Shown: positions 1-64,000 of the stretch, in pieces
Position numbering within the stretch: position 1 is the first letter of the stretch
How the letters are laid out: every line of letters begins with the position of its first letter
Origin: an uncultured Candidatus Saccharibacteria bacterium
GTDB lineage: Bacteria; Patescibacteriota; Minisyncoccia; UBA6257; GWB1-50-10
Direction of reading: 5' to 3'
Length of the DNA stretch: 64,000 nucleotides
Assembly: GCA_964356375.1 (NCBI GenBank)
Contig: CAYHGT010000001.1
Location: 9,221-73,220 of the forward strand
Notes under the pieces: generated by a model
What the model saw: the letters and a program-made list of their open reading frames with translations, nothing else
Database searches by the model: none
What the model was told of the DNA's origin: nothing
Translations under genes and position numbers: made by a program

Positions 1-1273
1 GTGAATCACCTGGGATTTGCTGACCATAATCAATACAGGATTTAGAGCTCAAAAGGTCACTGATATAAATACCCGTAGCCACAAAGGCATCAGAATTATT
101 CCAAGGATTTGCGGGCACATTTTTAGTAATTGCGGAGATTCTCGCCTCATAGAGTTTCCATGTGGATGGGATAAACTGCGCGGGTCCCATTGCGCCACCA
201 TATGAGCCATGCGTATTTGCGCACGAAACTTTTGCGGCGGCAGATTGAGGGTCTATGCCAAGTTTCGCCAAGAGTTCAAGGAAATAGGGGGTATCACGCG
301 TGGGATGCATCGCGGTTGCGTAGTAGCACCTCCCCACATTTTTTCCGAGAAGCGACTCACGGCTGAGAATTGCGAGAATAAGCGCGGCGCGAACACCCGA
401 CGCACCCTCCGCGAGTTTTGCATAGTTATACGCCTTTTCAAATGTCAGCTCGCCACCACCGATCAATTCAAAAATACGACTCCTAATTTGCGCCGCCGTC
501 TCCCGTGTTTTCTTAAGTATTTTTTGATATTCAGCTTCTTTTCCTTTTGTCTCTTTTAGAATCCGCGCCTTCTGGGATTGAATCTGCTCTTGGCTTTTTT
601 TCTGTGCAAGTTGCGCCACGCGGAGATTTTCTTGGTCCTCTTTTTTTGCGGAGAGTTCATCCTTTGTTGCAATAAGATTTTGGCGAAGGTCGGTTATCTC
701 TCCGAGTTTTGTATTGATTCCCTCGCGAAGCAACATCACATCATTAATGGCGCCGAAATATTCAGAAAGTGTTTTTTTTGCAAGCAATACCATCACCATA
801 TTGGTGCGGTCTAACTCGTCAACTTCTCGGATTGCGGAACCAAGCGCTTCTTTATTTATATCTATCTTGGTTTCGGTTTTGTTAATATTTTTCTGCGTTT
901 CCGCAATTTCTCCATTCAGTTTTGTAAGTGCCAAACCGATTCCTTTTACCTTGAGGTTCAGATTAGTGATTTCAGTGTTTAGTTTTTTGATTTCGGTGGT
1001 GAGGGTTTTACCGCTCTTTTGATATTCCGCAATCGTCTTCTGGTTTGCGTCAATCTGCTTTTCAAGGTCGGCAAGCTGGTTCTCAAGTTCCGCGCGCTGT
1101 TCTCGTTTTATCTCCGCATCGCTTTTTACCGCCACCTGCGGTGGAGTGGACGTTGTAGTTGCGCGTACGAGCGATGTGTCTGGAAACGCGAGAACTACAA
1201 TAATAATAGGAATAAGCATAAATATAGCGTTTTTTGCAATTCCTTTTGCGGTTTTCCTGAATTCAAATATCAT
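1..1273 (-). CDS. Partial (C-terminus runs off window start) membrane-anchored coiled-coil protein with a C-terminal lytic-transglycosylase-like domain
   Basis: Manual minus-strand translation from the ATG whose revcomp is at 1271-1273: MIFEFRKTAKGIAKNAIFMLIPIIIVVLAF (TM anchor), then a long coiled-coil (ELENQLADLEKQIDANQKTIAEYQK...), then ...GSYGGAMGPAQFIPSTWKLYE resembling the MltB/Slt35 motif. It is absent from the ORF track because no stop falls inside the window. The plus-strand ORFs 17-1282 are low-complexity antisense artefacts of it. Confidence 0.5.
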   Translation of the reverse strand, partial: MIFEFRKTAKGIAKNAIFMLIPIIIVVLAFPDTSLVRATTTSTPPQVAVKSDAEIKREQRAELENQLADLEKQIDANQKTIAEYQKSGKTLTTEIKKLNTEITNLNLKVKGIGLALTKLNGEIAETQKNINKTETKIDINKEALGSAIREVDELDRTNMVMVLLAKKTLSEYFGAINDVMLLREGINTKLGEITDLRQNLIATKDELSAKKEDQENLRVAQLAQKKSQEQIQSQKARILKETKGKEAEYQKILKKTRETAAQIRSRIFELIGGGELTFEKAYNYAKLAEGASGVRAALILAILSRESLLGKNVGRCYYATAMHPTRDTPYFLELLAKLGIDPQSAAAKVSCANTHGSYGGAMGPAQFIPSTWKLYEARISAITKNVPANPWNNSDAFVATGIYISDLLSSKSCIDYGQQIPGDS

Positions 1274-1412
1274 TCCACATAATTATACACTGAGTTTTGT
1301 ACTTCGTGTAGTTTTGATATATTAAATGGAGCACCTCTTTATAATCCTTTAATCACGCACTTTCTGCCACAAAGATTCTTGCATTCTACAATGCTACGAA
1401 GTAAATCACTGC

Positions 1413-1504
1413 GGGACATCTCCCAAAGGGAGACAACCAATGTTCCTACGGTCATCCATTCGGGAAATCTACCGTAGGCATGAGACATCCCCCACAGGGG
1501 ACGA
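1413..1504. repeat. Cluster of short GC hairpins (GGGACATCTCCC-AAA-GGGAGAC; CCTACGGT..ACCGTAGG; GAGACATCCCCC-ACA-GGGGACG) in a divergent intergenic region; a partial member of the 31-nt double-hairpin family
   Basis: Read directly: stems TCTCCC/GGGAGA at 1421-1434, CCTACGGT/ACCGTAGG at 1445-1478, TCCCC/GGGGA at 1487-1501. Related copies at 41409-41439 and 53324-53354. Confidence 0.5.
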
Positions 1505-1601
1505 CTAACAACAAAAATGTGCAGAATTAGGACGGCAAACCGGTTATCCGTTGTTGTCAGTTGTAGGTCGTTAGTTAGTTCTGCTATACTTATAGAACAA
1601 T

Positions 1602-1988
1602 ATGGCAGACATGAAAAAACTATTGATAGTGGAAGATGAGCCGTTGCTTGCGAATCTTTTAAAACAGCGCTTTGAAAAGGAGGGTATAGAGGTAATTTTG
1701 GCGCGTGATGGCGAGGAGGCATTGAATTTTCTTCGCACTACTAGACCAGATCTCATTTTGCTGGATATTATTTTGCCGAAAATCTCCGGCTTTGAACTTT
1801 TAGAAACCATGTCCGCAGACCCGAATATTGAAAAGGCGCCAGTCATTATAACCTCAAACCTCGGTCAGGATTCGGATGTAAAGCGCGGACAGTCGCTTGG
1901 CGTGGTTGAGTACTTTGTAAAGGCAAAAATCTCAATAGAGGATCTTGTGGAACACGTGAAAAACGTGTTAGAGGGTAATAAGGTTTAG
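1602..1988 (+). CDS. Stand-alone response-regulator receiver (CheY-like) domain protein
   Basis: 128 aa. LLIVEDEPLL...DLILLDIILPKISGFELL: acidic pocket, phospho-acceptor Asp context and a conserved Lys region typical of REC domains. There is no output domain. Confidence 0.75.
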   Translation: MADMKKLLIVEDEPLLANLLKQRFEKEGIEVILARDGEEALNFLRTTRPDLILLDIILPKISGFELLETMSADPNIEKAPVIITSNLGQDSDVKRGQSLGVVEYFVKAKISIEDLVEHVKNVLEGNKV

Positions 1989-2006
1989 GGTTCAATTATC
2001 CACATG

Positions 2007-2062
2007 TACGGTATACGGTATACGGTATACGGTATACGGTATATGGTATACTGTATACAGTA
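2007..2062. repeat. Tandem heptanucleotide repeat (TACGGTA)x5 followed by three degenerate units (TATGGTA, TACTGTA, TACAGTA), 52 bp upstream of the major pilin start
   Basis: Counted directly: eight contiguous 7-bp units at 2007-2062. The unit contains the palindrome GTATAC. Confidence 0.9.
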
Positions 2063-2113
2063 TTTCATTATAGGAATGAAAGGTCGGTAATAATAGAAAA
2101 AGAAATATTAAAT

Positions 2114-2686
2114 ATGAATAATTTAAAGAAAGGATTTACACTTATTGAATTGCTTATCGTTATCGCAATTCTCGCAATCTTGTCAGTTGCAGTTGTGTTG
2201 GTTTTGAATCCTGCGGAACTTATCAAACAGGCCCGTGATTCTACCCGCATCTCCGACCTGTCAGCAATCAATAGCGCAATCGCATTGTATTTGGTGGATG
2301 TAGCTACCCCGTATTTTGGTAGTGCAACCACCGCGTGCGTGACTACGTCGACTGCTACATTTGCCACAACGACAACAGCGCTCAATCCATGGGCTTCTGG
2401 CGCCGCGCAGTTTGTGAATACGTCATCATCGGTAACTGGGGGCGGTTGGGTTACTGTTAATTTTGGAGCTATTTCTGCGGGCTCGCCAATTGCAAAGCTT
2501 CCTATTGACCCAGTGAACTCCGCGGCATATTGGTATGGTTACGCGTGTAACGGTTTGAACTACAAACTTGCAACCGTATTTGAAAGCACAAAGTATTCAA
2601 GTGCAACAACTGGATATATGAGAAATTCATATGACGGTGGCACGAGCAATGGTTTCTACGAAGTTGGTAACAGCCTTGTCCTCTAA
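2114..2686 (+). CDS. Type IV (major) pilin with a class III signal peptide
   Basis: N-terminus MNNLKKG|FTLIELLIVIAILAILSVAVV: G-1, F+1, E+5 prepilin cleavage/methylation motif. 190 aa, Ser/Thr-rich C-terminal half. Followed by a strong terminator. Confidence 0.8.
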   Translation: MNNLKKGFTLIELLIVIAILAILSVAVVLVLNPAELIKQARDSTRISDLSAINSAIALYLVDVATPYFGSATTACVTTSTATFATTTTALNPWASGAAQFVNTSSSVTGGGWVTVNFGAISAGSPIAKLPIDPVNSAAYWYGYACNGLNYKLATVFESTKYSSATTGYMRNSYDGGTSNGFYEVGNSLVL

Positions 2687-2715
2687 CTAGAGAATCAATT
2701 TAGCAGTTTTAAAAA

Positions 2716-2745
2716 CCCCCCCCGTTTCGAGGGGGATTTTTTTAT
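2716..2745 (+). terminator. Rho-independent terminator after the major pilin
   Basis: CCCCCCCGTTTCGAGGGGG hairpin followed by TTTTTTT. Confidence 0.75.
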
Positions 2746-2806
2746 GACGAGCTAGTAAGCGATAGTGTGCTAAAATGATTAAAGGAAAAGCGGTCATTTT
2801 TTATCA

Positions 2807-4522
2807 ATGATAAATCTACCCCCTGAACGACTTAGAGAATTGCTTTTGAAAGCGGGTATTACAACTCCCGATGTGTTTGCATCTATGTTGGATGAAGCAA
2901 AGCGCAAACAGCAGAATGTGAACGATGTGCTCATCTCACAAGGAATCATCAACAAGGAATACTTGCTGATACTTATCGCACAAAATCTCGGTGTGGAGCG
3001 TGTGAATCTTGGCGTGGTAAAGGTGGACGAGGTGGCACTCAATCTCATTCCAGAGGATGTGGCTCGCCGTAAAAAAATTATTGTATTTGGTAAAGAACTT
3101 GACGGGAAATATAAGGTTGCGATGGATGATCCAAGCGATTTGGAAACGATTGATTACTTGAATTTGAAACTTAGCGGGCAGGTGAAGCCGTACCTTGCAA
3201 CCGAAGAAGATTTGAATCGCGGATTCGTGCTTTATGGAGAAAGATTGACACAGGATTTCCAGCAGATTATTGAGACGAGTGTGCGTGAGTCACTTCGCTC
3301 AAAAGCGCGTGGCGATGCAGAGAAGGATGCGCAAGACCTTCCGATTGTCGCAATTGTGGACAATCTTCTCTCCTACGCAATTTCTTCACGCGCATCCGAT
3401 GCGCATTTTGAGGCGTTGGATGATGTGGTACTGGTTCGCTTTCGTATTGATGGCGTGTTACACGAAATAATCAGAATGCCGAAAGAAATTCAAGCAGCGG
3501 TCGTGGCGCGTATTAAAATTCTCTCAAACCTCCGCGTGGACGAACACACGCATCCACAAGATGGTCGTTTTCGTCACAAGATGGGGAGCACGGCGGTAGA
3601 CATCCGCGTATCTATTATTCCAACATTTTATGGCGAGAAGATTGTTATGCGTCTTTTGACCGCTGCGCAAAAACCGCTTTCGCTTGCGGACCTTGGTATT
3701 TATGAGGACGATATTAAATTGTTGGAAAACGCAATCAAGAAAACATACGGCATGGTGCTTGCTGCGGGTCCTACCGGTTCTGGTAAAACGACTACATTGT
3801 ATTCACTTTTGAATATGATGAATAAGCCGGATGTGAATATTATCACGATTGAAGACCCGATTGAATATGATATGCGGTATGTGAACCAGATGCAGGTGAA
3901 TGTAGCTGCTGGTATTACATTTGCATCCGGGCTTCGTTCTATCCTGCGCCAAGATCCAAATGTGATTATGGTGGGTGAAATCCGTGATGCGGAAACCGCG
4001 AACATTGCGGTGCAAGCGGCGCTCACGGGACACGTCGTGCTTTCAAGCTTGCACACGAACGATGCGCCGACCGCAATCCCGCGCTTTATTGATATGGGCG
4101 TACCTCCGTTTCTCGTGTCTGCGGTTTTGAATACCGTTATTGCACAACGTCTTGTGAGAAAAATTCACGTGGAGTGCATTGAATCATATGCCCCACCAAC
4201 CGCATTTCTTGGGGCAATTAAGCATGAGCTGGAGCAGAGCGGTATTGCAGAAGAAAGTGTGAAGGTTCCCAAAACATTTTATCGCGGGAGAGGGTGCGCG
4301 GCATGCGGGCATACTGGATACTTGGGACGACTTGGTATTTATGAGGTGTTAAATATTACGGAAGAGGTGCGTAAACTCATAATTAGCTCTGATTTTAACC
4401 TTGATACATTGCGCCATTTGGCGCGTAGCGAGGGAATGTCCACTATGTTTGAGGACGGTCTCCGCAAGGTTGAGCGTGGCGTTACTACAATTGAAGAGGT
4501 CCTACGCGTTATTAGGGAATAA
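2807..4522 (+). CDS. pilB: Type IV pilus assembly ATPase PilB (GspE family)
   Basis: 571 aa. N-terminal GspE_N-like region, Walker A GPTGSGKTT, Asp/His boxes, and a C-terminal tetracysteine (CIESY...CAACGHTGY). Confidence 0.9.
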   Translation: MINLPPERLRELLLKAGITTPDVFASMLDEAKRKQQNVNDVLISQGIINKEYLLILIAQNLGVERVNLGVVKVDEVALNLIPEDVARRKKIIVFGKELDGKYKVAMDDPSDLETIDYLNLKLSGQVKPYLATEEDLNRGFVLYGERLTQDFQQIIETSVRESLRSKARGDAEKDAQDLPIVAIVDNLLSYAISSRASDAHFEALDDVVLVRFRIDGVLHEIIRMPKEIQAAVVARIKILSNLRVDEHTHPQDGRFRHKMGSTAVDIRVSIIPTFYGEKIVMRLLTAAQKPLSLADLGIYEDDIKLLENAIKKTYGMVLAAGPTGSGKTTTLYSLLNMMNKPDVNIITIEDPIEYDMRYVNQMQVNVAAGITFASGLRSILRQDPNVIMVGEIRDAETANIAVQAALTGHVVLSSLHTNDAPTAIPRFIDMGVPPFLVSAVLNTVIAQRLVRKIHVECIESYAPPTAFLGAIKHELEQSGIAEESVKVPKTFYRGRGCAACGHTGYLGRLGIYEVLNITEEVRKLIISSDFNLDTLRHLARSEGMSTMFEDGLRKVERGVTTIEEVLRVIRE

Positions 4523-4574
4523 AGAGTTTGTCTAAAATTCGAAGCTGAAAGTGAACGAATTTTAGCTACAAAGT

Positions 4575-4680
4575 CTTTACCGAGCACTCAGCATCAAAAA
4601 ATGACATTTTTCGTCCGTTTTCAAGCACGAGCGATTTTTCAAATAATATGAACAGTCGCGTTGAGTGCTCGGTGCTTGAA
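4575..4680. promoter_or_regulatory. Conserved inverted-repeat element, copy 1, in the pilB-pilC intergenic region: CTTTACCGAGCACTCA ... TGAGTGCTCGGTGCTTGAAT
   Basis: Perfect 12-bp inverted repeat ACCGAGCACTCA (4579-4590) / TGAGTGCTCGGT (4663-4674) with a 72-nt spacer. The arms share CTTTACCGAGCAC and GTGCTCGGTGCTYGAWT with copy 2 at 8745-8855. Confidence 0.45.
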
Positions 4681-4736
4681 TGTATGCTAAAATTTATATG
4701 CATGAGTAATCGCAAAAAAATTTTAATACATTCAGC

Positions 4737-5936
4737 ATGAAATTTAGATACATTGCATCACAGGCGGATGGGCGAGTGGTAGAGGGCGACATTGACGTAC
4801 AAAATGTACAAGACGTTTTGTCGTTTTTGGCAAAAAATAATTTAAAGCCAGTCAGTGTAAAATCAAGCGAAGAAGAGAAAGGCGGACTTTTCAAGGGTTC
4901 CATTACGATTACCGACGAAATCTTCCTTACAAAGTATTTAGCGCTAATGCTCCGAATTGGTACGGGTCTCTTGGAGGCAATCAACATTCTTATTGCTGAT
5001 TTCAAAAAGCCCGCAATTCGCGACCTCCTTTTTGAGGTGCGCGCCACACTTGAACAGGGGCAGCCATTTTATTCAGCATTTGCAAAACATCCGAAGGTTT
5101 TTGATGCGGTCTATATAAACCTTGTGCGTGCGGGCGAAGAATCGGGAAATTTAGATAAAATACTCACCGACCTCACAGAGTCGCTTTCCAAGAAAAAAGA
5201 TTTGCAGGATACGGTGCGCGGCGCTTTGATCTATCCGATAATTCTCTTCATCGGTTCGTTCGGCATTCTCTTTTTTCTTGTAATGTTTGCGCTCCCGAAG
5301 GTCGCGAATGTGTTTATGGAGGGAGGGTTCAAAACGCCACCTTTTTCACAAGTAGTGTTTACAGTTGGATTATTTTTCAACAACTATGGATTTTATATTA
5401 TCGGATTTTTTGGACTGCTCGTGGTAACAGCAATCATTCTTCGCGCGCGAGTACCCCTGTTTAGAAAATTTTTGTCCAATGTTTTTGTGAACCTCCCACT
5501 TATAAGCGGAGTATTGAAAAAAATGGCGCTACAGCGATTTGCATCAACATTGGCCGCGCTTATAAAAGCTGGTATGCCACTTACGAGAGCGCTGGATATT
5601 ACAGCTGACGCGGTTGCGCACGCGGAATTACGCGATGCGCTTATAAACATTTCCAAAGAAGGTCTTGCAAAGGGACTCACAATCGGCGAGGCGTTTCGTC
5701 GCGAATCAGCATTCCCGTCCACCATCACAAATCTCGTGGCAATTTCAGAAAAAGCGGGACACTTGGACGAAGTGCTAACAACCGTGAGCGAATTTTATAC
5801 GAAGGAAATTGACGCATCGGTGAAAGAGCTTGTTTCCTTTTTGGAGCCGGCGCTCCTTGTCTTCATCGGTGCTATTGTTGCAGTAATTGCGCTCGCCATC
5901 ATTGTTCCTATTTATCAACTCACTACCCAATTCTAA
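4737..5936 (+). CDS. pilC: Type IV pilus inner-membrane platform protein PilC (GspF family)
   Basis: 399 aa. Two T2SSF-like repeats and three TM segments; downstream of pilB. Confidence 0.9.
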   Translation: MKFRYIASQADGRVVEGDIDVQNVQDVLSFLAKNNLKPVSVKSSEEEKGGLFKGSITITDEIFLTKYLALMLRIGTGLLEAINILIADFKKPAIRDLLFEVRATLEQGQPFYSAFAKHPKVFDAVYINLVRAGEESGNLDKILTDLTESLSKKKDLQDTVRGALIYPIILFIGSFGILFFLVMFALPKVANVFMEGGFKTPPFSQVVFTVGLFFNNYGFYIIGFFGLLVVTAIILRARVPLFRKFLSNVFVNLPLISGVLKKMALQRFASTLAALIKAGMPLTRALDITADAVAHAELRDALINISKEGLAKGLTIGEAFRRESAFPSTITNLVAISEKAGHLDEVLTTVSEFYTKEIDASVKELVSFLEPALLVFIGAIVAVIALAIIVPIYQLTTQF

Positions 5937-5970
5937 AGAATGGAATAATTGAATATTAAAGATTGAAGGA

Positions 5971-6382
5971 TTGAACATTATGAAGATAGAACGATTTGAA
6001 GAATTACCAATTTGGAAAGATGCGCGAATCATTTCTTCGGAAGTATATAAAAAAACAAGGTCATTTAAGGATTTTTCGTTGCGAGATCAGATGAGGAGAG
6101 CAGCCGTTTCCATTGTTTCAAACATTGCCGAAGGGTTTGAGCGTTGGTCAAATAAAGAATTTATTCAATTTCTCTATATTGCGAAAGGATCGGTCGGTGA
6201 ATTGCGTGCGCAATTGTATGTTGCATATGACGCTGAAATTTTTAAGTAACGAGCACTTGATTGCGATGATTAAGCAATGCGAAGAGATTTCGGGTGGAAT
6301 AAGTAAATTTGCTAATTATTTGAGAAAATCACCGATTATCAAGGAAAGATATAATACAAAAGCAAGCTTATTGAACAATTGA
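5971..6382 (+). pseudogene. Four-helix-bundle protein (23S rRNA intervening-sequence-protein family) interrupted by a 1-nt frameshift in a T5 run
   Basis: ORF 5971-6249 (...IAEGFERWSNKEFIQFLYIAKGSVGELRAQLYVAYDAEIFK*) continues in the +1 frame (LSNEHLIAMIKQCEEISGGISKFANYLRKS...). Removing one T from the T5 run at 6239-6243 gives a continuous protein of about 136 aa with family-typical motifs. Confidence 0.5.
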
Positions 6383-6403
6383 AAAATTAAATGATTTAAA
6401 ATT

Positions 6404-7531
6404 ATGAAAAAGAAATTATTCAATCCTTCAATTATTCAATCCTTCAATTTTCGGGGTGGTTTTACAATGCTTGAGCTTGTGATTGTGATAGCGATTACGG
6501 CAGTTCTTTCAACGGTAGGTTTTGTATCGCTTAGCGGGTATCGTGGAAAACAAAATCTTAATAAAACAATGGATGAGTTAGTTGCTGTAATTGTTGGTAC
6601 GCAAAAGCGCTCAATTTCACAGGACACGGGGAAACAATGGAACATAAGATTTTCAAATACCGCGAGCTCTGGAAGCCAATACATAATTTTTTCCGGCTCG
6701 GCATACAGCACGAGTTCAATAGATAGAATATATGGACTTGGACGCGGTGTGCAATTTGCAGAGCCATATTTAAATAGTGCATTTGATGCATTTTTTACGC
6801 CGATAACAGGAACACTCCCTTCAAAGAAAATCATCTCGCTCGTTACAGGTAAAAAAGACGGTCTGGTTGGCGATATTATTTTAAATACCGCGGGTCGCGT
6901 AATTACGCGACTTGAAAGCGGTCTTGTCGGATATTGGCATTTTGATGAAAATGCATCTTCAACGGCACACGATTCGGCGGGTATGGATAATGATGCAATT
7001 CTTTCCGATGGACCTGTGTGGAAGGAGCATAAAAATTGCAGAGAAGGAAATTGCCTAAGCTTTAAGGGCGGAAGCGACCAGGCGGCTACCGCGTCCATAG
7101 ATATCAACGGCAAGCCGGATTTTACAATCAGTGATTGGCAATATATCACAAGCTTATCCTCGGGTAGCTGGGTATTGAATTATACATTTGGAGAAACCTC
7201 ATTTTACTCATATCACGGCGGACAGTTTAGAGTTGTGGACGGGCCATTGGAGTGCCAAGATTCCGGATTCGGCTCAATATCTTCCAGCGAATATCTTAAT
7301 AAGTGGACACACACAGTGTTTGTAAAAACTGGCGATGTTATAAATGTATATGTTAATGGAGTGTTTCGCGCGTTCTGTGTTTCCAAAAACGGAGTGCTGG
7401 CTAATCCGATATTTAAAATAGGAAATATTTTTGTAGGAAGAAACATGATAGGCATTGTTGATGAGGTCCGTATCTACAACCGCGCCCTTTCTGCGACCGA
7501 GATTTTGAATATGTATAATGACTTTAAGTAA
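6404..7531 (+). CDS. Type IV pilin-like protein with a C-terminal LamG/concanavalin-A-like lectin domain (paralog 1)
   Basis: Prepilin signal MKKKLFNPSIIQSFNFRGG|FTMLELVIVIAI. C-terminal LVGYWHFDE...CREGNC...DEVRIYNRALSATEILNMY matches Laminin_G_3-type motifs. Confidence 0.8.
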   Translation: MKKKLFNPSIIQSFNFRGGFTMLELVIVIAITAVLSTVGFVSLSGYRGKQNLNKTMDELVAVIVGTQKRSISQDTGKQWNIRFSNTASSGSQYIIFSGSAYSTSSIDRIYGLGRGVQFAEPYLNSAFDAFFTPITGTLPSKKIISLVTGKKDGLVGDIILNTAGRVITRLESGLVGYWHFDENASSTAHDSAGMDNDAILSDGPVWKEHKNCREGNCLSFKGGSDQAATASIDINGKPDFTISDWQYITSLSSGSWVLNYTFGETSFYSYHGGQFRVVDGPLECQDSGFGSISSSEYLNKWTHTVFVKTGDVINVYVNGVFRAFCVSKNGVLANPIFKIGNIFVGRNMIGIVDEVRIYNRALSATEILNMYNDFK

Positions 7532-7544
7532 GTTATTGAAAATT

Positions 7545-8693
7545 ATGAAAAAGAAATTATTCAATCCTTCAATTATTCAATCCTTCAATTTTCGGGGTGG
7601 TTTTACAATGCTTGAGCTTGTGATTGTGATTGCTATCATGGCTGTTCTTTCTACGGTCGGATTTGTATCGCTTAGCGGGTTTCGTGGTAAACAAAATCTT
7701 AAGAAAACCACGGACGAACTGGTGGCGGCAATCGTGGGAACGCAGAAACGCTCAATCTCACAAGATGCGGGAAGTAGGTGGAATGTACGCTTTTCAAATA
7801 CCACAAGTTCAGGAAGTCAATATATTGTGTTTTCGGGTACGAGTTATGCGACAAGCGCGATTGATAAAATATACGGCCTGAATCGCAATATTCAGTTTTC
7901 AGAACCATATTCCGGCAGTACATCTAATGCGTTTTTTGCTCCATTTACGGGCACGCTCCCCTCAAAAAAAATAATTTCAATGGTAACAGGTCGGCAGGAC
8001 GGATTTGTGGGGGACATTATTATGAATACAGCGGGGCTCGTGACTGGGCGCAATGAGAGTGGTCTTGTGGGATATTGGCATTTGGATGAAAACACATCCA
8101 CAACTGCGTATGACGCGTCTGGTATGGGGAATACTGGCGCTCTTGTGGGCACTTCTACGTGGCAGACGGGAATGAGTTGCGTATCAGGAAGTTGCTTGAG
8201 TTTTAATGGAAGTGGACAATATATAGATTCCGGGGCGAATTCCATTTTGGGTACTAAGCCTTTTACACTCACTGTGTGGATTAATACAAACAGTGTCGCG
8301 GGTTATAGTGGAGCAGTTTCAATTGGAACATCTGCGAGTGGTCAATCAGCATATATCGGAACCGTTGCGGTTGCACAGGTTGGCACGAGCAACTCTATTG
8401 GTGGTGGCTTCTATGGCGCAAATTATGGTTCGGGTATTACCACCACAGGTCAATGGGTTCACGTTGCCATGACATTTGCGGGCGGGTCAAATGGGGCTGC
8501 GATAATTTATGTAAATGGGCAAGTTCTTGTAAATACTACATACACACCGAATTTAGGAAGCGCGGTGAAAAGAATTGGCAGAATCGGGACCGACTCTACG
8601 TACGACTTTAACGGTTCAATTGATGAAGCTCGCATTTACAACCGCGCGCTTTCCGCGACTGAGATTTTGAATATGTATAATGACCTCAAATAA
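7545..8693 (+). CDS. Type IV pilin-like protein with a C-terminal LamG-like domain (paralog 2, tandem duplicate)
   Basis: The track ORF starts at 7518, but the in-frame ATG at 7545 reproduces the identical leader MKKKLFNPSIIQSFNFRGGFTMLELVIVIAI. The 93 bp 7539-7631 are identical to 6397-6489. C-terminus LVGYWHLDE...CVSGSC...DEARIYNRALSATEILNMY. Confidence 0.8.
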   Translation: MKKKLFNPSIIQSFNFRGGFTMLELVIVIAIMAVLSTVGFVSLSGFRGKQNLKKTTDELVAAIVGTQKRSISQDAGSRWNVRFSNTTSSGSQYIVFSGTSYATSAIDKIYGLNRNIQFSEPYSGSTSNAFFAPFTGTLPSKKIISMVTGRQDGFVGDIIMNTAGLVTGRNESGLVGYWHLDENTSTTAYDASGMGNTGALVGTSTWQTGMSCVSGSCLSFNGSGQYIDSGANSILGTKPFTLTVWINTNSVAGYSGAVSIGTSASGQSAYIGTVAVAQVGTSNSIGGGFYGANYGSGITTTGQWVHVAMTFAGGSNGAAIIYVNGQVLVNTTYTPNLGSAVKRIGRIGTDSTYDFNGSIDEARIYNRALSATEILNMYNDLK

Positions 8694-8744
8694 AGGCTTG
8701 GTGTAAATTTGTAAGATGAAATCGCGACAAATTTACGAACCAAA

Positions 8745-8855
8745 CTTTACCGAGCACATAAATTAACACGCAAAGCATTAATCAATTCTCTTATTTATTT
8801 CCGATGAAAAAGAAAAATTATAAACCAAAGTTTTCAATTTATGTGCTCGGTGCTC
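8745..8855. promoter_or_regulatory. Conserved inverted-repeat element, copy 2, spanning the promoter, RBS, start codon and first leader codons of the third pilin-LamG gene
   Basis: Perfect 15-bp inverted repeat ACCGAGCACATAAAT (8749-8763) / ATTTATGTGCTCGGT (8837-8851). The start codon at 8804 lies inside the loop. The flanks CTTTACCGAGCAC and GTGCTCGGTGCTCGATT match copy 1. Confidence 0.45.
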
Positions 8856-10168
8856 GATTCTTTAGCCACGCGCTTCGCGCGTGGAAAGAATCGGCAGGCC
8901 AGTCCCTCGTTGAAATTATTATCGGCCTCGCAATTGGCGCAATTTTGATAGGTGCGTCAGCGCTTGCAATCGCAGCGATGTTGAATTCAAACGTGACGAC
9001 ACAAAAATGGAAGGCGGCAACCGTGCTCTCACAAAGCTTATTAGATAATGCGCGTGCATACGGCTCTGTAAATTGGCAGAATTTGTACGGGCTTACAAAA
9101 ACGTCTAGTACACAATATTTTTTAAACGCTTCAGGAACCACATATAACGTAATTCAGGGGAAGGAGGGAATGGTTGATAATGATGTGACAAACGGCTTAG
9201 TGGGAGAGTGGAAATTTGATGAGGATGCGGGGACGACCAGCACGCTAACGTATGATGCGTCTGGCAATGGCAACAATGGAACACTTGTGGGTAGTCCTAT
9301 TAGAGCAACGTCTACATGTAAAATAGGAAATTGTTTGAAGTTTAATGGTGCGGACAATTATGTGAGCGTCACTAACTCCGCTACGGTAAAAAGCATTTCT
9401 ACTACTGGCACGATTGCGACATGGATTAATTTAACGGTTGCGCCAACAAGCACCAACCTGCAATTGATTGCCGATGTGGATGGCACAGCCAGTTGTACTG
9501 CGAGAGGTATGATATTTTATATTTCAGCTACGCAATTTAAATTTCAGTATGGTAGCGGTGGTGCTTGTCAGAATGCGAGTTCGGTTACCGTGCCAGCCAC
9601 GAATCAATGGTTTCATATAGTTGCGACGTGGGATGGTCTCGCTGGCGCCAAGATGTATGTGAATGGAACATCCGAGGGCAATAATGTTGCGGTGTCAAAT
9701 GTCAGCATTGCGCAAGCGTCCACTTATATTGCCAGTCAGGCGGGTACCACAAGTTTTATAAACGGTCTCGTTGACGATCTTCGTATCTACAATCGCGCGC
9801 TTTCGGCTGACGAAGTGAAACAACTCTACAACGCCAATATTTTCACGCGATATTTCTATGTGGAAAATACGTGTCGCACAAACGATGCATCAAGCTCCAT
9901 TTCCGGTGTTGCTTCCTGCGCGGGAGGTTCGGCTGACGACCCATCAACGCAGAAAGTAAGCGCGGTCTCGCAGTGGGCAGTCCTCGCTGGCACAAATCAG
10001 CTTTCTCTCGCTGATTATATAACGCGATGGAGAAACACAATTTTTCAGCAGAATGACTGGTCTGGTGGCGCAAGCGCAACGGGCACGTATACGAGTCCCA
10101 CAAACCTTTTTTCAACGTCGTCTAACGCAAACACAGCAGGCAAGTCAATTCGCATTCAAGGCCTGTAA
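8804..10168 (+). CDS. Type IV pilin-like protein with a LamG-like domain and an extra C-terminal region (paralog 3)
   Basis: Long leader then ESAG|QSLVEIIIGLAIGAIL (G-1, E+5). LVGEWKFDE...CKIGNC...DDLRIYNRALSADEVKQLY. 454 aa. Confidence 0.75.
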   Translation: MKKKNYKPKFSIYVLGARFFSHALRAWKESAGQSLVEIIIGLAIGAILIGASALAIAAMLNSNVTTQKWKAATVLSQSLLDNARAYGSVNWQNLYGLTKTSSTQYFLNASGTTYNVIQGKEGMVDNDVTNGLVGEWKFDEDAGTTSTLTYDASGNGNNGTLVGSPIRATSTCKIGNCLKFNGADNYVSVTNSATVKSISTTGTIATWINLTVAPTSTNLQLIADVDGTASCTARGMIFYISATQFKFQYGSGGACQNASSVTVPATNQWFHIVATWDGLAGAKMYVNGTSEGNNVAVSNVSIAQASTYIASQAGTTSFINGLVDDLRIYNRALSADEVKQLYNANIFTRYFYVENTCRTNDASSSISGVASCAGGSADDPSTQKVSAVSQWAVLAGTNQLSLADYITRWRNTIFQQNDWSGGASATGTYTSPTNLFSTSSNANTAGKSIRIQGL

Positions 10169-10278
10169 TAACCAGCGACTAACGACAAACAACTAGAAAC
10201 GGACGGACCTTTTTCCATTTTTTTCCTGTCGTGGGTTGTTAGTTGTGAGTTGTAGGTTGTGAGTTATAATAAAAGCAT

Positions 10279-10719
10279 ATGGTTGAAGTAAAGAATTTCA
10301 GTGAATCGCTTGATACTCATTTGGAGCGCCTAGGTGCACATATTAACGTAGAACGCGAAAGGCCAAGTTCCGAGCTTTCATCTCCGCGCGAGATTGTAAA
10401 AAACTCACTCAAAAATTATGCAGAAGACCTTACTCAGATTCGGAACGTGAGCGTGGCTGAGGCACAGGCTGGTCTTGTGTCGCAAGCAACGCCAGCGTCC
10501 GATATGTCTGGGTCCTTGCCAAACTACCTTTTTAACAGCGACATTTCTGAGGGTATTAAGCAGGAGGTAAAAGAGCTTGTGGATTTTGTATTTTCAGACA
10601 ATCTTGAATCCGCAATAAAAGAGTCGCGCAAACGTTCTGCGTTCGTGCAGGACGCATTTCACGATGCGCTGGTTGATAAGTTGATGCCAGAACTCGTAAA
10701 ACGAGGAATTTTCAAATAA
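10279..10719 (+). CDS. Hypothetical protein (146 aa), upstream partner of the large ATPase
   Basis: Intact ORF with good coding periodicity and no recognisable motif. It is separated from the next gene by 8 bp. Confidence 0.45.
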   Translation: MVEVKNFSESLDTHLERLGAHINVERERPSSELSSPREIVKNSLKNYAEDLTQIRNVSVAEAQAGLVSQATPASDMSGSLPNYLFNSDISEGIKQEVKELVDFVFSDNLESAIKESRKRSAFVQDAFHDALVDKLMPELVKRGIFK

Positions 10720-10727
10720 CCCACATA

Positions 10728-13079
10728 ATGGTTTATTTAATAATCTTTTTAACATTCTTTTTCACCTTTCTTTTTGGCATCCTCGCATTTTTTGTGTGGC
10801 GAAAAAAGATACGCGAATTATTGAAGAATAGTTTGGAAATGAAGCTTTTCCTTGTGCGTATGCCACACATGAATAAGGAGGGTAAGGATTTGAAAAAAGA
10901 AATAAGTATTTCCGAACAATTTTTGAGTGCCTTAGCATCGCTCGGGGGTCCCTTCGCGCTTGAAGTTGCCGTCCCACACATTGGCGAGGAAATCCATTTT
11001 TATGTGGCGGTTCCCGGCAAATCACGCGAATCAATCGTGCGTCAGATTCACGCATTGTGGGCTGATGCGAGTGTGAGCGAGGTAGACGACTACAATATTT
11101 TTAACTACACGGGCGTGGTCGCGGGTATTTCTATTCGCCAAAAAGAGAAATCAATCCTTCCAATTCGCACGTATCAGGAATTGGAGGCGGATTCGTTTTT
11201 GCCGGTACTTGGTGGATTTTCAAAAATAAACGAGGTGGGTGAGGGTTGCGCGATCCAGTATGTGGCGCGTCCCGCATCTTCCAAGGAGAAAAAAAATATT
11301 CAATATGCGGTAGACCTCTTGAAAAAAGGCGTAAAAGCAAAGGACGTATTTGGCGGTACATGGCTTGTGCTTAAAGATTTTGATGAAGCGCTTGGTGCGG
11401 GAAAGAAAAAAGAAACGGAAGAAAAAATAGTAGACGAGGGGGCCTTGGAAGCATTGAAGGCAAAAGTGGGAAAACAACTTTTTGATGTGAATGTGCGTGT
11501 AATTGCGTCAGCCCCGAGTCAGTTTCAAGCAGACGCTATTATTGATGGAGTAATTGCTGGCTTTTCGCAATTCTCGGCACCAGAGCGCAATGAATTTAAA
11601 ATTGTGAAGCCGAGAAAACTTCAGGATTTTATACATTCATTTTCATACCGCGACTTCAATGAGTCCGAAGCGATGTTAATGAATACGGAAGAATTTGCGA
11701 GTATCTTTCATTTTCCGACGCCGTTTACAGATGTGCCGAGAATTAAGTATCTGAAATCGCGCGAGGCGCCCCCGCCATCCGACCTACCAAAGGAGGGAAT
11801 CTTGCTTGGCGAAAGTATTTATAGAGGAACTCATATTCCTGTGCGGCTTACGCGCGAGGACAGGCGAAGACACTTGTATGTAATCGGTCAGACGGGTACT
11901 GGTAAGTCCGTATTTATCAATAATTTGTCGGGTCAGGATGTCGTTAATGGCGAAGGAGTATGTGTAATTGACCCGAATGGAGATCTTTTTGAAGATGTAC
12001 TGAGTCGTATTCCCAAAAACAGATTAAATGATGTGATTGTGTTTGACCCGAGTGATGTCTTGCATCCCTTGGGCATCAATATGCTGGAATATGATCTAAA
12101 CTTCCCGGAGCAGAAAACATTCCTCATAAATGAACTGATGCAGATTTTTGACACGCTCTATGACCTGAAGACCACGGGTGGTCCAATGTTTGAGCAGTAT
12201 ACGCGCAACGCTCTTCTTCTATTGATGGATGACCCCACAAACGGATTTACTATTCTTGAAATTCCGCGTGTGATGTCGGATGTAGAATTTCGAGAAGCGC
12301 TTCTTGCAAAATGCAAAAACGCAATTGCGAAAGATTTTTGGGAGAAGGAGGCGAATAAGGCGGGAGGGGATGCGTCACTTGCAAACATGGTTCCGTATAT
12401 TACGTCCAAGTTCAATACATTTATTGCAAATGATTTTATGCGCCCCATCGTCGCGCAATCAAAAAGTTCCATTGATTTTAGAAAAGTGATGGATGAGGGC
12501 AAGATTCTTTTGGTGAACCTCTCAAAGGGAAAGCTTGGCGAATTAAATGCGTCGTTACTCGGCATGATAATTGTGGGTAAGCTTACGATTGCCGCGTTCT
12601 CGCGCGCGGATATGGCACCCGAAAAGCGCAGGGATTTCTATCTCTATATGGATGAGTTCCAGAATTTCACAACACCAAGTATCTCCACGATTCTTTCTGA
12701 GGCAAGAAAATACCGACTATGTATTATTGCCGCACATCAGTTTATTGCGCAGTTAAAGGAGCCGATTCGTAATGCGATATTTGGCAATGTGGGCTCGCTT
12801 GTGGCATTTCGCGTAGGTGCTGATGACGCGGAGTTTTTGGAAAAGCAATTTACGCCCGTATTTTCCGAAAGCGATCTTATTAACATTGATAATTTAAATG
12901 CACACGTAAAAATTGCCATTAATAATCAGGTTTATCCGGCGTTCAATATGTTTGTACCGTTTCCGCCAAAGGGCGATAGAACCACTGTGGACGAGGCACA
13001 CGCGCTTTCCAGGCAGAAATATGGGCGCCCACGCGAAGACGTTGAGGCCGAAATTTATAAGCGAATAAAGGCGGTCTAA
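10728..13079 (+). CDS. Membrane-anchored P-loop ATPase of the FtsK/HerA/TraG-VirD4 (T4SS coupling-protein-like, DNA-translocase) superfamily
   Basis: 783 aa. N-terminal TM helix (LIIFLTFFFTFLFGILAFFVW). Walker A HLYVIGQTGTGKSVF. Walker-B-like FYLYMDEFQNF (the DEF motif seen in FtsK/TraG families). Downstream RLCIIAAHQ. Family assignment is from motifs only. Confidence 0.55.
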   Translation: MVYLIIFLTFFFTFLFGILAFFVWRKKIRELLKNSLEMKLFLVRMPHMNKEGKDLKKEISISEQFLSALASLGGPFALEVAVPHIGEEIHFYVAVPGKSRESIVRQIHALWADASVSEVDDYNIFNYTGVVAGISIRQKEKSILPIRTYQELEADSFLPVLGGFSKINEVGEGCAIQYVARPASSKEKKNIQYAVDLLKKGVKAKDVFGGTWLVLKDFDEALGAGKKKETEEKIVDEGALEALKAKVGKQLFDVNVRVIASAPSQFQADAIIDGVIAGFSQFSAPERNEFKIVKPRKLQDFIHSFSYRDFNESEAMLMNTEEFASIFHFPTPFTDVPRIKYLKSREAPPPSDLPKEGILLGESIYRGTHIPVRLTREDRRRHLYVIGQTGTGKSVFINNLSGQDVVNGEGVCVIDPNGDLFEDVLSRIPKNRLNDVIVFDPSDVLHPLGINMLEYDLNFPEQKTFLINELMQIFDTLYDLKTTGGPMFEQYTRNALLLLMDDPTNGFTILEIPRVMSDVEFREALLAKCKNAIAKDFWEKEANKAGGDASLANMVPYITSKFNTFIANDFMRPIVAQSKSSIDFRKVMDEGKILLVNLSKGKLGELNASLLGMIIVGKLTIAAFSRADMAPEKRRDFYLYMDEFQNFTTPSISTILSEARKYRLCIIAAHQFIAQLKEPIRNAIFGNVGSLVAFRVGADDAEFLEKQFTPVFSESDLINIDNLNAHVKIAINNQVYPAFNMFVPFPPKGDRTTVDEAHALSRQKYGRPREDVEAEIYKRIKAV

Positions 13080-13086
13080 TCCATTC

Positions 13087-13830
13087 ATGTCAAAACCGTA
13101 TCTATCTCTCATTATCCCTGTTCGCGACGAAGAGAAGACCGTGTTGCAGACACTTCTTTCCGTGGACTACGCGCTTTCTATTTCCGAATTTTCTTCGGAA
13201 GTAATTGTTGTGGATGATGGTTCACGCGATACCACGGCGCATATCGTACGGCAGTATGAAAAAGTTCTAAAACCTCTGAAATGCATTGAGGGTAAGAGTA
13301 AGAGGGGATTTGGTTCCGCAATTAAGGACGGTATGGCAGATGCAAATGGGAACGTGCAAATGATTCTCTATCCATCGTGCGTTGGATTTTTAGATAAACG
13401 GGAAGAAATTTTAACCGCATTTAAGGACGGGTATGATATTGTAGTTGGTTCGCGGAATATCGCCGTAGAACGGCTCTCGCTCTCATGTTCCGTGAAGCGC
13501 GCATTCAGAAAACTTGGCAATCGGCTTTTGTGTGGCAAATCGCTTTTCGGGGTATCCGATGTACGGTTTGGCGCGGTCTGTATGACGGAAGAAATGGCGG
13601 AGTGGCTCTCCTCGTTCTCGGAACTCACAAATAGCAACAACATTTTCTTTGAAATGTATATGCTTACTACCGCAAATGGTGGGCGAATCAAGGAGATTGC
13701 ATATGGAGAAAGCGATGAATGTGTCTGTGGAAAAGGCGCGTGGAACTGGATTCGCGCATATTTTCACTCGCTTAAGGTGAGGCATTTGGCAAAGAAGAAA
13801 AAGAAGCACGAAGGGCTTGTGTTGGAGTAA
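13087..13830 (+). CDS. Family 2 glycosyltransferase (dolichyl-phosphate-sugar-transferase-like)
   Basis: LSLIIPVRDEE...VIVVDDGSRD: GT-A fold DXD context. 247 aa. Confidence 0.7.
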   Translation: MSKPYLSLIIPVRDEEKTVLQTLLSVDYALSISEFSSEVIVVDDGSRDTTAHIVRQYEKVLKPLKCIEGKSKRGFGSAIKDGMADANGNVQMILYPSCVGFLDKREEILTAFKDGYDIVVGSRNIAVERLSLSCSVKRAFRKLGNRLLCGKSLFGVSDVRFGAVCMTEEMAEWLSSFSELTNSNNIFFEMYMLTTANGGRIKEIAYGESDECVCGKGAWNWIRAYFHSLKVRHLAKKKKKHEGLVLE

Positions 13831-13865
13831 CCCGTCGACTCGGTGTATTATAGAAGGCATAAGAT

Positions 13866-14267
13866 ATGAAAATAGCGATTTGTGGGAGCATGGTATTTTC
13901 AAAGGAGATGATGGAAATCAAGGAAAAGCTGGAGCAATTTGGTCACGGAGTTATTCTTCCCGCAAATACGGAGAGGTATGCGAATGGGGGTAAGATGTTG
14001 GAAAGCAAATGGGCGAAGATTGAGGGCGACCTTATTAGGGATTATTACAATAAAATTAAAGAATGTGACGCGGTGCTCGTTGCGAATATAACTAAAAATG
14101 GTATAGAGAATTATGTGGGCGGGAATGCATTCATTGAATTAGCATTTGGACACGTACTTAATAAAAAGGTTTACTTGATTAACTCAGTCCCAGAAATGAA
14201 TTACAAAGATGAAATAGAAGCGATGGGGCCAGTGATACTTAATGGAGATTTGTCAAAAATTATATGA
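13866..14267 (+). CDS. Small nucleoside 2-deoxyribosyltransferase-like / DUF4406-like protein
   Basis: MKIAICGSMVFSKEM...ECDAVLVANI: a flavodoxin-like fold pattern typical of this family. Low-confidence motif call. Confidence 0.35.
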   Translation: MKIAICGSMVFSKEMMEIKEKLEQFGHGVILPANTERYANGGKMLESKWAKIEGDLIRDYYNKIKECDAVLVANITKNGIENYVGGNAFIELAFGHVLNKKVYLINSVPEMNYKDEIEAMGPVILNGDLSKII

Positions 14268-15001
14268 CCAAATTACTTATTGCAAACTGGAAGATGAAAC
14301 CAGCGACCGTCGTGGAGGCAATAAAACTTGCCAAGGCGAGCGATGTAAAGGGCGTGTTTATTGCGCCATCATTTGCATTTCTGTCACTTGTAAAAAGTGT
14401 ATTGAAAAATGCGACGCTCGGAAGCCAGGACATGTTTTATGAGAATCCGAAAAATGGAGGAGCATTTACAGGGGCGGTTTCGGTATCAATGCTTAAATCG
14501 CTTGGCACGAAGTTCGCAATTATTGGACATTCGGAACGGCGGGCGTATTTTGGTGAAACCGACGAGCAGATTACAAAAAAAATCCCACTCGCATATGAGA
14601 ATGGGCTTCTCCCCGTATTGTGTGTAGGAGAATCGTGGTCGGTTAGACAGCGTGGTATTACGGAGGCAAAGGCGTTTGTCGCCCTGCAACTCGCAAAAGA
14701 TCTCTCACGAATTCCACCAACGGCAAAAAAAATCGTGATTGCGTATGAGCCAATCTGGGCAATAGGAACGGGTAATAATGATACGCCTGAAAATGCAGGA
14801 GATATGGCGCGCCATATAAGAAGCGCGGTGGCGAAGGGGAATAGCGGGCTAAGTGCGCAAGTGCTCTATGGTGGTTCTGTGAACGCAAAGAATATCGCGT
14901 CGTTTGCCAAAGAAAAAAATATTGATGGATTTCTAGTTGGTGGCGCAAGTGCCGATGCAAAAGAATGGAAGGCGATAGTAAAAATCGTAGCAAAGCTATA
15001 G
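14264..15001 (+). CDS. tpiA: Triosephosphate isomerase
   Basis: ANWKMK, IGHSERR and YEPIWAIGTG signature motifs. Its start overlaps the upstream stop (ATGA). Confidence 0.9.
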   Translation: MTKLLIANWKMKPATVVEAIKLAKASDVKGVFIAPSFAFLSLVKSVLKNATLGSQDMFYENPKNGGAFTGAVSVSMLKSLGTKFAIIGHSERRAYFGETDEQITKKIPLAYENGLLPVLCVGESWSVRQRGITEAKAFVALQLAKDLSRIPPTAKKIVIAYEPIWAIGTGNNDTPENAGDMARHIRSAVAKGNSGLSAQVLYGGSVNAKNIASFAKEKNIDGFLVGGASADAKEWKAIVKIVAKL

Positions 15002-15006
15002 TGCAA

Positions 15007-15774
15007 ATGAATAGGGGAACAAAAAAATTCTTATATGGATTCTTCTACTTCGCGTGCGTTTCGCTCGTGGTGTTTCTGGTCTACAAATCCTATACCACCG
15101 TTCCGCCAAGTTGCTTTGATAATATTCAAAACCAATATGAAACGGGCGTTGATTGTGGTGGTTTATGTGTCGCGTGTGATATAAAAAATCTAATCCCACT
15201 TGGTATGGTTGGAGCACCGCGTCTTTTTACGATTCCGTCGTCGGGCAACGAGACCGCGCTGTTTCAGGTGGAAAACCAAAATACCACGCATCATGCGATG
15301 CAGTTTGGGTATGTGGTGAATGTGCTGGATAAAAATGGCGAGAACGTGGAGACCTTTGGTGGGACTGATACGCTTTTTGCAGGGGAGAAGCGCTATATTT
15401 TTGAGCCGTTAATTACTACACCAATGCGGAATATCGGAACCATCTCACTAGAATTCAAGGACCCAGCGTGGAAACCCGTGGATGAGTATGTTCCACCCGC
15501 ATTAACACTTAGCGATATAAAAACCGATGTTGGGAAGAGCTGGCTCCGCGTGAATGGAACGGTGAAAAATGGAAATACTTTTTCTGCGCGCGAGGTGAAA
15601 ATCATCGCGATACTGCGCGGGAAGTCGGGTATGGAGCTTTTTGTGGCACAGGTAATTCTGACGAGTATTCCAGGATTTGGAAGCGTGTCCTTTACGATTC
15701 CGTTTCCATTTGATAAAACTCTTATTGACGGCCTTGACCCAGGTAAGAGCGAGGTCTTCGTAAGTAGCAAATGA
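15007..15774 (+). CDS. Hypothetical membrane-anchored protein
   Basis: The likely start is ATG at 15007 (MNRGTKKFLYGFFYFACVSLVVFLV TM), just after the tpiA stop. The track ORF from 14965 overlaps tpiA. No family motif was recognised. Confidence 0.5.
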   Translation: MNRGTKKFLYGFFYFACVSLVVFLVYKSYTTVPPSCFDNIQNQYETGVDCGGLCVACDIKNLIPLGMVGAPRLFTIPSSGNETALFQVENQNTTHHAMQFGYVVNVLDKNGENVETFGGTDTLFAGEKRYIFEPLITTPMRNIGTISLEFKDPAWKPVDEYVPPALTLSDIKTDVGKSWLRVNGTVKNGNTFSAREVKIIAILRGKSGMELFVAQVILTSIPGFGSVSFTIPFPFDKTLIDGLDPGKSEVFVSSK

Positions 15775-16847
15775 TATTCGGCTCACGGCATCTAGATTTT
15801 GGGATAATTACAGGTCTTGTCATCATTGCAGCGACAAGCCTTGTTTCTCTTGCGAGTGCAAACATCGCATTTTTTTGGCGCCAGCTTATTTGGTATGCAC
15901 TTGGATTTTTTATCATTGTGGTTGGTAGCCGGTTTGATTGGCGGTGGATGGGGGGACAGAGGTGGTTCCGGTACGGACTTTATTGGATTAGCATTGCGTT
16001 CATCATATATTCCAATCTTCAGACGGGTACGGTGCGTGGCGTGAAAAGCTGGATATCTATCGCTGGAATTCAATTTGAGCCGGGTGAACTGGTAAAGCTC
16101 GCGCTCATTTTCATATTCGCTGATTTTTTCGCGAAGCGACATATTCATGCGTGGCAGGCAAAGAATATTCTCATTTCCTTCTTTTATGCTGCACTGCCCG
16201 CAACACTCATTGCAATTCACCCAGACCTTGGCACGGCATTTATCGTAATGACACTCTGGTTCGGGTATATGTTGATGAGTGGCGTACACGTGAAACGATT
16301 CCTTTTTGGTATTGGCGTATTTATTTGTTCGGTACTGCTTATGTGGTCGTTCTTCTTGATGCCATATCAGAAAGCACGCATTACGTCGTTCGCGTTTCCA
16401 GAACGCGACCCATTAGGCGCAAGTTATAATGTGATTCAAGCGAAAGTCGCGATAGGTTCTGCGGGATTTTGGGGGAAGGGTTTCAAAATGGGGACGCAAA
16501 CCCAGCTCCATTTCTTGCCAGAGTCCAAAACCGACTTTATTTTTGCCGCTTTCGTAGAGGAATGGGGACTCGTGGGCGGAATAGTGCTCCTATTGACATT
16601 TTTATACATTGTGTATAGGGTTATTCTAATTGGACAAAGAGCCCACGATAACTATTTCAAGCTGATAAGTTTGGGAGGGGGATTGTTTTTTATTGTCCAT
16701 TTTTTTGTAAACGTAGGGTCGAATCTAGGGCTATTGCCCGTGACTGGCGTCACATTTCCATTCTTGAGCTATGGAGGCTCAAATCTTCTGACGTCGTCAA
16801 TAATTTTAAGCGTAATCCAACACATTAAACTTGAATCCAGTGCATAA
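15771..16847 (+). CDS. SEDS-family peptidoglycan glycosyltransferase (FtsW/RodA)
   Basis: A protein with about 10 TM segments and the C-terminal LPVTGVTFPFLSYGGSNLLTSSIILSVI signature. Confidence 0.85.
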   Translation: MIFGSRHLDFGIITGLVIIAATSLVSLASANIAFFWRQLIWYALGFFIIVVGSRFDWRWMGGQRWFRYGLYWISIAFIIYSNLQTGTVRGVKSWISIAGIQFEPGELVKLALIFIFADFFAKRHIHAWQAKNILISFFYAALPATLIAIHPDLGTAFIVMTLWFGYMLMSGVHVKRFLFGIGVFICSVLLMWSFFLMPYQKARITSFAFPERDPLGASYNVIQAKVAIGSAGFWGKGFKMGTQTQLHFLPESKTDFIFAAFVEEWGLVGGIVLLLTFLYIVYRVILIGQRAHDNYFKLISLGGGLFFIVHFFVNVGSNLGLLPVTGVTFPFLSYGGSNLLTSSIILSVIQHIKLESSA

Positions 16848-17874
16848 AGAACACGGGAATCTGAGCGTGCGACTCCTTAGCATATTAGGCCTTGTTTTAC
16901 TTTGTATTATTTTTGTTGCGTACTTTTTCTACGGGCTTCAATCCGCGACGATGAATAACCGTGAAGATGGGAGCGCTACAAGCACCGCAAAAGAAATAAA
17001 ATTAAAGATTGAAAAAGGCGAGGGGGTGCGCGAGATTGCAAAAACACTTTCTAAACAATCACTTATCAGGTCCATTACTGTATTCAAATTATATACACTC
17101 GTAAGTGGGAAAGCGCAACGATTCCAGCCGGGCATTTATGATTTATCAACCGCGATGAGTGTGCCTGAGCTTGTGAGAGCGCTCACAACCATGGGAAGTA
17201 ATGAAGTACAAATTACGATAACAGAGGGCATGACCGCGAAAGATGCACGCGAAATTTTAATTTCTGCGGGTGCGTTGAAGCGCGAACAGCCATTCGCACT
17301 TGATATGCAAAAATTGCGAAGCGAGTACCCGTTCCTTAGTGCTTCGGATTCGCTTGAGGGCTTCATTTTTCCTGACACATATCGTATCGCTCTTGATGCG
17401 ACGCCAGACGAGATGGTTAGAGTATTCCTAAATAATTTTAAGGCAAAGGCGTGGCCACTTCTTGAGGGCAAAAGCGACTGGTATCACCCAATTGTTCTCG
17501 CTTCACTCCTAGAACGCGAAGTGCCAAAATTTATTGATAGACAGATTGTCGCTGGCATTATTTTAAAAAGAATAAGAATAAAAATGCCGATTCAGATTGA
17601 TGCGACACTTGGATATGCCAAGTGCGATGGGCTTCTCCTCGGGTGTGACGCGAGAATTGTAAGATCTGATACAGCACTTGTTTCTCCCTATAATTCATAC
17701 ACGCAATTAGGTTGGCCACCGACGCCAATATCAAATCCGGGAGAAGACGCGATACGCGCGGCGCTTGCTCCTAAGGATTCCCCCTATCTTTACTACCTAT
17801 CAGCGAAATCAGGAGAGACAATCTTCTCTAAGACGCTGGAAGAACACAATATAAAGCGAGCGAAATATTTATAA
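16831..17874 (+). CDS. mltG: Endolytic murein transglycosylase MltG (YceG family)
   Basis: N-terminal TM, then a YceG-like region with ...IDATLGYAK... motifs. 347 aa. Confidence 0.75.
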   Translation: MNPVHKEHGNLSVRLLSILGLVLLCIIFVAYFFYGLQSATMNNREDGSATSTAKEIKLKIEKGEGVREIAKTLSKQSLIRSITVFKLYTLVSGKAQRFQPGIYDLSTAMSVPELVRALTTMGSNEVQITITEGMTAKDAREILISAGALKREQPFALDMQKLRSEYPFLSASDSLEGFIFPDTYRIALDATPDEMVRVFLNNFKAKAWPLLEGKSDWYHPIVLASLLEREVPKFIDRQIVAGIILKRIRIKMPIQIDATLGYAKCDGLLLGCDARIVRSDTALVSPYNSYTQLGWPPTPISNPGEDAIRAALAPKDSPYLYYLSAKSGETIFSKTLEEHNIKRAKYL

Positions 17875-17906
17875 AAAGGCGAATAACTAACCATTAAAAA
17901 AATCCT

Positions 17907-20900
17907 ATGTACCAAAAAACAAAAATCTTCACCTCATATAACGGTCCAAAATTCGCACAGCCGAACCTTATAGAGATTCAGCGCAACTCGTTTGATTGGT
18001 TTATTAAAAAAGGTCTTCGCGAATTGTTTGACGAGATTTCTCCCATTCGCGACCACACAGGAAAGGAACTTGAGTTGAGTTTTCAGGATTACAAATTTGA
18101 TTCGCCTAAATATACAGAGGAACAGGCAAAGGAAAAAGACCTCTCATTTGAGGCATCGCTTCGTGTAAATTTGAAGCTCGCAAATCGCGTGACGAAAGAG
18201 ACAAATGTGCAGGAGGTGTATCTTGGTGACTTCCCAATGATGACGCGCCGTGGCACATTTATCATTAGTGGGGTGGAGCGCGTAGTTATCTCACAGCTCG
18301 TTCGTTCGCCCGGTGCCTATTTTACAGAAAACATTTATCGTGGAAAGAAATTATTTGGTGCAAAAGTTATTCCAAATCGTGGCGCGTGGCTTGAGTTTGA
18401 AACCGAGTCCGATGGATATATAGGTGTACGCATTGATCGCAAGAGAAAGGTACCGGTTACGCAACTATTGCGTATATTTGGCTTTACCTCAAACGAGGAA
18501 ATACTCAAGGCCTTTAAGGACATAGATACGGGGGATGTGCGGTGCATTGAGGCAACACTCAAAAAAGACGACGCAGAGGGAGTTGATGATTCGTTCCTTA
18601 ATGTTCACCACCGACTTCGTCCGGGCGATTTGACGACAGTGGATAACGCAAAATCTCTTATTGAGGGAATGTTTTTTCGTTTTGACCGCTATGATTTGAG
18701 CCCCGTGGGTCGTTTCAAATTCAATCAGCGTCTTAATGAAACGAAAAAGGATGGTGGCCTTCTGGATAAAGAGGACGCCGTAGCGCTTGTGAAAGAAATT
18801 ATTCGCATGAATAACGACCAGAGCGCCGAGCCCGATGATATTGATCACTTGGGAAATCGTCGCGTACGCGCTGTGGGCGAGCTTATTCAGTTGCGTTTGC
18901 GTATCGGGTTTGCGCGCTTGCGTCGTGGTGTGCAGGACAGAATGTCCACGCTTGATAGGCGCTTGCTCCAACCCGTACAGCTTATTAACTACAAATTACT
19001 TACCGCCGTGGTTCGTGATTTCTTCCAGGCATCACAACTTTCGCAATTCATGGACCAGGTAAACCCTCTCGCAGAACTTGAACACAAGCGTCGTCTTTCG
19101 GCTATGGGTCCTGGCGGTTTAACGCGCGAACGAGCGGGCTTTGAGGTCCGCGACGTGCATTCATCATTTTATGGACGTATCTGTCCGATTCAGACTCCTG
19201 AAGGCGCAAACGCAGGTCTTGTAAGCTATCTCGCAAACTATGCGCGTTTGAATGAATTCGGATTTATTGAGTCACCACATTTTAAAGTTAAAAATGGAAC
19301 GGTAACCTCTAGCGTAGTCTGGCTGGACGCTATTGAAGAGGAGAGGCACAATATTGCACAGGCAGACGTTGAAACAAATGAGAAGGGTTTCATTGCGGAG
19401 GAATTAGTTCCCGCGCGTTTGAAGGGAGAGCCTGGCACGTGCAAACGCGATGAAGTGGATTTCATTGATGTATCCGCAAACCAATTTACATCCGTTGCAA
19501 CTTCACTCATTCCGTTTTTGGAACACGACGATGCAAACCGCGCGCTTATGGGTTCAAACATGCAACGTCAGGGCGTGCCATCTATTGTGCCGAACGCTCC
19601 GCTCGTGGGTACTGGTCAGGAAGATCGCGCTGCACATGACTCGGAACAGGTCATTCTTGCAGAAGAGGATGGTGTGGTAACCGAGGCTGATGGACACGCA
19701 GTATCCGTAAAAGGTGTGAGCGTGAAGAAATATCCTATTTTGAAATTTGTGCGCTCTAACCAATCTACTTGTCTTTCACAACGCCCAATTGTGGCGGTGG
19801 GTGACAAGGTAAAGAAGGGTGATGTGTTAGCCGACGGTCCCGCGACCGATAACGGCGTGTTGAGTTTGGGACAAAATTTGCTTGTGGCATTTGTGCCGTG
19901 GCGTGGAGGCAACTTTGAAGACGCAATTATTCTTTCGGAGCGTGTAGCGCGCGATGACCGTTTTACCTCAATTCACATTGAGACATTTGTCTGCGCAGTG
20001 CGCGATACAAAACTTGGTCCTGAGATAACAACTCCTGATATTCCGAACGTTTCGGAAGATAAACTTCGCAACCTGGACGAAGAGGGTATTGTCCGCATCG
20101 GCGCAGAAGTGCGCGCGAGCGACATCCTCGTCGGAAAGATTTCTCCGAAAGGTGAGTCGGAACTTAGTTCAGAGGAGCGCTTGCTTCGCGCAATTTTTGG
20201 TGAAAAGGCGCGAGATGTGAAAGACACCTCGCTCACACTCCCGCACGGAAAGAATGGACGCATTATCGGTATTAAGATTTTCTCGCGCGACAAGGGAGAT
20301 AAACTTGAGCCGGGGATTATTAAAAAAATTCAAGTTGAGGTGGCACAGCTTCGTAAGGTGCGTGCGGGTGATAAGCTCGCAGGACGTCACGGAAACAAAG
20401 GTGTTATTTCGTCAATTCGTCCGATGGAAGATATGCCGTATCTCGCAGATGGTAGACCAGTTGATATTGTGTTGAATCCACTTGGTGTCGCATCTCGTAT
20501 GAACCTTGGTCAGATTTTGGAAACACACTTGGGATTCGCCGCAGAAAAACTTGGCTATCGCGCCGTGGTGCCAAACTTTGTGGGAGGCAACGAGGCGGAA
20601 ATTCGCGAGGAATTGAAAAAAGCGGAACTTCCGGAAACGGGAAAAGTGACGGTCTATGACGGCGTAACAGGTCAGCCTTTCCGCGATCCAATTACAGTTG
20701 GCTACATCTATATGATGAAGCTGAACCATCATGTGGAAGACAAGATTCACATGCGTTCAACCGGTCCATACTCGCTTATCACACAACAACCACTTGGAGG
20801 AAAGGCGCAGTTAGGAGGTCAGCGTTTTGGAGAAATGGAAGTGTGGGCGCTTGAGGGATATGGCGCCGCGCATACTTTGCAGGAAATGTTGACGATTAAA

Positions 20901-21116
20901 TCAGATGATGTACTCGGGCGTTCGGCTGCGTTTGAAGCGATTATCCGCGGTACGGAAATCAAGAAGCCAAACGTGCCGGCATCATTCAATGTGTTGGTCT
21001 CTGAACTTAAATCACTTTGTCTCAATGTAAAACACGATGGCGTGTCCGACGAGGGAGGCGGAGGGGGAGGGAAGAAGGTCGTGATTGAGAATGAATATGA
21101 GTCAACCGAAGAATAA
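17907..21116 (+). CDS. rpoB: DNA-directed RNA polymerase subunit beta
   Basis: 1069 aa, with unmistakable conserved blocks (e.g. GDKLAGRHGNKGVIS, NMQRQ). Confidence 0.97.
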   Translation: MYQKTKIFTSYNGPKFAQPNLIEIQRNSFDWFIKKGLRELFDEISPIRDHTGKELELSFQDYKFDSPKYTEEQAKEKDLSFEASLRVNLKLANRVTKETNVQEVYLGDFPMMTRRGTFIISGVERVVISQLVRSPGAYFTENIYRGKKLFGAKVIPNRGAWLEFETESDGYIGVRIDRKRKVPVTQLLRIFGFTSNEEILKAFKDIDTGDVRCIEATLKKDDAEGVDDSFLNVHHRLRPGDLTTVDNAKSLIEGMFFRFDRYDLSPVGRFKFNQRLNETKKDGGLLDKEDAVALVKEIIRMNNDQSAEPDDIDHLGNRRVRAVGELIQLRLRIGFARLRRGVQDRMSTLDRRLLQPVQLINYKLLTAVVRDFFQASQLSQFMDQVNPLAELEHKRRLSAMGPGGLTRERAGFEVRDVHSSFYGRICPIQTPEGANAGLVSYLANYARLNEFGFIESPHFKVKNGTVTSSVVWLDAIEEERHNIAQADVETNEKGFIAEELVPARLKGEPGTCKRDEVDFIDVSANQFTSVATSLIPFLEHDDANRALMGSNMQRQGVPSIVPNAPLVGTGQEDRAAHDSEQVILAEEDGVVTEADGHAVSVKGVSVKKYPILKFVRSNQSTCLSQRPIVAVGDKVKKGDVLADGPATDNGVLSLGQNLLVAFVPWRGGNFEDAIILSERVARDDRFTSIHIETFVCAVRDTKLGPEITTPDIPNVSEDKLRNLDEEGIVRIGAEVRASDILVGKISPKGESELSSEERLLRAIFGEKARDVKDTSLTLPHGKNGRIIGIKIFSRDKGDKLEPGIIKKIQVEVAQLRKVRAGDKLAGRHGNKGVISSIRPMEDMPYLADGRPVDIVLNPLGVASRMNLGQILETHLGFAAEKLGYRAVVPNFVGGNEAEIREELKKAELPETGKVTVYDGVTGQPFRDPITVGYIYMMKLNHHVEDKIHMRSTGPYSLITQQPLGGKAQLGGQRFGEMEVWALEGYGAAHTLQEMLTIKSDDVLGRSAAFEAIIRGTEIKKPNVPASFNVLVSELKSLCLNVKHDGVSDEGGGGGGKKVVIENEYESTEE

Positions 21117-21124
21117 TTGAACAT

Positions 21125-24100
21125 ATGGAAAAAAACTTAGAAATAACAAATATTTCGGTACACCTCGCATCTCCCGAACAAATAATTAAGTGGTCGTACG
21201 GCGAGGTTATAAAGCCAGAAACATTGAATTATAGAACACAGCGTCCTGAAAAAGACGGTCTGTTTTCCGAGCGTATTTTCGGTCCGACGAAAGATTACGA
21301 GTGTTATTGCGGAAAGTACAAGAAGGTTCGTTATAAGAATATTACATGTGAAAAATGTGGAGTGGAAGTGACGCGCGCAATTGTGCGTCGTGAACGCATG
21401 GGTCACATCACGCTTGCAACGCCTGTCGCGCACATTTGGTTTTTGCGCACAGTGCCATCAAAGCTCGGCTTGCTCTTGGACATTTCCGTCTCAAAACTTG
21501 AAAAAGTTGTGTACTACGCGGCGTTTATCGTAACGGCGGTAAATGATGATAATAGAAAACGCGCATTGGAAACATTGCATGGCGAGTTGAAGTCAATAAA
21601 GGGTGAGAAGGGTTCAACAAAAACAATTGAAGCAACTGCAGAAAATTTGAAGCAGGTCTTGCTAGCCTTGAAGCCCGGACTCATTTTGACCGAAAACGAA
21701 TACTTTTCTCTCGCAGAACGCTTTGGCGATGTGTTTGAAGCGGATAGGGGCGCGGGCGCGTTGCGGAAGATTTTGGTGCACATTGATTTGAAAACATTGT
21801 TGCGTCACTTGAGAAAGGAACTCACTGAAGTAAACGATGAAAACCGCTTGAAAAGAATTTTACGCCGTTTGAAACTCGCGCAGTCATTAATTGATTCTGG
21901 GGTACGTCCCGAGTGGATGGTCTTAACAGTTCTTCCTGTGCTTCCTCCTGAACTTCGTCCGATGGTTGCGTTGGAGGGTGGACGTTATGCGACCGCGGAT
22001 TTGAATGATCTGTATCGTCGCGTCATCAATCGCAATAATCGTTTGAAGAAGCTTATTGAACTTCGTTCGCCTGAGGTTATTTTGACGAACGAAAAACGCA
22101 TGCTTCAGGAAGCGGTGGATGCCTTGATTGATAACACCGCACGCGCAGGAAGTCAGCTGCTTTCAACGCGCAGAAGGCCACTTCGCTCGCTTGCGGATAT
22201 GTTGAAGGGTAAGCAAGGGCGTTTCCGTCAGAACTTGCTTGGAAAGCGCGTGGACTATTCAGCGCGCTCCGTAATCGTGGTGGGTCCGGAACTAAAACTT
22301 GATGAGTGCGGACTTCCGAAAAACATGGCGCTTGAACTTTTCAGGCACTTTGTGATTAACAAAATTATTGAACGCGGACTCGCATTTAACATTAAGCAGG
22401 CAAACCGATTTATAGAACAAGGTTCACCAGAAATCTGGGCAATTTTGGAAGAGGTGATTCAGAATAAGCGCGTACTCTTGAACCGCGCACCGACATTGCA
22501 CCGTCTTGGTATTCAGGCATTCCGCGTGCTCTTGATTGAGGATTTGGCAATTCGTATTCCACCACTTGTGTGTAGCGCATTTAACGCCGACTTTGACGGA
22601 GACCAGATGGCGGTCCACCTGCCACTCACTGCGGAAGCGCAGTATGAAGCGAAGGAACTTATGAGTGCATCGCGCAATCTTTTGAAGCCCGCAAACGGCG
22701 ATCCGATTGTGACTCCGACACAGGATATGGTACTTGGCATATACTTTTTGACACGCATCATTGATGGCGCGAAGGGTGAGGGGAAGGCACTTTCCAGCCA
22801 ATCCGAAGCAATGTTCGCATACGAAAGTGGGTTTATTGATATCAACGCAAAGATTAAGGTGGTGATTGATGGAGTGATGACAGACACATCACTTGGCCGT
22901 TTGATATTTAATGGTGTGTTACCGCCCGATTTCGGATTTGTGAACGAACAGATGAATAAGAAAAAGCTTCCGAAGCTTGTTGCAAAAATTATTGAAAAGT
23001 ACGGATTGCTTGAAGCAAGTAATTATCTTGATGCAATCAAGAATCTTGGCTATGAATATTCAACCGTCTCCTCTATTACGTGGAGCGCGGGCGACATGGT
23101 AATTCCTACTGGGAAGTACAAAGTATTGGACGAGGCGGAGGAGCAAGTTGCTGTAATTGAATCGCAATTCAGCGATGGATTGTTGACTGAGAGGGAACGC
23201 CGCGGAAGAGTTATTGATATTTGGAACGAGACACGCGAGAATGTGGCGAAACTTATTCCGGCTTCATTCCAGCCGACAAACCCCGTGTATGCAATTATTG
23301 ATTCTGGCGCGCGTGGTAGTTGGGCACAGCCAATGCAAATGATGGGTATGAAGGGTCTCGTGATTAATCCGCAGGGTCAGACGATTGAGCTTCCTGTGAA
23401 GTCATCTTACAAAGAAGGGTTGCGTGTGATTGAATATTTCATTTCTACGCACGGAGCTCGCAAGGGTACGACTGATACCGCTTTAAAGACCGCAACTGCA
23501 GGGTATCTTACGCGTCGTTTAGTTGATGTATCTCAAGATTTGATTGTTGAAGAGAGCGATTGCGAAACCGATGAGGGTATTTCCATTGTGCGCGCCGAAG
23601 GCGACGCATATGGCTACGCATTTGGTGATCGCGTATATTCGCGCGTGGCAGTTGAGGATATTAAGGATGTGCGCAAAACCATCGTGAAAGCAGGTGAAAT
23701 AATTGACCGCGATGCGATAAAACTGATTCAGGATTCAAAGATTGAAGTGGTGAAAGTATTTTCTCCAATCACGTGTCGCGCCACAAATGGCGTGTGTGCA
23801 AAGTGTTATGGATACGACCTTACAAAAAATAAGCTCGTGGAATCTGGAACTGCGGTGGGTATCATTGCCGCGCAATCAATCGGTGAACCGGGAACACAGC
23901 TCACGATGAGAACCTTCCATATTGGAGGTATCGCGGGTGTTGACATCACACACGGTCTCCCTCGTGTGGAAGAACTTTTTGAGGCACGACCTCCAAAAGG
24001 TAAGGCCCCACTCGCGAAAGAAGATGGATTGGTTGATATCATTGAAGAAAAGGGACTTGCGCGTATCATTAAGATTAAAAAAGCAAAAGGCAAAATTAAA

Positions 24101-24835
24101 AAAGGTGATACGGCGTCCTACGATGAGTATCTCGTGCCGAGCAACATAAATGTGCTCGTGAAGGAAGGCGAGAAGGTGAAGAAAGGAGATGCGTTAACCG
24201 AGGGTCCACTTGATCTCCGTGAATTGCTCGCATTCCGCGGACTTGAAGCGGTGGAGCACTACATCATTAACGAGGTGCAAAGAATTTACATTCCGGAAGG
24301 CGCGTCAATCAACGACAAGCACATTGAAATAATTGTGCGTCAGATGCTTTCGCGCGTAGTGGTGATGGAGCAAGGCGATGGAGAATTTATGCCCGGCGAT
24401 ATTGTAGAGAAAAATATCTTTATTACTGCAAACAGGGGACTTAAGAAAGAGAAGAAATCAATTTCAAAGGGTCTCTTGAAAGTACTTGGCATCACGCGTG
24501 TAGCGCTCAGTTCTGCAAGCTTCCTTTCCGCGGCATCTTTCCAGGAGACAACACGCACACTTGTGAATGCCGCTGTGGAGGGAAAGGTAGACCCGCTCCG
24601 TGGTCTTAAGGAAAACGTAATTATTGGTAAGCTTATTCCTGCAGGAACGGGAATGCATGGAATTTCGGCTGAGGCATTAAAACCGTGGAAATTGGAGCAT
24701 GCGGCGATAGCGCCAGAGGACATTGCGGAAGCGAAGGCGGAAATGGTGCCAGAGCCCGTTGTAGTGCTTGAGGAAGTGTCGGCTGAGGGTGAGGTCGCAA
24801 TGCATGAGGAAACAGAAGAGGGGAAAGAAGAATAA
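21125..24835 (+). CDS. rpoC: DNA-directed RNA polymerase subunit beta-prime
   Basis: 1236 aa. Zn-binding [21 protein letters not shown] and the catalytic [12 protein letters not shown]. Confidence 0.97.
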
Positions 24836-24945
24836 CTAACAACCTACGGGAAAAGACCCCCATCCGATTAGTTGTGGGTCGTTAGTCAGCAGATTTGACT
24901 CAATCCCGCATACTTGTTACTCTCTAAGACGTATCTAATATACAC

Positions 24946-25368
24946 ATGGAACAAGAAATGAACGAATTGAAAAACCGCTATGAGCTCTCGTTTGTAACGC
25001 AGAGCGAAGATGCTGCGTCCGTAAAGGCGTTGCTTGCGAAAAATAACGCGCAGATCGTAAACGACCGCCCGATTTCCAAAATCCAGCTCGCATATAAGAT
25101 TGCAAAACAAGGATATGGATTTATGGGAACGAGCGAGTTTTTGGCAGACGCTGAATCAGCGGTTGCGCTTCGCAAGGATATCCAGCTTGAGAAGGATATT
25201 TTGCGCGGAATTGTGATAAAGTTGAAAGAGCCAAAAGTGAGCGAGACGGGAACGGAAGAAAGGATGGTTGGAAAGGGCCCAACCGCTCCACAGCGTCTTC
25301 GCAATATGTTTGGCGGAGCACTCTCAAACGAAGCACTTGAGAAGAAGATAGAGGAAATATTACAATAA
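24946..25368 (+). CDS. rpsF: 30S ribosomal protein S6
   Basis: RYELSFVTQSED...IQLAYKIAKQGYGF pattern of S6. It sits in the canonical rpsF-ssb-rpsR order. Confidence 0.75.
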   Translation: MEQEMNELKNRYELSFVTQSEDAASVKALLAKNNAQIVNDRPISKIQLAYKIAKQGYGFMGTSEFLADAESAVALRKDIQLEKDILRGIVIKLKEPKVSETGTEERMVGKGPTAPQRLRNMFGGALSNEALEKKIEEILQ

Positions 25369-25375
25369 GAGTATA

Positions 25376-25528
25376 TGAATCCCGTTAGAGTTTTACACAT
25401 TAACAACAAACAAGAGGGATGAATCCCGTTAGAAAATTACAAACAATGTTTTTAAGTAAATACAAAGTTAATAACGCTTATATTATTAGTCGAAAAACAA
25501 AGACCTTAATTTTCTAACGGGATGAATC
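25376..25528 (+). promoter_or_regulatory. Repeat/hairpin element between rpsF and ssb: two direct copies of ATGAATCCCGTTAGA and one inverted copy that contains the ssb start codon
   Basis: Copy a at 25376-25397, copy b at 25419-25440, inverted copy c at 25507-25528. b and c can pair over 20/22 bp with a 66-nt loop. The ssb ATG (25522) lies inside arm c. Confidence 0.45.
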
Positions 25529-25995
25529 TGAACAAAGTTTTTCTTATTGGCCGTCTTACGAATGATCCTCAATTGAGGAGTACTCCTGGTGGACAGTCAG
25601 TTGCTTCATTTTCAATTGCGACAAATCGTAATTGGACGGACAAGCAGGGAGTAAAACAAGTTGATGTTCAATTTCACAATATAGTGGCATGGGGGAGACA
25701 AGCGGAAATTGTAAGCCAGTATATGAAGAAGGGAGGACTCATAATGATTGAAGGCCGTCTTCAGACGCGCAACTGGAAGGATAAGCAAGAGCAGACGCGT
25801 TCTACTACGGAAATTGTGTGCGAATCACTCCAACTTGGTCCTCGTGCCACGGGTGGTGCAGGAGATTTTGGGGGAGGAGCGCCGAGAAGTTCATCGCAAG
25901 AAGCGAAACGCGACGACTACTCACAGGACGCAAAAGAGACGCTTCCGGAAATAGACATTGATGAAGAAATAAAAGCGGAAGATATTCCATTCTAA
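25522..25995 (+). CDS. ssb: Single-stranded DNA-binding protein
   Basis: OB-fold N-terminus (LIGRLTNDPQLRSTPGG...), a Gly-rich linker, and the acidic DIPF tail. Confidence 0.9.
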   Translation: MNLNKVFLIGRLTNDPQLRSTPGGQSVASFSIATNRNWTDKQGVKQVDVQFHNIVAWGRQAEIVSQYMKKGGLIMIEGRLQTRNWKDKQEQTRSTTEIVCESLQLGPRATGGAGDFGGGAPRSSSQEAKRDDYSQDAKETLPEIDIDEEIKAEDIPF

Positions 25996-25996
25996 A

Positions 25997-26206
25997 ATGA
26001 AAAATATGAAACAGTGTTCGTTTTGTTCGCAAAATTCAAAAGAGATTGATTATAAAAACGCAGACCTTTTGAAGCGTTACACTTCAAGTCAGGCGAAAAT
26101 CATTGATCCGCGCCACACCGGCGTATGTGCGAAACACCAACGCGCTCTTGCGAGAGCCATTAAACGCGCGCGTGTTATGGGTTTTTTGCCGTTTGTGAAG
26201 CAATAA
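25997..26206 (+). CDS. rpsR: 30S ribosomal protein S18
   Basis: IDYKNADLLKRYTS...GVCAKHQRALARAIKRARVMGFLPF. Confidence 0.85.
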   Translation: MKNMKQCSFCSQNSKEIDYKNADLLKRYTSSQAKIIDPRHTGVCAKHQRALARAIKRARVMGFLPFVKQ

Positions 26207-26248
26207 CAAAAAAGGTAATATAGTATATACAAGGAATCTTGTATATTT

Positions 26249-26809
26249 ATGGATCTTAAATTATTTCAATTACTTCATGGATTAATGGGACGCTCTTCTG
26301 TCGTAGACTGGTTTGCGATTTTTACCGCAAAATATTTGCCGTACGCGCTTGCGCTTGCGGCAATTATTGTTATATTTCGCAATAAGAATTGGAGGCACAA
26401 GATGTGGGTACTGCTCACGCTCACGTTCTCCCTTCTCGTTTCCTACGGATTTTTGAGCACCATTATTCACTATTTCTATAATAGACCACGCCCCTTTACT
26501 TTACTTCAATTTACGCCACCATTCATCCCAGATACAGTAAGCGCATTTCCCTCAAATCACGCGACGATTTTTTTCACAATTGCATATGTGATGTTTTTGA
26601 TAAACAAAAAGACGGGATATTGGTTCTTGGGGTTGGCACTTTTGAACGGCGTTGCGCGCGTTATGGTTGGCGTGCACTGGCCATTTGATATTTCTGGCGG
26701 TGCCGTGGTCGCACTTATCGGATTCCTTGTGGCGCAAAAAATATTTCCTGAACACGATTTTATAGAGACATCAACAGAATCTAAAGAAGTTACGACGAAC
26801 AATGATTAA
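26249..26809 (+). CDS. PAP2-family membrane phosphatase (undecaprenyl-diphosphatase-like)
   Basis: PSNHAT and GVHWPFD motifs in a multi-TM protein. Confidence 0.7.
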   Translation: MDLKLFQLLHGLMGRSSVVDWFAIFTAKYLPYALALAAIIVIFRNKNWRHKMWVLLTLTFSLLVSYGFLSTIIHYFYNRPRPFTLLQFTPPFIPDTVSAFPSNHATIFFTIAYVMFLINKKTGYWFLGLALLNGVARVMVGVHWPFDISGGAVVALIGFLVAQKIFPEHDFIETSTESKEVTTNND

Positions 26810-27074
26810 TTGGGACGATGTTGAAAATTTGCTGAGTGAGCAAAACATCTTCGTGATGGATATTTTGTTTGTTAAGGAATTTGTGCGTACACTTCCGTTT
26901 GAGGACAGGCAGGCCGTAATGCTGGCAATGCTGGTGTTCCCCGAACGATTGCCCTTTATGTTGGACATTCTTAAAAAGAAGCGCGCGCTTGCAGGCGAGT
27001 ATGACCCAGCGCTCGCAATCGCGATTCTTTCGTCCGAAGCAAAGGAGCTAGAAATCGCGCAGCAAAACGGCTAA
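26802..27074 (+). CDS. Hypothetical protein (90 aa)
   Basis: An ORF with coding-like composition and no recognised motif. Confidence 0.35.
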   Translation: MINWDDVENLLSEQNIFVMDILFVKEFVRTLPFEDRQAVMLAMLVFPERLPFMLDILKKKRALAGEYDPALAIAILSSEAKELEIAQQNG

Positions 27075-27078
27075 AAAT

Positions 27079-29088
27079 ATGGAATCACACGATTTTCCTA
27101 AAGAACAAATAATACCGCGAGAAGGTGGCAAATTGCCTAAAAAGCCAATTGATGTGGCAGTTGAAATTCTGGAGAGTTCGGAAATTTCCGCGGAACAAAA
27201 AAAGAAGCCAGAAAATTTTACCGAGTTTAAGCAAGAAGAAAATGTGGTAGTAGATAGATTTTTCAAAAAAACAGGAAAGGCGCTTTCCCGCGCAACACTC
27301 GCACTCTCACTTTTTATTGGTGCCTCATCCGCATATGGGCAGGATTTGGAAAAGGACGCTAAGAGCGATGAAGCAATTGTGCAAAAAGCAGAAGATGGTT
27401 CCACCTCAACTATTGAAAGATTAATGAGCCGAATGACTATAACGCTCGGTGGGACTCACGAACAACAAACCCCATTCAATGGCGAAACATTTAATGAGGT
27501 TTATAATTACAAACCACTCACTGAAACAAAATTTTATAATAAGCTTTCACAAGAGCAGTTTAGGGAGGTGGATGAGTCGTATTTTTCCGCCATAGCATCT
27601 AAAGACGCGGATGCATATTTTAGCACAATACGAGCGTTCAATGAGAGAACAGATAAAACACCTTTAGACGGTATGCAAAAAGCTTTGTTGTTACAGCGGA
27701 TAGGTGCAGAGCTTTATTTTAAATACAATGCCGACATGCTTGCGAGGGGTGAGCGCGTGAAAATATCCGAGAATGATATGCTCAATTCTTTAAAAAATAA
27801 GGATGATAAGAGTGGAATATGCGGTAATATTGCCACCTTTGTCACGAAGACGGCGAGGAGCTTGGGGTATGATGCGTGGCTTCAAAGCACAATGCATAAA
27901 AGTGGCGGACATGCGGTGACTGGCTTGGTTTTGGATAATGGGAACTTAGCTTTTTTTGACGGCAGTCATTTTTTGGACACGGATACAAAAAATTATAAAA
28001 AAGCATTGGGAGTGCTTGATAAGATGAACGAGAGAGTTTCTTTGTGGTCATACACACAACTTAGCGGAGGGAATATGGTGCAAGTAGACAGCGATGCAGG
28101 ATTGGTTACAAAGAAATTTGCCGGCATTCGCGCAACACAAAATGAATTAGATGCAATGCTTGGGGCTGGGGCAGTGAGGAAAAATCTTGGGGGTGTTGAT
28201 GTTGCCATCGGTCCCGAAGAGAAGACGCTCAGTCTTACTGACAATTATGTAAGTCTCACGTTTTCAAATTATGAAAATACGCCGATAGGTGGAATTGCAA
28301 ATCCATATCAAGCACTTCATTCGCTCAATTCGGTTCGCCTTGGCACCAATTTTGCAGGAGAGCGCCTTGGGTTGGATATGAACGTGTCCTATATGAATTT
28401 TTCGTTGGATGATATGCAAAAAGGGAAGGTTAATAATTATGATGCGGCTATTTTCCAAATATTTGGAAGTTATCTTGGTAAAAAACACGAATTAACAAAA
28501 GGTGAGCTCGGGACGCTGAGCGCTCAACTTGGCGCGACACTGCAAGCAGCAATCAATGTTCCATTTAGTAATGAAGATAAATCACAGCCAACACTGAATC
28601 GCGTTCGCGTTATGGGCGAGGTGGCTATGGGCGCAAAGGTAATCTATATTGATCCAAGTGAAGCCAATACATTCTATATTGAGGCGTCAACACGTGCAGA
28701 TGAAATAGCTAGTGATGTGGAGCGACAAAAACCAAGTTTAATAAGTGGCGCAAGTCGTTTCGGTGTAGGCGCAGAGATAAGGGCGCACAAAGGAATAGTG
28801 CTTGGATTTAACGCGGCAAAAACAAAAGAGGTTTGGGGCAACAGCACGAAAGCAAAATTACACATTAAGACGCCAACTATTGGCCTTGAGATTATCCACG
28901 AAGATGCAAAATCCAATGAGAAGCAGATCATTCCCTCAACAACAAAGACAAGCGCCAACCTTTCTTATAAGTGGAATCCAAAATACGAAGTGCGCGTGAC
29001 TGGATTTAAATCAAGCGAACAATACAAAGGTGCGAAATCTACAAATGAGGTTGGAGCAAACGTTACATTAGTGATGCGATTCTTTTAA
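27079..29088 (+). CDS. Large type-II-membrane / secreted protein with a transglutaminase-like Cys-His-Asp core and a beta-rich C-terminus ending in Phe
   Basis: 669 aa. A 65-aa N-terminal segment, then the hydrophobic anchor ALSRATLALSLFIGASSAYG. GICGNIATFV...GGHAVTGLV...FFDGSHF matches the order of the transglutaminase/papain-like catalytic triad. The C-terminus reads ...ANVTLVMRFF. Confidence 0.45.
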   Translation: MESHDFPKEQIIPREGGKLPKKPIDVAVEILESSEISAEQKKKPENFTEFKQEENVVVDRFFKKTGKALSRATLALSLFIGASSAYGQDLEKDAKSDEAIVQKAEDGSTSTIERLMSRMTITLGGTHEQQTPFNGETFNEVYNYKPLTETKFYNKLSQEQFREVDESYFSAIASKDADAYFSTIRAFNERTDKTPLDGMQKALLLQRIGAELYFKYNADMLARGERVKISENDMLNSLKNKDDKSGICGNIATFVTKTARSLGYDAWLQSTMHKSGGHAVTGLVLDNGNLAFFDGSHFLDTDTKNYKKALGVLDKMNERVSLWSYTQLSGGNMVQVDSDAGLVTKKFAGIRATQNELDAMLGAGAVRKNLGGVDVAIGPEEKTLSLTDNYVSLTFSNYENTPIGGIANPYQALHSLNSVRLGTNFAGERLGLDMNVSYMNFSLDDMQKGKVNNYDAAIFQIFGSYLGKKHELTKGELGTLSAQLGATLQAAINVPFSNEDKSQPTLNRVRVMGEVAMGAKVIYIDPSEANTFYIEASTRADEIASDVERQKPSLISGASRFGVGAEIRAHKGIVLGFNAAKTKEVWGNSTKAKLHIKTPTIGLEIIHEDAKSNEKQIIPSTTKTSANLSYKWNPKYEVRVTGFKSSEQYKGAKSTNEVGANVTLVMRFF

Positions 29089-29157
29089 GTAACCCAACCA
29101 ATCTGGTTTACGAAACGAGCTGTAGCGGTTCCCTTTTGATTGTAACTTTGCTCGTAG

Positions 29158-30198
29158 ATGATACTATGCGTATATATGGGTGAAAAAATGCCAATGGGTG
29201 AGCGTCCAGAGCCGGTAGTGGTTGGTTCGGCCTCCCCCGAAAGAAAAAAAGCAGCGCAACAGGATCTTATGGATAAATTTGGAGAGGCTCACTATGAGCA
29301 ACTTTCTGAAGAAGCGATAAAAATATTGGAGGCAAACGAAAAACAAAAGGACCCCTACGAAATAGAGGCTATCAAAGGGGCAAACAAAATTACCAATGAA
29401 TTTCTTGCTGAGTTTGGATGTACCGAGTTTGATATTCCCGAGCAAAACGTCCATATTATTCCACCCAATCTATTTAGGGAGCTGGGAAGTAATCCGACAA
29501 CAGTTGCGCTTGCGATGGTTGAAAAGCAGGCAATCGCGCTTGATAGTGATGCAACGCGACAACCATTTGTAAAACTATGCACCATTCTTCACGAGATGAC
29601 TCACCTAAAAGGATTTCTTTCGTTTGAGATGCGCGTTGGTGAAAGCGAACGGTTTCGCCGTGGTGGACTTACTGTGTTTGCTTCTCCGGAAAAGGCAAAA
29701 AATGGACAATCATTTGAGGCGTTTCGGGGAATGGATGAGGGTGTTGTTGCAGAAATTGAAAAAAGATACACACCTCGACTTGTGCGGGAAAACCCATATT
29801 TAAAAGGTGAGCGAGAAAGACAGATGTCCGATGAGTCTGTTGCATTGAAGGAAGAGATTGCAACGAGAGAGGGCTTGGATACAAGTGAAATTTTTCTAGT
29901 AAACAAAGAGGCAAAAAGCTATGCAACATTTCCTTATAAACCACAGCGGAAGGCATTGAATTATATTGTGGATGCGCTATACGAAGGTAATAGCGAGAAA
30001 TTTAAATCAAGAGATGATGCAATGAAATTATTTTTCAAAGCGCATTTTGACGGAAATATAGTTCCAATCGCGCGCTTAATCGAAAAAGCATTCGGCAAGG
30101 GCTCGTTCCGCACAATCGGGATGATGGATGAAAAGGGTGGCAATTCCGCCGCAATGGTTATGGATTATTTGATAAAGCATAAGAAGAGGGGGGAATAA
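29158..30198 (+). CDS. Hypothetical HExxH (zinc-metallopeptidase-like) protein
   Basis: CTILHEMTHLKGF motif. The true start may be an internal Met at 29176, 29188 or 29194. Confidence 0.45.
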   Translation: MILCVYMGEKMPMGERPEPVVVGSASPERKKAAQQDLMDKFGEAHYEQLSEEAIKILEANEKQKDPYEIEAIKGANKITNEFLAEFGCTEFDIPEQNVHIIPPNLFRELGSNPTTVALAMVEKQAIALDSDATRQPFVKLCTILHEMTHLKGFLSFEMRVGESERFRRGGLTVFASPEKAKNGQSFEAFRGMDEGVVAEIEKRYTPRLVRENPYLKGERERQMSDESVALKEEIATREGLDTSEIFLVNKEAKSYATFPYKPQRKALNYIVDALYEGNSEKFKSRDDAMKLFFKAHFDGNIVPIARLIEKAFGKGSFRTIGMMDEKGGNSAAMVMDYLIKHKKRGE

Positions 30199-30224
30199 CG
30201 GATAGATTGGACTCTTTTTAACAA

Positions 30225-30510
30225 AAAACGGAACCGCGGGGACTTCGGTGGAAATTGAACATTGTTCGCATGCAACATTGCTCACTCCTTGGAACCCAGC
30301 GGTTCCTTGTGCCACGTCCCGCCGTTGGCGGGGCGACCCCCTTCTTTGTTCGATTTCCACAACTGGGTGTGACTCTTTTTAATAAAAACTCGCCGTCGCT
30401 CGTTTTCATTAAAAACCGGGGCTCACTGTGTGGCGGCGCTCGCCACACAACGCTGCGCCCTTCGAGTCCCAACGCGAGATGAGTAGTCGTCTCGCTCCTC
30501 AGGCAATCAA
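30225..30510. ncRNA. GC-rich ~290-nt non-coding region with several perfect hairpins; candidate structured RNA of unknown class
   Basis: GGAACCGC (30230-30237) pairs with GCGGTTCC (30299-30306). CCCGCC-GTTG-GGCGGG is at 30317-30333. TGTGTGGCG-GCGCT-CGCCACACA is at 30428-30450. The ORFs in the track here are low complexity. No tmRNA, SRP or RNase P signatures were found by eye. Confidence 0.25.
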
Positions 30511-30536
30511 AAAAGCGCTTTCGCGCTTTTTTTATG
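30511..30536. terminator. Bidirectional rho-independent terminator (AAAAAGCGC-TTTC-GCGCTTTTTTT)
   Basis: The perfect GCGC hairpin is flanked by an A-run and a T-run. It would terminate the minus-strand tRNA-Leu transcript and plus-strand readthrough. Confidence 0.65.
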
Positions 30537-30619
30537 TGCCTGAGGTGGGACTCGAACCCACACAGGGATTACCTACACGATTTTGAGTCGTGCGCGTATA
30601 CCAGTTCCGCCACTCAGGC
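30537..30619 (-). tRNA. tRNA-Leu (anticodon CAA), type II with a long variable arm
   Basis: Revcomp GCCTGAG TG GCGG..CGC G CACGA CTCAAAA TCGTG (variable arm AGG..CCT) GTGGG TTCGAGT CCCAC CTCAGGC A. All stems pair. CCA is not encoded. Confidence 0.85.
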
Positions 30620-30633
30620 TTTGTTTTCAAACA

Positions 30634-30879
30634 TCATTTTACTACAAACTCTGCCTTTATCCAGTCTTTGCCAACCCCCGATTTCAAGTATTTTTCTCGT
30701 TTTCTTGCTTCGGGTCTAGTTGTAAACGTCTCAGCGCACAGAAGCTCAAATGGTCGATAGGGGGCGGTGGTATGCCCCTTGCCTTTCTGGTGTTCGTTCA
30801 CTCTTCGCTCCAGATTGTTTGTAAGCCCAACGTAGATATAATTCTTTGTCGTGCTTTTTAGTACGTACACGAAAAACAT
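30634..30879 (-). CDS. Small GIY-YIG nuclease-family protein
   Basis: 81 aa: MFFVYVLKSTTKNYIYVGLTNNLERRVNEHQKG...REKYLK, a GIY-YIG core (YVYVL...YIGxT...R...H...E). Confidence 0.7.
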   Translation of the reverse strand: MFFVYVLKSTTKNYIYVGLTNNLERRVNEHQKGKGHTTAPYRPFELLCAETFTTRPEARKREKYLKSGVGKDWIKAEFVVK

Positions 30880-30891
30880 ATTTTAATATGA

Positions 30892-30960
30892 CGTGCGCGC
30901 CTACCTTCGGTAGGCAGGTATACCAGTGGAGTTTATCCGCCGCAGGCGGGCCACTCAGGC
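30892..30960 (-). other. Partial tRNA-Leu-like fragment (acceptor 5' strand + D-arm + anticodon-stem 5' strand) with two inserted GC hairpins, abutting the GIY-YIG start
   Basis: Revcomp GCCTGAGTGGC[CCGCCTGCGGCGGATAAACTCCA]CTGGTATAC[CTGCCTACCGAAGGTAGG]CGCGCACG. Its parts align to GCCTGAGTGGC-GGAA-CTGGTATAC-GCGCACG of the intact tRNA 270 bp away. Confidence 0.5.
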
Positions 30961-31018
30961 TTATTTTCAATTTCTATGCACATTGAGAATGCCATAGAAA
31001 TACGATAGAGTAAAGAGA

Positions 31019-32005
31019 ATGGCGAGAGTAATTGTAGTATATAACCAAAAAGGTGGCGTCGGAAAAACGACGACTGCTATGAATTTGGCTGCCTATCTTG
31101 CAATACACGGCTATCGCACGTTGCTTATTGATTTTGATCCACAATTCAATGCAACGTCTGGTCTTGGTGTGCGTCACGAACCAGACGAAACTATTTACCA
31201 CGCACTTCTTGCAGGTCAGCATCCGCAACGCGTGATAAAACCGACACATCTTGCGAATCTGCATCTTACACCCTCATCGGGTGATTTGGCGGGTGCCCTT
31301 GTTGAGTTGGTTAATTTGCCGGAACGCGAATATTATTTGAAAAATTTTGTGACGCACGTACGCCCGCAATATGACTTCATTTTTATTGACCTTCCTCCAA
31401 GCTTAAATCTTTTGACGGTGAATGGTCTCTTGGCGTCTGACGAAATAATCGTGCCCGTGCAGTGCGAATACTATAGTTTGGAAGGGCTCGCACAATTGTT
31501 GCAAACCATAGATTTGATTCGCAATAACGCAGGGCATCCGATTAAGGTTGGTGGCGCATTGCTTACGATGTACGATAAGCGCGAACGACTCTCCCGCGAG
31601 ATTGCGCGAGAAGTGCGAAGGCGTTTTCCGCATCATGTGTACGAGGTTGAGATTCCGCGTTCGGTGAGTTTGGCAGAAGCGCCCAGTTTTCAAAAACCGG
31701 TCGCGTTGCACGCACCACACAGCTCGGGCGCAGAGGCATACGAAAAATTAGCGCGCGAGGTTGCGATGCAATTTGCGACGAGTATTCCGGAAATGCCCGG
31801 CGCGAGTATTGTAGGATTGCAGAATGTCATTCCGACTATTGAAACCGTACGACAAGAAGCAATTGTTGAAAATTTAATGCAGAGCGTGGAAGATATCCCT
31901 ATCCGTTCCGCGTATTTTGAAGAACTCACAGAGCCCTTCATGCTTTTCTCGTTTGATGAGGCGCATGAAAATAACGAAGAAATATCCACAAGCGGTCAAG
32001 TTTGA
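31019..32005 (+). CDS. parA: ParA/Soj-family partition ATPase with a ~70-aa C-terminal extension
   Basis: Deviant Walker A NQKGGVGKTTTAMNLAAYLA; 328 aa. Confidence 0.85.
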   Translation: MARVIVVYNQKGGVGKTTTAMNLAAYLAIHGYRTLLIDFDPQFNATSGLGVRHEPDETIYHALLAGQHPQRVIKPTHLANLHLTPSSGDLAGALVELVNLPEREYYLKNFVTHVRPQYDFIFIDLPPSLNLLTVNGLLASDEIIVPVQCEYYSLEGLAQLLQTIDLIRNNAGHPIKVGGALLTMYDKRERLSREIAREVRRRFPHHVYEVEIPRSVSLAEAPSFQKPVALHAPHSSGAEAYEKLAREVAMQFATSIPEMPGASIVGLQNVIPTIETVRQEAIVENLMQSVEDIPIRSAYFEELTEPFMLFSFDEAHENNEEISTSGQV

Positions 32006-32463
32006 TACCACATTTCTACAGTAATATTATTGCAACTGGTTCTCATCACATTGAACTATATGATGGGTGTGTGAGGTATCGGCCGGTACTCTCACGTATC
32101 AGGATTGTGGCGAGGTATGATGTTGGGCTAGCGTATACGTTTTTAAAACAGAGGTAGGTTGTGTGGACGACTGACAACGCAATATTTTCGGATTTCAAGT
32201 TGTTCTTTCTTTAATTATTTTCACTTGAAATCATACGAATGCGTAGTATCAGTGGTTCACAACACCCCTCTGTTTTATTACGTCTAGAGAGGAGCGAAAT
32301 AAAAACGTATTCGTTTTCATTTAGTCCGAACGACGACGGAACAAAAGTATTGAATCACGCGGGTTGCCCAACGATTCAATACTTTTTATTTTGTCTAGAA
32401 TTTTTTGACAAAATGTCGCAACAAGTGCATTCTGTTTTTAGTAACTACCAAAAGGAGGACACT

Positions 32464-32688
32464 ATGTCCAAAATCCCAGAAGGTTATGTGAAACCACTGT
32501 GTCAGCCTAGCACAGAATGTGCATGTAGTTTTTTAATTTTTGGCGAAGAATTTGAGTGTGCTAAGGGAACGCCCTTTGCTGCGCTCATTGAAGAGAGGCG
32601 CCGAGCGGGCACCATGAACGCGAAGGGCGATAATTGTTCGGGCCCGCCCGATTTCATTCTCCCCGATGTGCTAGGAGGTATGCAATGA
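32464..32688 (+). CDS. Small hypothetical Cys-containing protein (74 aa)
   Basis: A strong SD (AAAAGGAGG, 7 nt before ATG 32464) defines the start inside the longer track ORF 32239-32688. Confidence 0.4.
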   Translation: MSKIPEGYVKPLCQPSTECACSFLIFGEEFECAKGTPFAALIEERRRAGTMNAKGDNCSGPPDFILPDVLGGMQ

Positions 32689-32942
32689 AGGAACGAGAAA
32701 TACATTGCGCAATTTGTAACAAAGTTACTGTGCATACGCAGGCGTTTGAAGCGTCATCGGTATTTCGCACGGAGGCATCCCCGTGGATGTGTATACACGA
32801 GCACCTCAGTGATGGTGCCAGCTGTCATTGTTGCGGCGCACCACTAAGCGAACAATCCATAAAGCTTAGTCGTGCCCTTGGGGTGACAAAAGTCGCTTGT
32901 GGCAAATGCAACAAGAACTCCAAGCCAAAATTCTGCTCTTAG
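32686..32942 (+). CDS. Small zinc-ribbon-like Cys/His-rich protein (85 aa)
   Basis: SD TAGGAGG, 8 nt before ATG 32686. CAICNK...CIHEH...CHCCG...CGKC. The start overlaps the upstream stop. Confidence 0.45.
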
Positions 32943-32955
32943 AAGAATTCATTTA

Positions 32956-32995
32956 CCCGCCCTTCGATAAACTCAGGGCGGTTTTTTATTTTTTG
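32956..32995 (+). terminator. Rho-independent terminator after the small Cys-rich ORFs
   Basis: CCCGCCC-ttcgataaactca-GGGCGG followed by TTTTTTATTTTTT. Confidence 0.7.
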
Positions 32996-33019
32996 TGTTT
33001 AGTATAGAATGAAATAACT

Positions 33020-34024
33020 ATGTTAGGGCGAGGACTTGAATCTCTTATTCCAAATAATAAGCAGGGAGGTAACAACGGAAATGTGGTTCCGCTGGTTTCG
33101 ATACCACAACACTCGGATGCGTGGCCACACGTGGCACCCATGCAACCGATGCCACCACTTCACAATCCTGCAATTCCGGCGCGCCCACCGCAACAAATTC
33201 ACGAGGATACAAGAGCACGAGAAGCATCCCGAGAGAAAGTGCCACACGAGTCCGTATTTTTAATTGAGGTGGATAAGATAAAAGCGAACCCCTATCAACC
33301 ACGTCACGAATTTGAGGCGGAGGCGTTGCAAGAGCTCGCGCAATCCATTCGCGAATTTGGCATCATTCAACCGCTCACAGTTTCCAAAGTAATGAAGGAG
33401 GCGGAGACGGGGGCTGACGTGGAATACCAGCTTATTGCGGGCGAACGCCGTTTGCGTGCGGCAAAAATGGCGGGCCTGGAACGTGTCCCCGCAATTATAA
33501 GGAAGGTGGACGGAAGCAAGGCAAAATTGGAAATCGCGCTTATTGAAAATATTCAGCGTAGTAATTTGAATGCATTGGAGTCGGCAAAAGCATATGCGCG
33601 TCTGCAAGACGAGTTTGGGCTTACTCAGCGCGAGATAGCCGTACGAGTGGGGAAGAGTCGCGAATCGGTCGCAAATACGATTCGTCTTTTAAGCTTGCCC
33701 ACGCAAATTCAGGATGCAATCTCACAATCCAAGCTTTCAGAATCACAGGGACGCGCGTTACTTGCAATGCAAGACCCAAATGAGCAAATAAAGATGTTTG
33801 AGGAATTGCTCCATAAGCGAACGAGTGTACGCGAAATAAAAGAAAAGATGATTCTGCACATAGATCCACAACAGAAATTCTGGGAGCAGAAACTTGAAGA
33901 AAAGTTTGGCGCGCCAGTAAAAATAAAGAAACTTGGTGTAGGCGGTATGATTGGCATTCAGTATTATTCAAACGAAGAGCTCCAAGGGATTTTGGAGCGT
34001 CTGATTGGCAATAGTGATTTGTAG
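33020..34024 (+). CDS. parB: ParB/Spo0J-family partition protein with a Pro-rich N-terminal insert
   Basis: LGRGLESLIP N-terminal box, a ~50-aa Pro-rich insert, then ParB box IAGERRLRAAKMAGLERVPAII and an HTH. Confidence 0.85.
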   Translation: MLGRGLESLIPNNKQGGNNGNVVPLVSIPQHSDAWPHVAPMQPMPPLHNPAIPARPPQQIHEDTRAREASREKVPHESVFLIEVDKIKANPYQPRHEFEAEALQELAQSIREFGIIQPLTVSKVMKEAETGADVEYQLIAGERRLRAAKMAGLERVPAIIRKVDGSKAKLEIALIENIQRSNLNALESAKAYARLQDEFGLTQREIAVRVGKSRESVANTIRLLSLPTQIQDAISQSKLSESQGRALLAMQDPNEQIKMFEELLHKRTSVREIKEKMILHIDPQQKFWEQKLEEKFGAPVKIKKLGVGGMIGIQYYSNEELQGILERLIGNSDL

Positions 34025-34039
34025 GAGTGGGTTAGGGCA

Positions 34040-35743
34040 CTAACTAAATCGGTGAGTCACTTCACGCGTGCCGCGAATTTTTTTTAATTGCACTAGTAGT
34101 TTTGTTGCTTTCTGTTCTGGAAGCGCATCGCACTTGATAACCACGGTTGCGAAGGTCTTGCGCGCATCCGAGTTCCCGTTTATTGAGTTGATTGTGATTT
34201 TATGTTCCGCAAATACGCCCGCGATATCCTTGAGATATCCCTGACGTACCTGTCCAATTACTTTGAATTCCACGTGGAGCGGTCCAGCTCTTTCACGCAA
34301 CGAGTTTGTTTTTTCACGTAACGCACTTCGTATGTGTCCTTTCGCTTGCTCGGTTTTTACAAAGCGCAACCAATCCTCGGTCGGTTTTTTCCCTTTGTGT
34401 GTGATAATTTCCACCATATCACCTGATTGCAGTTCATAATCAAGGGGCACTATTTTTTGGTTTACTTTGGCGCCCGTGCACTGATCCCCCACGTCCGAGT
34501 GAATTCGATATGCGAAGTCCACTGGTGTAGCGCCACTTGGAAGATCAATCACATCATTACCTGGTGTAACCACAAAGATGCGCTCCTTAAAGAAATCAAC
34601 TTTGAGTGACTGAATAAATTTTTCTTGGTCGGTAAAATTTTCCTGCCAATTGCGAAGTTGTTCCACCCACATTAGCTCGCCTCTGTTTTTCACACCCGTC
34701 CAATTTTGTGTGTTGTACCCCTTTTTATTGCGCGCTTGCTGATATGCCCAATGTGCCGCAATACCCATTTCGCCCTCTTCGTGCATTTCCTCCGTGCGTA
34801 TTTGAATCTCGGTTATCTTATTGTCTACACAAAACACGGTTGTATGTAAACTGCGATACCCATTTGGCTTTGGACGGGCGATGTAGTCCTTGAAACGCCC
34901 TGGAAGCGGAGTCCACAGATGGTGTACTACGCCAAGCACCGAATAACACTCCCCAATTGTTTTCACAATAATACGAATAGCGACGAGGTCATGAATCTTT
35001 TCCAAGTCCATATCGTATCGCTGAAGTTTTTTATACAAACTTGAATAACGCTTTGCGCGCGAGTCAACTTCAAGTGGACGAATATTGTGTTCGCCGAGTG
35101 CGCGCAATAATATTGGTTTTACTTTTTCCGCATAGCGAATACGCGCATTATAAGAATCTTTTACCGTTTCAATCAGCCATTTATATTCTTCGGGGTGGAT
35201 ATAGGGGAATGCGAGATCTTCAAGTTCACCGGAGAGTTTTTGCATACCGAGCCGATAGGCGAGCGGGGCATAAATTTCGGACGTTTCCCATGCAAAGCGT
35301 TCTTGTCGCACTTTTGGAAGATGCTTTAGTGTGCGCATATTGTGCAGGCGATCTGCAAGTTTAATAATTACGACGCGCAAATCTTTGGTGAACGAGACCA
35401 CAAATTTGCGCAAACTCTCTACTTCGGTGTGTCTCGTGTCATCGGGATACTCAAGTGTTTGAAGTTTTGTCAGACCATCCACAAGAAATGCGACTTCGTG
35501 TCCAAACTGTTTTTCAAGTTCTGGTAGCGTCGCCTTGGTGTCTTCAATCACATCGTGCAAGAGTGCAGCCGCAATTGATGCTTCGTCTAGATGCCACTCG
35601 TATACGGATTCCGCCACTTGTTCGCAATGAGTAAAATATGGCTCTCCGCTTTCGCGAAGAATGCCCTTATGCGCATGTTCTGCAAACTCGTAGGCCCTGC
35701 CTATCAGGGTTTGCGGTCCGAATTGTTTTAAGAGGGCGGACAT
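34040..35743 (-). CDS. rel: Bifunctional (p)ppGpp synthetase/hydrolase (RelA/SpoT homolog), short form
   Basis: HD-domain HDVIEDT, synthetase-domain motifs (YRSLHTTV), TGS and a C-terminal ACT-like region. 567 aa. Confidence 0.9.
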   Translation of the reverse strand: MSALLKQFGPQTLIGRAYEFAEHAHKGILRESGEPYFTHCEQVAESVYEWHLDEASIAAALLHDVIEDTKATLPELEKQFGHEVAFLVDGLTKLQTLEYPDDTRHTEVESLRKFVVSFTKDLRVVIIKLADRLHNMRTLKHLPKVRQERFAWETSEIYAPLAYRLGMQKLSGELEDLAFPYIHPEEYKWLIETVKDSYNARIRYAEKVKPILLRALGEHNIRPLEVDSRAKRYSSLYKKLQRYDMDLEKIHDLVAIRIIVKTIGECYSVLGVVHHLWTPLPGRFKDYIARPKPNGYRSLHTTVFCVDNKITEIQIRTEEMHEEGEMGIAAHWAYQQARNKKGYNTQNWTGVKNRGELMWVEQLRNWQENFTDQEKFIQSLKVDFFKERIFVVTPGNDVIDLPSGATPVDFAYRIHSDVGDQCTGAKVNQKIVPLDYELQSGDMVEIITHKGKKPTEDWLRFVKTEQAKGHIRSALREKTNSLRERAGPLHVEFKVIGQVRQGYLKDIAGVFAEHKITINSINGNSDARKTFATVVIKCDALPEQKATKLLVQLKKIRGTREVTHRFS

Positions 35744-35808
35744 GTCTTTTCTTAATGATAGTAAAATTCGTGGAATTGTGCGAACAAGCCATCTATCGGT
35801 GAACAGGT

Positions 35809-35860
35809 TTGACTCCGACGGTACCGTCGGAGTTGACTTAGGTCATTTCACGCATATACT
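35809..35860 (+). promoter_or_regulatory. Candidate groESL promoter: tandem TTGACT hexamers flanking a 22-bp perfect palindrome, then -10 TATACT
   Basis: TTGACT 35809-35814; palindrome ACTCCGACGGTACCGTCGGAGT 35812-35833; TTGACT 35833-35838; 16-nt spacer; TATACT 35855-35860. No CIRCE was found upstream of groES. Confidence 0.5.
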
Positions 35861-35917
35861 TAGCTATGCATTAGCAATGAATAGTCACCATTGCCAAGAA
35901 TTACACTTATTTAATAT

Positions 35918-36220
35918 ATGAAACTTAAACCACTATCTAATAGAGTTCTTATTGAGGCGGTCGCGGAAGAGGCAAAAGCAACAAAGTCAGGGATTGTATT
36001 GCCTGATAGTGCCGACAAGAAAAAACAGAGTAAGGGCGTGGTAGTTGCGGTAGGTGACGGACGAGTAAATGATAAGGGCGAACGTCAGCCGATGAGTGTG
36101 AAAATCGGCGACAAAGTACTTTTCAAGGAACCGTGGTCCGACGAGAGCAAGATTGAGGAAGACGGAAAAAAACTTTTTTTGGTTGAGGAAGATGATGTAT
36201 TAGCAACAATAATTGATTAA
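35918..36220 (+). CDS. groES: Co-chaperonin GroES
   Basis: 100 aa, KPLSNRVLIE...GIVLPD... Confidence 0.95.
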   Translation: MKLKPLSNRVLIEAVAEEAKATKSGIVLPDSADKKKQSKGVVVAVGDGRVNDKGERQPMSVKIGDKVLFKEPWSDESKIEEDGKKLFLVEEDDVLATIID

Positions 36221-36226
36221 GAATTT

Positions 36227-37864
36227 ATGGCAAAACAAATTTTATTTAATGAGGAGGCGCGCGTCGCAATGAAAAAGGGTATTGATAAGCTTGCGCAGGC
36301 AGTCAAAATGACACTCGGTCCTCGCGGAAGAGCGGTGGTTATTGAAAAAGGATATGGAGCGCCACAAGTTACATTTGATGGTGTGACGGTTGCAAAAGAG
36401 ATTGAGCTTGAAGACAAGTATGAAAATCTTGGCGCGGAATTTATCAAGCAGGCCGCGGACAAGACAAACGACAATGTGGGTGATGGCACGACGACGTCGG
36501 TCGTGTTGGCGCACGCAATGATTGAAGAGGGCGAAAAAGCAATTCGCGAAAAAGGATTCAATGTCATTAGCCTTGCCGAAGAATTGAGGAGGGGTAGTGA
36601 GGAGGTTATCAGGGCACTTGAATCACAAAAAGAAGAAATTGATGACAATAAGAAAATTCGCGAAGTAGCCACACTTTCTGCGAAGGACGCCGAGATAGGC
36701 GTACTTATTGCTGAGGTAATGGATAAGGTTGGGCGCGAGGGCGTGGTCACCGTTGAGGATTCAAATACCGTGGGTAATTCGTACGAGCTTGTGGAGGGTA
36801 TGCAGTTCAATAACGGCTACATCTCGCAGTATATGGTGACGAATCAGGAACGCATGGAGGCGTCGCTTGATGAGCCGTATGTGCTCATAACTGATAAGAA
36901 AATCTCCTCAATTCAAGAAATTTTGCCTGTGTTGGAAAAGATTGTGGCGAGCGGAAAGAAGGAGCTCGTAATTATTGCTGAAGAAATTGATGGCGAGGCG
37001 CTTGCGACGCTTGTGGTGAATAAGATTCGCGGAATTTTCAATGTGCTTGGCGTAAAGGCCCCTGGGTATGGCGATCGCAAGAAGGAGATGTTGCAAGATA
37101 TCGCGGTCGTGACAGGCGCATCGCTTATTACCGAGAGCTTGGGTAGGAAATTTGAGAGCATTGAGCTTTCAGATTTGGGTCACGCACATCGCGTGGTGTC
37201 GGGTAAAGATAAAACGACAATCGTGGGTGGTTCGGGTGATAAGAAAGCGATTGATGAGCGGGTAAAACAACTGAAGGCCCAGCTCAAGAATGTAGAGACG
37301 GATTATGATAAGGAAAAATTGCAGGAACGCCTCGGCAAACTTGCGGGTGGCGTTGCGGTAATTAAAGTTGGCGCGCCTACTGAGTCAGCTCAGAAAGAAT
37401 TAAAACAGCGTGTGGATGACGCAGTATTTGCGACCAAAGCAGCAATGGAAGAGGGTATTATTCCTGGTGGAGGCATCGCGCTCTTTAATGTGTTTTCGCT
37501 TATCGTGAAACCAGGAAAACATCCGAGTCCGGCGGCCGAGGCGGCATATACGATTTTGAAAGTTGCAACAGAAGCACCACTTATTGCAATCGTCACGAAT
37601 AGTGGTGAGAATTCGGAAAAAGTTCTTGGCGAGCTTCGCGCGCGTTCCGAGAAAGACGCATGGAAGGGATTTAACGCATTCAAAAACGAGATTGAGGATT
37701 TGAAAGTAGCGGGTATTATTGACCCTCTGAAGGTCTCAAAGACCGCATTTATGAATGCCATTTCGGTAGCGGCAAATTATCTTACGATTGGCGCGGCAGT
37801 CACGGACATTCCCGAAAAGAAGGAAAAGATGTCAGGTGGAATGCCCAGAATGGGGGAGTACTAA
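36227..37864 (+). CDS. groEL: Chaperonin GroEL
   Basis: 545 aa, with AVKMTLGPRGR, GDGTTTS and a C-terminal GGM-like tail. Confidence 0.97.
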   Translation: MAKQILFNEEARVAMKKGIDKLAQAVKMTLGPRGRAVVIEKGYGAPQVTFDGVTVAKEIELEDKYENLGAEFIKQAADKTNDNVGDGTTTSVVLAHAMIEEGEKAIREKGFNVISLAEELRRGSEEVIRALESQKEEIDDNKKIREVATLSAKDAEIGVLIAEVMDKVGREGVVTVEDSNTVGNSYELVEGMQFNNGYISQYMVTNQERMEASLDEPYVLITDKKISSIQEILPVLEKIVASGKKELVIIAEEIDGEALATLVVNKIRGIFNVLGVKAPGYGDRKKEMLQDIAVVTGASLITESLGRKFESIELSDLGHAHRVVSGKDKTTIVGGSGDKKAIDERVKQLKAQLKNVETDYDKEKLQERLGKLAGGVAVIKVGAPTESAQKELKQRVDDAVFATKAAMEEGIIPGGGIALFNVFSLIVKPGKHPSPAAEAAYTILKVATEAPLIAIVTNSGENSEKVLGELRARSEKDAWKGFNAFKNEIEDLKVAGIIDPLKVSKTAFMNAISVAANYLTIGAAVTDIPEKKEKMSGGMPRMGEY

Positions 37865-37875
37865 AAAGTAATAAA

Positions 37876-37904
37876 ACACCCAGCCGATGGACGGGGTGTT
37901 TTTG
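37876..37904 (+). terminator. Terminator after groEL
   Basis: ACACCC-(12-nt loop)-GGGTGT followed by TTTTTG. Confidence 0.55.
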
Positions 37905-37951
37905 TATATAATTTGAATTTTTGAGGATTCAGAGGTAAGGTGTAAGGGCAT

Positions 37952-38956
37952 ATGTTTATACGAAAAATTGGCATTGATTTAGGCACCACAAATACGCTTG
38001 TATTCCTGCCCGAAAAGGGCATCGTGATTAATGAGCCAACGGTCGTGGCGCTTCGCAAACCAGACAACACAGTGCTTGCGGTTGGTACAGAAGCAAAAGA
38101 AATGGTTGGTCGCACGCCAGACGACATCGTCACCTACCGACCACTGAAGGATGGTGTGATTGCGGAATATTATATTACACAGGCGATGCTCAAATATTTT
38201 ATTTCAAAGAGCATTGGTTCGTTTAATATTATTCGTCCCGAAGTTGTTATTTCAGTTCCTGCGGGAATTACGTCAACAGAGCATCGTGCGGTTATGAATG
38301 CGGCCAAGGAAGCGGGCGCGAAAGAAGTATATCTCGTGAAGGAACCACTTTTGGCGTCGCTTGGCGCTGGCATTCCGATTCACTCCGCAGAAGGAAACAT
38401 GATTGTAAATATTGGTGGTGGTACGACTGAGGTCGCGGTAATTTCCTTAGGTGGCATCGTCACGTGGTCTAGTTTGCGTGTCGCAGGAAACCGCCTTGAC
38501 AATGCAATAAGCGAATATATCAAGAAAAAATATAACTTGGCGATAGGTGAGAATACCGCAGAAAACATCAAGATTACCATAGGTACCGCGATGCAAAATC
38601 GTAATAAATTGGAGATGAAGATTCGCGGACGCGACCTCCATTCTGGGCTTCCGAAGGATATGATAATCAACTCAAATGAGGTTGCTGAAGCGATTAACGG
38701 CCATTTGGTAGATATTATGAATTCCGTGCAATCCGTCTTCAATGTGACACCTCCGGAACTCGCAGCCGACATTATGGAGAAGGGAATCATCTTGTCTGGT
38801 GGTAGTGCGCAGTTGCGCGACCTGGAGGAATTCTTTAAACGCTCGCTTGGCGTATCTGCATATGTTGCAGAGGAACCACTACTTTGTGTTGCAAAAGGTA
38901 CCGCAACTATTTTGAATCACTTAGACGTCTATAAGAGGACATTGTTAAGACGATAA
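37952..38956 (+). CDS. mreB: Actin-like rod-shape protein MreB
   Basis: [10 protein letters not shown]..., an actin-fold phosphate loop; 334 aa. Confidence 0.9.
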   Translation: MFIRKIGIDLGTTNTLVFLPEKGIVINEPTVVALRKPDNTVLAVGTEAKEMVGRTPDDIVTYRPLKDGVIAEYYITQAMLKYFISKSIGSFNIIRPEVVISVPAGITSTEHRAVMNAAKEAGAKEVYLVKEPLLASLGAGIPIHSAEGNMIVNIGGGTTEVAVISLGGIVTWSSLRVAGNRLDNAISEYIKKKYNLAIGENTAENIKITIGTAMQNRNKLEMKIRGRDLHSGLPKDMIINSNEVAEAINGHLVDIMNSVQSVFNVTPPELAADIMEKGIILSGGSAQLRDLEEFFKRSLGVSAYVAEEPLLCVAKGTATILNHLDVYKRTLLRR

Positions 38957-39720
38957 TGATTGGTCACGAAGCAATACAAAAGGCGTTTGAAAAACTTGTG
39001 CGCGAGCGCGCCTTAGGTCACGCATATCTTTTTTTTGGTGATGCGCAAATAGGAAAAGCATCGTTTGCGGAATGTATAGCATCACTCATTGAGCGCAGCA
39101 TATTTGAGAAATCTTCAGTACAGCTTCTTGATGCCACAACTTTCATTCAGAACGAGAAGGGAAATATTGGCATTGACGAGGTGCGCGATATAAAGCGATT
39201 TTTATGGCAGACGCCGTTTGTATCAACAAAACGTATTGTAATTATTGATGGCGCGGAAGCTCTCACTCCCGAAGCACAGGGGGCAATGCTAAAAATTGTT
39301 GAGGAGCCACCCGTGCACGGACTTATTATTTTTGTGACACATGACCCAAGCGCCATTCTTCCGCCACTTGTTTCGCGATGCGCAAAGATTTATTTTTCAC
39401 GCTTGAGCGCAGAACGAATTGAGGAATATTTGGTTCGTGAGCAGAAGATTCCTGTTGCCCGCGCACATATTATTGCAATAAAATCACACGGAAGAATCGG
39501 ACGAGCACTCCAACTTTTGAATAAGGATAGTGCGCCATCAGAAAATGTATCGGACAAGATTGCATACCGTATCCTAGCGCTTTGGGAAGATGGGGTGTTG
39601 AAGAATAGTGCAAAATTAGCATGGCTTTTGGAGCGGGAGTCGCTTGTGGCTCGCTATAACGTGAATCCGAATATACAGAAGAAAGCAGTTGAATATATCG
39701 CAGGTCGTTCCTATAATTAA
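38956..39720 (+). CDS. holB: DNA polymerase III delta-prime-like clamp-loader subunit
   Basis: ALGHAYLFFGDAQIGKASFAECIASLIE pattern of delta-prime; 254 aa. Confidence 0.6.
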   Translation: MIGHEAIQKAFEKLVRERALGHAYLFFGDAQIGKASFAECIASLIERSIFEKSSVQLLDATTFIQNEKGNIGIDEVRDIKRFLWQTPFVSTKRIVIIDGAEALTPEAQGAMLKIVEEPPVHGLIIFVTHDPSAILPPLVSRCAKIYFSRLSAERIEEYLVREQKIPVARAHIIAIKSHGRIGRALQLLNKDSAPSENVSDKIAYRILALWEDGVLKNSAKLAWLLERESLVARYNVNPNIQKKAVEYIAGRSYN

Positions 39721-39745
39721 GTGGCAATCTATAAATTTTAACGGG

Positions 39746-40294
39746 ATGAATCCATTAGAAGAATTTAAAACAGGCATTGCGGGAGCAATACAGGAACTCA
39801 AAAAAGAAGTGGGTGGCGTTCGCGCAAACCGTCCATCCGCCGTCATTTTGGAAGATATTAAAGTAAATTATTATGGCGAACAAACGCCGATGAAACATCT
39901 TGGTTCCATCTCGGTACAGCCCCCTCGAGAACTTATCATTCAAATTTGGGACGCAAGCGCGGTAGCGCCCGCGGCAAAAGCAATTGAAAGCGCATCGCTC
40001 GGGCTCACGCCGAATACCGAAGGAAATACCATTCGCATTTTTCTTCCAGAGCTAAGCTCGGAGCGCCGCGAGGAGCTTAAAAAATATGTAAAAAAGATTG
40101 CGGAACAATTTCGTATTCAGGTGCGCCAGTTGAGGGATGTTGCGAACAAGCAAATTGAATCGCAGTTTGATGAGGGGGAGCTTGGGGAGGACCAAAAATT
40201 TAAATTAAAGGAGGATGTACAGAAGCACACAGAAACGACAAACAAGGAAATTGAGAAGATGGTAGATGCGAAGATGGTGGAAATTGATGAATAA
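39746..40294 (+). CDS. frr: Ribosome recycling factor
   Basis: The start was chosen at the internal Met (MNPLEEFKTGIAGAIQELKKE...) of the track ORF 39689. The start context AACGGGATGAATCC resembles that of ssb. Confidence 0.85.
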   Translation: MNPLEEFKTGIAGAIQELKKEVGGVRANRPSAVILEDIKVNYYGEQTPMKHLGSISVQPPRELIIQIWDASAVAPAAKAIESASLGLTPNTEGNTIRIFLPELSSERREELKKYVKKIAEQFRIQVRQLRDVANKQIESQFDEGELGEDQKFKLKEDVQKHTETTNKEIEKMVDAKMVEIDE

Positions 40295-40297
40295 TTT

Positions 40298-41386
40298 ATG
40301 ATAACATTCATAGTCATTATCGGTCTTATAGTATTGATTCTTGCTCACGAGTTTGGGCATTTTATTGTCGCAAAAATATTTGGCGTGAAGGTGGAGGAGT
40401 TCGGTATTGGCTTTCCACCGCGCCTTTTTGGCAAACAAATCGGTGAGACGCTCTATAGCGTAAACCTCTTACCTCTTGGTGGGTTCGTGCGCATTAATGG
40501 TGAGGACGAGAAATTAGAAAAAGAAGAACATGAGAAAGATGATACGACCGATTCGTTGGCTACGAAACGGAGTTTTGCGCATCAAGCAATCTGGAAGCGC
40601 ACCATTATTTTAATCGCGGGCGTCACGATGAATATGCTTGTGGGCTGGATTATTTTCTCGGGCATTCTTATGATAGGGAGTCCCACTCATCTCGCCGTTA
40701 CCGAGGTGGCAAAAGATTCGCCAGCATATGTGGTTGGCATAAAACCAAACGATTTTATTATGAGCGCAAAACTTGGTGCGGTCTCGCTTGCCGACCCGAT
40801 TAAAGGAGATGATTTTATTATTGCAATGAAGCAAGTGGCGGGTGAGAAAGTTTCAATTGAGGTCTTGCGCGATGGAAAGACAACGGCGCTTGAAATAAAT
40901 TCACGTGCGAATCCGCCTGCGGGCGAAGGTTCGCTTGGCATCTCGCTTGCTGATGCGGGTGTCGCAAAGCAATCTTTTTTCAAGGCACTTGGGAATGGCT
41001 TTATGGTAGCGGTCACCATATTCTGGCTTACGCTGAAAGGATTCTTCTCGCTTATTGTGAGTATTTTTACAACGCCTGGAACTGCATTCCAGGGTGTTGC
41101 GGGCCCCGTGGGCCTGTTTGGTATTGCGGCACAGACAGGAAAAATGGGGCTTATTTATTTATTCCAACTTGTTGGGCTCATATCCGTAAATCTCGCAGTT
41201 TTGAATCTGATTCCGTTTCCAGCGTTGGACGGTGGAAGGATTTTCTTTCTCCTTATTGAAAAACTGAAAGGCAGTCCAGTATCCTATAAGATACAGAGAG
41301 TAGTGAATGCCGTAGGGTTTGTGGCGCTCATTCTTCTTATGGTTTTTGTAACCATTAATGACGTAGGAAACATAATGCGTAAGTAA
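40298..41386 (+). CDS. rseP: Site-2 protease RseP (M50 family) with a PDZ domain
   Basis: HEFGHFIVAK HExxH in the first TM, a PDZ-like middle region, and a C-terminal LDGG motif. Confidence 0.8.
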   Translation: MITFIVIIGLIVLILAHEFGHFIVAKIFGVKVEEFGIGFPPRLFGKQIGETLYSVNLLPLGGFVRINGEDEKLEKEEHEKDDTTDSLATKRSFAHQAIWKRTIILIAGVTMNMLVGWIIFSGILMIGSPTHLAVTEVAKDSPAYVVGIKPNDFIMSAKLGAVSLADPIKGDDFIIAMKQVAGEKVSIEVLRDGKTTALEINSRANPPAGEGSLGISLADAGVAKQSFFKALGNGFMVAVTIFWLTLKGFFSLIVSIFTTPGTAFQGVAGPVGLFGIAAQTGKMGLIYLFQLVGLISVNLAVLNLIPFPALDGGRIFFLLIEKLKGSPVSYKIQRVVNAVGFVALILLMVFVTINDVGNIMRK

Positions 41387-41390
41387 TTAT

Positions 41391-41460
41391 GAGTCCCGTT
41401 AAAGTTTTATGTCCCTACGGGACATCTCCCGCAGGGAGACAAACTTGTACAACGGGAGTC
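41391..41460 (+). repeat. Structured element: an outer 10-bp near-inverted repeat enclosing the 31-nt double-hairpin unit (ATGTCCC-TAC-GGGACAT + TCTCCC-GCA-GGGAGA)
   Basis: GAGTCCCGTT (41391-41400) / AACGGGAGTC (41451-41460), 9 of 10 pair. The inner unit at 41409-41439 is 30/31 identical to the reverse complement of 53324-53354. Confidence 0.55.
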
Positions 41461-41519
41461 GTAAAAAAACAAGAAATCATAGATAATAAAAATAACAAAC
41501 CAACAAAAACTCTAACTGG

Positions 41520-43223
41520 ATGAAACAATCAAAATATTTTCTAAAAACAAGCAAGACATTTTCCGAGGAGGACAAAATTGTTTCATCAAAATTATTGAAG
41601 CAAGCGGGATTCATTCAGGAGTCCGTTGCGGGCAGATATTATTTTTTGCCGATTGGCCACAAGGTTCAGCAGAAAATCATGAGCGTTATTAAGGAGGAGA
41701 TGGATGCTGTGGGCGCGCAAGAAATGATTGTGCCAACTCTGCATCCCTTGGAATTGTGGAAGGAGACAAATCGCACGCACACAACAGGGTTTGAGCTTAC
41801 GAAGGTAAAAGACAGGCGAGGTTCGGAATTTGCGCTTGGTGGGACGGCCGAAGAAATGTTTGTGGATTTGGTTCGCAAGTATCAGTTGAGCTACAAGGAT
41901 TTGCCGTTTCAGCTGTATCAATTTTCCAATAAATTTCGCGATGAACTTCGTGCGCGTGGAGGTCTTTTGCGCGTGCGCGAATTTATTATGAAGGACGCCT
42001 ACTCATTCCATAGGAACGAAGAGGATTTTAAGCTTATGTACGAACAAATGAAGAAGACGTACTCGCGCATTTTTGAACGAATGGGTGTGCAGACGATTGC
42101 GGTTGAAGCCGACAATGGGTATATTGGCGGGGAATACAGTCACGAATTTATTGTAGAATCCGAAATCGGCGAGAGCAGATACTTTGTGTCTGAGGACGGT
42201 GCGTATGCGGCGAATGAGGATGTCGCAAAATTCAAACGAAATCCCGCAAATGCAAACGAGGAGCAAAAATCATTTGAAATAATTGAACAACCGATGTGGG
42301 TAGAGACGATGGATGATAATGTAAAGCACTACAAGAAAGACGGGGGCAATTTCTTGAAGAACGTTGTCTATAAAAATAGCAGAACGGGAGAAATCATCAT
42401 CGCGGTTGTAACGGGCGATTTGGAAGTCAATAAAACAAAGCTTGAAAACGTATTGAAGGCAGTGGGCCAGCTTGTCCATGCGGAGGATGCGGATCTCACA
42501 GCGCTTGGCACAAAGAGCGGATATGTGCATTGCTGGGGTCACAAAGGTGCGCGCTACATTGGCGATATTGTATTGAAAGATGCTCGCAATTTGATTGGCG
42601 GTCAGAAAGAAGAAAAGACCGATTCTATAAATGTAAATTACGGCCGTGATTTCACGTGTGAGATGCTTGCCGATATTACAATGGCAAAGCCGGGGGACCT
42701 TTCGGAAGTGGGAAGCGCATTGCAAGAAGGACGCGGTATTGAGGTGGGTAATACGTTCCAACTCGGATTCCACTATACGAATCTTATGAAGGGCGCGAAT
42801 TATCGCGATGAGGATGGCGTAGAGAAGCCCTATTATATGGGATGCTATGGCATTGGCGTGGGTCGCACGATGGCAGCGCTTGTTGAGAAGTTTAATGATG
42901 AGAAAGGCATCATCTGGCCGAAAGTCATCGCACCGTTTGACGCACATCTCATTTTGCTTGGTAATATAACACCTGATTTGAAAAATGCAGCAGAAGGGTT
43001 ATATACTTCGCTTAGGAGTAAGGGGATTGATGTGCTCTATGACGATAGGGATGGCCTGTCTGCGGGAGAGAAGTTTTCTGACGCCGACCTTATCGGAATC
43101 CCAGTAAGAATTGTTATAAGCGCAAAAACGCTTGCGGGAGGAAAGTATGAAGTAAAATTGAGAAATGAGAAGGATGCAAATCTGGTAACGGAAGAGGAAC
43201 TACTGAAACTCATTCAAAAATAA
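41520..43223 (+). CDS. proS: Prolyl-tRNA synthetase (class II)
   Basis: 567 aa. Class II motifs and a C-terminal anticodon-binding region. Confidence 0.88.
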   Translation: MKQSKYFLKTSKTFSEEDKIVSSKLLKQAGFIQESVAGRYYFLPIGHKVQQKIMSVIKEEMDAVGAQEMIVPTLHPLELWKETNRTHTTGFELTKVKDRRGSEFALGGTAEEMFVDLVRKYQLSYKDLPFQLYQFSNKFRDELRARGGLLRVREFIMKDAYSFHRNEEDFKLMYEQMKKTYSRIFERMGVQTIAVEADNGYIGGEYSHEFIVESEIGESRYFVSEDGAYAANEDVAKFKRNPANANEEQKSFEIIEQPMWVETMDDNVKHYKKDGGNFLKNVVYKNSRTGEIIIAVVTGDLEVNKTKLENVLKAVGQLVHAEDADLTALGTKSGYVHCWGHKGARYIGDIVLKDARNLIGGQKEEKTDSINVNYGRDFTCEMLADITMAKPGDLSEVGSALQEGRGIEVGNTFQLGFHYTNLMKGANYRDEDGVEKPYYMGCYGIGVGRTMAALVEKFNDEKGIIWPKVIAPFDAHLILLGNITPDLKNAAEGLYTSLRSKGIDVLYDDRDGLSAGEKFSDADLIGIPVRIVISAKTLAGGKYEVKLRNEKDANLVTEEELLKLIQK

Positions 43224-43228
43224 GAACT

Positions 43229-44251
43229 ATGATATTCAAGAAATTTATTGGAATAGATTTGGGAACTGATACTACGCAGATTTATCTGAAAGGAGTGGGT
43301 GTGGTAGTGAACGAGCCAACCATCGTAGCATTCAATAATAGAACGGACCGCGTGGTGGCAGTAGGTTCAGAGGCGAAGAAAATGCTTTCGCGTACACCTT
43401 CACACATCACTGCGATTCGTCCTATCAGCAATGGTGTGATTGCCGATTTTGATATGGTTAAAGAAATGCTCCAACATTTCTTGAAAAATGAGAAGATTCC
43501 ATGGTCCTGGATGACACATACGATTGTGAGTGTTCCTACCAATCTCACTGAGGTGGAGCGCAAATCAGTGGAGGATTTATTGAAGGAAAGCGGGGCAAAT
43601 ACCGTGCATCTTATTGAACAACCGCTTGCCGCGGCGTTTGGAAGTCGGCTTGATATTAATATGCCATCCGCATTTTTGGTGGTTGATATTGGAGCAGGTA
43701 CGACTGACATGGCAATTATTTCTATGAATGGCGTAGTGGTTTCAAATCGCTTAAAGATAGCGGGCGACTTTTTAAATAACGAGATTATTAAGGGCGTGCG
43801 TGATGAGTTGCGCCTACATATTGGAGAACCGACCGCAGAAGAAATTAAAATTGCGGTAGGTTCCGCAATACCGACGGGGGAGCGGTTAGAACTCGTAATT
43901 CGCGGACGCGATGTGGGAAATGGGTTACCGCGCGAGATTACAATACGCGACACACAGGTACGTATGTGGCTTGTGCGTCCTTTGAAGCTAGTCATTGAAG
44001 CATTGAAAGATTTGATTGAGTCCGCACCGCCGGAACTCGTTGGTGATATTTATAAAAACGGAATGTATTTCTGCGGAGGTGGTAGTTTGTTGCGAGGTAT
44101 TGACCAGGTTGCGGAGAAAGAGATTGGGGTCAATGTGCAGATTGTAGAGGATCCGCTTGCGTGCGTTGCGCGCGGTACAGGTCTTATCTGTGAACAGTTT
44201 GAAGAGCACAAACACCTTTTGAATAATTTCTCCCGTTTAAAACTTAACTAG
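43229..44251 (+). CDS. Second MreB-family actin-like paralog
   Basis: IGIDLGTDTT...; 340 aa; immediately upstream of mreC and mreD. Confidence 0.8.
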   Translation: MIFKKFIGIDLGTDTTQIYLKGVGVVVNEPTIVAFNNRTDRVVAVGSEAKKMLSRTPSHITAIRPISNGVIADFDMVKEMLQHFLKNEKIPWSWMTHTIVSVPTNLTEVERKSVEDLLKESGANTVHLIEQPLAAAFGSRLDINMPSAFLVVDIGAGTTDMAIISMNGVVVSNRLKIAGDFLNNEIIKGVRDELRLHIGEPTAEEIKIAVGSAIPTGERLELVIRGRDVGNGLPREITIRDTQVRMWLVRPLKLVIEALKDLIESAPPELVGDIYKNGMYFCGGGSLLRGIDQVAEKEIGVNVQIVEDPLACVARGTGLICEQFEEHKHLLNNFSRLKLN

Positions 44252-44292
44252 TACGCGGTTTTTTGTATTTTTAGCGAATTTCCATTTGTACA

Positions 44293-44982
44293 ATGAAAAC
44301 ACTCAAGGGTTTTTTCAAAGCATTTGTTCTTATTGCAATCTTTGTGGTTATATTTTTTTTCCGCAACGAGGCGACGAGCGCACTCTCTTGTGTCCGTGGT
44401 TTCTTTGTAAGCTTTTTCCACTCGGCTGATTATCGTACATTTGCGGATATGAAGACCGAAAACATTTCTCTCAAAAAGGAACTTGAAAAACTGCGGGTCC
44501 TTGAGGCAAGAGATAAATCGCAATTTTTAGAGGCGCGCGTATATTCGCGCTATCCATTTAGCGACAAAAATATAATTGTGTTGGATAAGGGCACGGCGGA
44601 TGGAGTGACCGAAGGTATGCCAGTTTTGGTAAAGAAAAACATTCTTTTGGGAAAGATAAAAAGTGTTCGCCAATTTCAGAGTGAGGTGGTAACTATTTTT
44701 GACCCTGATTGGAAATCAACCGTGTCCATTGGGAGTAGTCACGTGAAGGCGGTTTTGCGTGGAGCGAACACGTTGCGCGCGGAGCTTATCCCGAAAGATG
44801 CAAATTTGAAATTGGGTGATGAGGTGCAGAATATTGCGCAAGAATTACCAATTGGATTCTTGGTCGGTGTTATACGCGCAACATCAACGGATGATAAAAA
44901 GATCTGGCAACTCGCAACTATTGAGGCGCCATTCTCCGTGGAAGAAATTGACTCAGTGCTTATTATGACTAATTTCAAGTGA
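44293..44982 (+). CDS. mreC: Rod-shape protein MreC
   Basis: N-terminal TM, coiled coil, and beta-rich C-terminal domains (...VLDKGTADGVTEGMPVL...). The gene order (mreB-mreC-mreD-PBP2) supports the call. Confidence 0.7.
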   Translation: MKTLKGFFKAFVLIAIFVVIFFFRNEATSALSCVRGFFVSFFHSADYRTFADMKTENISLKKELEKLRVLEARDKSQFLEARVYSRYPFSDKNIIVLDKGTADGVTEGMPVLVKKNILLGKIKSVRQFQSEVVTIFDPDWKSTVSIGSSHVKAVLRGANTLRAELIPKDANLKLGDEVQNIAQELPIGFLVGVIRATSTDDKKIWQLATIEAPFSVEEIDSVLIMTNFK

Positions 44983-44986
44983 TTCT

Positions 44987-45439
44987 ATGACATTCTTTAA
45001 TAGATTTTTTATATTTTTTCTCCTTGCAACCTTTGCCATTTTTATTGAGCGAAGCGGTTTTTTAAATATTGGCGGGGTGGTGCCAAATCTTTTGCTGATG
45101 CTTTGCATCGCGCTTATCATATCTCATGAACGAATTGGAATGATGGTGGCGCTTTTTTCTGCCGTACTCCTCTCCGCGTTTTTCGTTGATCCATTTTGGA
45201 TGATAGAATTCGGAATTCTCGGAGTTATTGTATTACTTATTACACTCACTAAAAAAAGATTCACGGGAAATAATACAGCCGATATTTTTATTATGGTGCT
45301 TGTTGGCGAACTCCTTTTTTATGGAACCCTCTCACTTATTCACGGTTCAATGGTTTCTTTGCTTACCATTGCATATGAGTTTGCGTATACTGTGGCAATT
45401 GGAATTCCGTTGTGGTTTGTGGGTAAGCGTTATTTATAA
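44987..45439 (+). CDS. mreD: Probable MreD (small polytopic membrane protein)
   Basis: 150 aa with 4-5 TM segments. The call rests on position between mreC and PBP2. Confidence 0.5.
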   Translation: MTFFNRFFIFFLLATFAIFIERSGFLNIGGVVPNLLLMLCIALIISHERIGMMVALFSAVLLSAFFVDPFWMIEFGILGVIVLLITLTKKRFTGNNTADIFIMVLVGELLFYGTLSLIHGSMVSLLTIAYEFAYTVAIGIPLWFVGKRYL

Positions 45440-47301
45440 TGAAAAAAAGACACATACAAATTGAAGACATCCTAAGCGACAAAGGGGTTGAGGAAAATTT
45501 GCGCGAGGTACCAATACCGCGCGCCTCATTTTTCGGCCTCATTGTGGTCGCGAGTATTGTCATAGCGGTTGCCACTGCGCAACTTTTGAATCTCAATATT
45601 CTTAAAGGCGGTTTTTACACAGAGCGCGCGCTTGATAATGTAAGTGACACAAAGGTGAAAGTGGCTCCGCGCGGCGTGATTGAGGATAGATTTGGAAAGC
45701 CGATTGTTGAGAACGCGCCGTCGTTCAATATATTTTTGTATCCTAGGCTTTTACCACAAGATGTAACCGCAAGAGACACCGCTCTTAGAAAAGTAAGCGT
45801 CATAATGAATGTAAATTTTGACGGGCTGTTTCAAAAACTTGAGGAACGCGATTGGAGTTTGAGCGATAGAATCTTACTCACGAGTGATGTTTCGCAGGAT
45901 GCGCTTGTTGCATTAAGCGCGAAGGATGGGCTCGGAATTCGTATTGAGGAAGGATTTAAGCGCACCACGCCATACGCATTTTCACAGGTTGCTGGTTATA
46001 CGGGACTTGTTGGTAGGGACGACTTGGATGCAAATAAGGCGCTTGCACTTGATGATCAGATAGGACGAAGCGGACTTGAGGCATATTACGATACTTTTTT
46101 GCGTGGCGAGAACGGGAAGGACGTGACATTTAAGAGCGCTGGCGGGGAGGTGAAAGATGAACGCGTAGAAAAAGAATCAAAGGCAGGTAAAAATGTGCGT
46201 ACCTACATAGATAGCGAATTTCAAACCTATTTTTATAATCGTCTTGCGGACCAATTGAAATCTATAGGTCGCGACATAGGACTTGGTATCGCAATAGACC
46301 CAAGGAATGGAGAGATATTGGCACTCGTGAATGTTCCTGGATTTGATATTAACAATGTAGGTCAGGCACTTGTGGACGCGCGTAAACCACTCTTTAATCG
46401 CGTAATCAGTGGCGTTTACAGCCCAGGTTCCACAATTAAACCTCTTGTTGCAATAGCCGCGCTTACTGAAAAGTTAATTGATCCAAAGAAGCAAATTCTT
46501 TCAATTGGATATATTGAACTCCCGAATCCATATAATCCTGACAAGCCAAGCAGATTTCTTGATTGGAAACCACATGGCTGGGTTGATATGTATTCTGCGC
46601 TCGCGCGCTCAAGTGATGTATATTTCTACGCGGTTGGTGGCGGGTTTAAGGACCAGAAAGGACTCGGAATTTATAAATTAAAAGAATGGTGGGATATGTT
46701 CGGGCTTGCGCAAAAAACGAACATAGATCTTCCGGGCGAGAAGGTGGGATTTTTGCCCGATCCAGAATGGAAGCAGAAAAAAACAGGTCAACCATGGCGT
46801 ATTGGTGATACATACAATGTTTCAATTGGACAAGGGGACTTTATGATTACGCCGATTGAGCTCATTAATTACATTGCGGCAATCGCAAATGGCGGGACAT
46901 TTTATAAACCACGCGTGGTGGAATCAATTAGTGATACGAAGGGCAATGAAGTTTTGCGCACCTACCCAAGCACTCTCGCGGACATTCGCGAAAAAATTAA
47001 GGACGCAATTCCTGATGTCCAGCAGGGAATGCGGGACGCGGTTCGCAAGTCCTATGGTACGGCCAATCTACTTTCCACGCTTCCCGTAGAGGTGGCGGGC
47101 AAAACGGGTACTGCGCAGATTGAAAATAATACAAAAACGAACGCATTTTTCGTGGGGTACGAACCCTACGTAAATCCGCAAATAGCTGTGCTTGTGCTTA
47201 TTGAAAACTCTAAGGAAGGAGACTCAAATACGATTCCGGTAGCCAGGGACGTAATGCTGTGGTACTATAATAACCGCTTAAAGGAAGGCATAAAAAACTA
47301 A
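45439..47301 (+). CDS. mrdA: Penicillin-binding protein 2 (transpeptidase)
   Basis: N-terminal TM and dimerisation domain. Transpeptidase motifs STIK, SxN-like and KTGTA. Confidence 0.85.
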   Translation: MKKRHIQIEDILSDKGVEENLREVPIPRASFFGLIVVASIVIAVATAQLLNLNILKGGFYTERALDNVSDTKVKVAPRGVIEDRFGKPIVENAPSFNIFLYPRLLPQDVTARDTALRKVSVIMNVNFDGLFQKLEERDWSLSDRILLTSDVSQDALVALSAKDGLGIRIEEGFKRTTPYAFSQVAGYTGLVGRDDLDANKALALDDQIGRSGLEAYYDTFLRGENGKDVTFKSAGGEVKDERVEKESKAGKNVRTYIDSEFQTYFYNRLADQLKSIGRDIGLGIAIDPRNGEILALVNVPGFDINNVGQALVDARKPLFNRVISGVYSPGSTIKPLVAIAALTEKLIDPKKQILSIGYIELPNPYNPDKPSRFLDWKPHGWVDMYSALARSSDVYFYAVGGGFKDQKGLGIYKLKEWWDMFGLAQKTNIDLPGEKVGFLPDPEWKQKKTGQPWRIGDTYNVSIGQGDFMITPIELINYIAAIANGGTFYKPRVVESISDTKGNEVLRTYPSTLADIREKIKDAIPDVQQGMRDAVRKSYGTANLLSTLPVEVAGKTGTAQIENNTKTNAFFVGYEPYVNPQIAVLVLIENSKEGDSNTIPVARDVMLWYYNNRLKEGIKN

Positions 47302-47303
47302 CT

Positions 47304-47777
47304 ATGATGGCATCACAAAACAAAAACTATCTCACAAAAGAGCGTCGCGACGAAATTGCGGCAGAAGTAACGAAGTTGAAAACCGAGGGGCGTAAAGCCG
47401 TTGCGGAGCGCTTAAAACAAGCAAAAGATTTGGGTGATTTGTCAGAAAATTCCGAATATCAGGAAGCACGTGAGGAACAATCACGCCTTGAGGCGCGCAT
47501 TAACGAGCTTGAAGATATTCTTCGCAATTCCGCCATATTCAAAAAAGAGAGTGGAGGAGGTGGAGTGGTGCGCATTGGTTCCGTGGTGAAGGTAAAAAAA
47601 GGAGCACATGTGACCGCATACACCATTGTGGGTTCAAACGAGGCAAAACCATTACAGGGGTTTGTCTCTAATGAATCTCCGATTGGAAAAGCGTTACTTG
47701 GCAAAAAGGCGGGCGACGCGGTGAGTGTGAATGCGCCGAGTGGCATCATAAAATACGATATTGTAGAGGTAGGATAA
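47304..47777 (+). CDS. greA: Transcription elongation factor GreA
   Basis: N-terminal coiled coil with the acidic tip LGDLSENSEY and an FKBP-like C-terminus. Confidence 0.85.
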   Translation: MMASQNKNYLTKERRDEIAAEVTKLKTEGRKAVAERLKQAKDLGDLSENSEYQEAREEQSRLEARINELEDILRNSAIFKKESGGGGVVRIGSVVKVKKGAHVTAYTIVGSNEAKPLQGFVSNESPIGKALLGKKAGDAVSVNAPSGIIKYDIVEVG

Positions 47778-47785
47778 TTTTTACT

Positions 47786-49234
47786 ATGTTAGACGAAATA
47801 CTTGAGGAACGCCGTAAAAAACTCGAGAAATATAAAGAGACCGCAAATCCATATCCGGCAGAAACGCGACGCGATATGTCGCTTTCTGATTTATCGGAGC
47901 GCTTCGTAGAACTTGAAAAGAAGGGGGGTGCACTTCAAATTGTAGGGCGTGTGAGCGCGTGGCGTGACCAGGGTAAGATTATTTTTTTAAATATTAAAGA
48001 TGAGCGTGGAAAGTTTCAGATTGTACTGAATGAAACGGAGTGTAGGGATTTTTCTCGCGCGCAAGACACGACAGATATCGGTGATTTTGTGGAAGCTTCC
48101 GGAATGCTCTTTACAACAAAGCGCGGTGAACAGAGTTTGCTCGCAAAGAATCTTCGTATCATCGCAAAAAATTTGCGACCATTGCCGTCCGAGTGGTACG
48201 GCATTGAGGACGTTGAGCTCAAATTGCGAAAGCGCTATCTGGATTTGGCATTGAATCCAGAAGTTCGCGAAATGTTTGTGAAGAAAGACATTTTTTGGAG
48301 CACCATCCGTGAGTTTTTGAAAAAAGAACAGTTTCATGAGGTAGAAACATCAGTGTTGGAATCGGTCCCAGGGGGTGCGGAGGCGGAGCCGTTTGTCACG
48401 CATCACAATGCGCTTGACCAGGATTTTTATCTTCGCATCTCGCTTGAGCTCCCATTGAAGCGCCTTCTCGTGGGTGGATTTGAAAAGGTATTTGAGATTG
48501 GTCGCATTTTTAGAAATGAGGGAATAGATCGCGAACATTTACAGGATTACACACAGATGGAATGTTACTCGGCGTACTGGAATTATGATGACATGATGAA
48601 GCTTACGCGTGAGATGTATCAGGCAACTGTTAAGAATATGTTCGGAACTCTTACGACGCACAGGGGTGATTTTGACATTGAGTGGGGTGGCGAGTGGCCG
48701 AAGGTTGATTATTATGAAGCATTTAAGCGCGAGGCGGGAATAGATTTAACTGACGCAACTGTAGATGATTTGAAAAAGAAAGCAAAGGAGCTTGGTATTA
48801 AACTTGAGCCGAAGCTTGGACGCGGGCGTCTTATTGATCTCATATACAAAAAAACAGTGCGTCCATTATTATTACAGCCGTGCTTTTTGGTGAATCCTCC
48901 AGCAGATATTGAGCCACTCGCAAAGCGGTTGGTAAATGACACGCACCGTGTGGCGCGTTTCCAGATAATCGCAGGAGGTACAGAGCTTGGAAAAGGATTT
49001 TCCGAATTGAATGACCCGATTGACCAGCGTGAACGATTTGAAGAACAGATGCAGTTGCGCGAGACGGGTGATCAAGAAGCGCAGATGATTGATGAGGACT
49101 TTGTGGAGGCGCTTGAATACGGTATGCCACCAGCGGCTGGGTTTGGCATGTCAGAGCGTCTTTTCGCGGTCTTAATGGATAAACCCGTCCGCGAAACGGT
49201 AATCTTTCCGCTTATGCGTAAGGAGGAAAAATAA
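47786..49234 (+). CDS. lysS: Lysyl-tRNA synthetase (class II)
   Basis: OB anticodon-binding N-terminus. Class II motifs (FRNEG, GGxGxGxDR-like). Confidence 0.9.
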   Translation: MLDEILEERRKKLEKYKETANPYPAETRRDMSLSDLSERFVELEKKGGALQIVGRVSAWRDQGKIIFLNIKDERGKFQIVLNETECRDFSRAQDTTDIGDFVEASGMLFTTKRGEQSLLAKNLRIIAKNLRPLPSEWYGIEDVELKLRKRYLDLALNPEVREMFVKKDIFWSTIREFLKKEQFHEVETSVLESVPGGAEAEPFVTHHNALDQDFYLRISLELPLKRLLVGGFEKVFEIGRIFRNEGIDREHLQDYTQMECYSAYWNYDDMMKLTREMYQATVKNMFGTLTTHRGDFDIEWGGEWPKVDYYEAFKREAGIDLTDATVDDLKKKAKELGIKLEPKLGRGRLIDLIYKKTVRPLLLQPCFLVNPPADIEPLAKRLVNDTHRVARFQIIAGGTELGKGFSELNDPIDQRERFEEQMQLRETGDQEAQMIDEDFVEALEYGMPPAAGFGMSERLFAVLMDKPVRETVIFPLMRKEEK

Positions 49235-49246
49235 TAAAACAAAATT

Positions 49247-50503
49247 ATGCTGGATATTACATTTATTAGAGAAAACGCGGAAAAGGTTAAAACGGGAATG
49301 GAGAGCAAGCATCAAGACCCCAAAATAGTAGATAAATTTTTGCGTCTTGATGAGGAGTGGCGCGCAAAGACAACCGCATATGACCAGCTGAAGGCCGAAC
49401 AAAATATATTAAGCAAGGAGCTTTCCGCGGGACAGAGCGAGAATCTTTTGAGCAAGGCGCAATTTTTGAAAAAACGTCTTGGGGACATTGAGACCGAACA
49501 GAACGATTTAAAGAAATTGCGTGATGATTTATTGTCACGCATTCCGAACATCCCGTTTGAGGATGTGACGATTGGCAAGGATGAGAGTGAAAACAAGGTG
49601 CTTCGCGAAGTGGGAACAAAGCCCGAGTTTGATTTTGCGCCGAAGGATTATTTGACGCTCGGTGAGAAGCTTGGACTTATTGATGTGAAACGCGCGTCCG
49701 AAGTTTCGGGAAGCCGGTTCGGATATATTTTGCGTGATGCCGCACTTTTAGAATTCGCACTTATTCAGCTCGCATTTGATACATTAACCAAAAAAGGATT
49801 TATTCCAGCCGTCCCGCCCGTAATGATTAAGCCGAAAGTATACGAGGGTATGGGGCGTTTGGCTGCAGACCAGAAAGATGAGCGATATTATTTTGAAAAA
49901 GATGACGTGTATCTCGTAGGAAGTTCGGAACATACGATGGGTCCGATACATATGAATGATGTGTTTGAGGAGGAAGCGCTTCCAAAACGATATGTGGCGT
50001 TCTCAACGTGCTTCAGGCGCGAAGCGGGTTCCTATGGAAAAGACACAAAAGGCATTTTGCGCGTACACCAGTTTGATAAGGTTGAGATGTTCTCGTTCGC
50101 ACATCCCGAACATTCCGAAGAGGAGCACAAGTTTTTGCTCTCGTGTCAGGAAGAATTAATGCAGAAGCTTGAGATTCCGTATCGCGTAGTAGAAATCTGC
50201 ACGGGTGATATGGGTTGGACGGACGCCCGCCAATTTGATGTGGAGACGTGGTTCCCCGGACAGGGAAGTTATCGTGAGACAAACTCATGCTCAAATACGA
50301 CCGATTTCCAATCGCGCGGAATGAATATTAAGTACAAAACAAAAGACGGCAATAAGAAACTTATCCATATGTTGAACGCCACGGGCTTTGCAATCGGCCG
50401 TGTGTTAATCGGAATCATTGAGAACGGCCAGACAAAAGAAGGGAATATTAGAGTTCCAAAAGTGCTTCAGGCGTATGTGGGAAAGGAAGTAATAGGAGAA
50501 TAA
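49247..50503 (+). CDS. serS: Seryl-tRNA synthetase
   Basis: N-terminal coiled-coil arm. Class II core with FRRE and GTG..R motifs. Confidence 0.9.
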   Translation: MLDITFIRENAEKVKTGMESKHQDPKIVDKFLRLDEEWRAKTTAYDQLKAEQNILSKELSAGQSENLLSKAQFLKKRLGDIETEQNDLKKLRDDLLSRIPNIPFEDVTIGKDESENKVLREVGTKPEFDFAPKDYLTLGEKLGLIDVKRASEVSGSRFGYILRDAALLEFALIQLAFDTLTKKGFIPAVPPVMIKPKVYEGMGRLAADQKDERYYFEKDDVYLVGSSEHTMGPIHMNDVFEEEALPKRYVAFSTCFRREAGSYGKDTKGILRVHQFDKVEMFSFAHPEHSEEEHKFLLSCQEELMQKLEIPYRVVEICTGDMGWTDARQFDVETWFPGQGSYRETNSCSNTTDFQSRGMNIKYKTKDGNKKLIHMLNATGFAIGRVLIGIIENGQTKEGNIRVPKVLQAYVGKEVIGE

Positions 50504-50516
50504 TTGGAAATAAAAA

Positions 50517-50543
50517 CTTCGCGAAACGCGGAGTTTTTTGTTT
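50517..50543 (+). terminator. Rho-independent terminator after serS
   Basis: CTTCGCG-AAA-CGCGGAG (one G-U pair) followed by TTTTTTG. Confidence 0.6.
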
Positions 50544-50639
50544 GACTTTCTAATAGGGTTATTGTAAAACAATTAAGTTATCAAATGCGATAACCTCTGT
50601 GGCACTTCTGTTACAGACCAGTCCTTTGAAAGGGGAAAT

Positions 50640-50912
50640 ATGCTATTTGTGCAATCTATTGCTTTGGTTTTGATTGTTGTCGCGGGAGTGGCTGGTGTTT
50701 TAGGGGCGGCCTCCATCTCCACGCTTGGACGTCGAAAGAGTTTCTGTTTTCTAGTGGGAACACTCATCTTCGTAACAACTGTTGTTGTTGCCAATGTGCC
50801 CATTAAGCCGGGAATTGTTAGGCTGAATCTGTCCGACGTTGTCTTTTACGTAGCTTGGACTTCGTGGGGGTTAGTATGGTTTAAGCGCGCAACATGGAAT
50901 GCACCAGAGTAA
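50640..50912 (+). CDS. Possible small membrane protein (90 aa)
   Basis: Two hydrophobic segments. Weak support; it could be non-coding. Confidence 0.3.
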   Translation: MLFVQSIALVLIVVAGVAGVLGAASISTLGRRKSFCFLVGTLIFVTTVVVANVPIKPGIVRLNLSDVVFYVAWTSWGLVWFKRATWNAPE

Positions 50913-50993
50913 CACTCAATATATCCGAGCTCCACACCAATGGGGCTCTTTTATTACAACGATGTGCACAAATCTTGTGCTACAATATGAATA

Positions 50994-51644
50994 ATGGAGT
51001 TTATTAAGAAAGTACTTTGGGCGGGAATTACTATCGCAATTATTTATTTCGGTTATCTTGCGTACATTAATTGGTGGAGTGCTGGTGGTTCGTTTGACCA
51101 AAAAAAACAAGCGGCGGAACAGTATGTCGCGCAAAAAAAAGACGAGGTAGCGAAACAAGTAGGTGCAAAAGCACAAGAATATACGGGTGTGGTAGTTCAG
51201 CAAGCAAAAACCGGCGTACTTGATTATGTAAAGCAAAAAATCTCGGACGGGCTCGCAAATGTGGGCGAGGGTCTTATTCATTCGGCGGAGTCATTGCTCG
51301 GCGCAAGTTCAACCGAAATTTTGCGTCCCGTGACCGTAGCGACTGTTGCGGGGAATAATGCGGGTAGTGTATCCAAGCCCACGGGTTCGGGATTCATAAC
51401 ACCCGCACCGCCCGCAACCATTACGACTAAGGTGGGTGCGCCAATTATATTCTCAATAAATCGTGGCACCACGTATTCAATTGATTGGGGAGATAAGACG
51501 AGCGACAAGGGGAGTGTGGATGTTGAATCGGTAAAGCTTGTAAGTCATGCGTGGGCGAACGGAGGCGACTTCAGTATAAAAATATCTGTGCGAGGCGGTG
51601 GCGTATCACAGGATTACACATTCCCAATTCGCGTATACCCATAA
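50994..51644 (+). CDS. Hypothetical secreted/membrane-anchored protein
   Basis: N-terminal TM/signal (VLWAGITIAIIYFGYLAYINWW); no family motif recognised. Confidence 0.5.
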   Translation: MEFIKKVLWAGITIAIIYFGYLAYINWWSAGGSFDQKKQAAEQYVAQKKDEVAKQVGAKAQEYTGVVVQQAKTGVLDYVKQKISDGLANVGEGLIHSAESLLGASSTEILRPVTVATVAGNNAGSVSKPTGSGFITPAPPATITTKVGAPIIFSINRGTTYSIDWGDKTSDKGSVDVESVKLVSHAWANGGDFSIKISVRGGGVSQDYTFPIRVYP

Positions 51645-51650
51645 TCTTCC

Positions 51651-52451
51651 ATGGCTTCATATTCCGATACAAATGAAATAACGACCCCTTCACGGCGTAG
51701 GATGCGCAGGCGACACGTAATTATATTTTGGTCTACAGCCATTGCGTCAGCCATTTTAATCGGTGGAATTATTTATCTTATTTATTTTTCAAGCATAATT
51801 AAAGTGAAACAATTCTCAATTCAGGGTAACCGCGTGGCGGGGAGTGAGGATTTGCAACAATTGCTTATTAAAAAACTTGATACGCGCGGATGGTTTAGAC
51901 GAGCATTTGGCAGCAGTAATATATTATACTGGGTGGGCGCAGGAGAGGTACGCGATTCAGGAATTCCCGCCGCAAGCGCTATCGTGGTTCACGTAAATAT
52001 TTTGAGTCGCGCGGTATCGGTGGAAATTAAAGAAAGAGAATTTGTGGGTATTTGGTGTGCAAAAACCTGCGTAGGATTTGATTCCGATGGCATCGCGTAT
52101 TTTTTGGCGCCAGACGTTGAGGGCTCACTACTTCTAAAGGTGTTAGACGAGAATGAAAACGAGTTGACACTTGGCAATCCGGTCTTTCCTGACGCTACGG
52201 CGCTCAAAAATATATTTTTGAGTATTGCAATTATAAAGGAAGACGGTATCCCGATTGATAAAGTGATTATTAGGGATATGACACTTCGCGAATGGGAATT
52301 ACAAAGTACGAAAGGTACGGTATTTAAGTTCAGCCTGGATTTTGTTCCTGAAAAACTGAAGAGTGTTCTAAACAATCTAAAAGAAAGAACAAAACCTGAG
52401 GATTTAAGCTATGTGGATTTGCGCGTGCAAAACAGAGTGTATTTCAAGTAA
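51651..52451 (+). CDS. FtsQ/DivIB-like cell-division protein (single N-terminal TM + POTRA-like domain)
   Basis: Arg-rich N-terminus, a TM, then KVKQFSIQGNRVAGSEDL...: a POTRA-like pattern. Moderate confidence. Confidence 0.45.
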   Translation: MASYSDTNEITTPSRRRMRRRHVIIFWSTAIASAILIGGIIYLIYFSSIIKVKQFSIQGNRVAGSEDLQQLLIKKLDTRGWFRRAFGSSNILYWVGAGEVRDSGIPAASAIVVHVNILSRAVSVEIKEREFVGIWCAKTCVGFDSDGIAYFLAPDVEGSLLLKVLDENENELTLGNPVFPDATALKNIFLSIAIIKEDGIPIDKVIIRDMTLREWELQSTKGTVFKFSLDFVPEKLKSVLNNLKERTKPEDLSYVDLRVQNRVYFK

Positions 52452-52467
52452 TTATGACCGATATGAT

Positions 52468-53307
52468 ATGATTAGTATATTGAGGTGGTTTAGAACACAT
52501 ATTAAGGAAGAAAGAAGCGGTTTTACGCTTATTGAACTTCTGCTTTACGCGGTTATTTTTGCGATAAGTTCTGTATTCCTAGTAAATATTTTGACGACCA
52601 TAACGCAAACCGAGGTCCGGCAGAACTCAATTAACGGCGTGAGTCAGCAGGTTTCGTTTGTGGCGGATACCGTGCAGCGCCTTGTGCGTCAAGCAAGTTT
52701 GATTGAAAATCCAGCGGGAGTTGCGAGTACTACTTTAGCGCTTCGCATGACTGCAACCTCTACGGATAAGACAACGATATATACTGATGCATCATCAACT
52801 GGAATATTCTTGAAACAAGTTGATATAAATGGAGTTGCGACCACAATTCCGCTTACGGACAGCAACGTGACGGTCGGCAATTTTACCATAACAAAGTTTG
52901 AAACTGCAGGCGGGCCGGCAATTGTGCAGGTTGACCTTACATTGAATTACAACACGACCATTGAAAGAGCAAAAATCGCGCGCTCATGGCATGGAGCTAT
53001 TACACGTATTTCCGCAGCGACGTTTGATTCCAATCTCGTCCCTAATTCATCAAACTCTTATGACTTGGGCGGTTCGGGTTCTACATGGAAAGATGGATAT
53101 TTTGCGGGTAATGCGTATATCACTGGAAAACTGGGAGTTGCGGGTGCATCGCTTGCTGGCACACTTTCCGCGATTAAATCCGCGGGTGATGTGGGATTTT
53201 CGTCTTCATCCTACGGCGTTGTGCTTGTATCGCCAAATACCACGTGTTATCGCTTGGGTGTGAGCAATGCGGGTCTCATTACCACAACTACGGTAACCTG
53301 TCCGTAA
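52468..53307 (+). CDS. Orphan type IV pilin / pseudopilin-like protein
   Basis: Start at the internal Met (MISILRWFRTHIKEERSG|FTLIELLLYAVIFAI): G-1, F+1, E+5 motif. C-terminal Cys pair (CYRLG...VTCP). Confidence 0.65.
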   Translation: MISILRWFRTHIKEERSGFTLIELLLYAVIFAISSVFLVNILTTITQTEVRQNSINGVSQQVSFVADTVQRLVRQASLIENPAGVASTTLALRMTATSTDKTTIYTDASSTGIFLKQVDINGVATTIPLTDSNVTVGNFTITKFETAGGPAIVQVDLTLNYNTTIERAKIARSWHGAITRISAATFDSNLVPNSSNSYDLGGSGSTWKDGYFAGNAYITGKLGVAGASLAGTLSAIKSAGDVGFSSSSYGVVLVSPNTTCYRLGVSNAGLITTTTVTCP

Positions 53308-53323
53308 TTTTCTAGGAATTTTA

Positions 53324-53354
53324 TCTCCCTCCGGGAGATGTCCCGTAGGGACAT
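53324..53354 (-). repeat. 31-nt double-hairpin repeat unit (TCTCCC-TCC-GGGAGA + ATGTCCC-GTA-GGGACAT), inverted copy of 41409-41439
   Basis: 30/31 identical to the reverse complement of the 41409-41439 unit; only one loop base differs. Confidence 0.6.
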
Positions 53355-53357
53355 ATA

Positions 53358-53383
53358 TAAAAATACCCCCGCATGAGCGGGGG
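53358..53383 (-). terminator. Rho-independent terminator for the minus-strand membrane ORF
   Basis: CCCCCGC-ATGA-GCGGGGG, with an A-run upstream on the plus strand (a T-run on the minus strand). Confidence 0.65.
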
Positions 53384-53391
53384 ATTGATGG

Positions 53392-53778
53392 CTACGAGCG
53401 TTTGTGTCCCCATTCTATGACTTTTATAAGAATAAAAGTGCCAATGGAGGTTAGAGCTCCGTTCACAAATACGACCTTCCATCCGAGTGGGAATACAATG
53501 GACAAAATCGCAATGAATGTGCCATAACAAAGACTAAGAAAGGGCGCGAGAATTGGCACGACCCAATCTTGGTGTGGTTCGCAATATTCGTCATAGAAAG
53601 CATAGAAACATTCCAAAAGATACAGCGCAAATAACGCAGTAAGAACACAACCCGTGAGTGCGGTGGCTTGGCTTACACCATGGGCGCTGATAGAAAACAG
53701 CCAGCATGTAGCTGAAAGGAAGGGGATTGGGATTAAATAACCCATTCTTCCGTTTTGCATAATGCTTAGTGATTGCAT
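53392..53778 (-). CDS. Hypothetical polytopic membrane protein (128 aa)
   Basis: Four predicted TM segments; no motif. Confidence 0.5.
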   Translation of the reverse strand: MQSLSIMQNGRMGYLIPIPFLSATCWLFSISAHGVSQATALTGCVLTALFALYLLECFYAFYDEYCEPHQDWVVPILAPFLSLCYGTFIAILSIVFPLGWKVVFVNGALTSIGTFILIKVIEWGHKRS

Positions 53779-53888
53779 AAATGCCTCCTTGGGGGATATG
53801 CGTCGTTTTTGACGCTGGTTTTTGATTGGTAAAGAACGTAATCATTATATCATTACTAAACAATAGTGTCAACACCATTTAAGCATTT

Positions 53889-53915
53889 TTAGCACTTGAC
53901 TAGGGTGAGTGCTAA
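53889..53915 (+). promoter_or_regulatory. CIRCE operator (HrcA binding site) overlapping the hrcA promoter
   Basis: TTAGCACTT-GACTAGGGT-GAGTGCTAA matches the consensus TTAGCACTC-N9-GAGTGCTAA. The embedded TTGACT lies 17 nt from TATACT (53919-53924). Confidence 0.8.
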
Positions 53916-53932
53916 TCCTATACTTCAATCTG

Positions 53933-54643
53933 ATGAAAGATCGGACGCGAGAGATTCTTGAGATTGCGGTTAAGGATTTCATACGACTCGGGAAGCCAAT
54001 CACCTCCGAGTATCTTTATGAACTTCATGATTTTGGCATTAAGCCTGCGATGATTCGCTGGGAGTTAAACGACCTTTCTGAAAACGGATTTTTTTTCCAG
54101 ACACACCCATCGGGTGGGCGATTTCCAACAAACAAAGCATATCGGTTTTTTGTAAACGAGCTTTTGGCGAATGAGAGCGTGGAGTCCCAAGCAGACACTG
54201 ATGTGACAAATAGCTTTTCTGACCAAGACACTAAAGAAATTGTGCACGGAATGTCCGAGTATTTAAATGGGTTGAGTGTTGGATACGACCTCGCATCCTC
54301 GGCGATATATGGAAGCGGTCTCAGAGATCTCCTCTCTCATTTAGAAACAAGCGCTAAGGAAGAAATTGTTGACGTGGTAAGAGATTTTGAAATGTTGGAA
54401 GAACGATTACTTAAAAAGCGAGATTGGTGGGAGGGAGAGGGTTTGTGGCCACGCGTTTTTATAGGAGAGAGTCCGGTAACGAAAAGTGAACATTTGTCTG
54501 TTGTGGTGGGAAGATATTTTTGCGATGGAAGAGATGTGCTTCTTTTCTCAATTGGACCAAAGAGAATGGACTATCAAAAATCAGTAAATCTTTTTAAAGC
54601 ACTGACAAAGTCGAAGGCAACAAAACAGAAGAAACACATATAA
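53933..54643 (+). CDS. hrcA: Heat-inducible transcription repressor HrcA
   Basis: The start is the internal Met MKDRTREILEIAVKDFIRLGKPITSEYL, a winged-HTH, followed by a ...THPSGGRFPT... region. It sits upstream of grpE-dnaK-dnaJ. Confidence 0.8.
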   Translation: MKDRTREILEIAVKDFIRLGKPITSEYLYELHDFGIKPAMIRWELNDLSENGFFFQTHPSGGRFPTNKAYRFFVNELLANESVESQADTDVTNSFSDQDTKEIVHGMSEYLNGLSVGYDLASSAIYGSGLRDLLSHLETSAKEEIVDVVRDFEMLEERLLKKRDWWEGEGLWPRVFIGESPVTKSEHLSVVVGRYFCDGRDVLLFSIGPKRMDYQKSVNLFKALTKSKATKQKKHI

Positions 54644-54645
54644 CC

Positions 54646-55146
54646 ATGGATGAAGAAATAAAAAAAGAAGAGGCGGGAGAGACAGAAATGGAGCAATTCA
54701 AAAAGGAGCGGGATGAGTATTTGGACGGATGGAAGAGAGCAAAAGCGGACCTTATCAATTTTAAAAAAGATGAAGCGGAGCGACTCACTGGATTCTTGAA
54801 GAGTGGGAACGAGAGTATTATTCGCGATTTGCTTGCAGTATTGGATAGTTTCACGCTTGGTATTATAGCGACTGAAAAGGAAAGCCCGGAGGCGATGAAG
54901 GGAATGGTGCTCATTAAGACCCAGCTTGAGGATACGCTCAGAAGACACGGACTTGAAAGTATATTGGTGGTGAAGGGCGAGATGTTTGACCCCGCAAAAC
55001 ACGAAGCAATCGGGGAGATACATTCGGAATATCCTGACGGCGCAGTAGCGGAAGAGGTAGAGAGTGGGTATACGCTTTATGACAAAGTAATACGGGCAGT
55101 AAAGGTCAGGGTTTCAAAAGGCAAGGATAGCGTTGAAAACAAATAA
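54646..55146 (+). CDS. grpE: Nucleotide exchange factor GrpE
   Basis: A coiled-coil and beta-domain pattern; the DnaK operon context supports the call. Confidence 0.85.
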   Translation: MDEEIKKEEAGETEMEQFKKERDEYLDGWKRAKADLINFKKDEAERLTGFLKSGNESIIRDLLAVLDSFTLGIIATEKESPEAMKGMVLIKTQLEDTLRRHGLESILVVKGEMFDPAKHEAIGEIHSEYPDGAVAEEVESGYTLYDKVIRAVKVRVSKGKDSVENK

Positions 55147-55164
55147 TTAAACAAATATAAATAT

Positions 55165-57063
55165 ATGGCAAAAATTTTAGGAATTGACCTCGGAACCACA
55201 AATTCGGCGATGGCGGTTATGGAAGGCGGAGAACCCACGGTGCTTGAGAATCAGGAAGGAAATCGCACAACTCCTTCAATCGTTGCAATGAGTAAGGCGA
55301 ATGAGCGCCTCTCGGGACTTTTGGCAAAGCGCCAGGCGGTTGTGAATCCAAAAAATACCATTTTTTCGGTGAAACGTTTAATTGGGAGGAAGTGGAGCGA
55401 TGCCGAGGTCCAGCGCGACAGCAAGTGGCTTCCATACGAAATTAAGGAGTCCACATCAGGTGGTGTGGATGTGAAGATGGGTGATAGGTGGTACACACCA
55501 GAAGAAATCTCATCAATGATTTTGCAAAAACTGAAGGCGGATGCTGAGGCAAAATTGGGAGAGAAAATTGATGAGGCGGTTATTACCGTACCCGCATATT
55601 TTGACGATAGTGAGCGCCAGGCAACGAAGAATGCGGGCGAGATTGCTGGATTCAAAGTACGTCGTATTATTAACGAGCCGACCGCGGCTGCATTTGCATA
55701 CGGCATGAACAAAATGAAGAACGAAAAAATCGCCGTATACGATTTTGGCGGTGGCACGTTTGATGTTTCGGTTCTTGAAATTGGCTACGATGCGGAATCA
55801 AAAGAGCAGACAGTCGAAGTTCGCGCAACGGGAGGCGATACACATCTCGGCGGTGATGATTTTGACAAACTCATCATTGATTACCTTGTAGCAGAATATA
55901 AGAAACAGGAGGGTATTGATATCTCAAAGGATCCACTCGCAATTCAGCGTTTGAAGGAGGCGGCGGAGCGTGCAAAGCATGAACTCTCAACCTCAATGGA
56001 AACGGAAATTAATATTCCATATATTACGTCCGATGCGACGGGGCCGAAGCATTTCTTATTAAAGCTTACGCGCGCAAAACTTGAAGATTTGGTTCGTGAT
56101 TTAATTGACCGCTCAATCGCGATTGCGAAAGAGACGGTGACTGCGGTTACGCCAAAGGGCGCAGGAATGAAGATTGAAGACATTAACGAAGTGCTTCTTG
56201 TGGGTGGACAGACAAGAATGCCCGCAATTCAGGAAGCAGTTAAGAAATTATTCGGTAAAGAACCACACAAGGGAATAAACCCAGACGAAGTGGTTGCTAT
56301 TGGCGCATCAATTCAGGCGGGTATTTTGCAAGGTGATGTGAAGGACATTCTTCTGCTTGATGTGACGCCACTTTTGCTTAGTATTGAAACAATGGGTGGC
56401 GTGGCTACGCCGATGATTCAGAAAAATACCACGATGCCGACCGCGAAGACTCAGGTATTTTCAACCGCTGCGGATAATCAAACCTCTGTAGAGATTCATA
56501 TCGGTCAGGGAGAGCGTCCTATGATGGCGGACAACAAAACACTTGCGCGCTTCATTTTGGATGGCATTCCGCCCTCTCCTCGTGGCGTACCGCAGGTTGA
56601 GGTGACATTTGATATTGATGCGAACGGAATACTTAGCGTATCCGCAAAGGATAAGGCATCTGGAAAGTCACAATCTGTGAAAATTGAAGCATCTACAAGC
56701 TTGAATAAGGAAGAGATTGAGCGTTTGAAACAGGAAGCGGCCACACATGCTGTGGAAGATGAGAAGCGTCGCGCGGTTATTGAGGTAAAGAACCAGGCAG
56801 AATCAATGATTTATGTCGCAGAAAAAGGACTTCGTGATGCGGGTGAGAAAGTCCCCCCCGAATTGAAGGAAAGTATTGAGAAAAAAATCGCGACTTTGAA
56901 AGAAGCAAAAGAGAAAGACGATGCTGAGCAAATTAAAAACACGACACAAGAACTTTCAACAGAACTTCAAAAGATAGGCGAAATGATGTATAAAGAGAAT
57001 AAGAGCGGTCCCGAGACAACTGAGCCGACACCGCCATCAAGCGAGCCAAGTCCCACAAGCTAA
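55165..57063 (+). CDS. dnaK: Chaperone DnaK (Hsp70)
   Basis: [18 protein letters not shown] and the Hsp70 signature motifs. Confidence 0.97.
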
Positions 57064-57064
57064 T

Positions 57065-58114
57065 ATGTATGTAAACGAACCATCGGTAGTAAGTCAGTCA
57101 AGGATTGAAGAGACGGATTTTAATATCGCAAAAATTATCATACTCGCCATTTTTTCAATTGGCACAAGTGTGGCAATGATGTATGAGTTTGGTGAGTTTC
57201 TATCCTCGTTTCAATACGCGTTTCTTTGGTTCGGAGTGATAACGCTTCTCATGTTCCTTGTATTGAATATATTGAACACGTTTTTTATAAAACGATTCTC
57301 AATACTCGCGGGCATTGTGTTATTGGAGGCCGGCTTACCAGTGTTGTTTTTCATGGATCGTATTAAAACGGAGGCATGGCCCATTGCAATCGGATTTACA
57401 TTGTTTTTTATTTTCATACTTTGGGGAATGCAGCGAGGGAGAAGCCATTTAGCAAATAGTGTTAAAATTAAGTTTTTCTCTATCGCCAAAACAGTAACTC
57501 CAAAATTGGTTACTGGCGTGCTTATCGGAGTGAGCGTAATCTTCTATATGAACTGTTTTTCTGTGGGAGGTGCGTGCGTTGAGGGACTTGGGCGCGAGGT
57601 TTTGAATCAAACGCTCACCGCTTCAACGCCAATTGTGAATATTTGGGTGCCAAACGTATCGGCGAACCAGACAATTAACGAATTTTTCAAGCAGTTTGCA
57701 CTTTCGGAAATGGCGCGAGTGCAGTCCGAGGGCGGTCTTACTTCTGCAATAAATCTAAAGTCCGGCATTTCGGACCTTCCAATTGAGGTGCGTGAGAAGA
57801 TTGTAAATCAATTTTCTGGAGAGATACGGAAAGCAGCTGAAGAAAAAATTGGCCCCCTGAACTCTAAGGCGAGTGTGCGCAACGAAGCATTTCGTTTAAT
57901 TTCAGAATATATTGGGAAGTTTTCCGATGTAACAAAATCATTAATATCAATTGGCCTAGCAATACTGTTTTTCTTTTCGCTTAAAGGATTTGGATTTTTA
58001 CTGTATTGGTTCATAAATTTTATCGCGTTTCTAATCTATAAATTACTTATTGCGGCAAATTTTGCTGCGGTTGATTACGAAACGCGGAATCGCGAATTCG
58101 TAATTCTGCCGTAA
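57065..58114 (+). CDS. Hypothetical polytopic membrane protein inserted between dnaK and dnaJ
   Basis: 349 aa with several TM segments at both ends and a soluble middle region; no motif. Confidence 0.5.
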
Positions 58115-58121
58115 CAAAATA

Positions 58122-59234
58122 ATGAAGGATTATTATTCAATTTTAGGAGTCGCACGTGGCGCATCCGAGGACGATATAAAAAAAGCATATCGTAAGCTTG
58201 CGCACCAATTTCATCCAGATAAGGCTGGCGGCAATGAGGCAAAATTTAAAGAGATAAATGAGGCATATCAAGTGCTTTCTAATAAAGATAAGCGCGCACA
58301 ATATGACCGTTTTGGCCATGTGGCAGATGGCGCGGATCAGGGCCCGATACCTGGTTGGGAGGGCTTTCAAGGGTTCGGCGGTCAGGGTGGACAGTGGAAT
58401 GTGAATTTTGGCGAGGATATTGGAGACCTCGGTGATATTTTTGAAACATTTTTTGGTGGCGGTGCTGGAGGTGGTAGGGCACAGAAACCCGCGTATAAAC
58501 GTGGAGCAAATATTGAAGCACACGAACGAATCTCGCTTGAGGAGGTATTTAGCGGTGTCACGCGCACGCTTAGATTTGAAACGTATGTAGCGTGTCCTCA
58601 TTGCAAGGGGTTGGGGTATGAAAAAAGCAAAGGTACATCACAATGTGCGAAGTGCAATGGTCGGGGAGAGACGCGCGAAGAACGCAGAACGGTGTTTGGT
58701 AGTTTTGTACAAGCAAAAGCGTGTGCAGATTGTCGCGGTAAGGGCGAGGTGCCAAATGAGAAGTGCCATGAGTGCAATGGTGTGGGAAGAAAAGTGAGTA
58801 CGCGCGAAGTTGATGTAGAAATCGCAAGAGGCATTGAGGACGGTCAGGTGATTAAGATCGCGGGGATGGGTGAGGCGGGAGAGCTTGCGAGTGGCACGGG
58901 CGACCTCTATGTAGTTGTGCGCGTAAAACCACATGCGCAGTTTGAACGTCGCAAGGACGACCTTACAACAGAAAAAGAAATCAAGGTGACGGACGCGCTT
59001 TTAGAAAAAGAAATTGAGATGGTGGATATTAATGGTGCGCGTTATACAATTCAGATTCCCGCGGGATTTAACTTGAATGAGTCACTTAAGATCACGGGGC
59101 GAGGTATGCCAAAGTTTGGTTTGTTTGGCGCCTACTCGCGTGGTAACTTATATGTTCGCTTGAACGCAAAACTTCCAAAATCACTCTCACACAAAGCCAA
59201 AAAACTTTTGGATGATTTGGACAAGGAGCTGTAG
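58122..59234 (+). CDS. dnaJ: Chaperone DnaJ
   Basis: J-domain with HPD, a Gly-rich linker, and four CxxCxGxG zinc-finger repeats. Confidence 0.9.
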
Positions 59235-59426
59235 GGAGATGGCTCTCTTCTTGCCTTTCGGAACCAGAATATTTTTCTGTTGAAAAATTCCTGCCTACCG
59301 GCAGGCAGGTCTTCCCCCTCAGCCACCTTCGTGGCTTGTGGGATGTTCCTCAAGGCAAGAAGAGCGCCAAGCGTGGAGTGAGGGGTGAAGAGGGTGAGGC
59401 TCGCTTCAACAGAAATTTTATAATAC

Positions 59427-59455
59427 TTGCAAACGAGCGAGTGCCATCCTATACT
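59427..59455 (+). promoter_or_regulatory. Sigma-70-like promoter (TTGCAA-N17-TATACT) upstream of the small two-gene module
   Basis: Read directly; flanked by short GC hairpins. Confidence 0.4.
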
Positions 59456-59479
59456 CTGATTAGTTCCAAAGGAGATAAA

Positions 59480-59779
59480 ATGAGTTTAGAATCTCTTGAG
59501 AGGGCATTAGTTGATAAGTCCATTTCCGATGAAGAGTTTTTTGACCTTTTATGGAAATATTGTATTGACCACGATGTAGAAGTTGAGATGTCAAAGTGGG
59601 GTTATGATTCCTCAATTGATTCCCTAGATACTCGAAATCAGTTCGGGGTACGGATGGTAAGCGAGCGCCCCAATATTGTAGCGATTCATAGTAAGCACCG
59701 TTTGGAAGAGCTCTGGCATCGTTGTGGATTCAAAAACGATATTTTTCAAAAGGAGGTATGCGATGGGAAACATGTGTAG
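59480..59779 (+). CDS. Hypothetical small protein (99 aa), first gene of a toxin-antitoxin-like pair
   Basis: The SD AAAGGAG upstream of ATG 59480 defines the start inside the track ORF 59336. No motif was recognised. Confidence 0.4.
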   Translation: MSLESLERALVDKSISDEEFFDLLWKYCIDHDVEVEMSKWGYDSSIDSLDTRNQFGVRMVSERPNIVAIHSKHRLEELWHRCGFKNDIFQKEVCDGKHV

Positions 59780-59977
59780 AGTTACACTGAATCTTCCACA
59801 AGAACTTTTAGACCGAGTGAAGGCAAGGGCAAAAAAGAAGAGCTTACAGCAACGGACATGTTCCGAAGAGCGCTCGAAATGGACCTATTCCTTACAAAAG
59901 AAGAGGATGCTGGCTCCAAGCTATTACTCAAGAGATCTAATAAGAAAAAAATGGTCGAACTTATTCGACCGTGGTAA
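59763..59977 (+). pseudogene. Ribbon-helix-helix (CopG/Arc/MetJ-like) DNA-binding protein gene interrupted by a frameshift at an A6 run
   Basis: SD AAGGAGG then ATG. MGNMCRVTLNLPQELLDRVKARAKK, then an A6 run (59831-59836). The sequence continues in another frame as ELTATDMFRRALEMDLFLTKEEDAGSKLLLKRSNKKKMVELIRPW. One extra A would give an intact RHH protein of about 71 aa. Confidence 0.45.
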
Positions 59978-60003
59978 TAAGCTCAACTGAACCTGATATT
60001 CCA

Positions 60004-60028
60004 CCCCCCGCATTTGCGGGGCTTTTTA
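60004..60028 (+). terminator. Rho-independent terminator
   Basis: CCCCCGC-ATTT-GCGGGG followed by CTTTTT. Confidence 0.7.
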
Positions 60029-60072
60029 AATACCAGGAAACCCCGCAGGAACTGCGTGGAGGAGGTCATTAT

Positions 60073-60284
60073 TGACTCCATTGTAACGTCGGAGTTGACT
60101 TTCACACGGGATTCGCTATTATATACAGGCAATCCGTAGAAAGTAGGCATCCCGAAAAAGGGAATAAGCTTGCCCGTCCGTAGTTCGCCAAAGGCGAACG
60201 AAGGAGGGTCCTACCGAGGAGTAGCCCAAGTTTGGGCAAATCTTTCTGCGGCAAAGGTCGCGGTTTTTTGTAGGATAAACTGAA
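60073..60284 (+). promoter_or_regulatory. rplJ promoter module (tandem TTGACT + TATTAT) followed by a ~180-nt structured leader; candidate L10 autoregulatory leader
   Basis: TTGACT 60073-60078 and 60095-60100; a 16-nt spacer; TATTAT 60117-60122. This is the same architecture as the groES promoter. A long untranslated leader precedes rplJ, as in known L10 leaders. Confidence 0.35.
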
Positions 60285-60776
60285 ATGAAAACAAAAGCAC
60301 AAAAAGTTACACAGATAGAAGAAGGCGCAAAAGAACTGAAGACCAGTCAGACAGTGGTTATCACCGATTTTACGGGTCTTACTGCGAACGAATTAAATGC
60401 GTTCCGTAAAGAAGTGTTTATGCTTGGTGGTACTATGAGCGTTATTAAAAAGCGTCTCTTGAAATATGTGTTTGAGAAAGAGGGAATTGATTTTGATCCC
60501 AAACAATTTGAAGGCCAGACGGGTGTCGTGTTCTCACCGAAAGATATGGTGGAAACTGCGGGTACCACGTACCGATTTACAAAGCAGAGTAAGCTTTTGA
60601 AAATTCTTGGCGGATATGAAGTGGGGGAGAAGAAATTCATTGCAGCAGCGGATGTGGCTCGCATCGGACAGTTGCCATCAAAAGAAGTTCTTTTGGGTCA
60701 ATTGGTCTATATGCTTGGTTCACCGATTCGTTCGCTCCTCATTGTATTGAATGAAAAGTCGAAGAAAACTAATTAA
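60285..60776 (+). CDS. rplJ: 50S ribosomal protein L10
   Basis: 163 aa with the L10 N-terminal domain pattern; immediately upstream of rplL. Confidence 0.9.
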   Translation: MKTKAQKVTQIEEGAKELKTSQTVVITDFTGLTANELNAFRKEVFMLGGTMSVIKKRLLKYVFEKEGIDFDPKQFEGQTGVVFSPKDMVETAGTTYRFTKQSKLLKILGGYEVGEKKFIAAADVARIGQLPSKEVLLGQLVYMLGSPIRSLLIVLNEKSKKTN

Positions 60777-60783
60777 TTAAACT

Positions 60784-61149
60784 ATGGAAAAATTTAACGA
60801 TATTATCACGAAAGTTGAATCAATGTCCGTATTGGAACTCTCGGAGCTTGTAAAGGCTTTGGAGGAAAAATTCGGAGTATCAGCAGCCGCGATGGCGTCA
60901 GCAGGACCTGCGGCGGGAGGCGCAGCAGCTGAAGAGAAGACCGCGTGGGATGTAATGCTCACGAGCAGTGGCGAACAGAAAATCAACGTCATCAAGATTG
61001 TGAAAGAAGCGACGGGCCTCGGCTTGAAAGAAGCGAAGGACCTCGTGGACGGCGCACCGAAGGAGGTGAAGAAAGGATTGAAGAAAGAAGAGGCAGAAGA
61101 GTTGAAGAAGAAACTCGAAGAAGCCGGCGCAGTAGTGGAGTTGAAATAA
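60784..61149 (+). CDS. rplL: 50S ribosomal protein L7/L12
   Basis: An Ala/Gly-rich hinge; the C-terminal domain reads ...[28 protein letters not shown]... Confidence 0.92.
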
Positions 61150-61159
61150 TCCACATCAA

Positions 61160-61190
61160 AACACCCCCGCGTTGCGGGGGTGTTTTGTAT
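61160..61190 (+). terminator. Strong rho-independent terminator after rplL
   Basis: AACACCCCCGC-GTT-GCGGGGGTGTT followed by TTGTATTT. Confidence 0.8.
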
Positions 61191-61335
61191 TTCTGTTCTC
61201 GCTCGTTTTCTCCGCCACCGGATGTCGCTTTGCTCCTGCGGCAAAGCGCATCGCTACCCTCTCGGCGAAAAAATCCTTCGGATGCCAAGCTTTTTCACCT
61301 CCGAGAGTTGTCGGAAAAAACGAGCGAGAACAGAA
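61191..61335. repeat. 145-bp element bounded by 19-bp perfect terminal inverted repeats (MITE-like, or a structured small RNA) upstream of tRNA-Val
   Basis: TTCTGTTCTCGCTCGTTTT (61191-61209) and AAAACGAGCGAGAACAGAA (61317-61335). Nested internal hairpins GCTTTGC/GCAAAGC (61227-61247) and CTCTCGG/CCGAGAG (61257-61304). Confidence 0.45.
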
Positions 61336-61417
61336 ATGAATGGTGATTGGGTGAAGCCAAGCAGATAAGAAAGACACAATTGCCTTTTTGCACTCCGACT
61401 GCTATAAATATTCCTAT

Positions 61418-61494
61418 GGGCAATTAGCTCAGCTGGTTAGAGCGTTGCATTCACATTGCAAAGGTCACTGGTTCGAGTCCAGTATTGCCCACCA
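61418..61494 (+). tRNA. tRNA-Val (anticodon CAC), CCA encoded
   Basis: GGGCAAT TA GCTC AGCTGGTTA GAGC G TTGCA TTCACAT TGCAA AGGTC ACTGG TTCGAGT CCAGT ATTGCCC A CCA. All stems pair. Confidence 0.85.
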
Positions 61495-61495
61495 C

Positions 61496-61590
61496 TTCGA
61501 CTCGTAAGGCCTCGCTCAGTGCGGGCACCAGGAGTCAGCGTGCGAGGCGAAGCGCCCTGAGCGAACGACAGTGAGTCGAATGGCCACTTT
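61496..61590 (+). other. Structured ~95-nt trailer immediately 3' of tRNA-Val (long imperfect hairpin)
   Basis: TTCGACTC (61496-61503) pairs with GAGTCGAA (61580-61587). CTCGCTCAG pairs with CTGAGCGAA. Internal GGGC/GCCC pairing. Confidence 0.3.
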
Positions 61591-61628
61591 GAGATAGGTT
61601 CGGAGTCCGAGGAGCTATAATAGTTTAT

Positions 61629-62252
61629 ATGAAAAATATTATCTTTGATTGGTCTGGTGTAGTAAGGGATACTGTTACGGGTCAACTCTGGATTGTTAAC
61701 AAAATATTTGAAAAATATAATGTTAGCAAAATAGGCCTAGAGGAATTCAGAGAAAATTGGAAACAGCCACCCGCTTTTTTTTATCAAAAATATTTACCTG
61801 AAGGTTATAGCGAAGAGGAGCGAGTCAAATTTTTTTCAGGAATTCAACTAGATAAAGACTGCCCGAAATCCGCCCCATTTTCGGAAGTGGTAGAACTCAT
61901 ATGCAAATGTAAGGAAAGTGGTTATTTTCTTGCTGTCGTAAGTTCCGATTTCCCAGAGACATTACTTCCTGAGGTAAAAGAGTATGGACTGGAAAATATT
62001 TTTAATGAAATAGTTACCGATGCAGACGATAAATTAGAAGCTGTTCAAAGAATAATCGAAGAGAATGATTTAGATCCGCAAAATACATTTTTTGTCGGGG
62101 ATAGTAATCATGAGATAGATGTGGCCAAGAAAGTAGGAATCAGAAGCGTTGCAGTTACCTGGGGTTTCACTAGCGAGCAAAAATTAAGATCAAGAAATCC
62201 GGATTACGTTACTCATAATCCTCACGAACTAGAGAGTGTGATTTTTACTTAA
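61629..62252 (+). CDS. HAD-superfamily hydrolase (phosphatase-like), AT-rich gene
   Basis: Motif I IIFDWSGVV; motif IV FVGDSNHEIDVAKKVG; 207 aa. Its base composition is visibly more AT-rich than the flanking genes. Confidence 0.55.
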   Translation: MKNIIFDWSGVVRDTVTGQLWIVNKIFEKYNVSKIGLEEFRENWKQPPAFFYQKYLPEGYSEEERVKFFSGIQLDKDCPKSAPFSEVVELICKCKESGYFLAVVSSDFPETLLPEVKEYGLENIFNEIVTDADDKLEAVQRIIEENDLDPQNTFFVGDSNHEIDVAKKVGIRSVAVTWGFTSEQKLRSRNPDYVTHNPHELESVIFT

Positions 62253-62356
62253 AATAGATCATTCCGAGGAGGGTCGAAATGATAGAATAAGGGAACCTCA
62301 AAAAAGCCTTTGGTGGTCTCGCCTTTTAAATATCCGAGCCCGAACTGTCCACCAAT

Positions 62357-62392
62357 ACAAAAACAGAGCACCTTCGAGTGTTCTGTTTTTGT
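62357..62392 (+). terminator. Rho-independent terminator after the HAD hydrolase gene
   Basis: CAAAAACAGAGCAC-CTTCGA-GTGTTCTGTTTTTG. Confidence 0.75.
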
Positions 62393-62480
62393 ATCAAGGG
62401 TTCTGATTCCGTATGGGTATATGGACAACTCTCCATTCTAGGAGAAACCGACATATGTGTGTGCACATTACCCGAGATGC

Positions 62481-62649
62481 TTGACAATTTTGACGGGGTA
62501 TGCTAGCATATATTTAGCTGAAAAGGCGGGGTGGCGGCTCAGTGAGACTCTGTCTCCTTGGAACAGCACCCTTCCTGTGCAAAATCCGCTTGAGATTGGG
62601 CGCAGGAAGTATGGGCACTCCCCTGGGTTGAACACCCAGGGTTTTCTTT
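62481..62649 (+). ncRNA. Candidate small RNA transcription unit: promoter-like TTGACA-N17-TAGCAT, a ~130-nt hairpin-rich segment, and an intrinsic terminator
   Basis: TTGACA 62481-62486; TAGCAT 62504-62509; hairpins GAGAC-TCT-GTCTC and CCTGTGC..GCGCAGG; terminator CCCTGGGT-TGAACA-CCCAGGG-TTTTCTTTT (62621-62649). The overlapping track ORF 62457-62708 has no coding support. Confidence 0.3.
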
Positions 62650-62685
62650 TACACCACAAAGGTTTGAGCGGGAAGGATGAGTCGT

Positions 62686-63966
62686 TTACATCCCTCTGCC
62701 GAGCGTGACGAAGAGAAGAATTGCCGAGAGTGCCATAAGCGCAAACGTTGCCCAGACAAACGTATTGGAGAGTGCGCCACTTCTATACTCTCCCATAATC
62801 TTTTTATTGCGCGCCACAAGCGCGATTACGAAGATGAGGGGGACGGCAGCAATACCATTGAAGACGGCGGTGAAGACAAGTGCTTTCATTGGGTCAATGC
62901 CGATGAAATTAATAGCGAGACCAACAATGGTCGCGATAGTAATAATACCGTAGAAGCCATGCGCTTTTTTGAGTTTCATATTCAACCCCTCCTTGAGATT
63001 CAGTGTTTCCGAGAGTGCGTACGAAGCGGAAGCGGAAAGGACGGGAACTCCGAGAAGTCCAAGTCCAATGATGCCGGTTGAGAAAATTATTTTCGCGAGC
63101 AGTCCCGCATTCGGGAATGTATGCACCAAAGGCTCAAGCGCTTTTGCGGCATCTGCTGCGGTACGAATATCAAAGACGCCGCTTGTGTGCAGTACGGTGG
63201 CGGCAACGACGATGATGCACCACGTCGCAACTTCGGATGACAACATTCCAAAAAATGTATCCAGGCGCATGCGATGCATAAATTGCTTTGTCATGCTCGG
63301 TTTGCCGTCATGAATCATGTGTTTTTCTTTTTCTTCCTCTACTTCTTCGGATGCTTGCCAGAAAAACATATACGGCGAGATAGTAGTGCCAAACACCCCC
63401 GTAATAATAAAAAGGAATGCAAAATTAAATTCAACGTGTGGAATAAACGTTGCCTTCAGCAATTCTCCCCATGGCTGATGCACGAGGAAGACCGTGAGCG
63501 GATACGCAATTAAAGAGAGTGCAAACCACTTGAGAATTTTTGAGTACGTCCTATATGATACAAAGATTTCCAATATCAAAATAAGCGCGGCAAAGAAGAG
63601 TATGAGTACGCCGAAGGGGAGCGGGATGATAAGTTGCGCGGCCGCACCCATTGCGCCCAAGTCCGCGCCGATGTTGATGGTGTTCGCAACGACAATTAAC
63701 AAAACCATCGCGTAGAGAATCTTCTTGCTGTAATTTTCTTTAACTACCGCCGCAAGTCCTTTTCCTGTCACCGCGCCGATGCGCGCGCACGCTTCTTGTA
63801 TCGCAACCATGAACGGAAGAAGTGCCGCCGCGGTCCAGAGTTGCGCATATCCAAACTGCGCGCCCGTTTGCGAATAGGTCGCGATGCCTGAGGGATCATC
63901 ATCCGCAGCGCCGGTTATGATTCCGGGTCCTGCTTTTTTAAATAAATTTCTTGCGCCTTTAAACAT
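62686..63966 (-). CDS. mntH: NRAMP-family divalent metal (Mn2+/Fe2+) transporter
   Basis: GPGIITGAADDDPSGIATYSQ... NRAMP consensus motif 1, ~11 TM segments, 426 aa. Confidence 0.85.
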   Translation of the reverse strand: MFKGARNLFKKAGPGIITGAADDDPSGIATYSQTGAQFGYAQLWTAAALLPFMVAIQEACARIGAVTGKGLAAVVKENYSKKILYAMVLLIVVANTINIGADLGAMGAAAQLIIPLPFGVLILFFAALILILEIFVSYRTYSKILKWFALSLIAYPLTVFLVHQPWGELLKATFIPHVEFNFAFLFIITGVFGTTISPYMFFWQASEEVEEEKEKHMIHDGKPSMTKQFMHRMRLDTFFGMLSSEVATWCIIVVAATVLHTSGVFDIRTAADAAKALEPLVHTFPNAGLLAKIIFSTGIIGLGLLGVPVLSASASYALSETLNLKEGLNMKLKKAHGFYGIITIATIVGLAINFIGIDPMKALVFTAVFNGIAAVPLIFVIALVARNKKIMGEYRSGALSNTFVWATFALMALSAILLFVTLGRGM

Positions 63967-64000
63967 AAGTGATAAATATTTTCAATTATATCAGTAGTTC

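Follow-up and report, generated by a model that had tools for sequence, protein, structure and literature searches.

The groESL operon of an uncultured member of the Patescibacteria looks, from its sequence, like an ordinary HrcA/CIRCE operon, and directly at its -35 hexamer sits a perfect 22-bp palindrome that is one copy of a short repeated module. Going by the loci compared, the module family is sparse, patchily distributed and recently gained at groES. We favour, with slightly less than even confidence, the reading that the module is a copy-and-paste, promoter-associated palindromic mini-repeat. The stretch of DNA analysed (the window, 64,000 nt) is part of the 121.7-kb contig Hain_H52_01um_R1_39 (ENA) from Hainich groundwater. 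By GroEL comparison the closest genomes carry the labels Paceibacterota, Parcubacteria, Jorgensenbacteria or Minisyncoccia, with an identity of at most 82% to any species representative. The features around groES are as follows.

34040-35743, minus strand: RelA/SpoT gene, divergent from groES
35809-35814, plus strand: upstream TTGACT box, its ACT being the first three bases of the palindrome
35812-35833, no strand: perfect 22-bp palindrome ACTCCGACGGTACCGTCGGAGT, core of the repeated module, 44.4 bits with covariance model R1
35833-35838, plus strand: groESL -35 hexamer TTGACT, orthologous to the TTGACA of relatives
35855-35860, plus strand: groESL -10 hexamer TATACT after a 16-nt spacer, conserved in relatives
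35871-35897, plus strand: CIRCE variant of the groES leader, TTAGCAATG-AATAGTCAC-CATTGCCAA, found by inverted-repeat scan, clade matrix and alignment
35918-36220, plus strand: groES
36227-37864, plus strand: groEL

The palindrome noted in the preliminary description was confirmed as ACTCCGACGGTACCGTCGGAGT by an inverted-repeat scan, and the two TTGACT boxes are where they had been placed, 24 bp apart from start to start (35809 and 35833), with TATACT 16 nt downstream. The groESL promoter has 10/12 promoter matches in the promoter scan. The RelA/SpoT-groES intergenic region is 174 nt long and also contains a weak promoter-like site for RelA/SpoT (35784 to 35755, minus strand) that does not overlap the palindrome. 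Single-stranded ACTCCGACGGTACCGTCGGAGT can fold into a hairpin of 9 bp closed by a GTAC loop (-10.1 kcal/mol as DNA, z = -4.2). We reject a chance origin, given that no other palindrome in the window is as long (22 bp was attained in 2 of 200 shuffles), that its 11-mer occurs only at two promoters and that 11 of 15 metagenome matches conserve the positions left free by the search pattern.

The same preliminary description had suggested a strong tandem-promoter or UP-like design for highly expressed genes. A promoter design common to highly expressed genes is broadly right, given that modules are found at the promoters of groES, rplJ, rpsF, lon, eno and other genes in several Patescibacteria, but it is neither of the tandem nor of the UP type. 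The module shares with these two types a position of about -36 to -60 in promoters of abundant proteins, and it offers a second -35-like hexamer. With G+C at 64%, however, the palindrome is unlike UP elements, which are A/T-rich. In the promoter scans the upstream TTGACT (35809) has no -10-like hexamer at promoter distance, the hexamer 17 nt past 35814 being GTTGAC, and the only promoter listed starts at 35833. Lacking a -10 partner, the upstream box does not make a second promoter.

The preliminary description had further reported that no CIRCE lies upstream of groES, and had itself counted a CIRCE-like element in the leader as evidence against its interpretation. Such an element is present in the clade form. 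Its arms (35871-35879 and 35889-35897) are 9 nt each, 89% complementary and 9 nt apart, and it starts 10 nt past the -10 box and ends 20 nt ahead of the groES ATG. Compared with the textbook consensus, 13 of the 18 arm positions and 11 of the 12 positions in the outer hexamers (TTAGCA and TGCCAA) match. The differences from the classical HrcA operator are the inner three arm bases, ATG/CAT instead of CTC/GAG, and a spacer core A(A/T)AGTC that is conserved among the clade elements. We searched the upstream DNA of 79 related genomes for TTAGCA-N15-TGCTAA with at most two mismatches, and found it within 200 nt 5' of groES in 56 of them. The elements of relatives grade from the canonical TTAGCACTC-N9-GAGTGCTAA into variants; TTAGCAATCAAAGGTCGGCATTGCTAA, for example, closely resembles the window sequence. 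A clade matrix built from 55 distinct elements of relatives, with the window excluded from training, scores the groES element at 30.5 bits, the top match in all 64 kb on both strands (best of 20 shuffles, 13.6 bits; training median, 33.3 bits). In addition, the groES -35, -10 and CIRCE share alignment columns with those of seven relatives (L001, L002, L004, L009, L012, L147 and L148). The palindrome at 35812-35833 has no similarity to CIRCE.

The remainder of the heat-shock circuit lies about 18 kb 3' of groESL, in the order hrcA-grpE-dnaK, an ORF without assignment and dnaJ, followed by two small ORFs, a terminator and rplJ-rplL.

53889-53915, plus strand: near-canonical CIRCE TTAGCACTT-N9-GAGTGCTAA of hrcA-grpE-dnaK-dnaJ
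53933-54643, plus strand: hrcA, short (236 aa), as in relatives

Here the preliminary description was right that a canonical CIRCE precedes the operon. The hrcA promoter has its -35 TTGACT (53896-53901) within the CIRCE spacer and its -10 TATACT at 53919-53924. The hrcA Pfam mark is PF01628; against TIGR00331, the ORF 53909-54643 (hrcA proper from 53933) scores 118 bits, which is under the 197-bit cut-off because the protein is short. Transcription of groESL would start from a sigma-70-type promoter (TTGACT, 16 nt, TATACT) and run into the CIRCE variant TTAGCAATG-N9-CATTGCCAA at about +4 to +30, and HrcA, whose gene lies 18 kb away and has a CIRCE of its own, would be expected to bind there and to repress both the groESL and the dnaK operons. 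The effect of the palindrome on groESL is likely modest, as an extended -35 (GGAGTTGACT) and possibly as a protein-binding or cruciform-forming site, and it would not replace HrcA control. By sequence, the HrcA/CIRCE circuit is intact in this lineage; its clade-specific CIRCE variant escapes a consensus search, a result of use for annotation. A literature search on Patescibacteria promoter motifs or CIRCE returned nothing.

Comparison of orthologous promoters separates the module from the promoter it adjoins. At groES it is absent in L147 (GroES 90% identical) and L148 (83%), both of which keep the relA-proximal flank, TTGACA, TATACT and CIRCE. Since the closest relatives lack the module and have the same -35, -10 and CIRCE, we regard the groES module as a recent addition and not as a replacement operator. 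The contrary proposal, that groESL lost its CIRCE and that the palindrome took over as an operator removing the operon from the HrcA regulon, we consider very improbable. The palindrome is indeed perfect and sits at the groES promoter, and 5 of the 18 arm positions of the groES CIRCE depart from the textbook form, but that CIRCE is the clade-typical, orthologous variant, and the module is also found before rplJ here and before rpsF, lon and eno in other genomes. The claim that the palindrome uncouples groESL from HrcA had rested on the absence of a CIRCE, and fails with one present in the leader and with the module missing from the same promoter in the closest relatives.

The extra DNA at groES amounts to 46-55 nt compared with L147 and L148, more than the 24-nt unit. 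A clean insertion with target duplication at this site was therefore rejected, the alignment with the more distant L002 being ambiguous upstream of the -35. The second copy in the window, at rplJ, allows a sharper comparison.

60072-60100, plus strand: degenerate second module TTGACTCC-ATTGTAACGT-CGGAGTTGACT, with both TTGACT boxes and the right arm intact
60117-60122, plus strand: rplJ -10 hexamer TATTAT, 16 nt past the -35 TTGACT (60095-60100)
60285-60776, plus strand: rplJ
60784-61149, plus strand: rplL

The preliminary description had noted this degenerate module with TATTAT 16 nt after it; both are there, and the module starts at 60072, one base earlier than given. Exact occurrences of the 11-mer CGGAGTTGACT in the window are confined to the groES and rplJ modules, and a covariance model trained without the rplJ copy detects that copy at 29.2 bits (E = 1e-5). 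Its inner left arm is altered and it consequently has no stable hairpin: the fold reaches -2.7 kcal/mol, no better than shuffles. At the orthologous rplJ promoter the module is absent in L143 (L10 87% identical), L146 (80%) and L139 (79%), and present in L112, where the corresponding site has a perfect 10-1-10 palindrome, so that the hairpin-less window copy appears decayed. In the three genomes without it, the upstream terminator runs directly into TTGAC(A/T), which is followed after 16 nt by a -10 hexamer, TACTAT in L139 and TAATAT in the other two, and the gap is exactly the 23-nt unit TCCGACGTAACGTCGGAGTTGAC that in L112 lies between the terminator T-run and TTGAC. The L143-L112 indel is bounded by TTGAC, and the window and L112 copies are flanked on both sides by TTGAC(T).

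At a third promoter, that of rpsF (S6), the pattern is reversed, with a palindrome in the orthologous promoter of L148 and none in the window.

24895-24900, plus strand: window rpsF promoter -35 TTGACT, 3' of rpoC, without the module

Strain variants from this population (L081-L097) show no difference in either module-bearing promoter region of the window and are hence uninformative on conservation.

Beyond the window, we count about 12 independent module copies, before groES, rplJ, rpsF, lon, eno and other genes. Their consensus is TTGACTCCGAY, a centre of 1-6 nt and RTCGGAG, fused to TTGAC(T) in a register that is fixed in all copies, with the last T of the palindrome being the first T of the -35 hexamer, and with a -10 box 15-18 nt after that hexamer. 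A strict scan of metagenomes with the pattern TTGACTCC-N8-13-CGGAGTTGACTT gave 15 matches. Eleven of these, in 8 distinct loci, are intergenic on low-GC contigs and extend the palindrome at unforced positions (G-A-Y and R-T, giving TTGACTCC-GAY ... RTC-GGAG); in all 11, the right TTGACT is followed at 15-18 nt by a -10-like hexamer, beyond which, at a distance of 13-160 nt, lies an ORF on the same strand. The remaining four look like chance matches, in coding or high-GC DNA and with arms made of the forced 5-6 bases only, and a -10-like hexamer at promoter distance is found in just one of them (L103). A pattern demanding both TTGACT boxes supplied 10 of the roughly 12 copies, so that the left box looks conserved in part through ascertainment. 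The rpsF copy in L148, GTCAACTCCGAC-CGCAAC-GTCGGAGTTGAC, was found without requiring the flanks; it is symmetric out to 12 bp, and has TCA instead of TTG on its left side.

The genes 3' of the modules are unrelated, and include Lon protease, enolase, several secreted or membrane proteins and a 74-aa ORF. By eye, that 74-aa ORF resembles the N-terminal part of GreA. L112, a relative of the window organism, has two modules in 1.4 kb, both perfect 10-1-10 palindromes, one before an extra ORF and the other at the contig end, at the place of the window's rplJ promoter. Carriers include Parcubacteria/Paceibacterota-type genomes, the organism of SRR30809818 and a Woesebacteria contig (Ga0210057_1016070, locus L108), whose Lon protease next to the module is about 78-80% identical to Woesebacteria Lon proteins; the motif is thus common to two distant Patescibacteria groups. 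The total length of the palindrome is 19, 20, 21 or 22 bp across copies, and the window genome itself has both 22 and 21.

Copies are few wherever we searched. Model R1, a covariance model from 11 copies with the rplJ copy left out of training, finds at full sensitivity only the groES and rplJ copies in the window, and none in 652 kb from 89 loci of relatives, including about 600 kb from 80 related species. A text search of a further 10 kb of the same contig gave none, for a total of two copies in 74 kb. The search for further copies that the preliminary description had proposed recovered the two it knew of and added none in these 74 kb. The carrier loci elsewhere hold no additional copies, with a density of one in 20 kb in L148 and two in 1.4 kb in L112. 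Among viral contigs, 23 loci contain the palindrome core, in most cases as a terminator hairpin of the A-run/T-run kind, and none of the 23 has the TTG and TGACT flanks; plasmid and phage collections gave no module match. Literature searches with the literal sequence returned unrelated primers and no published description of the module.

Taken together, block-wise gain and loss at orthologous promoters, the direct TTGAC repeats at the edges of the rplJ indel, the variable length of the centre, the decayed rplJ copy and the patchy distribution argue for a repeat. The cassette always abuts and regenerates the -35 hexamer of an existing promoter, and most likely spreads by copy-and-paste into or beside TTGAC boxes, possibly by a REP/MITE-like mechanism or by microhomology-mediated template switching between TTGACT repeats; slippage between two such repeats would remove it again. 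Only copies that do no damage to the promoter would persist, which means those at the consensus -35 boxes of strong housekeeping promoters. Several observations sit uneasily with such a repeat. The TCA on the left of the L148 copy means that a simple TTGAC(T) target-site duplication does not fit all copies, and the extra DNA at groES is not the 24-nt unit alone. We also found no transposase (RAYT, DDE), HUH endonuclease or recombinase among the contig's Pfam-marked genes and 20 further ORFs, a set that leaves out some window ORFs at about 8.8-17.9 kb.

The strongest competitor, which we hold possible and less probable than the repeat, is that the palindrome is the operator of a sequence-specific regulator (a dimer, or a hairpin or cruciform binder) of abundant housekeeping genes. 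Bound at about -57 to -36 and in contact with the -35 box, such a factor would control its targets (chaperonin, Lon, ribosomal proteins, enolase and surface proteins) as a group, by activation or by repression, and groESL would be under dual control, by that factor and by HrcA, as is known for Helicobacter groESL with HspR and HrcA. Paceibacterota-type and Woesebacteria carriers have identical arms, ACTCCGA/TCGGAGT, just as different phyla share CIRCE, and near-identical arms in groups this distant are better explained by a conserved binding protein than by a repeat. The fixed -35 register of every copy and the 12-bp symmetry of the L148 copy likewise suit an operator, and low copy number with all copies at promoters is also what a regulon would look like. 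However, the half-site spacing is not constant (19-22 bp, and 22 versus 21 in the window genome), which is unusual for a rigid dimer and differs from the operators of dimeric transcription factors. Furthermore, new sites appear in one piece, as precise blocks with the sequence of other copies, and are not built through point mutation, congeners differ in which core promoters have the module, and one arm is lost in the rplJ copy. No candidate factor was found, with no obvious regulator gene for the palindrome among the Pfam-marked genes and further ORFs scanned in the window, and the genes downstream share no obvious physiology. A CopG-like ribbon-helix-helix ORF beside the rplJ and L112 copies was considered as the binder and is unlikely, being frameshifted in the window genome; no ribbon-helix-helix-like ORF lies beside the other module copies. 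The two readings are not fully exclusive, as a mobile cassette can carry a binding site.

Known operators offer no match. HAIR, the HspR operator, is CTTGAGT-N7-ACTCAAG and the CtsR box is RGTCAAA-NAN-RGTCAAA. The module resembles them as an inverted or direct repeat near groES and lon promoters, and dual control with HrcA exists in some bacteria, but the sequences do not match, its TTGACT repeats are 21-24 bp apart and not 3 bp, and most of the genes 3' of it are not heat-shock genes. Comparison by eye with HAIR, the CtsR box, parS, the IHF site, LexA boxes, sigma-32 and sigma-54 promoters and the integron attC core GTTRRRY gave no convincing match to the palindrome.

It is improbable, in our estimate, that the palindrome acts through its structure alone, be it as a terminating or insulating hairpin, as a stabiliser of mRNA 3' ends or as a supercoil-driven cruciform near a strong promoter. 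Folding itself is general: all intact copies form single-strand stems of 8-12 bp with loops of 3-6 nt, the stem change GAT/ATC to GAC/GTC occurs jointly on both sides, and most copies closely follow a co-directional gene, with 2-25 nt between stop codon and module in L111, L108 and L148. Nevertheless, a structural hairpin does not need identical stems across loci and lineages, and the fixed fusion to the -35 box would be left unexplained. As an intrinsic terminator the groES copy was rejected, as the hairpin is present but lacks a T-run, its tail being TGACTTAGG, and gets no call in the terminator scan. Canonical terminators already precede the rplJ and L112 copies, and the gene 5' of the groES copy is divergent, leaving nothing to terminate.

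As a repeat, the module most resembles palindromic elements of the REP/MITE type and the putative mobile promoters. E. coli REP elements go with RAYT transposases, and Neisseria Correia elements can supply promoters. The module shares with REP/BIME and other small palindromic repeats a short, sequence-conserved intergenic hairpin at non-homologous sites, short and apparently conserved stem flanks, variable presence at orthologous sites of relatives and overlap with, or an effect on, promoter elements. In contrast to REP/BIME, it is far shorter (19-22 bp core) and, in the sequence examined, far rarer (about one copy per 20-40 kb), is always in register with a -35 hexamer, has the same sequence in distant Patescibacteria groups and shows no RAYT or other transposase in the DNA examined around it. 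Matus-Garcia, Nijveen and van Passel (2012, PMC3488235) use the term putative mobile promoters for homologous promoter sequences before non-homologous genes, within and between genomes. Their working definition sets minima of 50 aligned nt and 80% identity, and they propose spread through mobile elements, through recombination or through non-autonomous elements mimicking terminal inverted repeats. The module, too, precedes non-homologous genes within and between genomes, but its copies share only 29-31 nt, and the copied unit excludes the spacer and -10 box, which are unrelated between copies.

Promoters and regulation are very poorly known in Patescibacteria, and here a palindromic cassette is repeatedly found joined to the -35 of the strongest promoters, is common to distant groups and is gained or lost from one congener to another. 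We put at about even the prospect that this cassette is an undescribed Patescibacteria element, either the smallest known mobile palindromic repeat, which would target and rebuild the -35 of strong promoters, or the operator of a global regulator of abundant housekeeping genes whose sites move between promoters as ready-made blocks. If mobile, the repeat could spread harmlessly by rebuilding the promoter it enters; if an operator, it would mark a new regulon spanning chaperones, proteases and ribosomal proteins. Either form, if true, would give a first handle on the organisation of transcription in these uncultured, reduced genomes.

Between the rplJ module and the gene lies a candidate L10 leader, which matches Rfam RF00557 weakly (26.3 bits, below the gathering score of 44).

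60116-60279, plus strand: L10-leader-like 5' UTR with an attenuator-like hairpin, conserved in relatives

The promoter of hrcA in the window (53889-53924) is nested inside its own operator: the -35 hexamer TTGACT lies within the spacer of the CIRCE element, the inverted repeat that is the presumed HrcA operator, and the -10 hexamer TATACT begins 3 nt past its right arm. The same promoter-in-CIRCE arrangement is found at groES in several relatives, for example at loci L027, L051 and L059. At L147, the closest groES relative, whose GroES is 90% identical to that of the window, approximately 150 extra nt that contain inverted-repeat-rich sequence separate the CIRCE element from the groES start codon (L147 4560-4713).

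Two genes of the operon behind this promoter were compared with their counterparts in a relative (L139).
53933-54643: hrcA, with a product only 236 aa long, where the TIGR00331 model spans 338 positions
57065-58114: ORF of 349 aa between dnaK and dnaJ, within the heat-shock operon

The window HrcA scores below the TIGR00331 cut-off, and because the L139 orthologue is 234 aa long, a shortened HrcA seems to be characteristic of this clade. The ORF between dnaK and dnaJ has no Pfam match and is conserved in L139, where it encodes 348 aa.

A sequence resembling the palindromic module that precedes groES and rplJ in the window was found in L103, a 264-kb metagenome contig.
L103 10881-10907: module-like TTGACTCC-AAGAAAGT-CGGAGTTGACTT, inside the 3' end of a putative rpoB (our call)

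Its right arm is intact and its left arm is not, the same state as in the rplJ copy of the window. GAAAAT follows 17 nt downstream, and the sequence lies just upstream of an ORF with an RpoC-like beginning. The match may be fortuitous, or the sequence may act as an internal promoter.

On the reverse strand of L112, a relative, two almost identical terminator-plus-module units (at about 25-75 and 660-710) bracket an extra ORF of 170 aa, upstream of the rplJ-type promoter. This ORF is absent from the window; L143 has a homologue of it and no module. Three further small ORFs were noted, two of them upstream of rplJ.
59763-59990: ORF of 75 aa, immediately upstream of the rplJ terminator
L145 146-394: GIY-YIG ORF of 82 aa, between the L10 leader and rplJ
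30218-30472, minus strand: GIY-YIG ORF of 81-84 aa similar to that of L145, adjoining a tRNA

The L112 counterpart of the 75-aa ORF is a CopG-like ribbon-helix-helix gene (MGNKRTVRVTLNVPEELLGRIKALAKKEELTVTEVFRRALE...). In the window, a 1-base frameshift within an A-run, common to all contigs of the strain variants, places the conserved C-terminal portion, which ends at approximately 59968, in a different frame. L145 is a very close relative, with an L10 95% identical to that of the window, and the two GIY-YIG ORFs may be free-standing homing-endonuclease-like genes.

Elsewhere in the window, we recorded two other long palindromes, both inside ORF coordinates on a crude ORF map, and a gene cluster.
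52203-52222: perfect palindrome of 20 bp, CTCAAAAATATATTTTTGAG
6894-6911: perfect palindrome of 18 bp, GTCGCGTAATTACGCGAC
1602-8693: type IV pilus or competence-like cluster
5971-6249: ORF embedded in this cluster, with a match to the 23S rRNA intervening-sequence protein family

The cluster encodes a stand-alone receiver-domain protein, a T2SSE ATPase, a T2SSF platform protein and pilin-like proteins with Laminin_G_3 domains.

Follow-up and report, generated by a model that had tools for sequence, protein, structure and literature searches.

A stable, lineage-restricted palindrome past the rplL terminator, possibly a low-copy MITE/ERIC-like insertion module

Element A is a real and very stable palindrome of 149 bp which has no coding potential and belongs to no Rfam family. 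It is an accessory, lineage-specific insert. It was present in the window (the whole 64,000 nucleotide stretch of DNA analysed here) and in a relative of 92.6% DNA identity, and was absent from other relatives. The reading tentatively preferred here is that element A is a palindromic insertion module of the MITE/ERIC kind, present in low copy and kept by selection for a folded single-stranded form. A second palindromic module of the same build, element B, occupies the same spacer in two related genomes.

Results

The original prediction was of a 145 bp element with perfect 19 bp terminal inverted repeats. The palindromic unit was recovered but its exact length was not, as element A spans 149 bp (61189-61337). 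The terminal inverted repeat is perfect as predicted but covers 21 bp (61189-61209 and 61317-61337) instead of 19. There are exactly two copies of the 19-mer TTCTGTTCTCGCTCGTTTT in the window, one at 61191-61209 on the plus strand and one at 61317-61335 on the minus strand. Dinucleotide shuffles gave an expectation of 0.02 matches and two copies were reached in 0 of 100 shuffles. The inverted repeat can be extended to 29 nt at 93% identity, with a left arm at 61189-61217 pairing with a right arm at 61309-61337. The element has the ends ATTTCTG... and ...CAGAAAT. Nested internal hairpins had been predicted and two further stems are present inside the element. Hairpin 1 (61221-61252) is formed by GATG-T-CGCTTTGC ... 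GCAAAGCG-CATC and has an 8 bp core. Within hairpin 2 (61259-61307; CTCTCGG...CCGAGAG) are GAAAAA/TTTTTC and a small hairpin at the apex. Both strands are predicted to fold as a three-way junction carrying two hairpins. Its minimum free energy (MFE) was -70.6 kcal/mol for the plus strand and -80.4 kcal/mol for the minus strand. The RNA fold z-scores were -8.5 (plus) and -9.0 (minus), with 0 of 200 shuffles folding as well, and folding with DNA parameters gave -8.7 and -9.8, respectively.

Element A lies where it was predicted to lie, 3' of the rplL terminator (61157-61187) and 5' of tRNA-Val(CAC) (61418-61494, plus strand). The rplL stop codon is at 61149 and element A begins one base past the terminator. 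This intrinsic terminator has a 14 bp stem with nine G-C pairs, and its upstream A-run and downstream T-run mean that it can end transcripts from both directions. It is identical in the 92.6% relative, as are all 16 nt of the right flank of element A (61338-61353; GAATGGTGATTGGGTG). A likely tRNA-Val promoter on the plus strand (61380-61408; TTGCCT, 17 nt spacer, TATAAA) ends 9 nt before the tRNA; it was read by eye and was not listed by the consensus promoter scan. Because this likely promoter is located between element A and tRNA-Val, element A would be outside the tRNA transcript. No promoter for either strand of element A was found by consensus scan and inspection. The 479 nt spacer containing element A has a G+C content of 51% and windows over the element reach about 53%, compared to 44.7% for the whole window. 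The genes adjoining element A encode RplJ, RplL, a HAD hydrolase and Nramp. The window belongs to a groundwater genome of the Paceibacteria, and the same DNA was found in an assembly from the Hainich H52 well (ENA ERZ1292616). Relatives of the proteins of the neighbouring genes were labelled Taylorbacteria, Liptonbacteria, Jorgensenbacteria or Paceibacterota.

Two overlapping ORFs had been considered implausible as genes, and exact look-up in a collection of 15 billion proteins agreed with this, giving 0 matches. A six-frame pseudo-protein of elements A and B had no match at E ≤ 1 among 5.8 billion clusters. Element A was assigned to no Rfam family at the gathering score, and in the whole window two tRNAs alone passed. 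Sub-threshold matches (E ≤ 10) around element A were to Phe_leader (47.4 bits, below its gathering score of 55), Leu_leader and sX6. These are mere resemblances of a long stem and a terminator.

The suggestion of a 6S-like RNA was not supported. Element A resembles 6S RNA (Rfam RF00013) in having a long closing helix of its 5' and 3' ends and in being roughly within the 150-200 nt range. It is without the closing stem, large central bubble and terminal stem architecture of 6S RNA, folding as a three-way junction, and has no promoter. No 6S match was obtained even at E ≤ 10. In addition 6S RNA is expected to be a conserved housekeeping RNA whereas element A is lineage-restricted. Several other candidates were rejected. 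Hammerhead, twister and other ribozymes had no Rfam match and their core motifs were absent. A group IIC intron remnant was dropped for want of a domain V match, a retron because a reverse transcriptase gene is not present nearby, and a Tn7-like end because TGT...ACA termini are lacking. The GC-rich spacer 3' of tRNA-Val (61496-61590) was considered as a third element but its fold was not significant (z = -0.6).

When close RplL variants were looked up by exact protein match, the relatives showed eight kinds of rplL neighbourhood. Loci L108, L112 and L113 (Logan runs SRR254905xx; 92.6% DNA identity) have the same terminator, with element A at the corresponding position. Homology of this relative to the window at the BLAST level stops at 61353, 16 nt beyond the repeat. 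Past that point the similarity is patchy with indels, and in L108 a weak residue of it can be followed as far as about 61382. In this relative the place of tRNA-Val downstream of element A is taken by a type I restriction-modification methylase. Element A therefore stays with rplL where no tRNA-Val follows, and the tRNA-proximal position which had been taken as a sign of a transposon is incidental.

Element A was absent from a relative of about 80% DNA identity and from several others with RplL proteins of 93-95% identity. In the metagenome-assembled genomes of about 80% DNA identity (L103-L107) rplL is followed by 48 bp and a convergent ORF, with tRNA-Val inverted and beside the Nramp gene. 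L118 and L119 have the terminator followed by an unrelated ORF. L114 has a foreign rplL 3' end and a G+C-rich hairpin, and its old 3' end persists as a remnant. In L115 a 22 nt partial duplicate of the 3' end of tRNA-Val is separated by about 150 nt from an inverted tRNA-Val, an arrangement which is a classic integration scar. None of these loci has element A. The tRNA-Val gene is thus inverted or partly duplicated in relatives, and several assemblies break inside it. The window shares the block containing the tRNA-Val promoter (61378-61470) with L120 at 95.7% identity, and 61378-61492 with L103 at 89.7% identity but in inverted orientation. A clean empty site with identical flanks was not recovered from L120, L116 or L118; the short words AGCCAAG and ATGGTGAT are shared in different order and the alignment is ambiguous.

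Even at 84-91% DNA identity the downstream HAD gene has no conserved neighbourhood, which makes it of no use as a synteny anchor. The gene itself moves, being found alone in unrelated contexts and once beside a serine recombinase.

Element B is a 130 bp palindromic module (59240-59369) with a 25 nt closing stem and two or three hairpins. It has the same build as element A but no common sequence, and a fold z-score of -7.8. In the window it begins 5 nt past the dnaJ stop codon with no terminator between, so it must be within that mRNA. It lies at the left edge of a segment of about 860 bp (element B, two small ORFs and a terminator) which the 92.6% and 80% relatives lack. Between dnaJ and rplJ, L111 and L103 have neither element B nor its neighbouring small ORFs. 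On the minus strand the window copy has no terminator after it and runs into antisense dnaJ. Homologues of element B in L116 and L120 replace element A, filling the spacer between the rplL terminator and tRNA-Val which element A holds in the window. The presence of element B at two different loci in related genomes means that such modules change place. The three copies share 39 predicted pairs, none of which is broken, with three compensatory double changes and the precise deletion of one 20 nt hairpin. A covariance model of element B searched against the window and 96 loci returned the three known copies and no more. Judged from these copies, modules of this kind move and base-pairing in element B appears to be under selection. 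Mobility was seen for element B and not for element A, and the two have no common sequence.

The minus strand, antisense to rplL and dnaJ, folds better than the plus strand in all five element A and B sequences. The plus and minus z-scores were -8.5 and -9.0 for element A in the window and -2.4 and -4.8 for the L108 copy. For the three copies of element B they were -7.8/-9.1, -7.6/-10.1 and -6.5/-9.9. When one base of a Watson-Crick pair changes by transition, the pair becomes G.U on one strand and A.C on its complement. Among the element A substitutions 6 of 10 affected pairs were kept on the minus strand compared to 2 of 8 on the plus strand. In the closing stem of element B all non-Watson-Crick positions are A.C on the plus strand and G.U on the minus strand, and G.U pairs in element B occur in minus-strand folds only. 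In L116 and L120 the minus-strand MFE structure of element B accounts for over half of the ensemble. With both elements pooled the strand count is 8 versus 2 (estimated at about p = 0.05, one-sided). Composition accounts for part of the energy gap, as minus-strand shuffles were also about 5-7 kcal/mol better. On the minus strand the bidirectional rplL terminator comes after element A, and in L116 and L120 it comes after element B. Element A and the terminator fold as two independent domains on that strand (z = -10.8). The minus-strand signal in these predicted structures is consistent but not decisive, and is suggestive of a folded single strand antisense to rplL and dnaJ.

Between the window and the 92.6% relative element A has 11 substitutions in 149 positions (7.4%), ten of which are transitions, and the 16 nt right flank has 0. 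At four-fold degenerate sites of rplJ and rplL in the same pair 26 of 123 differ (21%; Fisher p = 0.0012 against element A). The bases between the rplL stop codon and the terminator are scrambled and include a 5 nt indel. With scrambled spacer on both sides, element A and the 16 nt form a conserved island within a fast-evolving spacer. In this comparison of two sequences the island diverges about three times more slowly than four-fold sites, which may reflect constraint; recent exchange between both lineages would also lead to such low divergence. A rate slower than four-fold sites is not expected of a dead selfish insert. Between the two variants 0 of 11 changes in element A are compensatory and five are one-sided hits in the closing stem, so structural selection on element A itself is not demonstrated.

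The proposal that element A is MITE-like was upheld in part. The terminal inverted repeats, the size (149 bp against about 50-500 bp for MITEs), the non-coding sequence, the intergenic site and the presence/absence polymorphism all agree with it. It had no support from copy number, a target-site duplication or a parent insertion sequence (IS) in the sequences searched. No second element A was found in the window or in about 10 kb more of the same contig. Apart from the orthologue no extra copy was found in 402 kb of related loci. Element A was also absent from viral contigs in pattern scans and from plasmids and phages by BLASTN. The exact 19-mer gave five single-arm matches in unrelated taxa when one genome per species was scanned (GTDB representatives, which do not include the source species), with about four estimated by chance; matches in the large collections were exact only. 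Among the matches listed for metagenome loci anchored on RplL, which were distant (≤74% identity), none had element A. A different dispersed repeat, family D (boxes TTACCGAGCAC ... GTGCTCGGTGC, about 80 nt apart), served as a positive control and was present three times in about 66 kb of this sequence. As family D is easily seen in the same sequence, the copy number result for element A is not due to blindness of the search. Element A had no common sequence with other hairpins of the window, and an 11-mer (59431-59441) and a 12-mer (30396-30407) were at chance level. The flanks (...TTTTGT | A ... T | GAATGG) contain no direct repeat and hence no target-site duplication. The sole candidate, AT/AT, is palindromic and indistinguishable from an extension of the inverted repeat. 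By exact matching the arm sequence was found nowhere else in the window or in the collections searched, and no IS with these ends was identified there. Since element A is unique in the data searched a multi-copy MITE is not demonstrated.

Discussion

The five readings considered for element A overlap and are ranked as a retained module, a minus-strand small RNA gene, a plus-strand structure, a recombination site and a plain MITE. The retained low-copy module is the best single explanation although it is held with less than even confidence. In a narrow Paceibacteria lineage element A would have entered the short spacer past the rplL terminator. It would now be low- or single-copy, retained by selection and not decaying. 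There is precedent for this in bacterial MITEs, which are single-copy in some strains (MITEAba12 ranges from 1 to 22 copies per genome) and whose transcripts fold into stable structures able to affect expression (PMC10969869). Its working form would be a folded single strand, most likely antisense to rplL and dnaJ, a choice of strand based on the better folds in all five sequences and on G.U pairs there in place of A.C on the sense strand. The likeliest role would be that of a stable RNA structure. The RNA could come either from transcription on the tRNA-Val side ending at the bidirectional rplL terminator or from rplL read-through. The structure might then act as a transcript end or as an insulator which separates the rplJL operon from the variable tRNA-Val region.

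Two of the rivals also place the function in RNA. The original prediction allowed for a generic regulatory RNA; constraint and strand asymmetry speak for this part of it, while the lack of a promoter and of covariation in element A speaks against it. In its specific form element A would be a free-standing minus-strand small RNA gene, starting between the element and the tRNA-Val promoter, ending at the rplL terminator and roughly 190-210 nt long. Element B in L116 and L120 would be the analogous gene in the same slot. We regard this as unlikely, although it ranks highest among the rivals. The minus-strand folds and G.U pairs, the independent domains of element A and terminator on that strand, the constraint on element A and the compensatory changes in element B are all in line with it. 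So are the G+C content above the genome average and the best sub-threshold Rfam matches, which are to minus-strand long stem and terminator models such as Phe_leader. Against it, no promoter could be recognised on the minus strand of the window, L108, L116 or L120, and what lies upstream of the element on that strand shows no conservation from one context to the next. The unterminated minus strand of the window copy of element B, the absence of covariation in element A and the absence of an Rfam family also argue against it. Less likely again is a cis-acting plus-strand structure in rplJL read-through or, for element B, in dnaK-dnaJ transcripts. It would block 3' exonucleases or form a second barrier insulating the tRNA-Val promoter, as REP and ERIC do in enterobacterial mRNAs. 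Element A lies past a strong terminator, so plus-strand transcription of it should be low. The L108 substitutions break 6 of the 8 affected plus-strand pairs and the plus z-score drops to -2.4 there. The lack of a U-tract after the closing stem means that element A is not itself an intrinsic terminator. What favours a plus-strand role is that element A and all three copies of element B have one and the same orientation, each directly 3' of a plus-strand gene which is highly expressed. The window copy of element B follows dnaJ with no intervening terminator and the plus fold of element A is very stable. There is also precedent, as MITE transcripts can fold into stable structures able to affect expression (PMC10969869) and such effects of MITE-derived RNA structures are documented (PMC10969869 and PMC2229807).

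The other two rivals place the function, or the origin, in DNA. A recombination site or scar at the edge of a variable island, with the palindrome recognised by a recombinase or nuclease which exchanges genes beside tRNA-Val, is improbable. Clear homology does end 16 nt past element A, with tRNA-Val and the HAD gene beyond it in the window and a type I restriction-modification methylase in the 92.6% relative. Element B is within 10 nt of the left edge of the insertion of about 860 bp. The region is also a rearrangement hot spot, as seen from the inverted tRNA-Val of L103, the partial duplicate of L115, the foreign rplL 3' end of L114, the mobile HAD gene with its one neighbouring serine recombinase, and the assemblies which break inside tRNA-Val. 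The scars found, however, are the usual direct repeats of tRNA 3' ends and not palindromes. No recombinase gene is adjacent in the window and the arms of both elements are without attC core motifs. The residual similarity to about 61382 in L108 means that 61353 may be the end of constraint and not a breakpoint. Least probable, and by now a slender prospect, is a classic multi-copy MITE whose remaining copies are beyond the 64 kb window. The inverted repeats, size, lack of an ORF and intergenic site would suit one. The window is probably a modest share of the genome, given that the source contig alone is 121.7 kb and that a total Paceibacteria genome is assumed to be 0.6-1 Mb. Against this stand the lack of added copies in the window, the same contig and the relatives, the 19-mer scan with its single arms in unrelated taxa at about chance level, and the absence of miscalled ORFs of other copies among the 5.8 billion protein clusters. 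The absent target-site duplication and a divergence at the orthologous site which is slower than neutral are further points against it.

The finding is modest and local. Two unrelated modules of the same build alternate in one 40-60 nt spacer, and the setting is a reduced genome with very little spare DNA. This alternation, the compensatory changes in element B and the slow divergence of element A suggest host use of the inserts and not junk. Should the antisense-strand signal hold, a specific mechanism acting through one strand of RNA or DNA would be indicated. A wider and speculative proposal, which we consider unlikely as it stands, is that elements A and B are two members of an undescribed class of interchangeable, sequence-unrelated structured modules in CPR/Paceibacteria, set just past gene ends or intrinsic terminators and selected for the antisense-strand fold. 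Members of the class may be modules of 110-150 nt with a closing stem and two to three hairpins. If the class is real, they would be antisense-strand RNAs or single-stranded DNA sites bordering exchangeable single-gene units.

There are good descriptions of small palindromic repeats from Proteobacteria and Firmicutes. Element A is of a known kind, while this sequence and the alternation of two modules in one CPR spacer are not described in the literature searched, where nothing specific was found on CPR MITEs or CPR structured RNAs. Integron attC sites are conserved in structure and not in sequence, are 57-141 bp long, fold in a strand-specific manner and lie beside exchangeable single-gene units. 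Element A resembles them in these respects, but it stays on the conserved side of the junction. Neither an integrase gene nor a cassette array was seen among the genes adjoining it. On inspection of either strand the attC cores R'' (RYYYAAC) and R' (GTTRRRY) were absent from the arms of elements A and B. REP and REPIN sequences are also extragenic and found after genes, and PMC3733652 describes selection of their hairpin in one strand of DNA or RNA, with termination and mRNA stabilisation as proposed roles. These RAYT-mobilised repeats are 20-40 nt, G+C-rich, carry GTAG/CGTC tags and are highly repeated (PMC3733652), whereas element A is 149 bp with untagged ends and is single-copy. Element A was rejected as a REP/REPIN on size, end tags and copy number.

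Element A is similar in size to the enterobacterial ERIC/IRU and YPAL sequences, which are imperfect MITE-like palindromes of about 127-167 bp (PMC10969869, PMC3184786 and PMC2229807). Like element A these are non-coding, intergenic and beside transcription units, and are stem-loops closed by terminal repeats. Their presence varies among close relatives and an effect on neighbours at the RNA level is plausible. ERIC differs in having tens to hundreds of copies per genome with a consensus, compared to an element A which is unique in the data searched. It forms one long hairpin where the interior of element A is a three-way junction, and there is no sequence similarity.

The Correia (CREE), RUP, BOX and SPRITE elements of Neisseria and Streptococcus share terminal inverted repeats and a size of 100-160 bp with element A. 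These are multi-copy families, which element A was not seen to be. Correia and RUP have TA duplications and known IS relatives, neither of which was seen for element A. Elements of these families insert near gene ends and terminators and are sometimes clustered or substitute each other in one spot (PMC10969869). This mutual replacement resembles the alternation of elements A and B in one spacer.

Element B and the dnaJ-rplJ Region

Element B, a palindromic module of 110-130 nt unrelated to element A but of the same build, comprises a closing stem of 25 nt and two to three hairpins. The window copy (59240-59369) is located behind dnaJ, while the copies in two relatives (L116:884-993 and L120:922-1031) have the rplL terminator on one side and tRNA-Val on the other. 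Comparison of the three copies identified three compensatory pair changes and one precisely deleted 20-nt hairpin.

In the window, element B is contained within a segment of approximately 860 bp (59231-60094) running from dnaJ to the rplJ leader. Also within it are a terminator, at about 60003-60030, and two small ORFs (59480-59779 and 59763-59990) that gave no significant Pfam match. The segment was missing in both the 92.6% relative and the 80% relative and is thus an insertion in the window's lineage.

The sequence directly 5' of rplJ (60116-60279) matched the ribosomal protein L10 leader below threshold (26 bits compared to a gathering score of 44) and is probably a divergent but genuine leader. 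A GIY-YIG nuclease ORF of 82 amino acids (Pfam E = 7e-14) was inserted just 5' of rplJ in the 92.6% relative (L109:147-395; also L110 and L111). This ORF is absent from the corresponding site in the window.

The tRNA-Val Region

tRNA-Val (61418-61494) is a rearrangement hot spot. The comparison loci were L014-L017, L103, and L115. Breaks inside the tRNA gene were present in several assemblies, its orientation was inverted in L103, and a partial duplicate of its 3' end, 22 nt long, was present in L115.

The adjoining HAD hydrolase gene (61627-62245) was 84-91% identical at the DNA level across unrelated neighborhoods, one of which has an adjacent serine recombinase. The gene thus moves as a single-gene unit. 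A TATAAT box at 61616-61631 ends 8 nt 5' of the HAD gene ATG, suggesting that the mRNA is leaderless or nearly so.

In a further compared locus (L114:480-680) the 3' end of rplL is foreign, and a G+C-rich hairpin comes after it. The gene's own 3' end, encoding 13 residues, persists as a remnant ahead of the terminator. The arrangement is a recombination scar within a ribosomal protein gene.

Other Structured Regions and Repeats

In the stretches 30200-30535 and 30925-30962, a G+C-rich region of approximately 330 nt was predicted to form a very stable fold (MFE -131 kcal/mol). The region ends in a bidirectional terminator in common with tRNA-Leu, the 5' half of which has a partial duplicate about 300 nt away. 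No Rfam match to the structured region was found even at E<=1, and it may be an unassigned RNA gene.

Two intergenic A+T-rich long-stem inverted repeats were present in the window. The repeat at 32132-32313 has nested arms of 14 and 20 nt and gave no meaningful match in an Rfam search. The repeat at 25418-25528 has arms of 36 nt and was covered by the whole-window Rfam scan at gathering score, which only the two tRNAs passed. A 7-nt unit, GGTATAC, was repeated in tandem about 6-7 times at about 2005-2070, in the intergenic region ahead of the ORF at 2114.

A dispersed repeat, termed family D, is built from inverted boxes TTACCGAGCAC ... GTGCTCGGTGC spaced about 80 nt apart. The interior is A+T-rich and its sequence is not conserved. 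Copies were located at 4579-4673 and 8749-8851 in the window and at L006:5690-5786, about 318 nt beyond the window end and upstream of mraZ. All three lie directly 5' of plus-strand genes. The family D 9-mer occurred four times compared to 0.27 expected. Possible identities for family D are a short-TIR repeat and a paired operator site.
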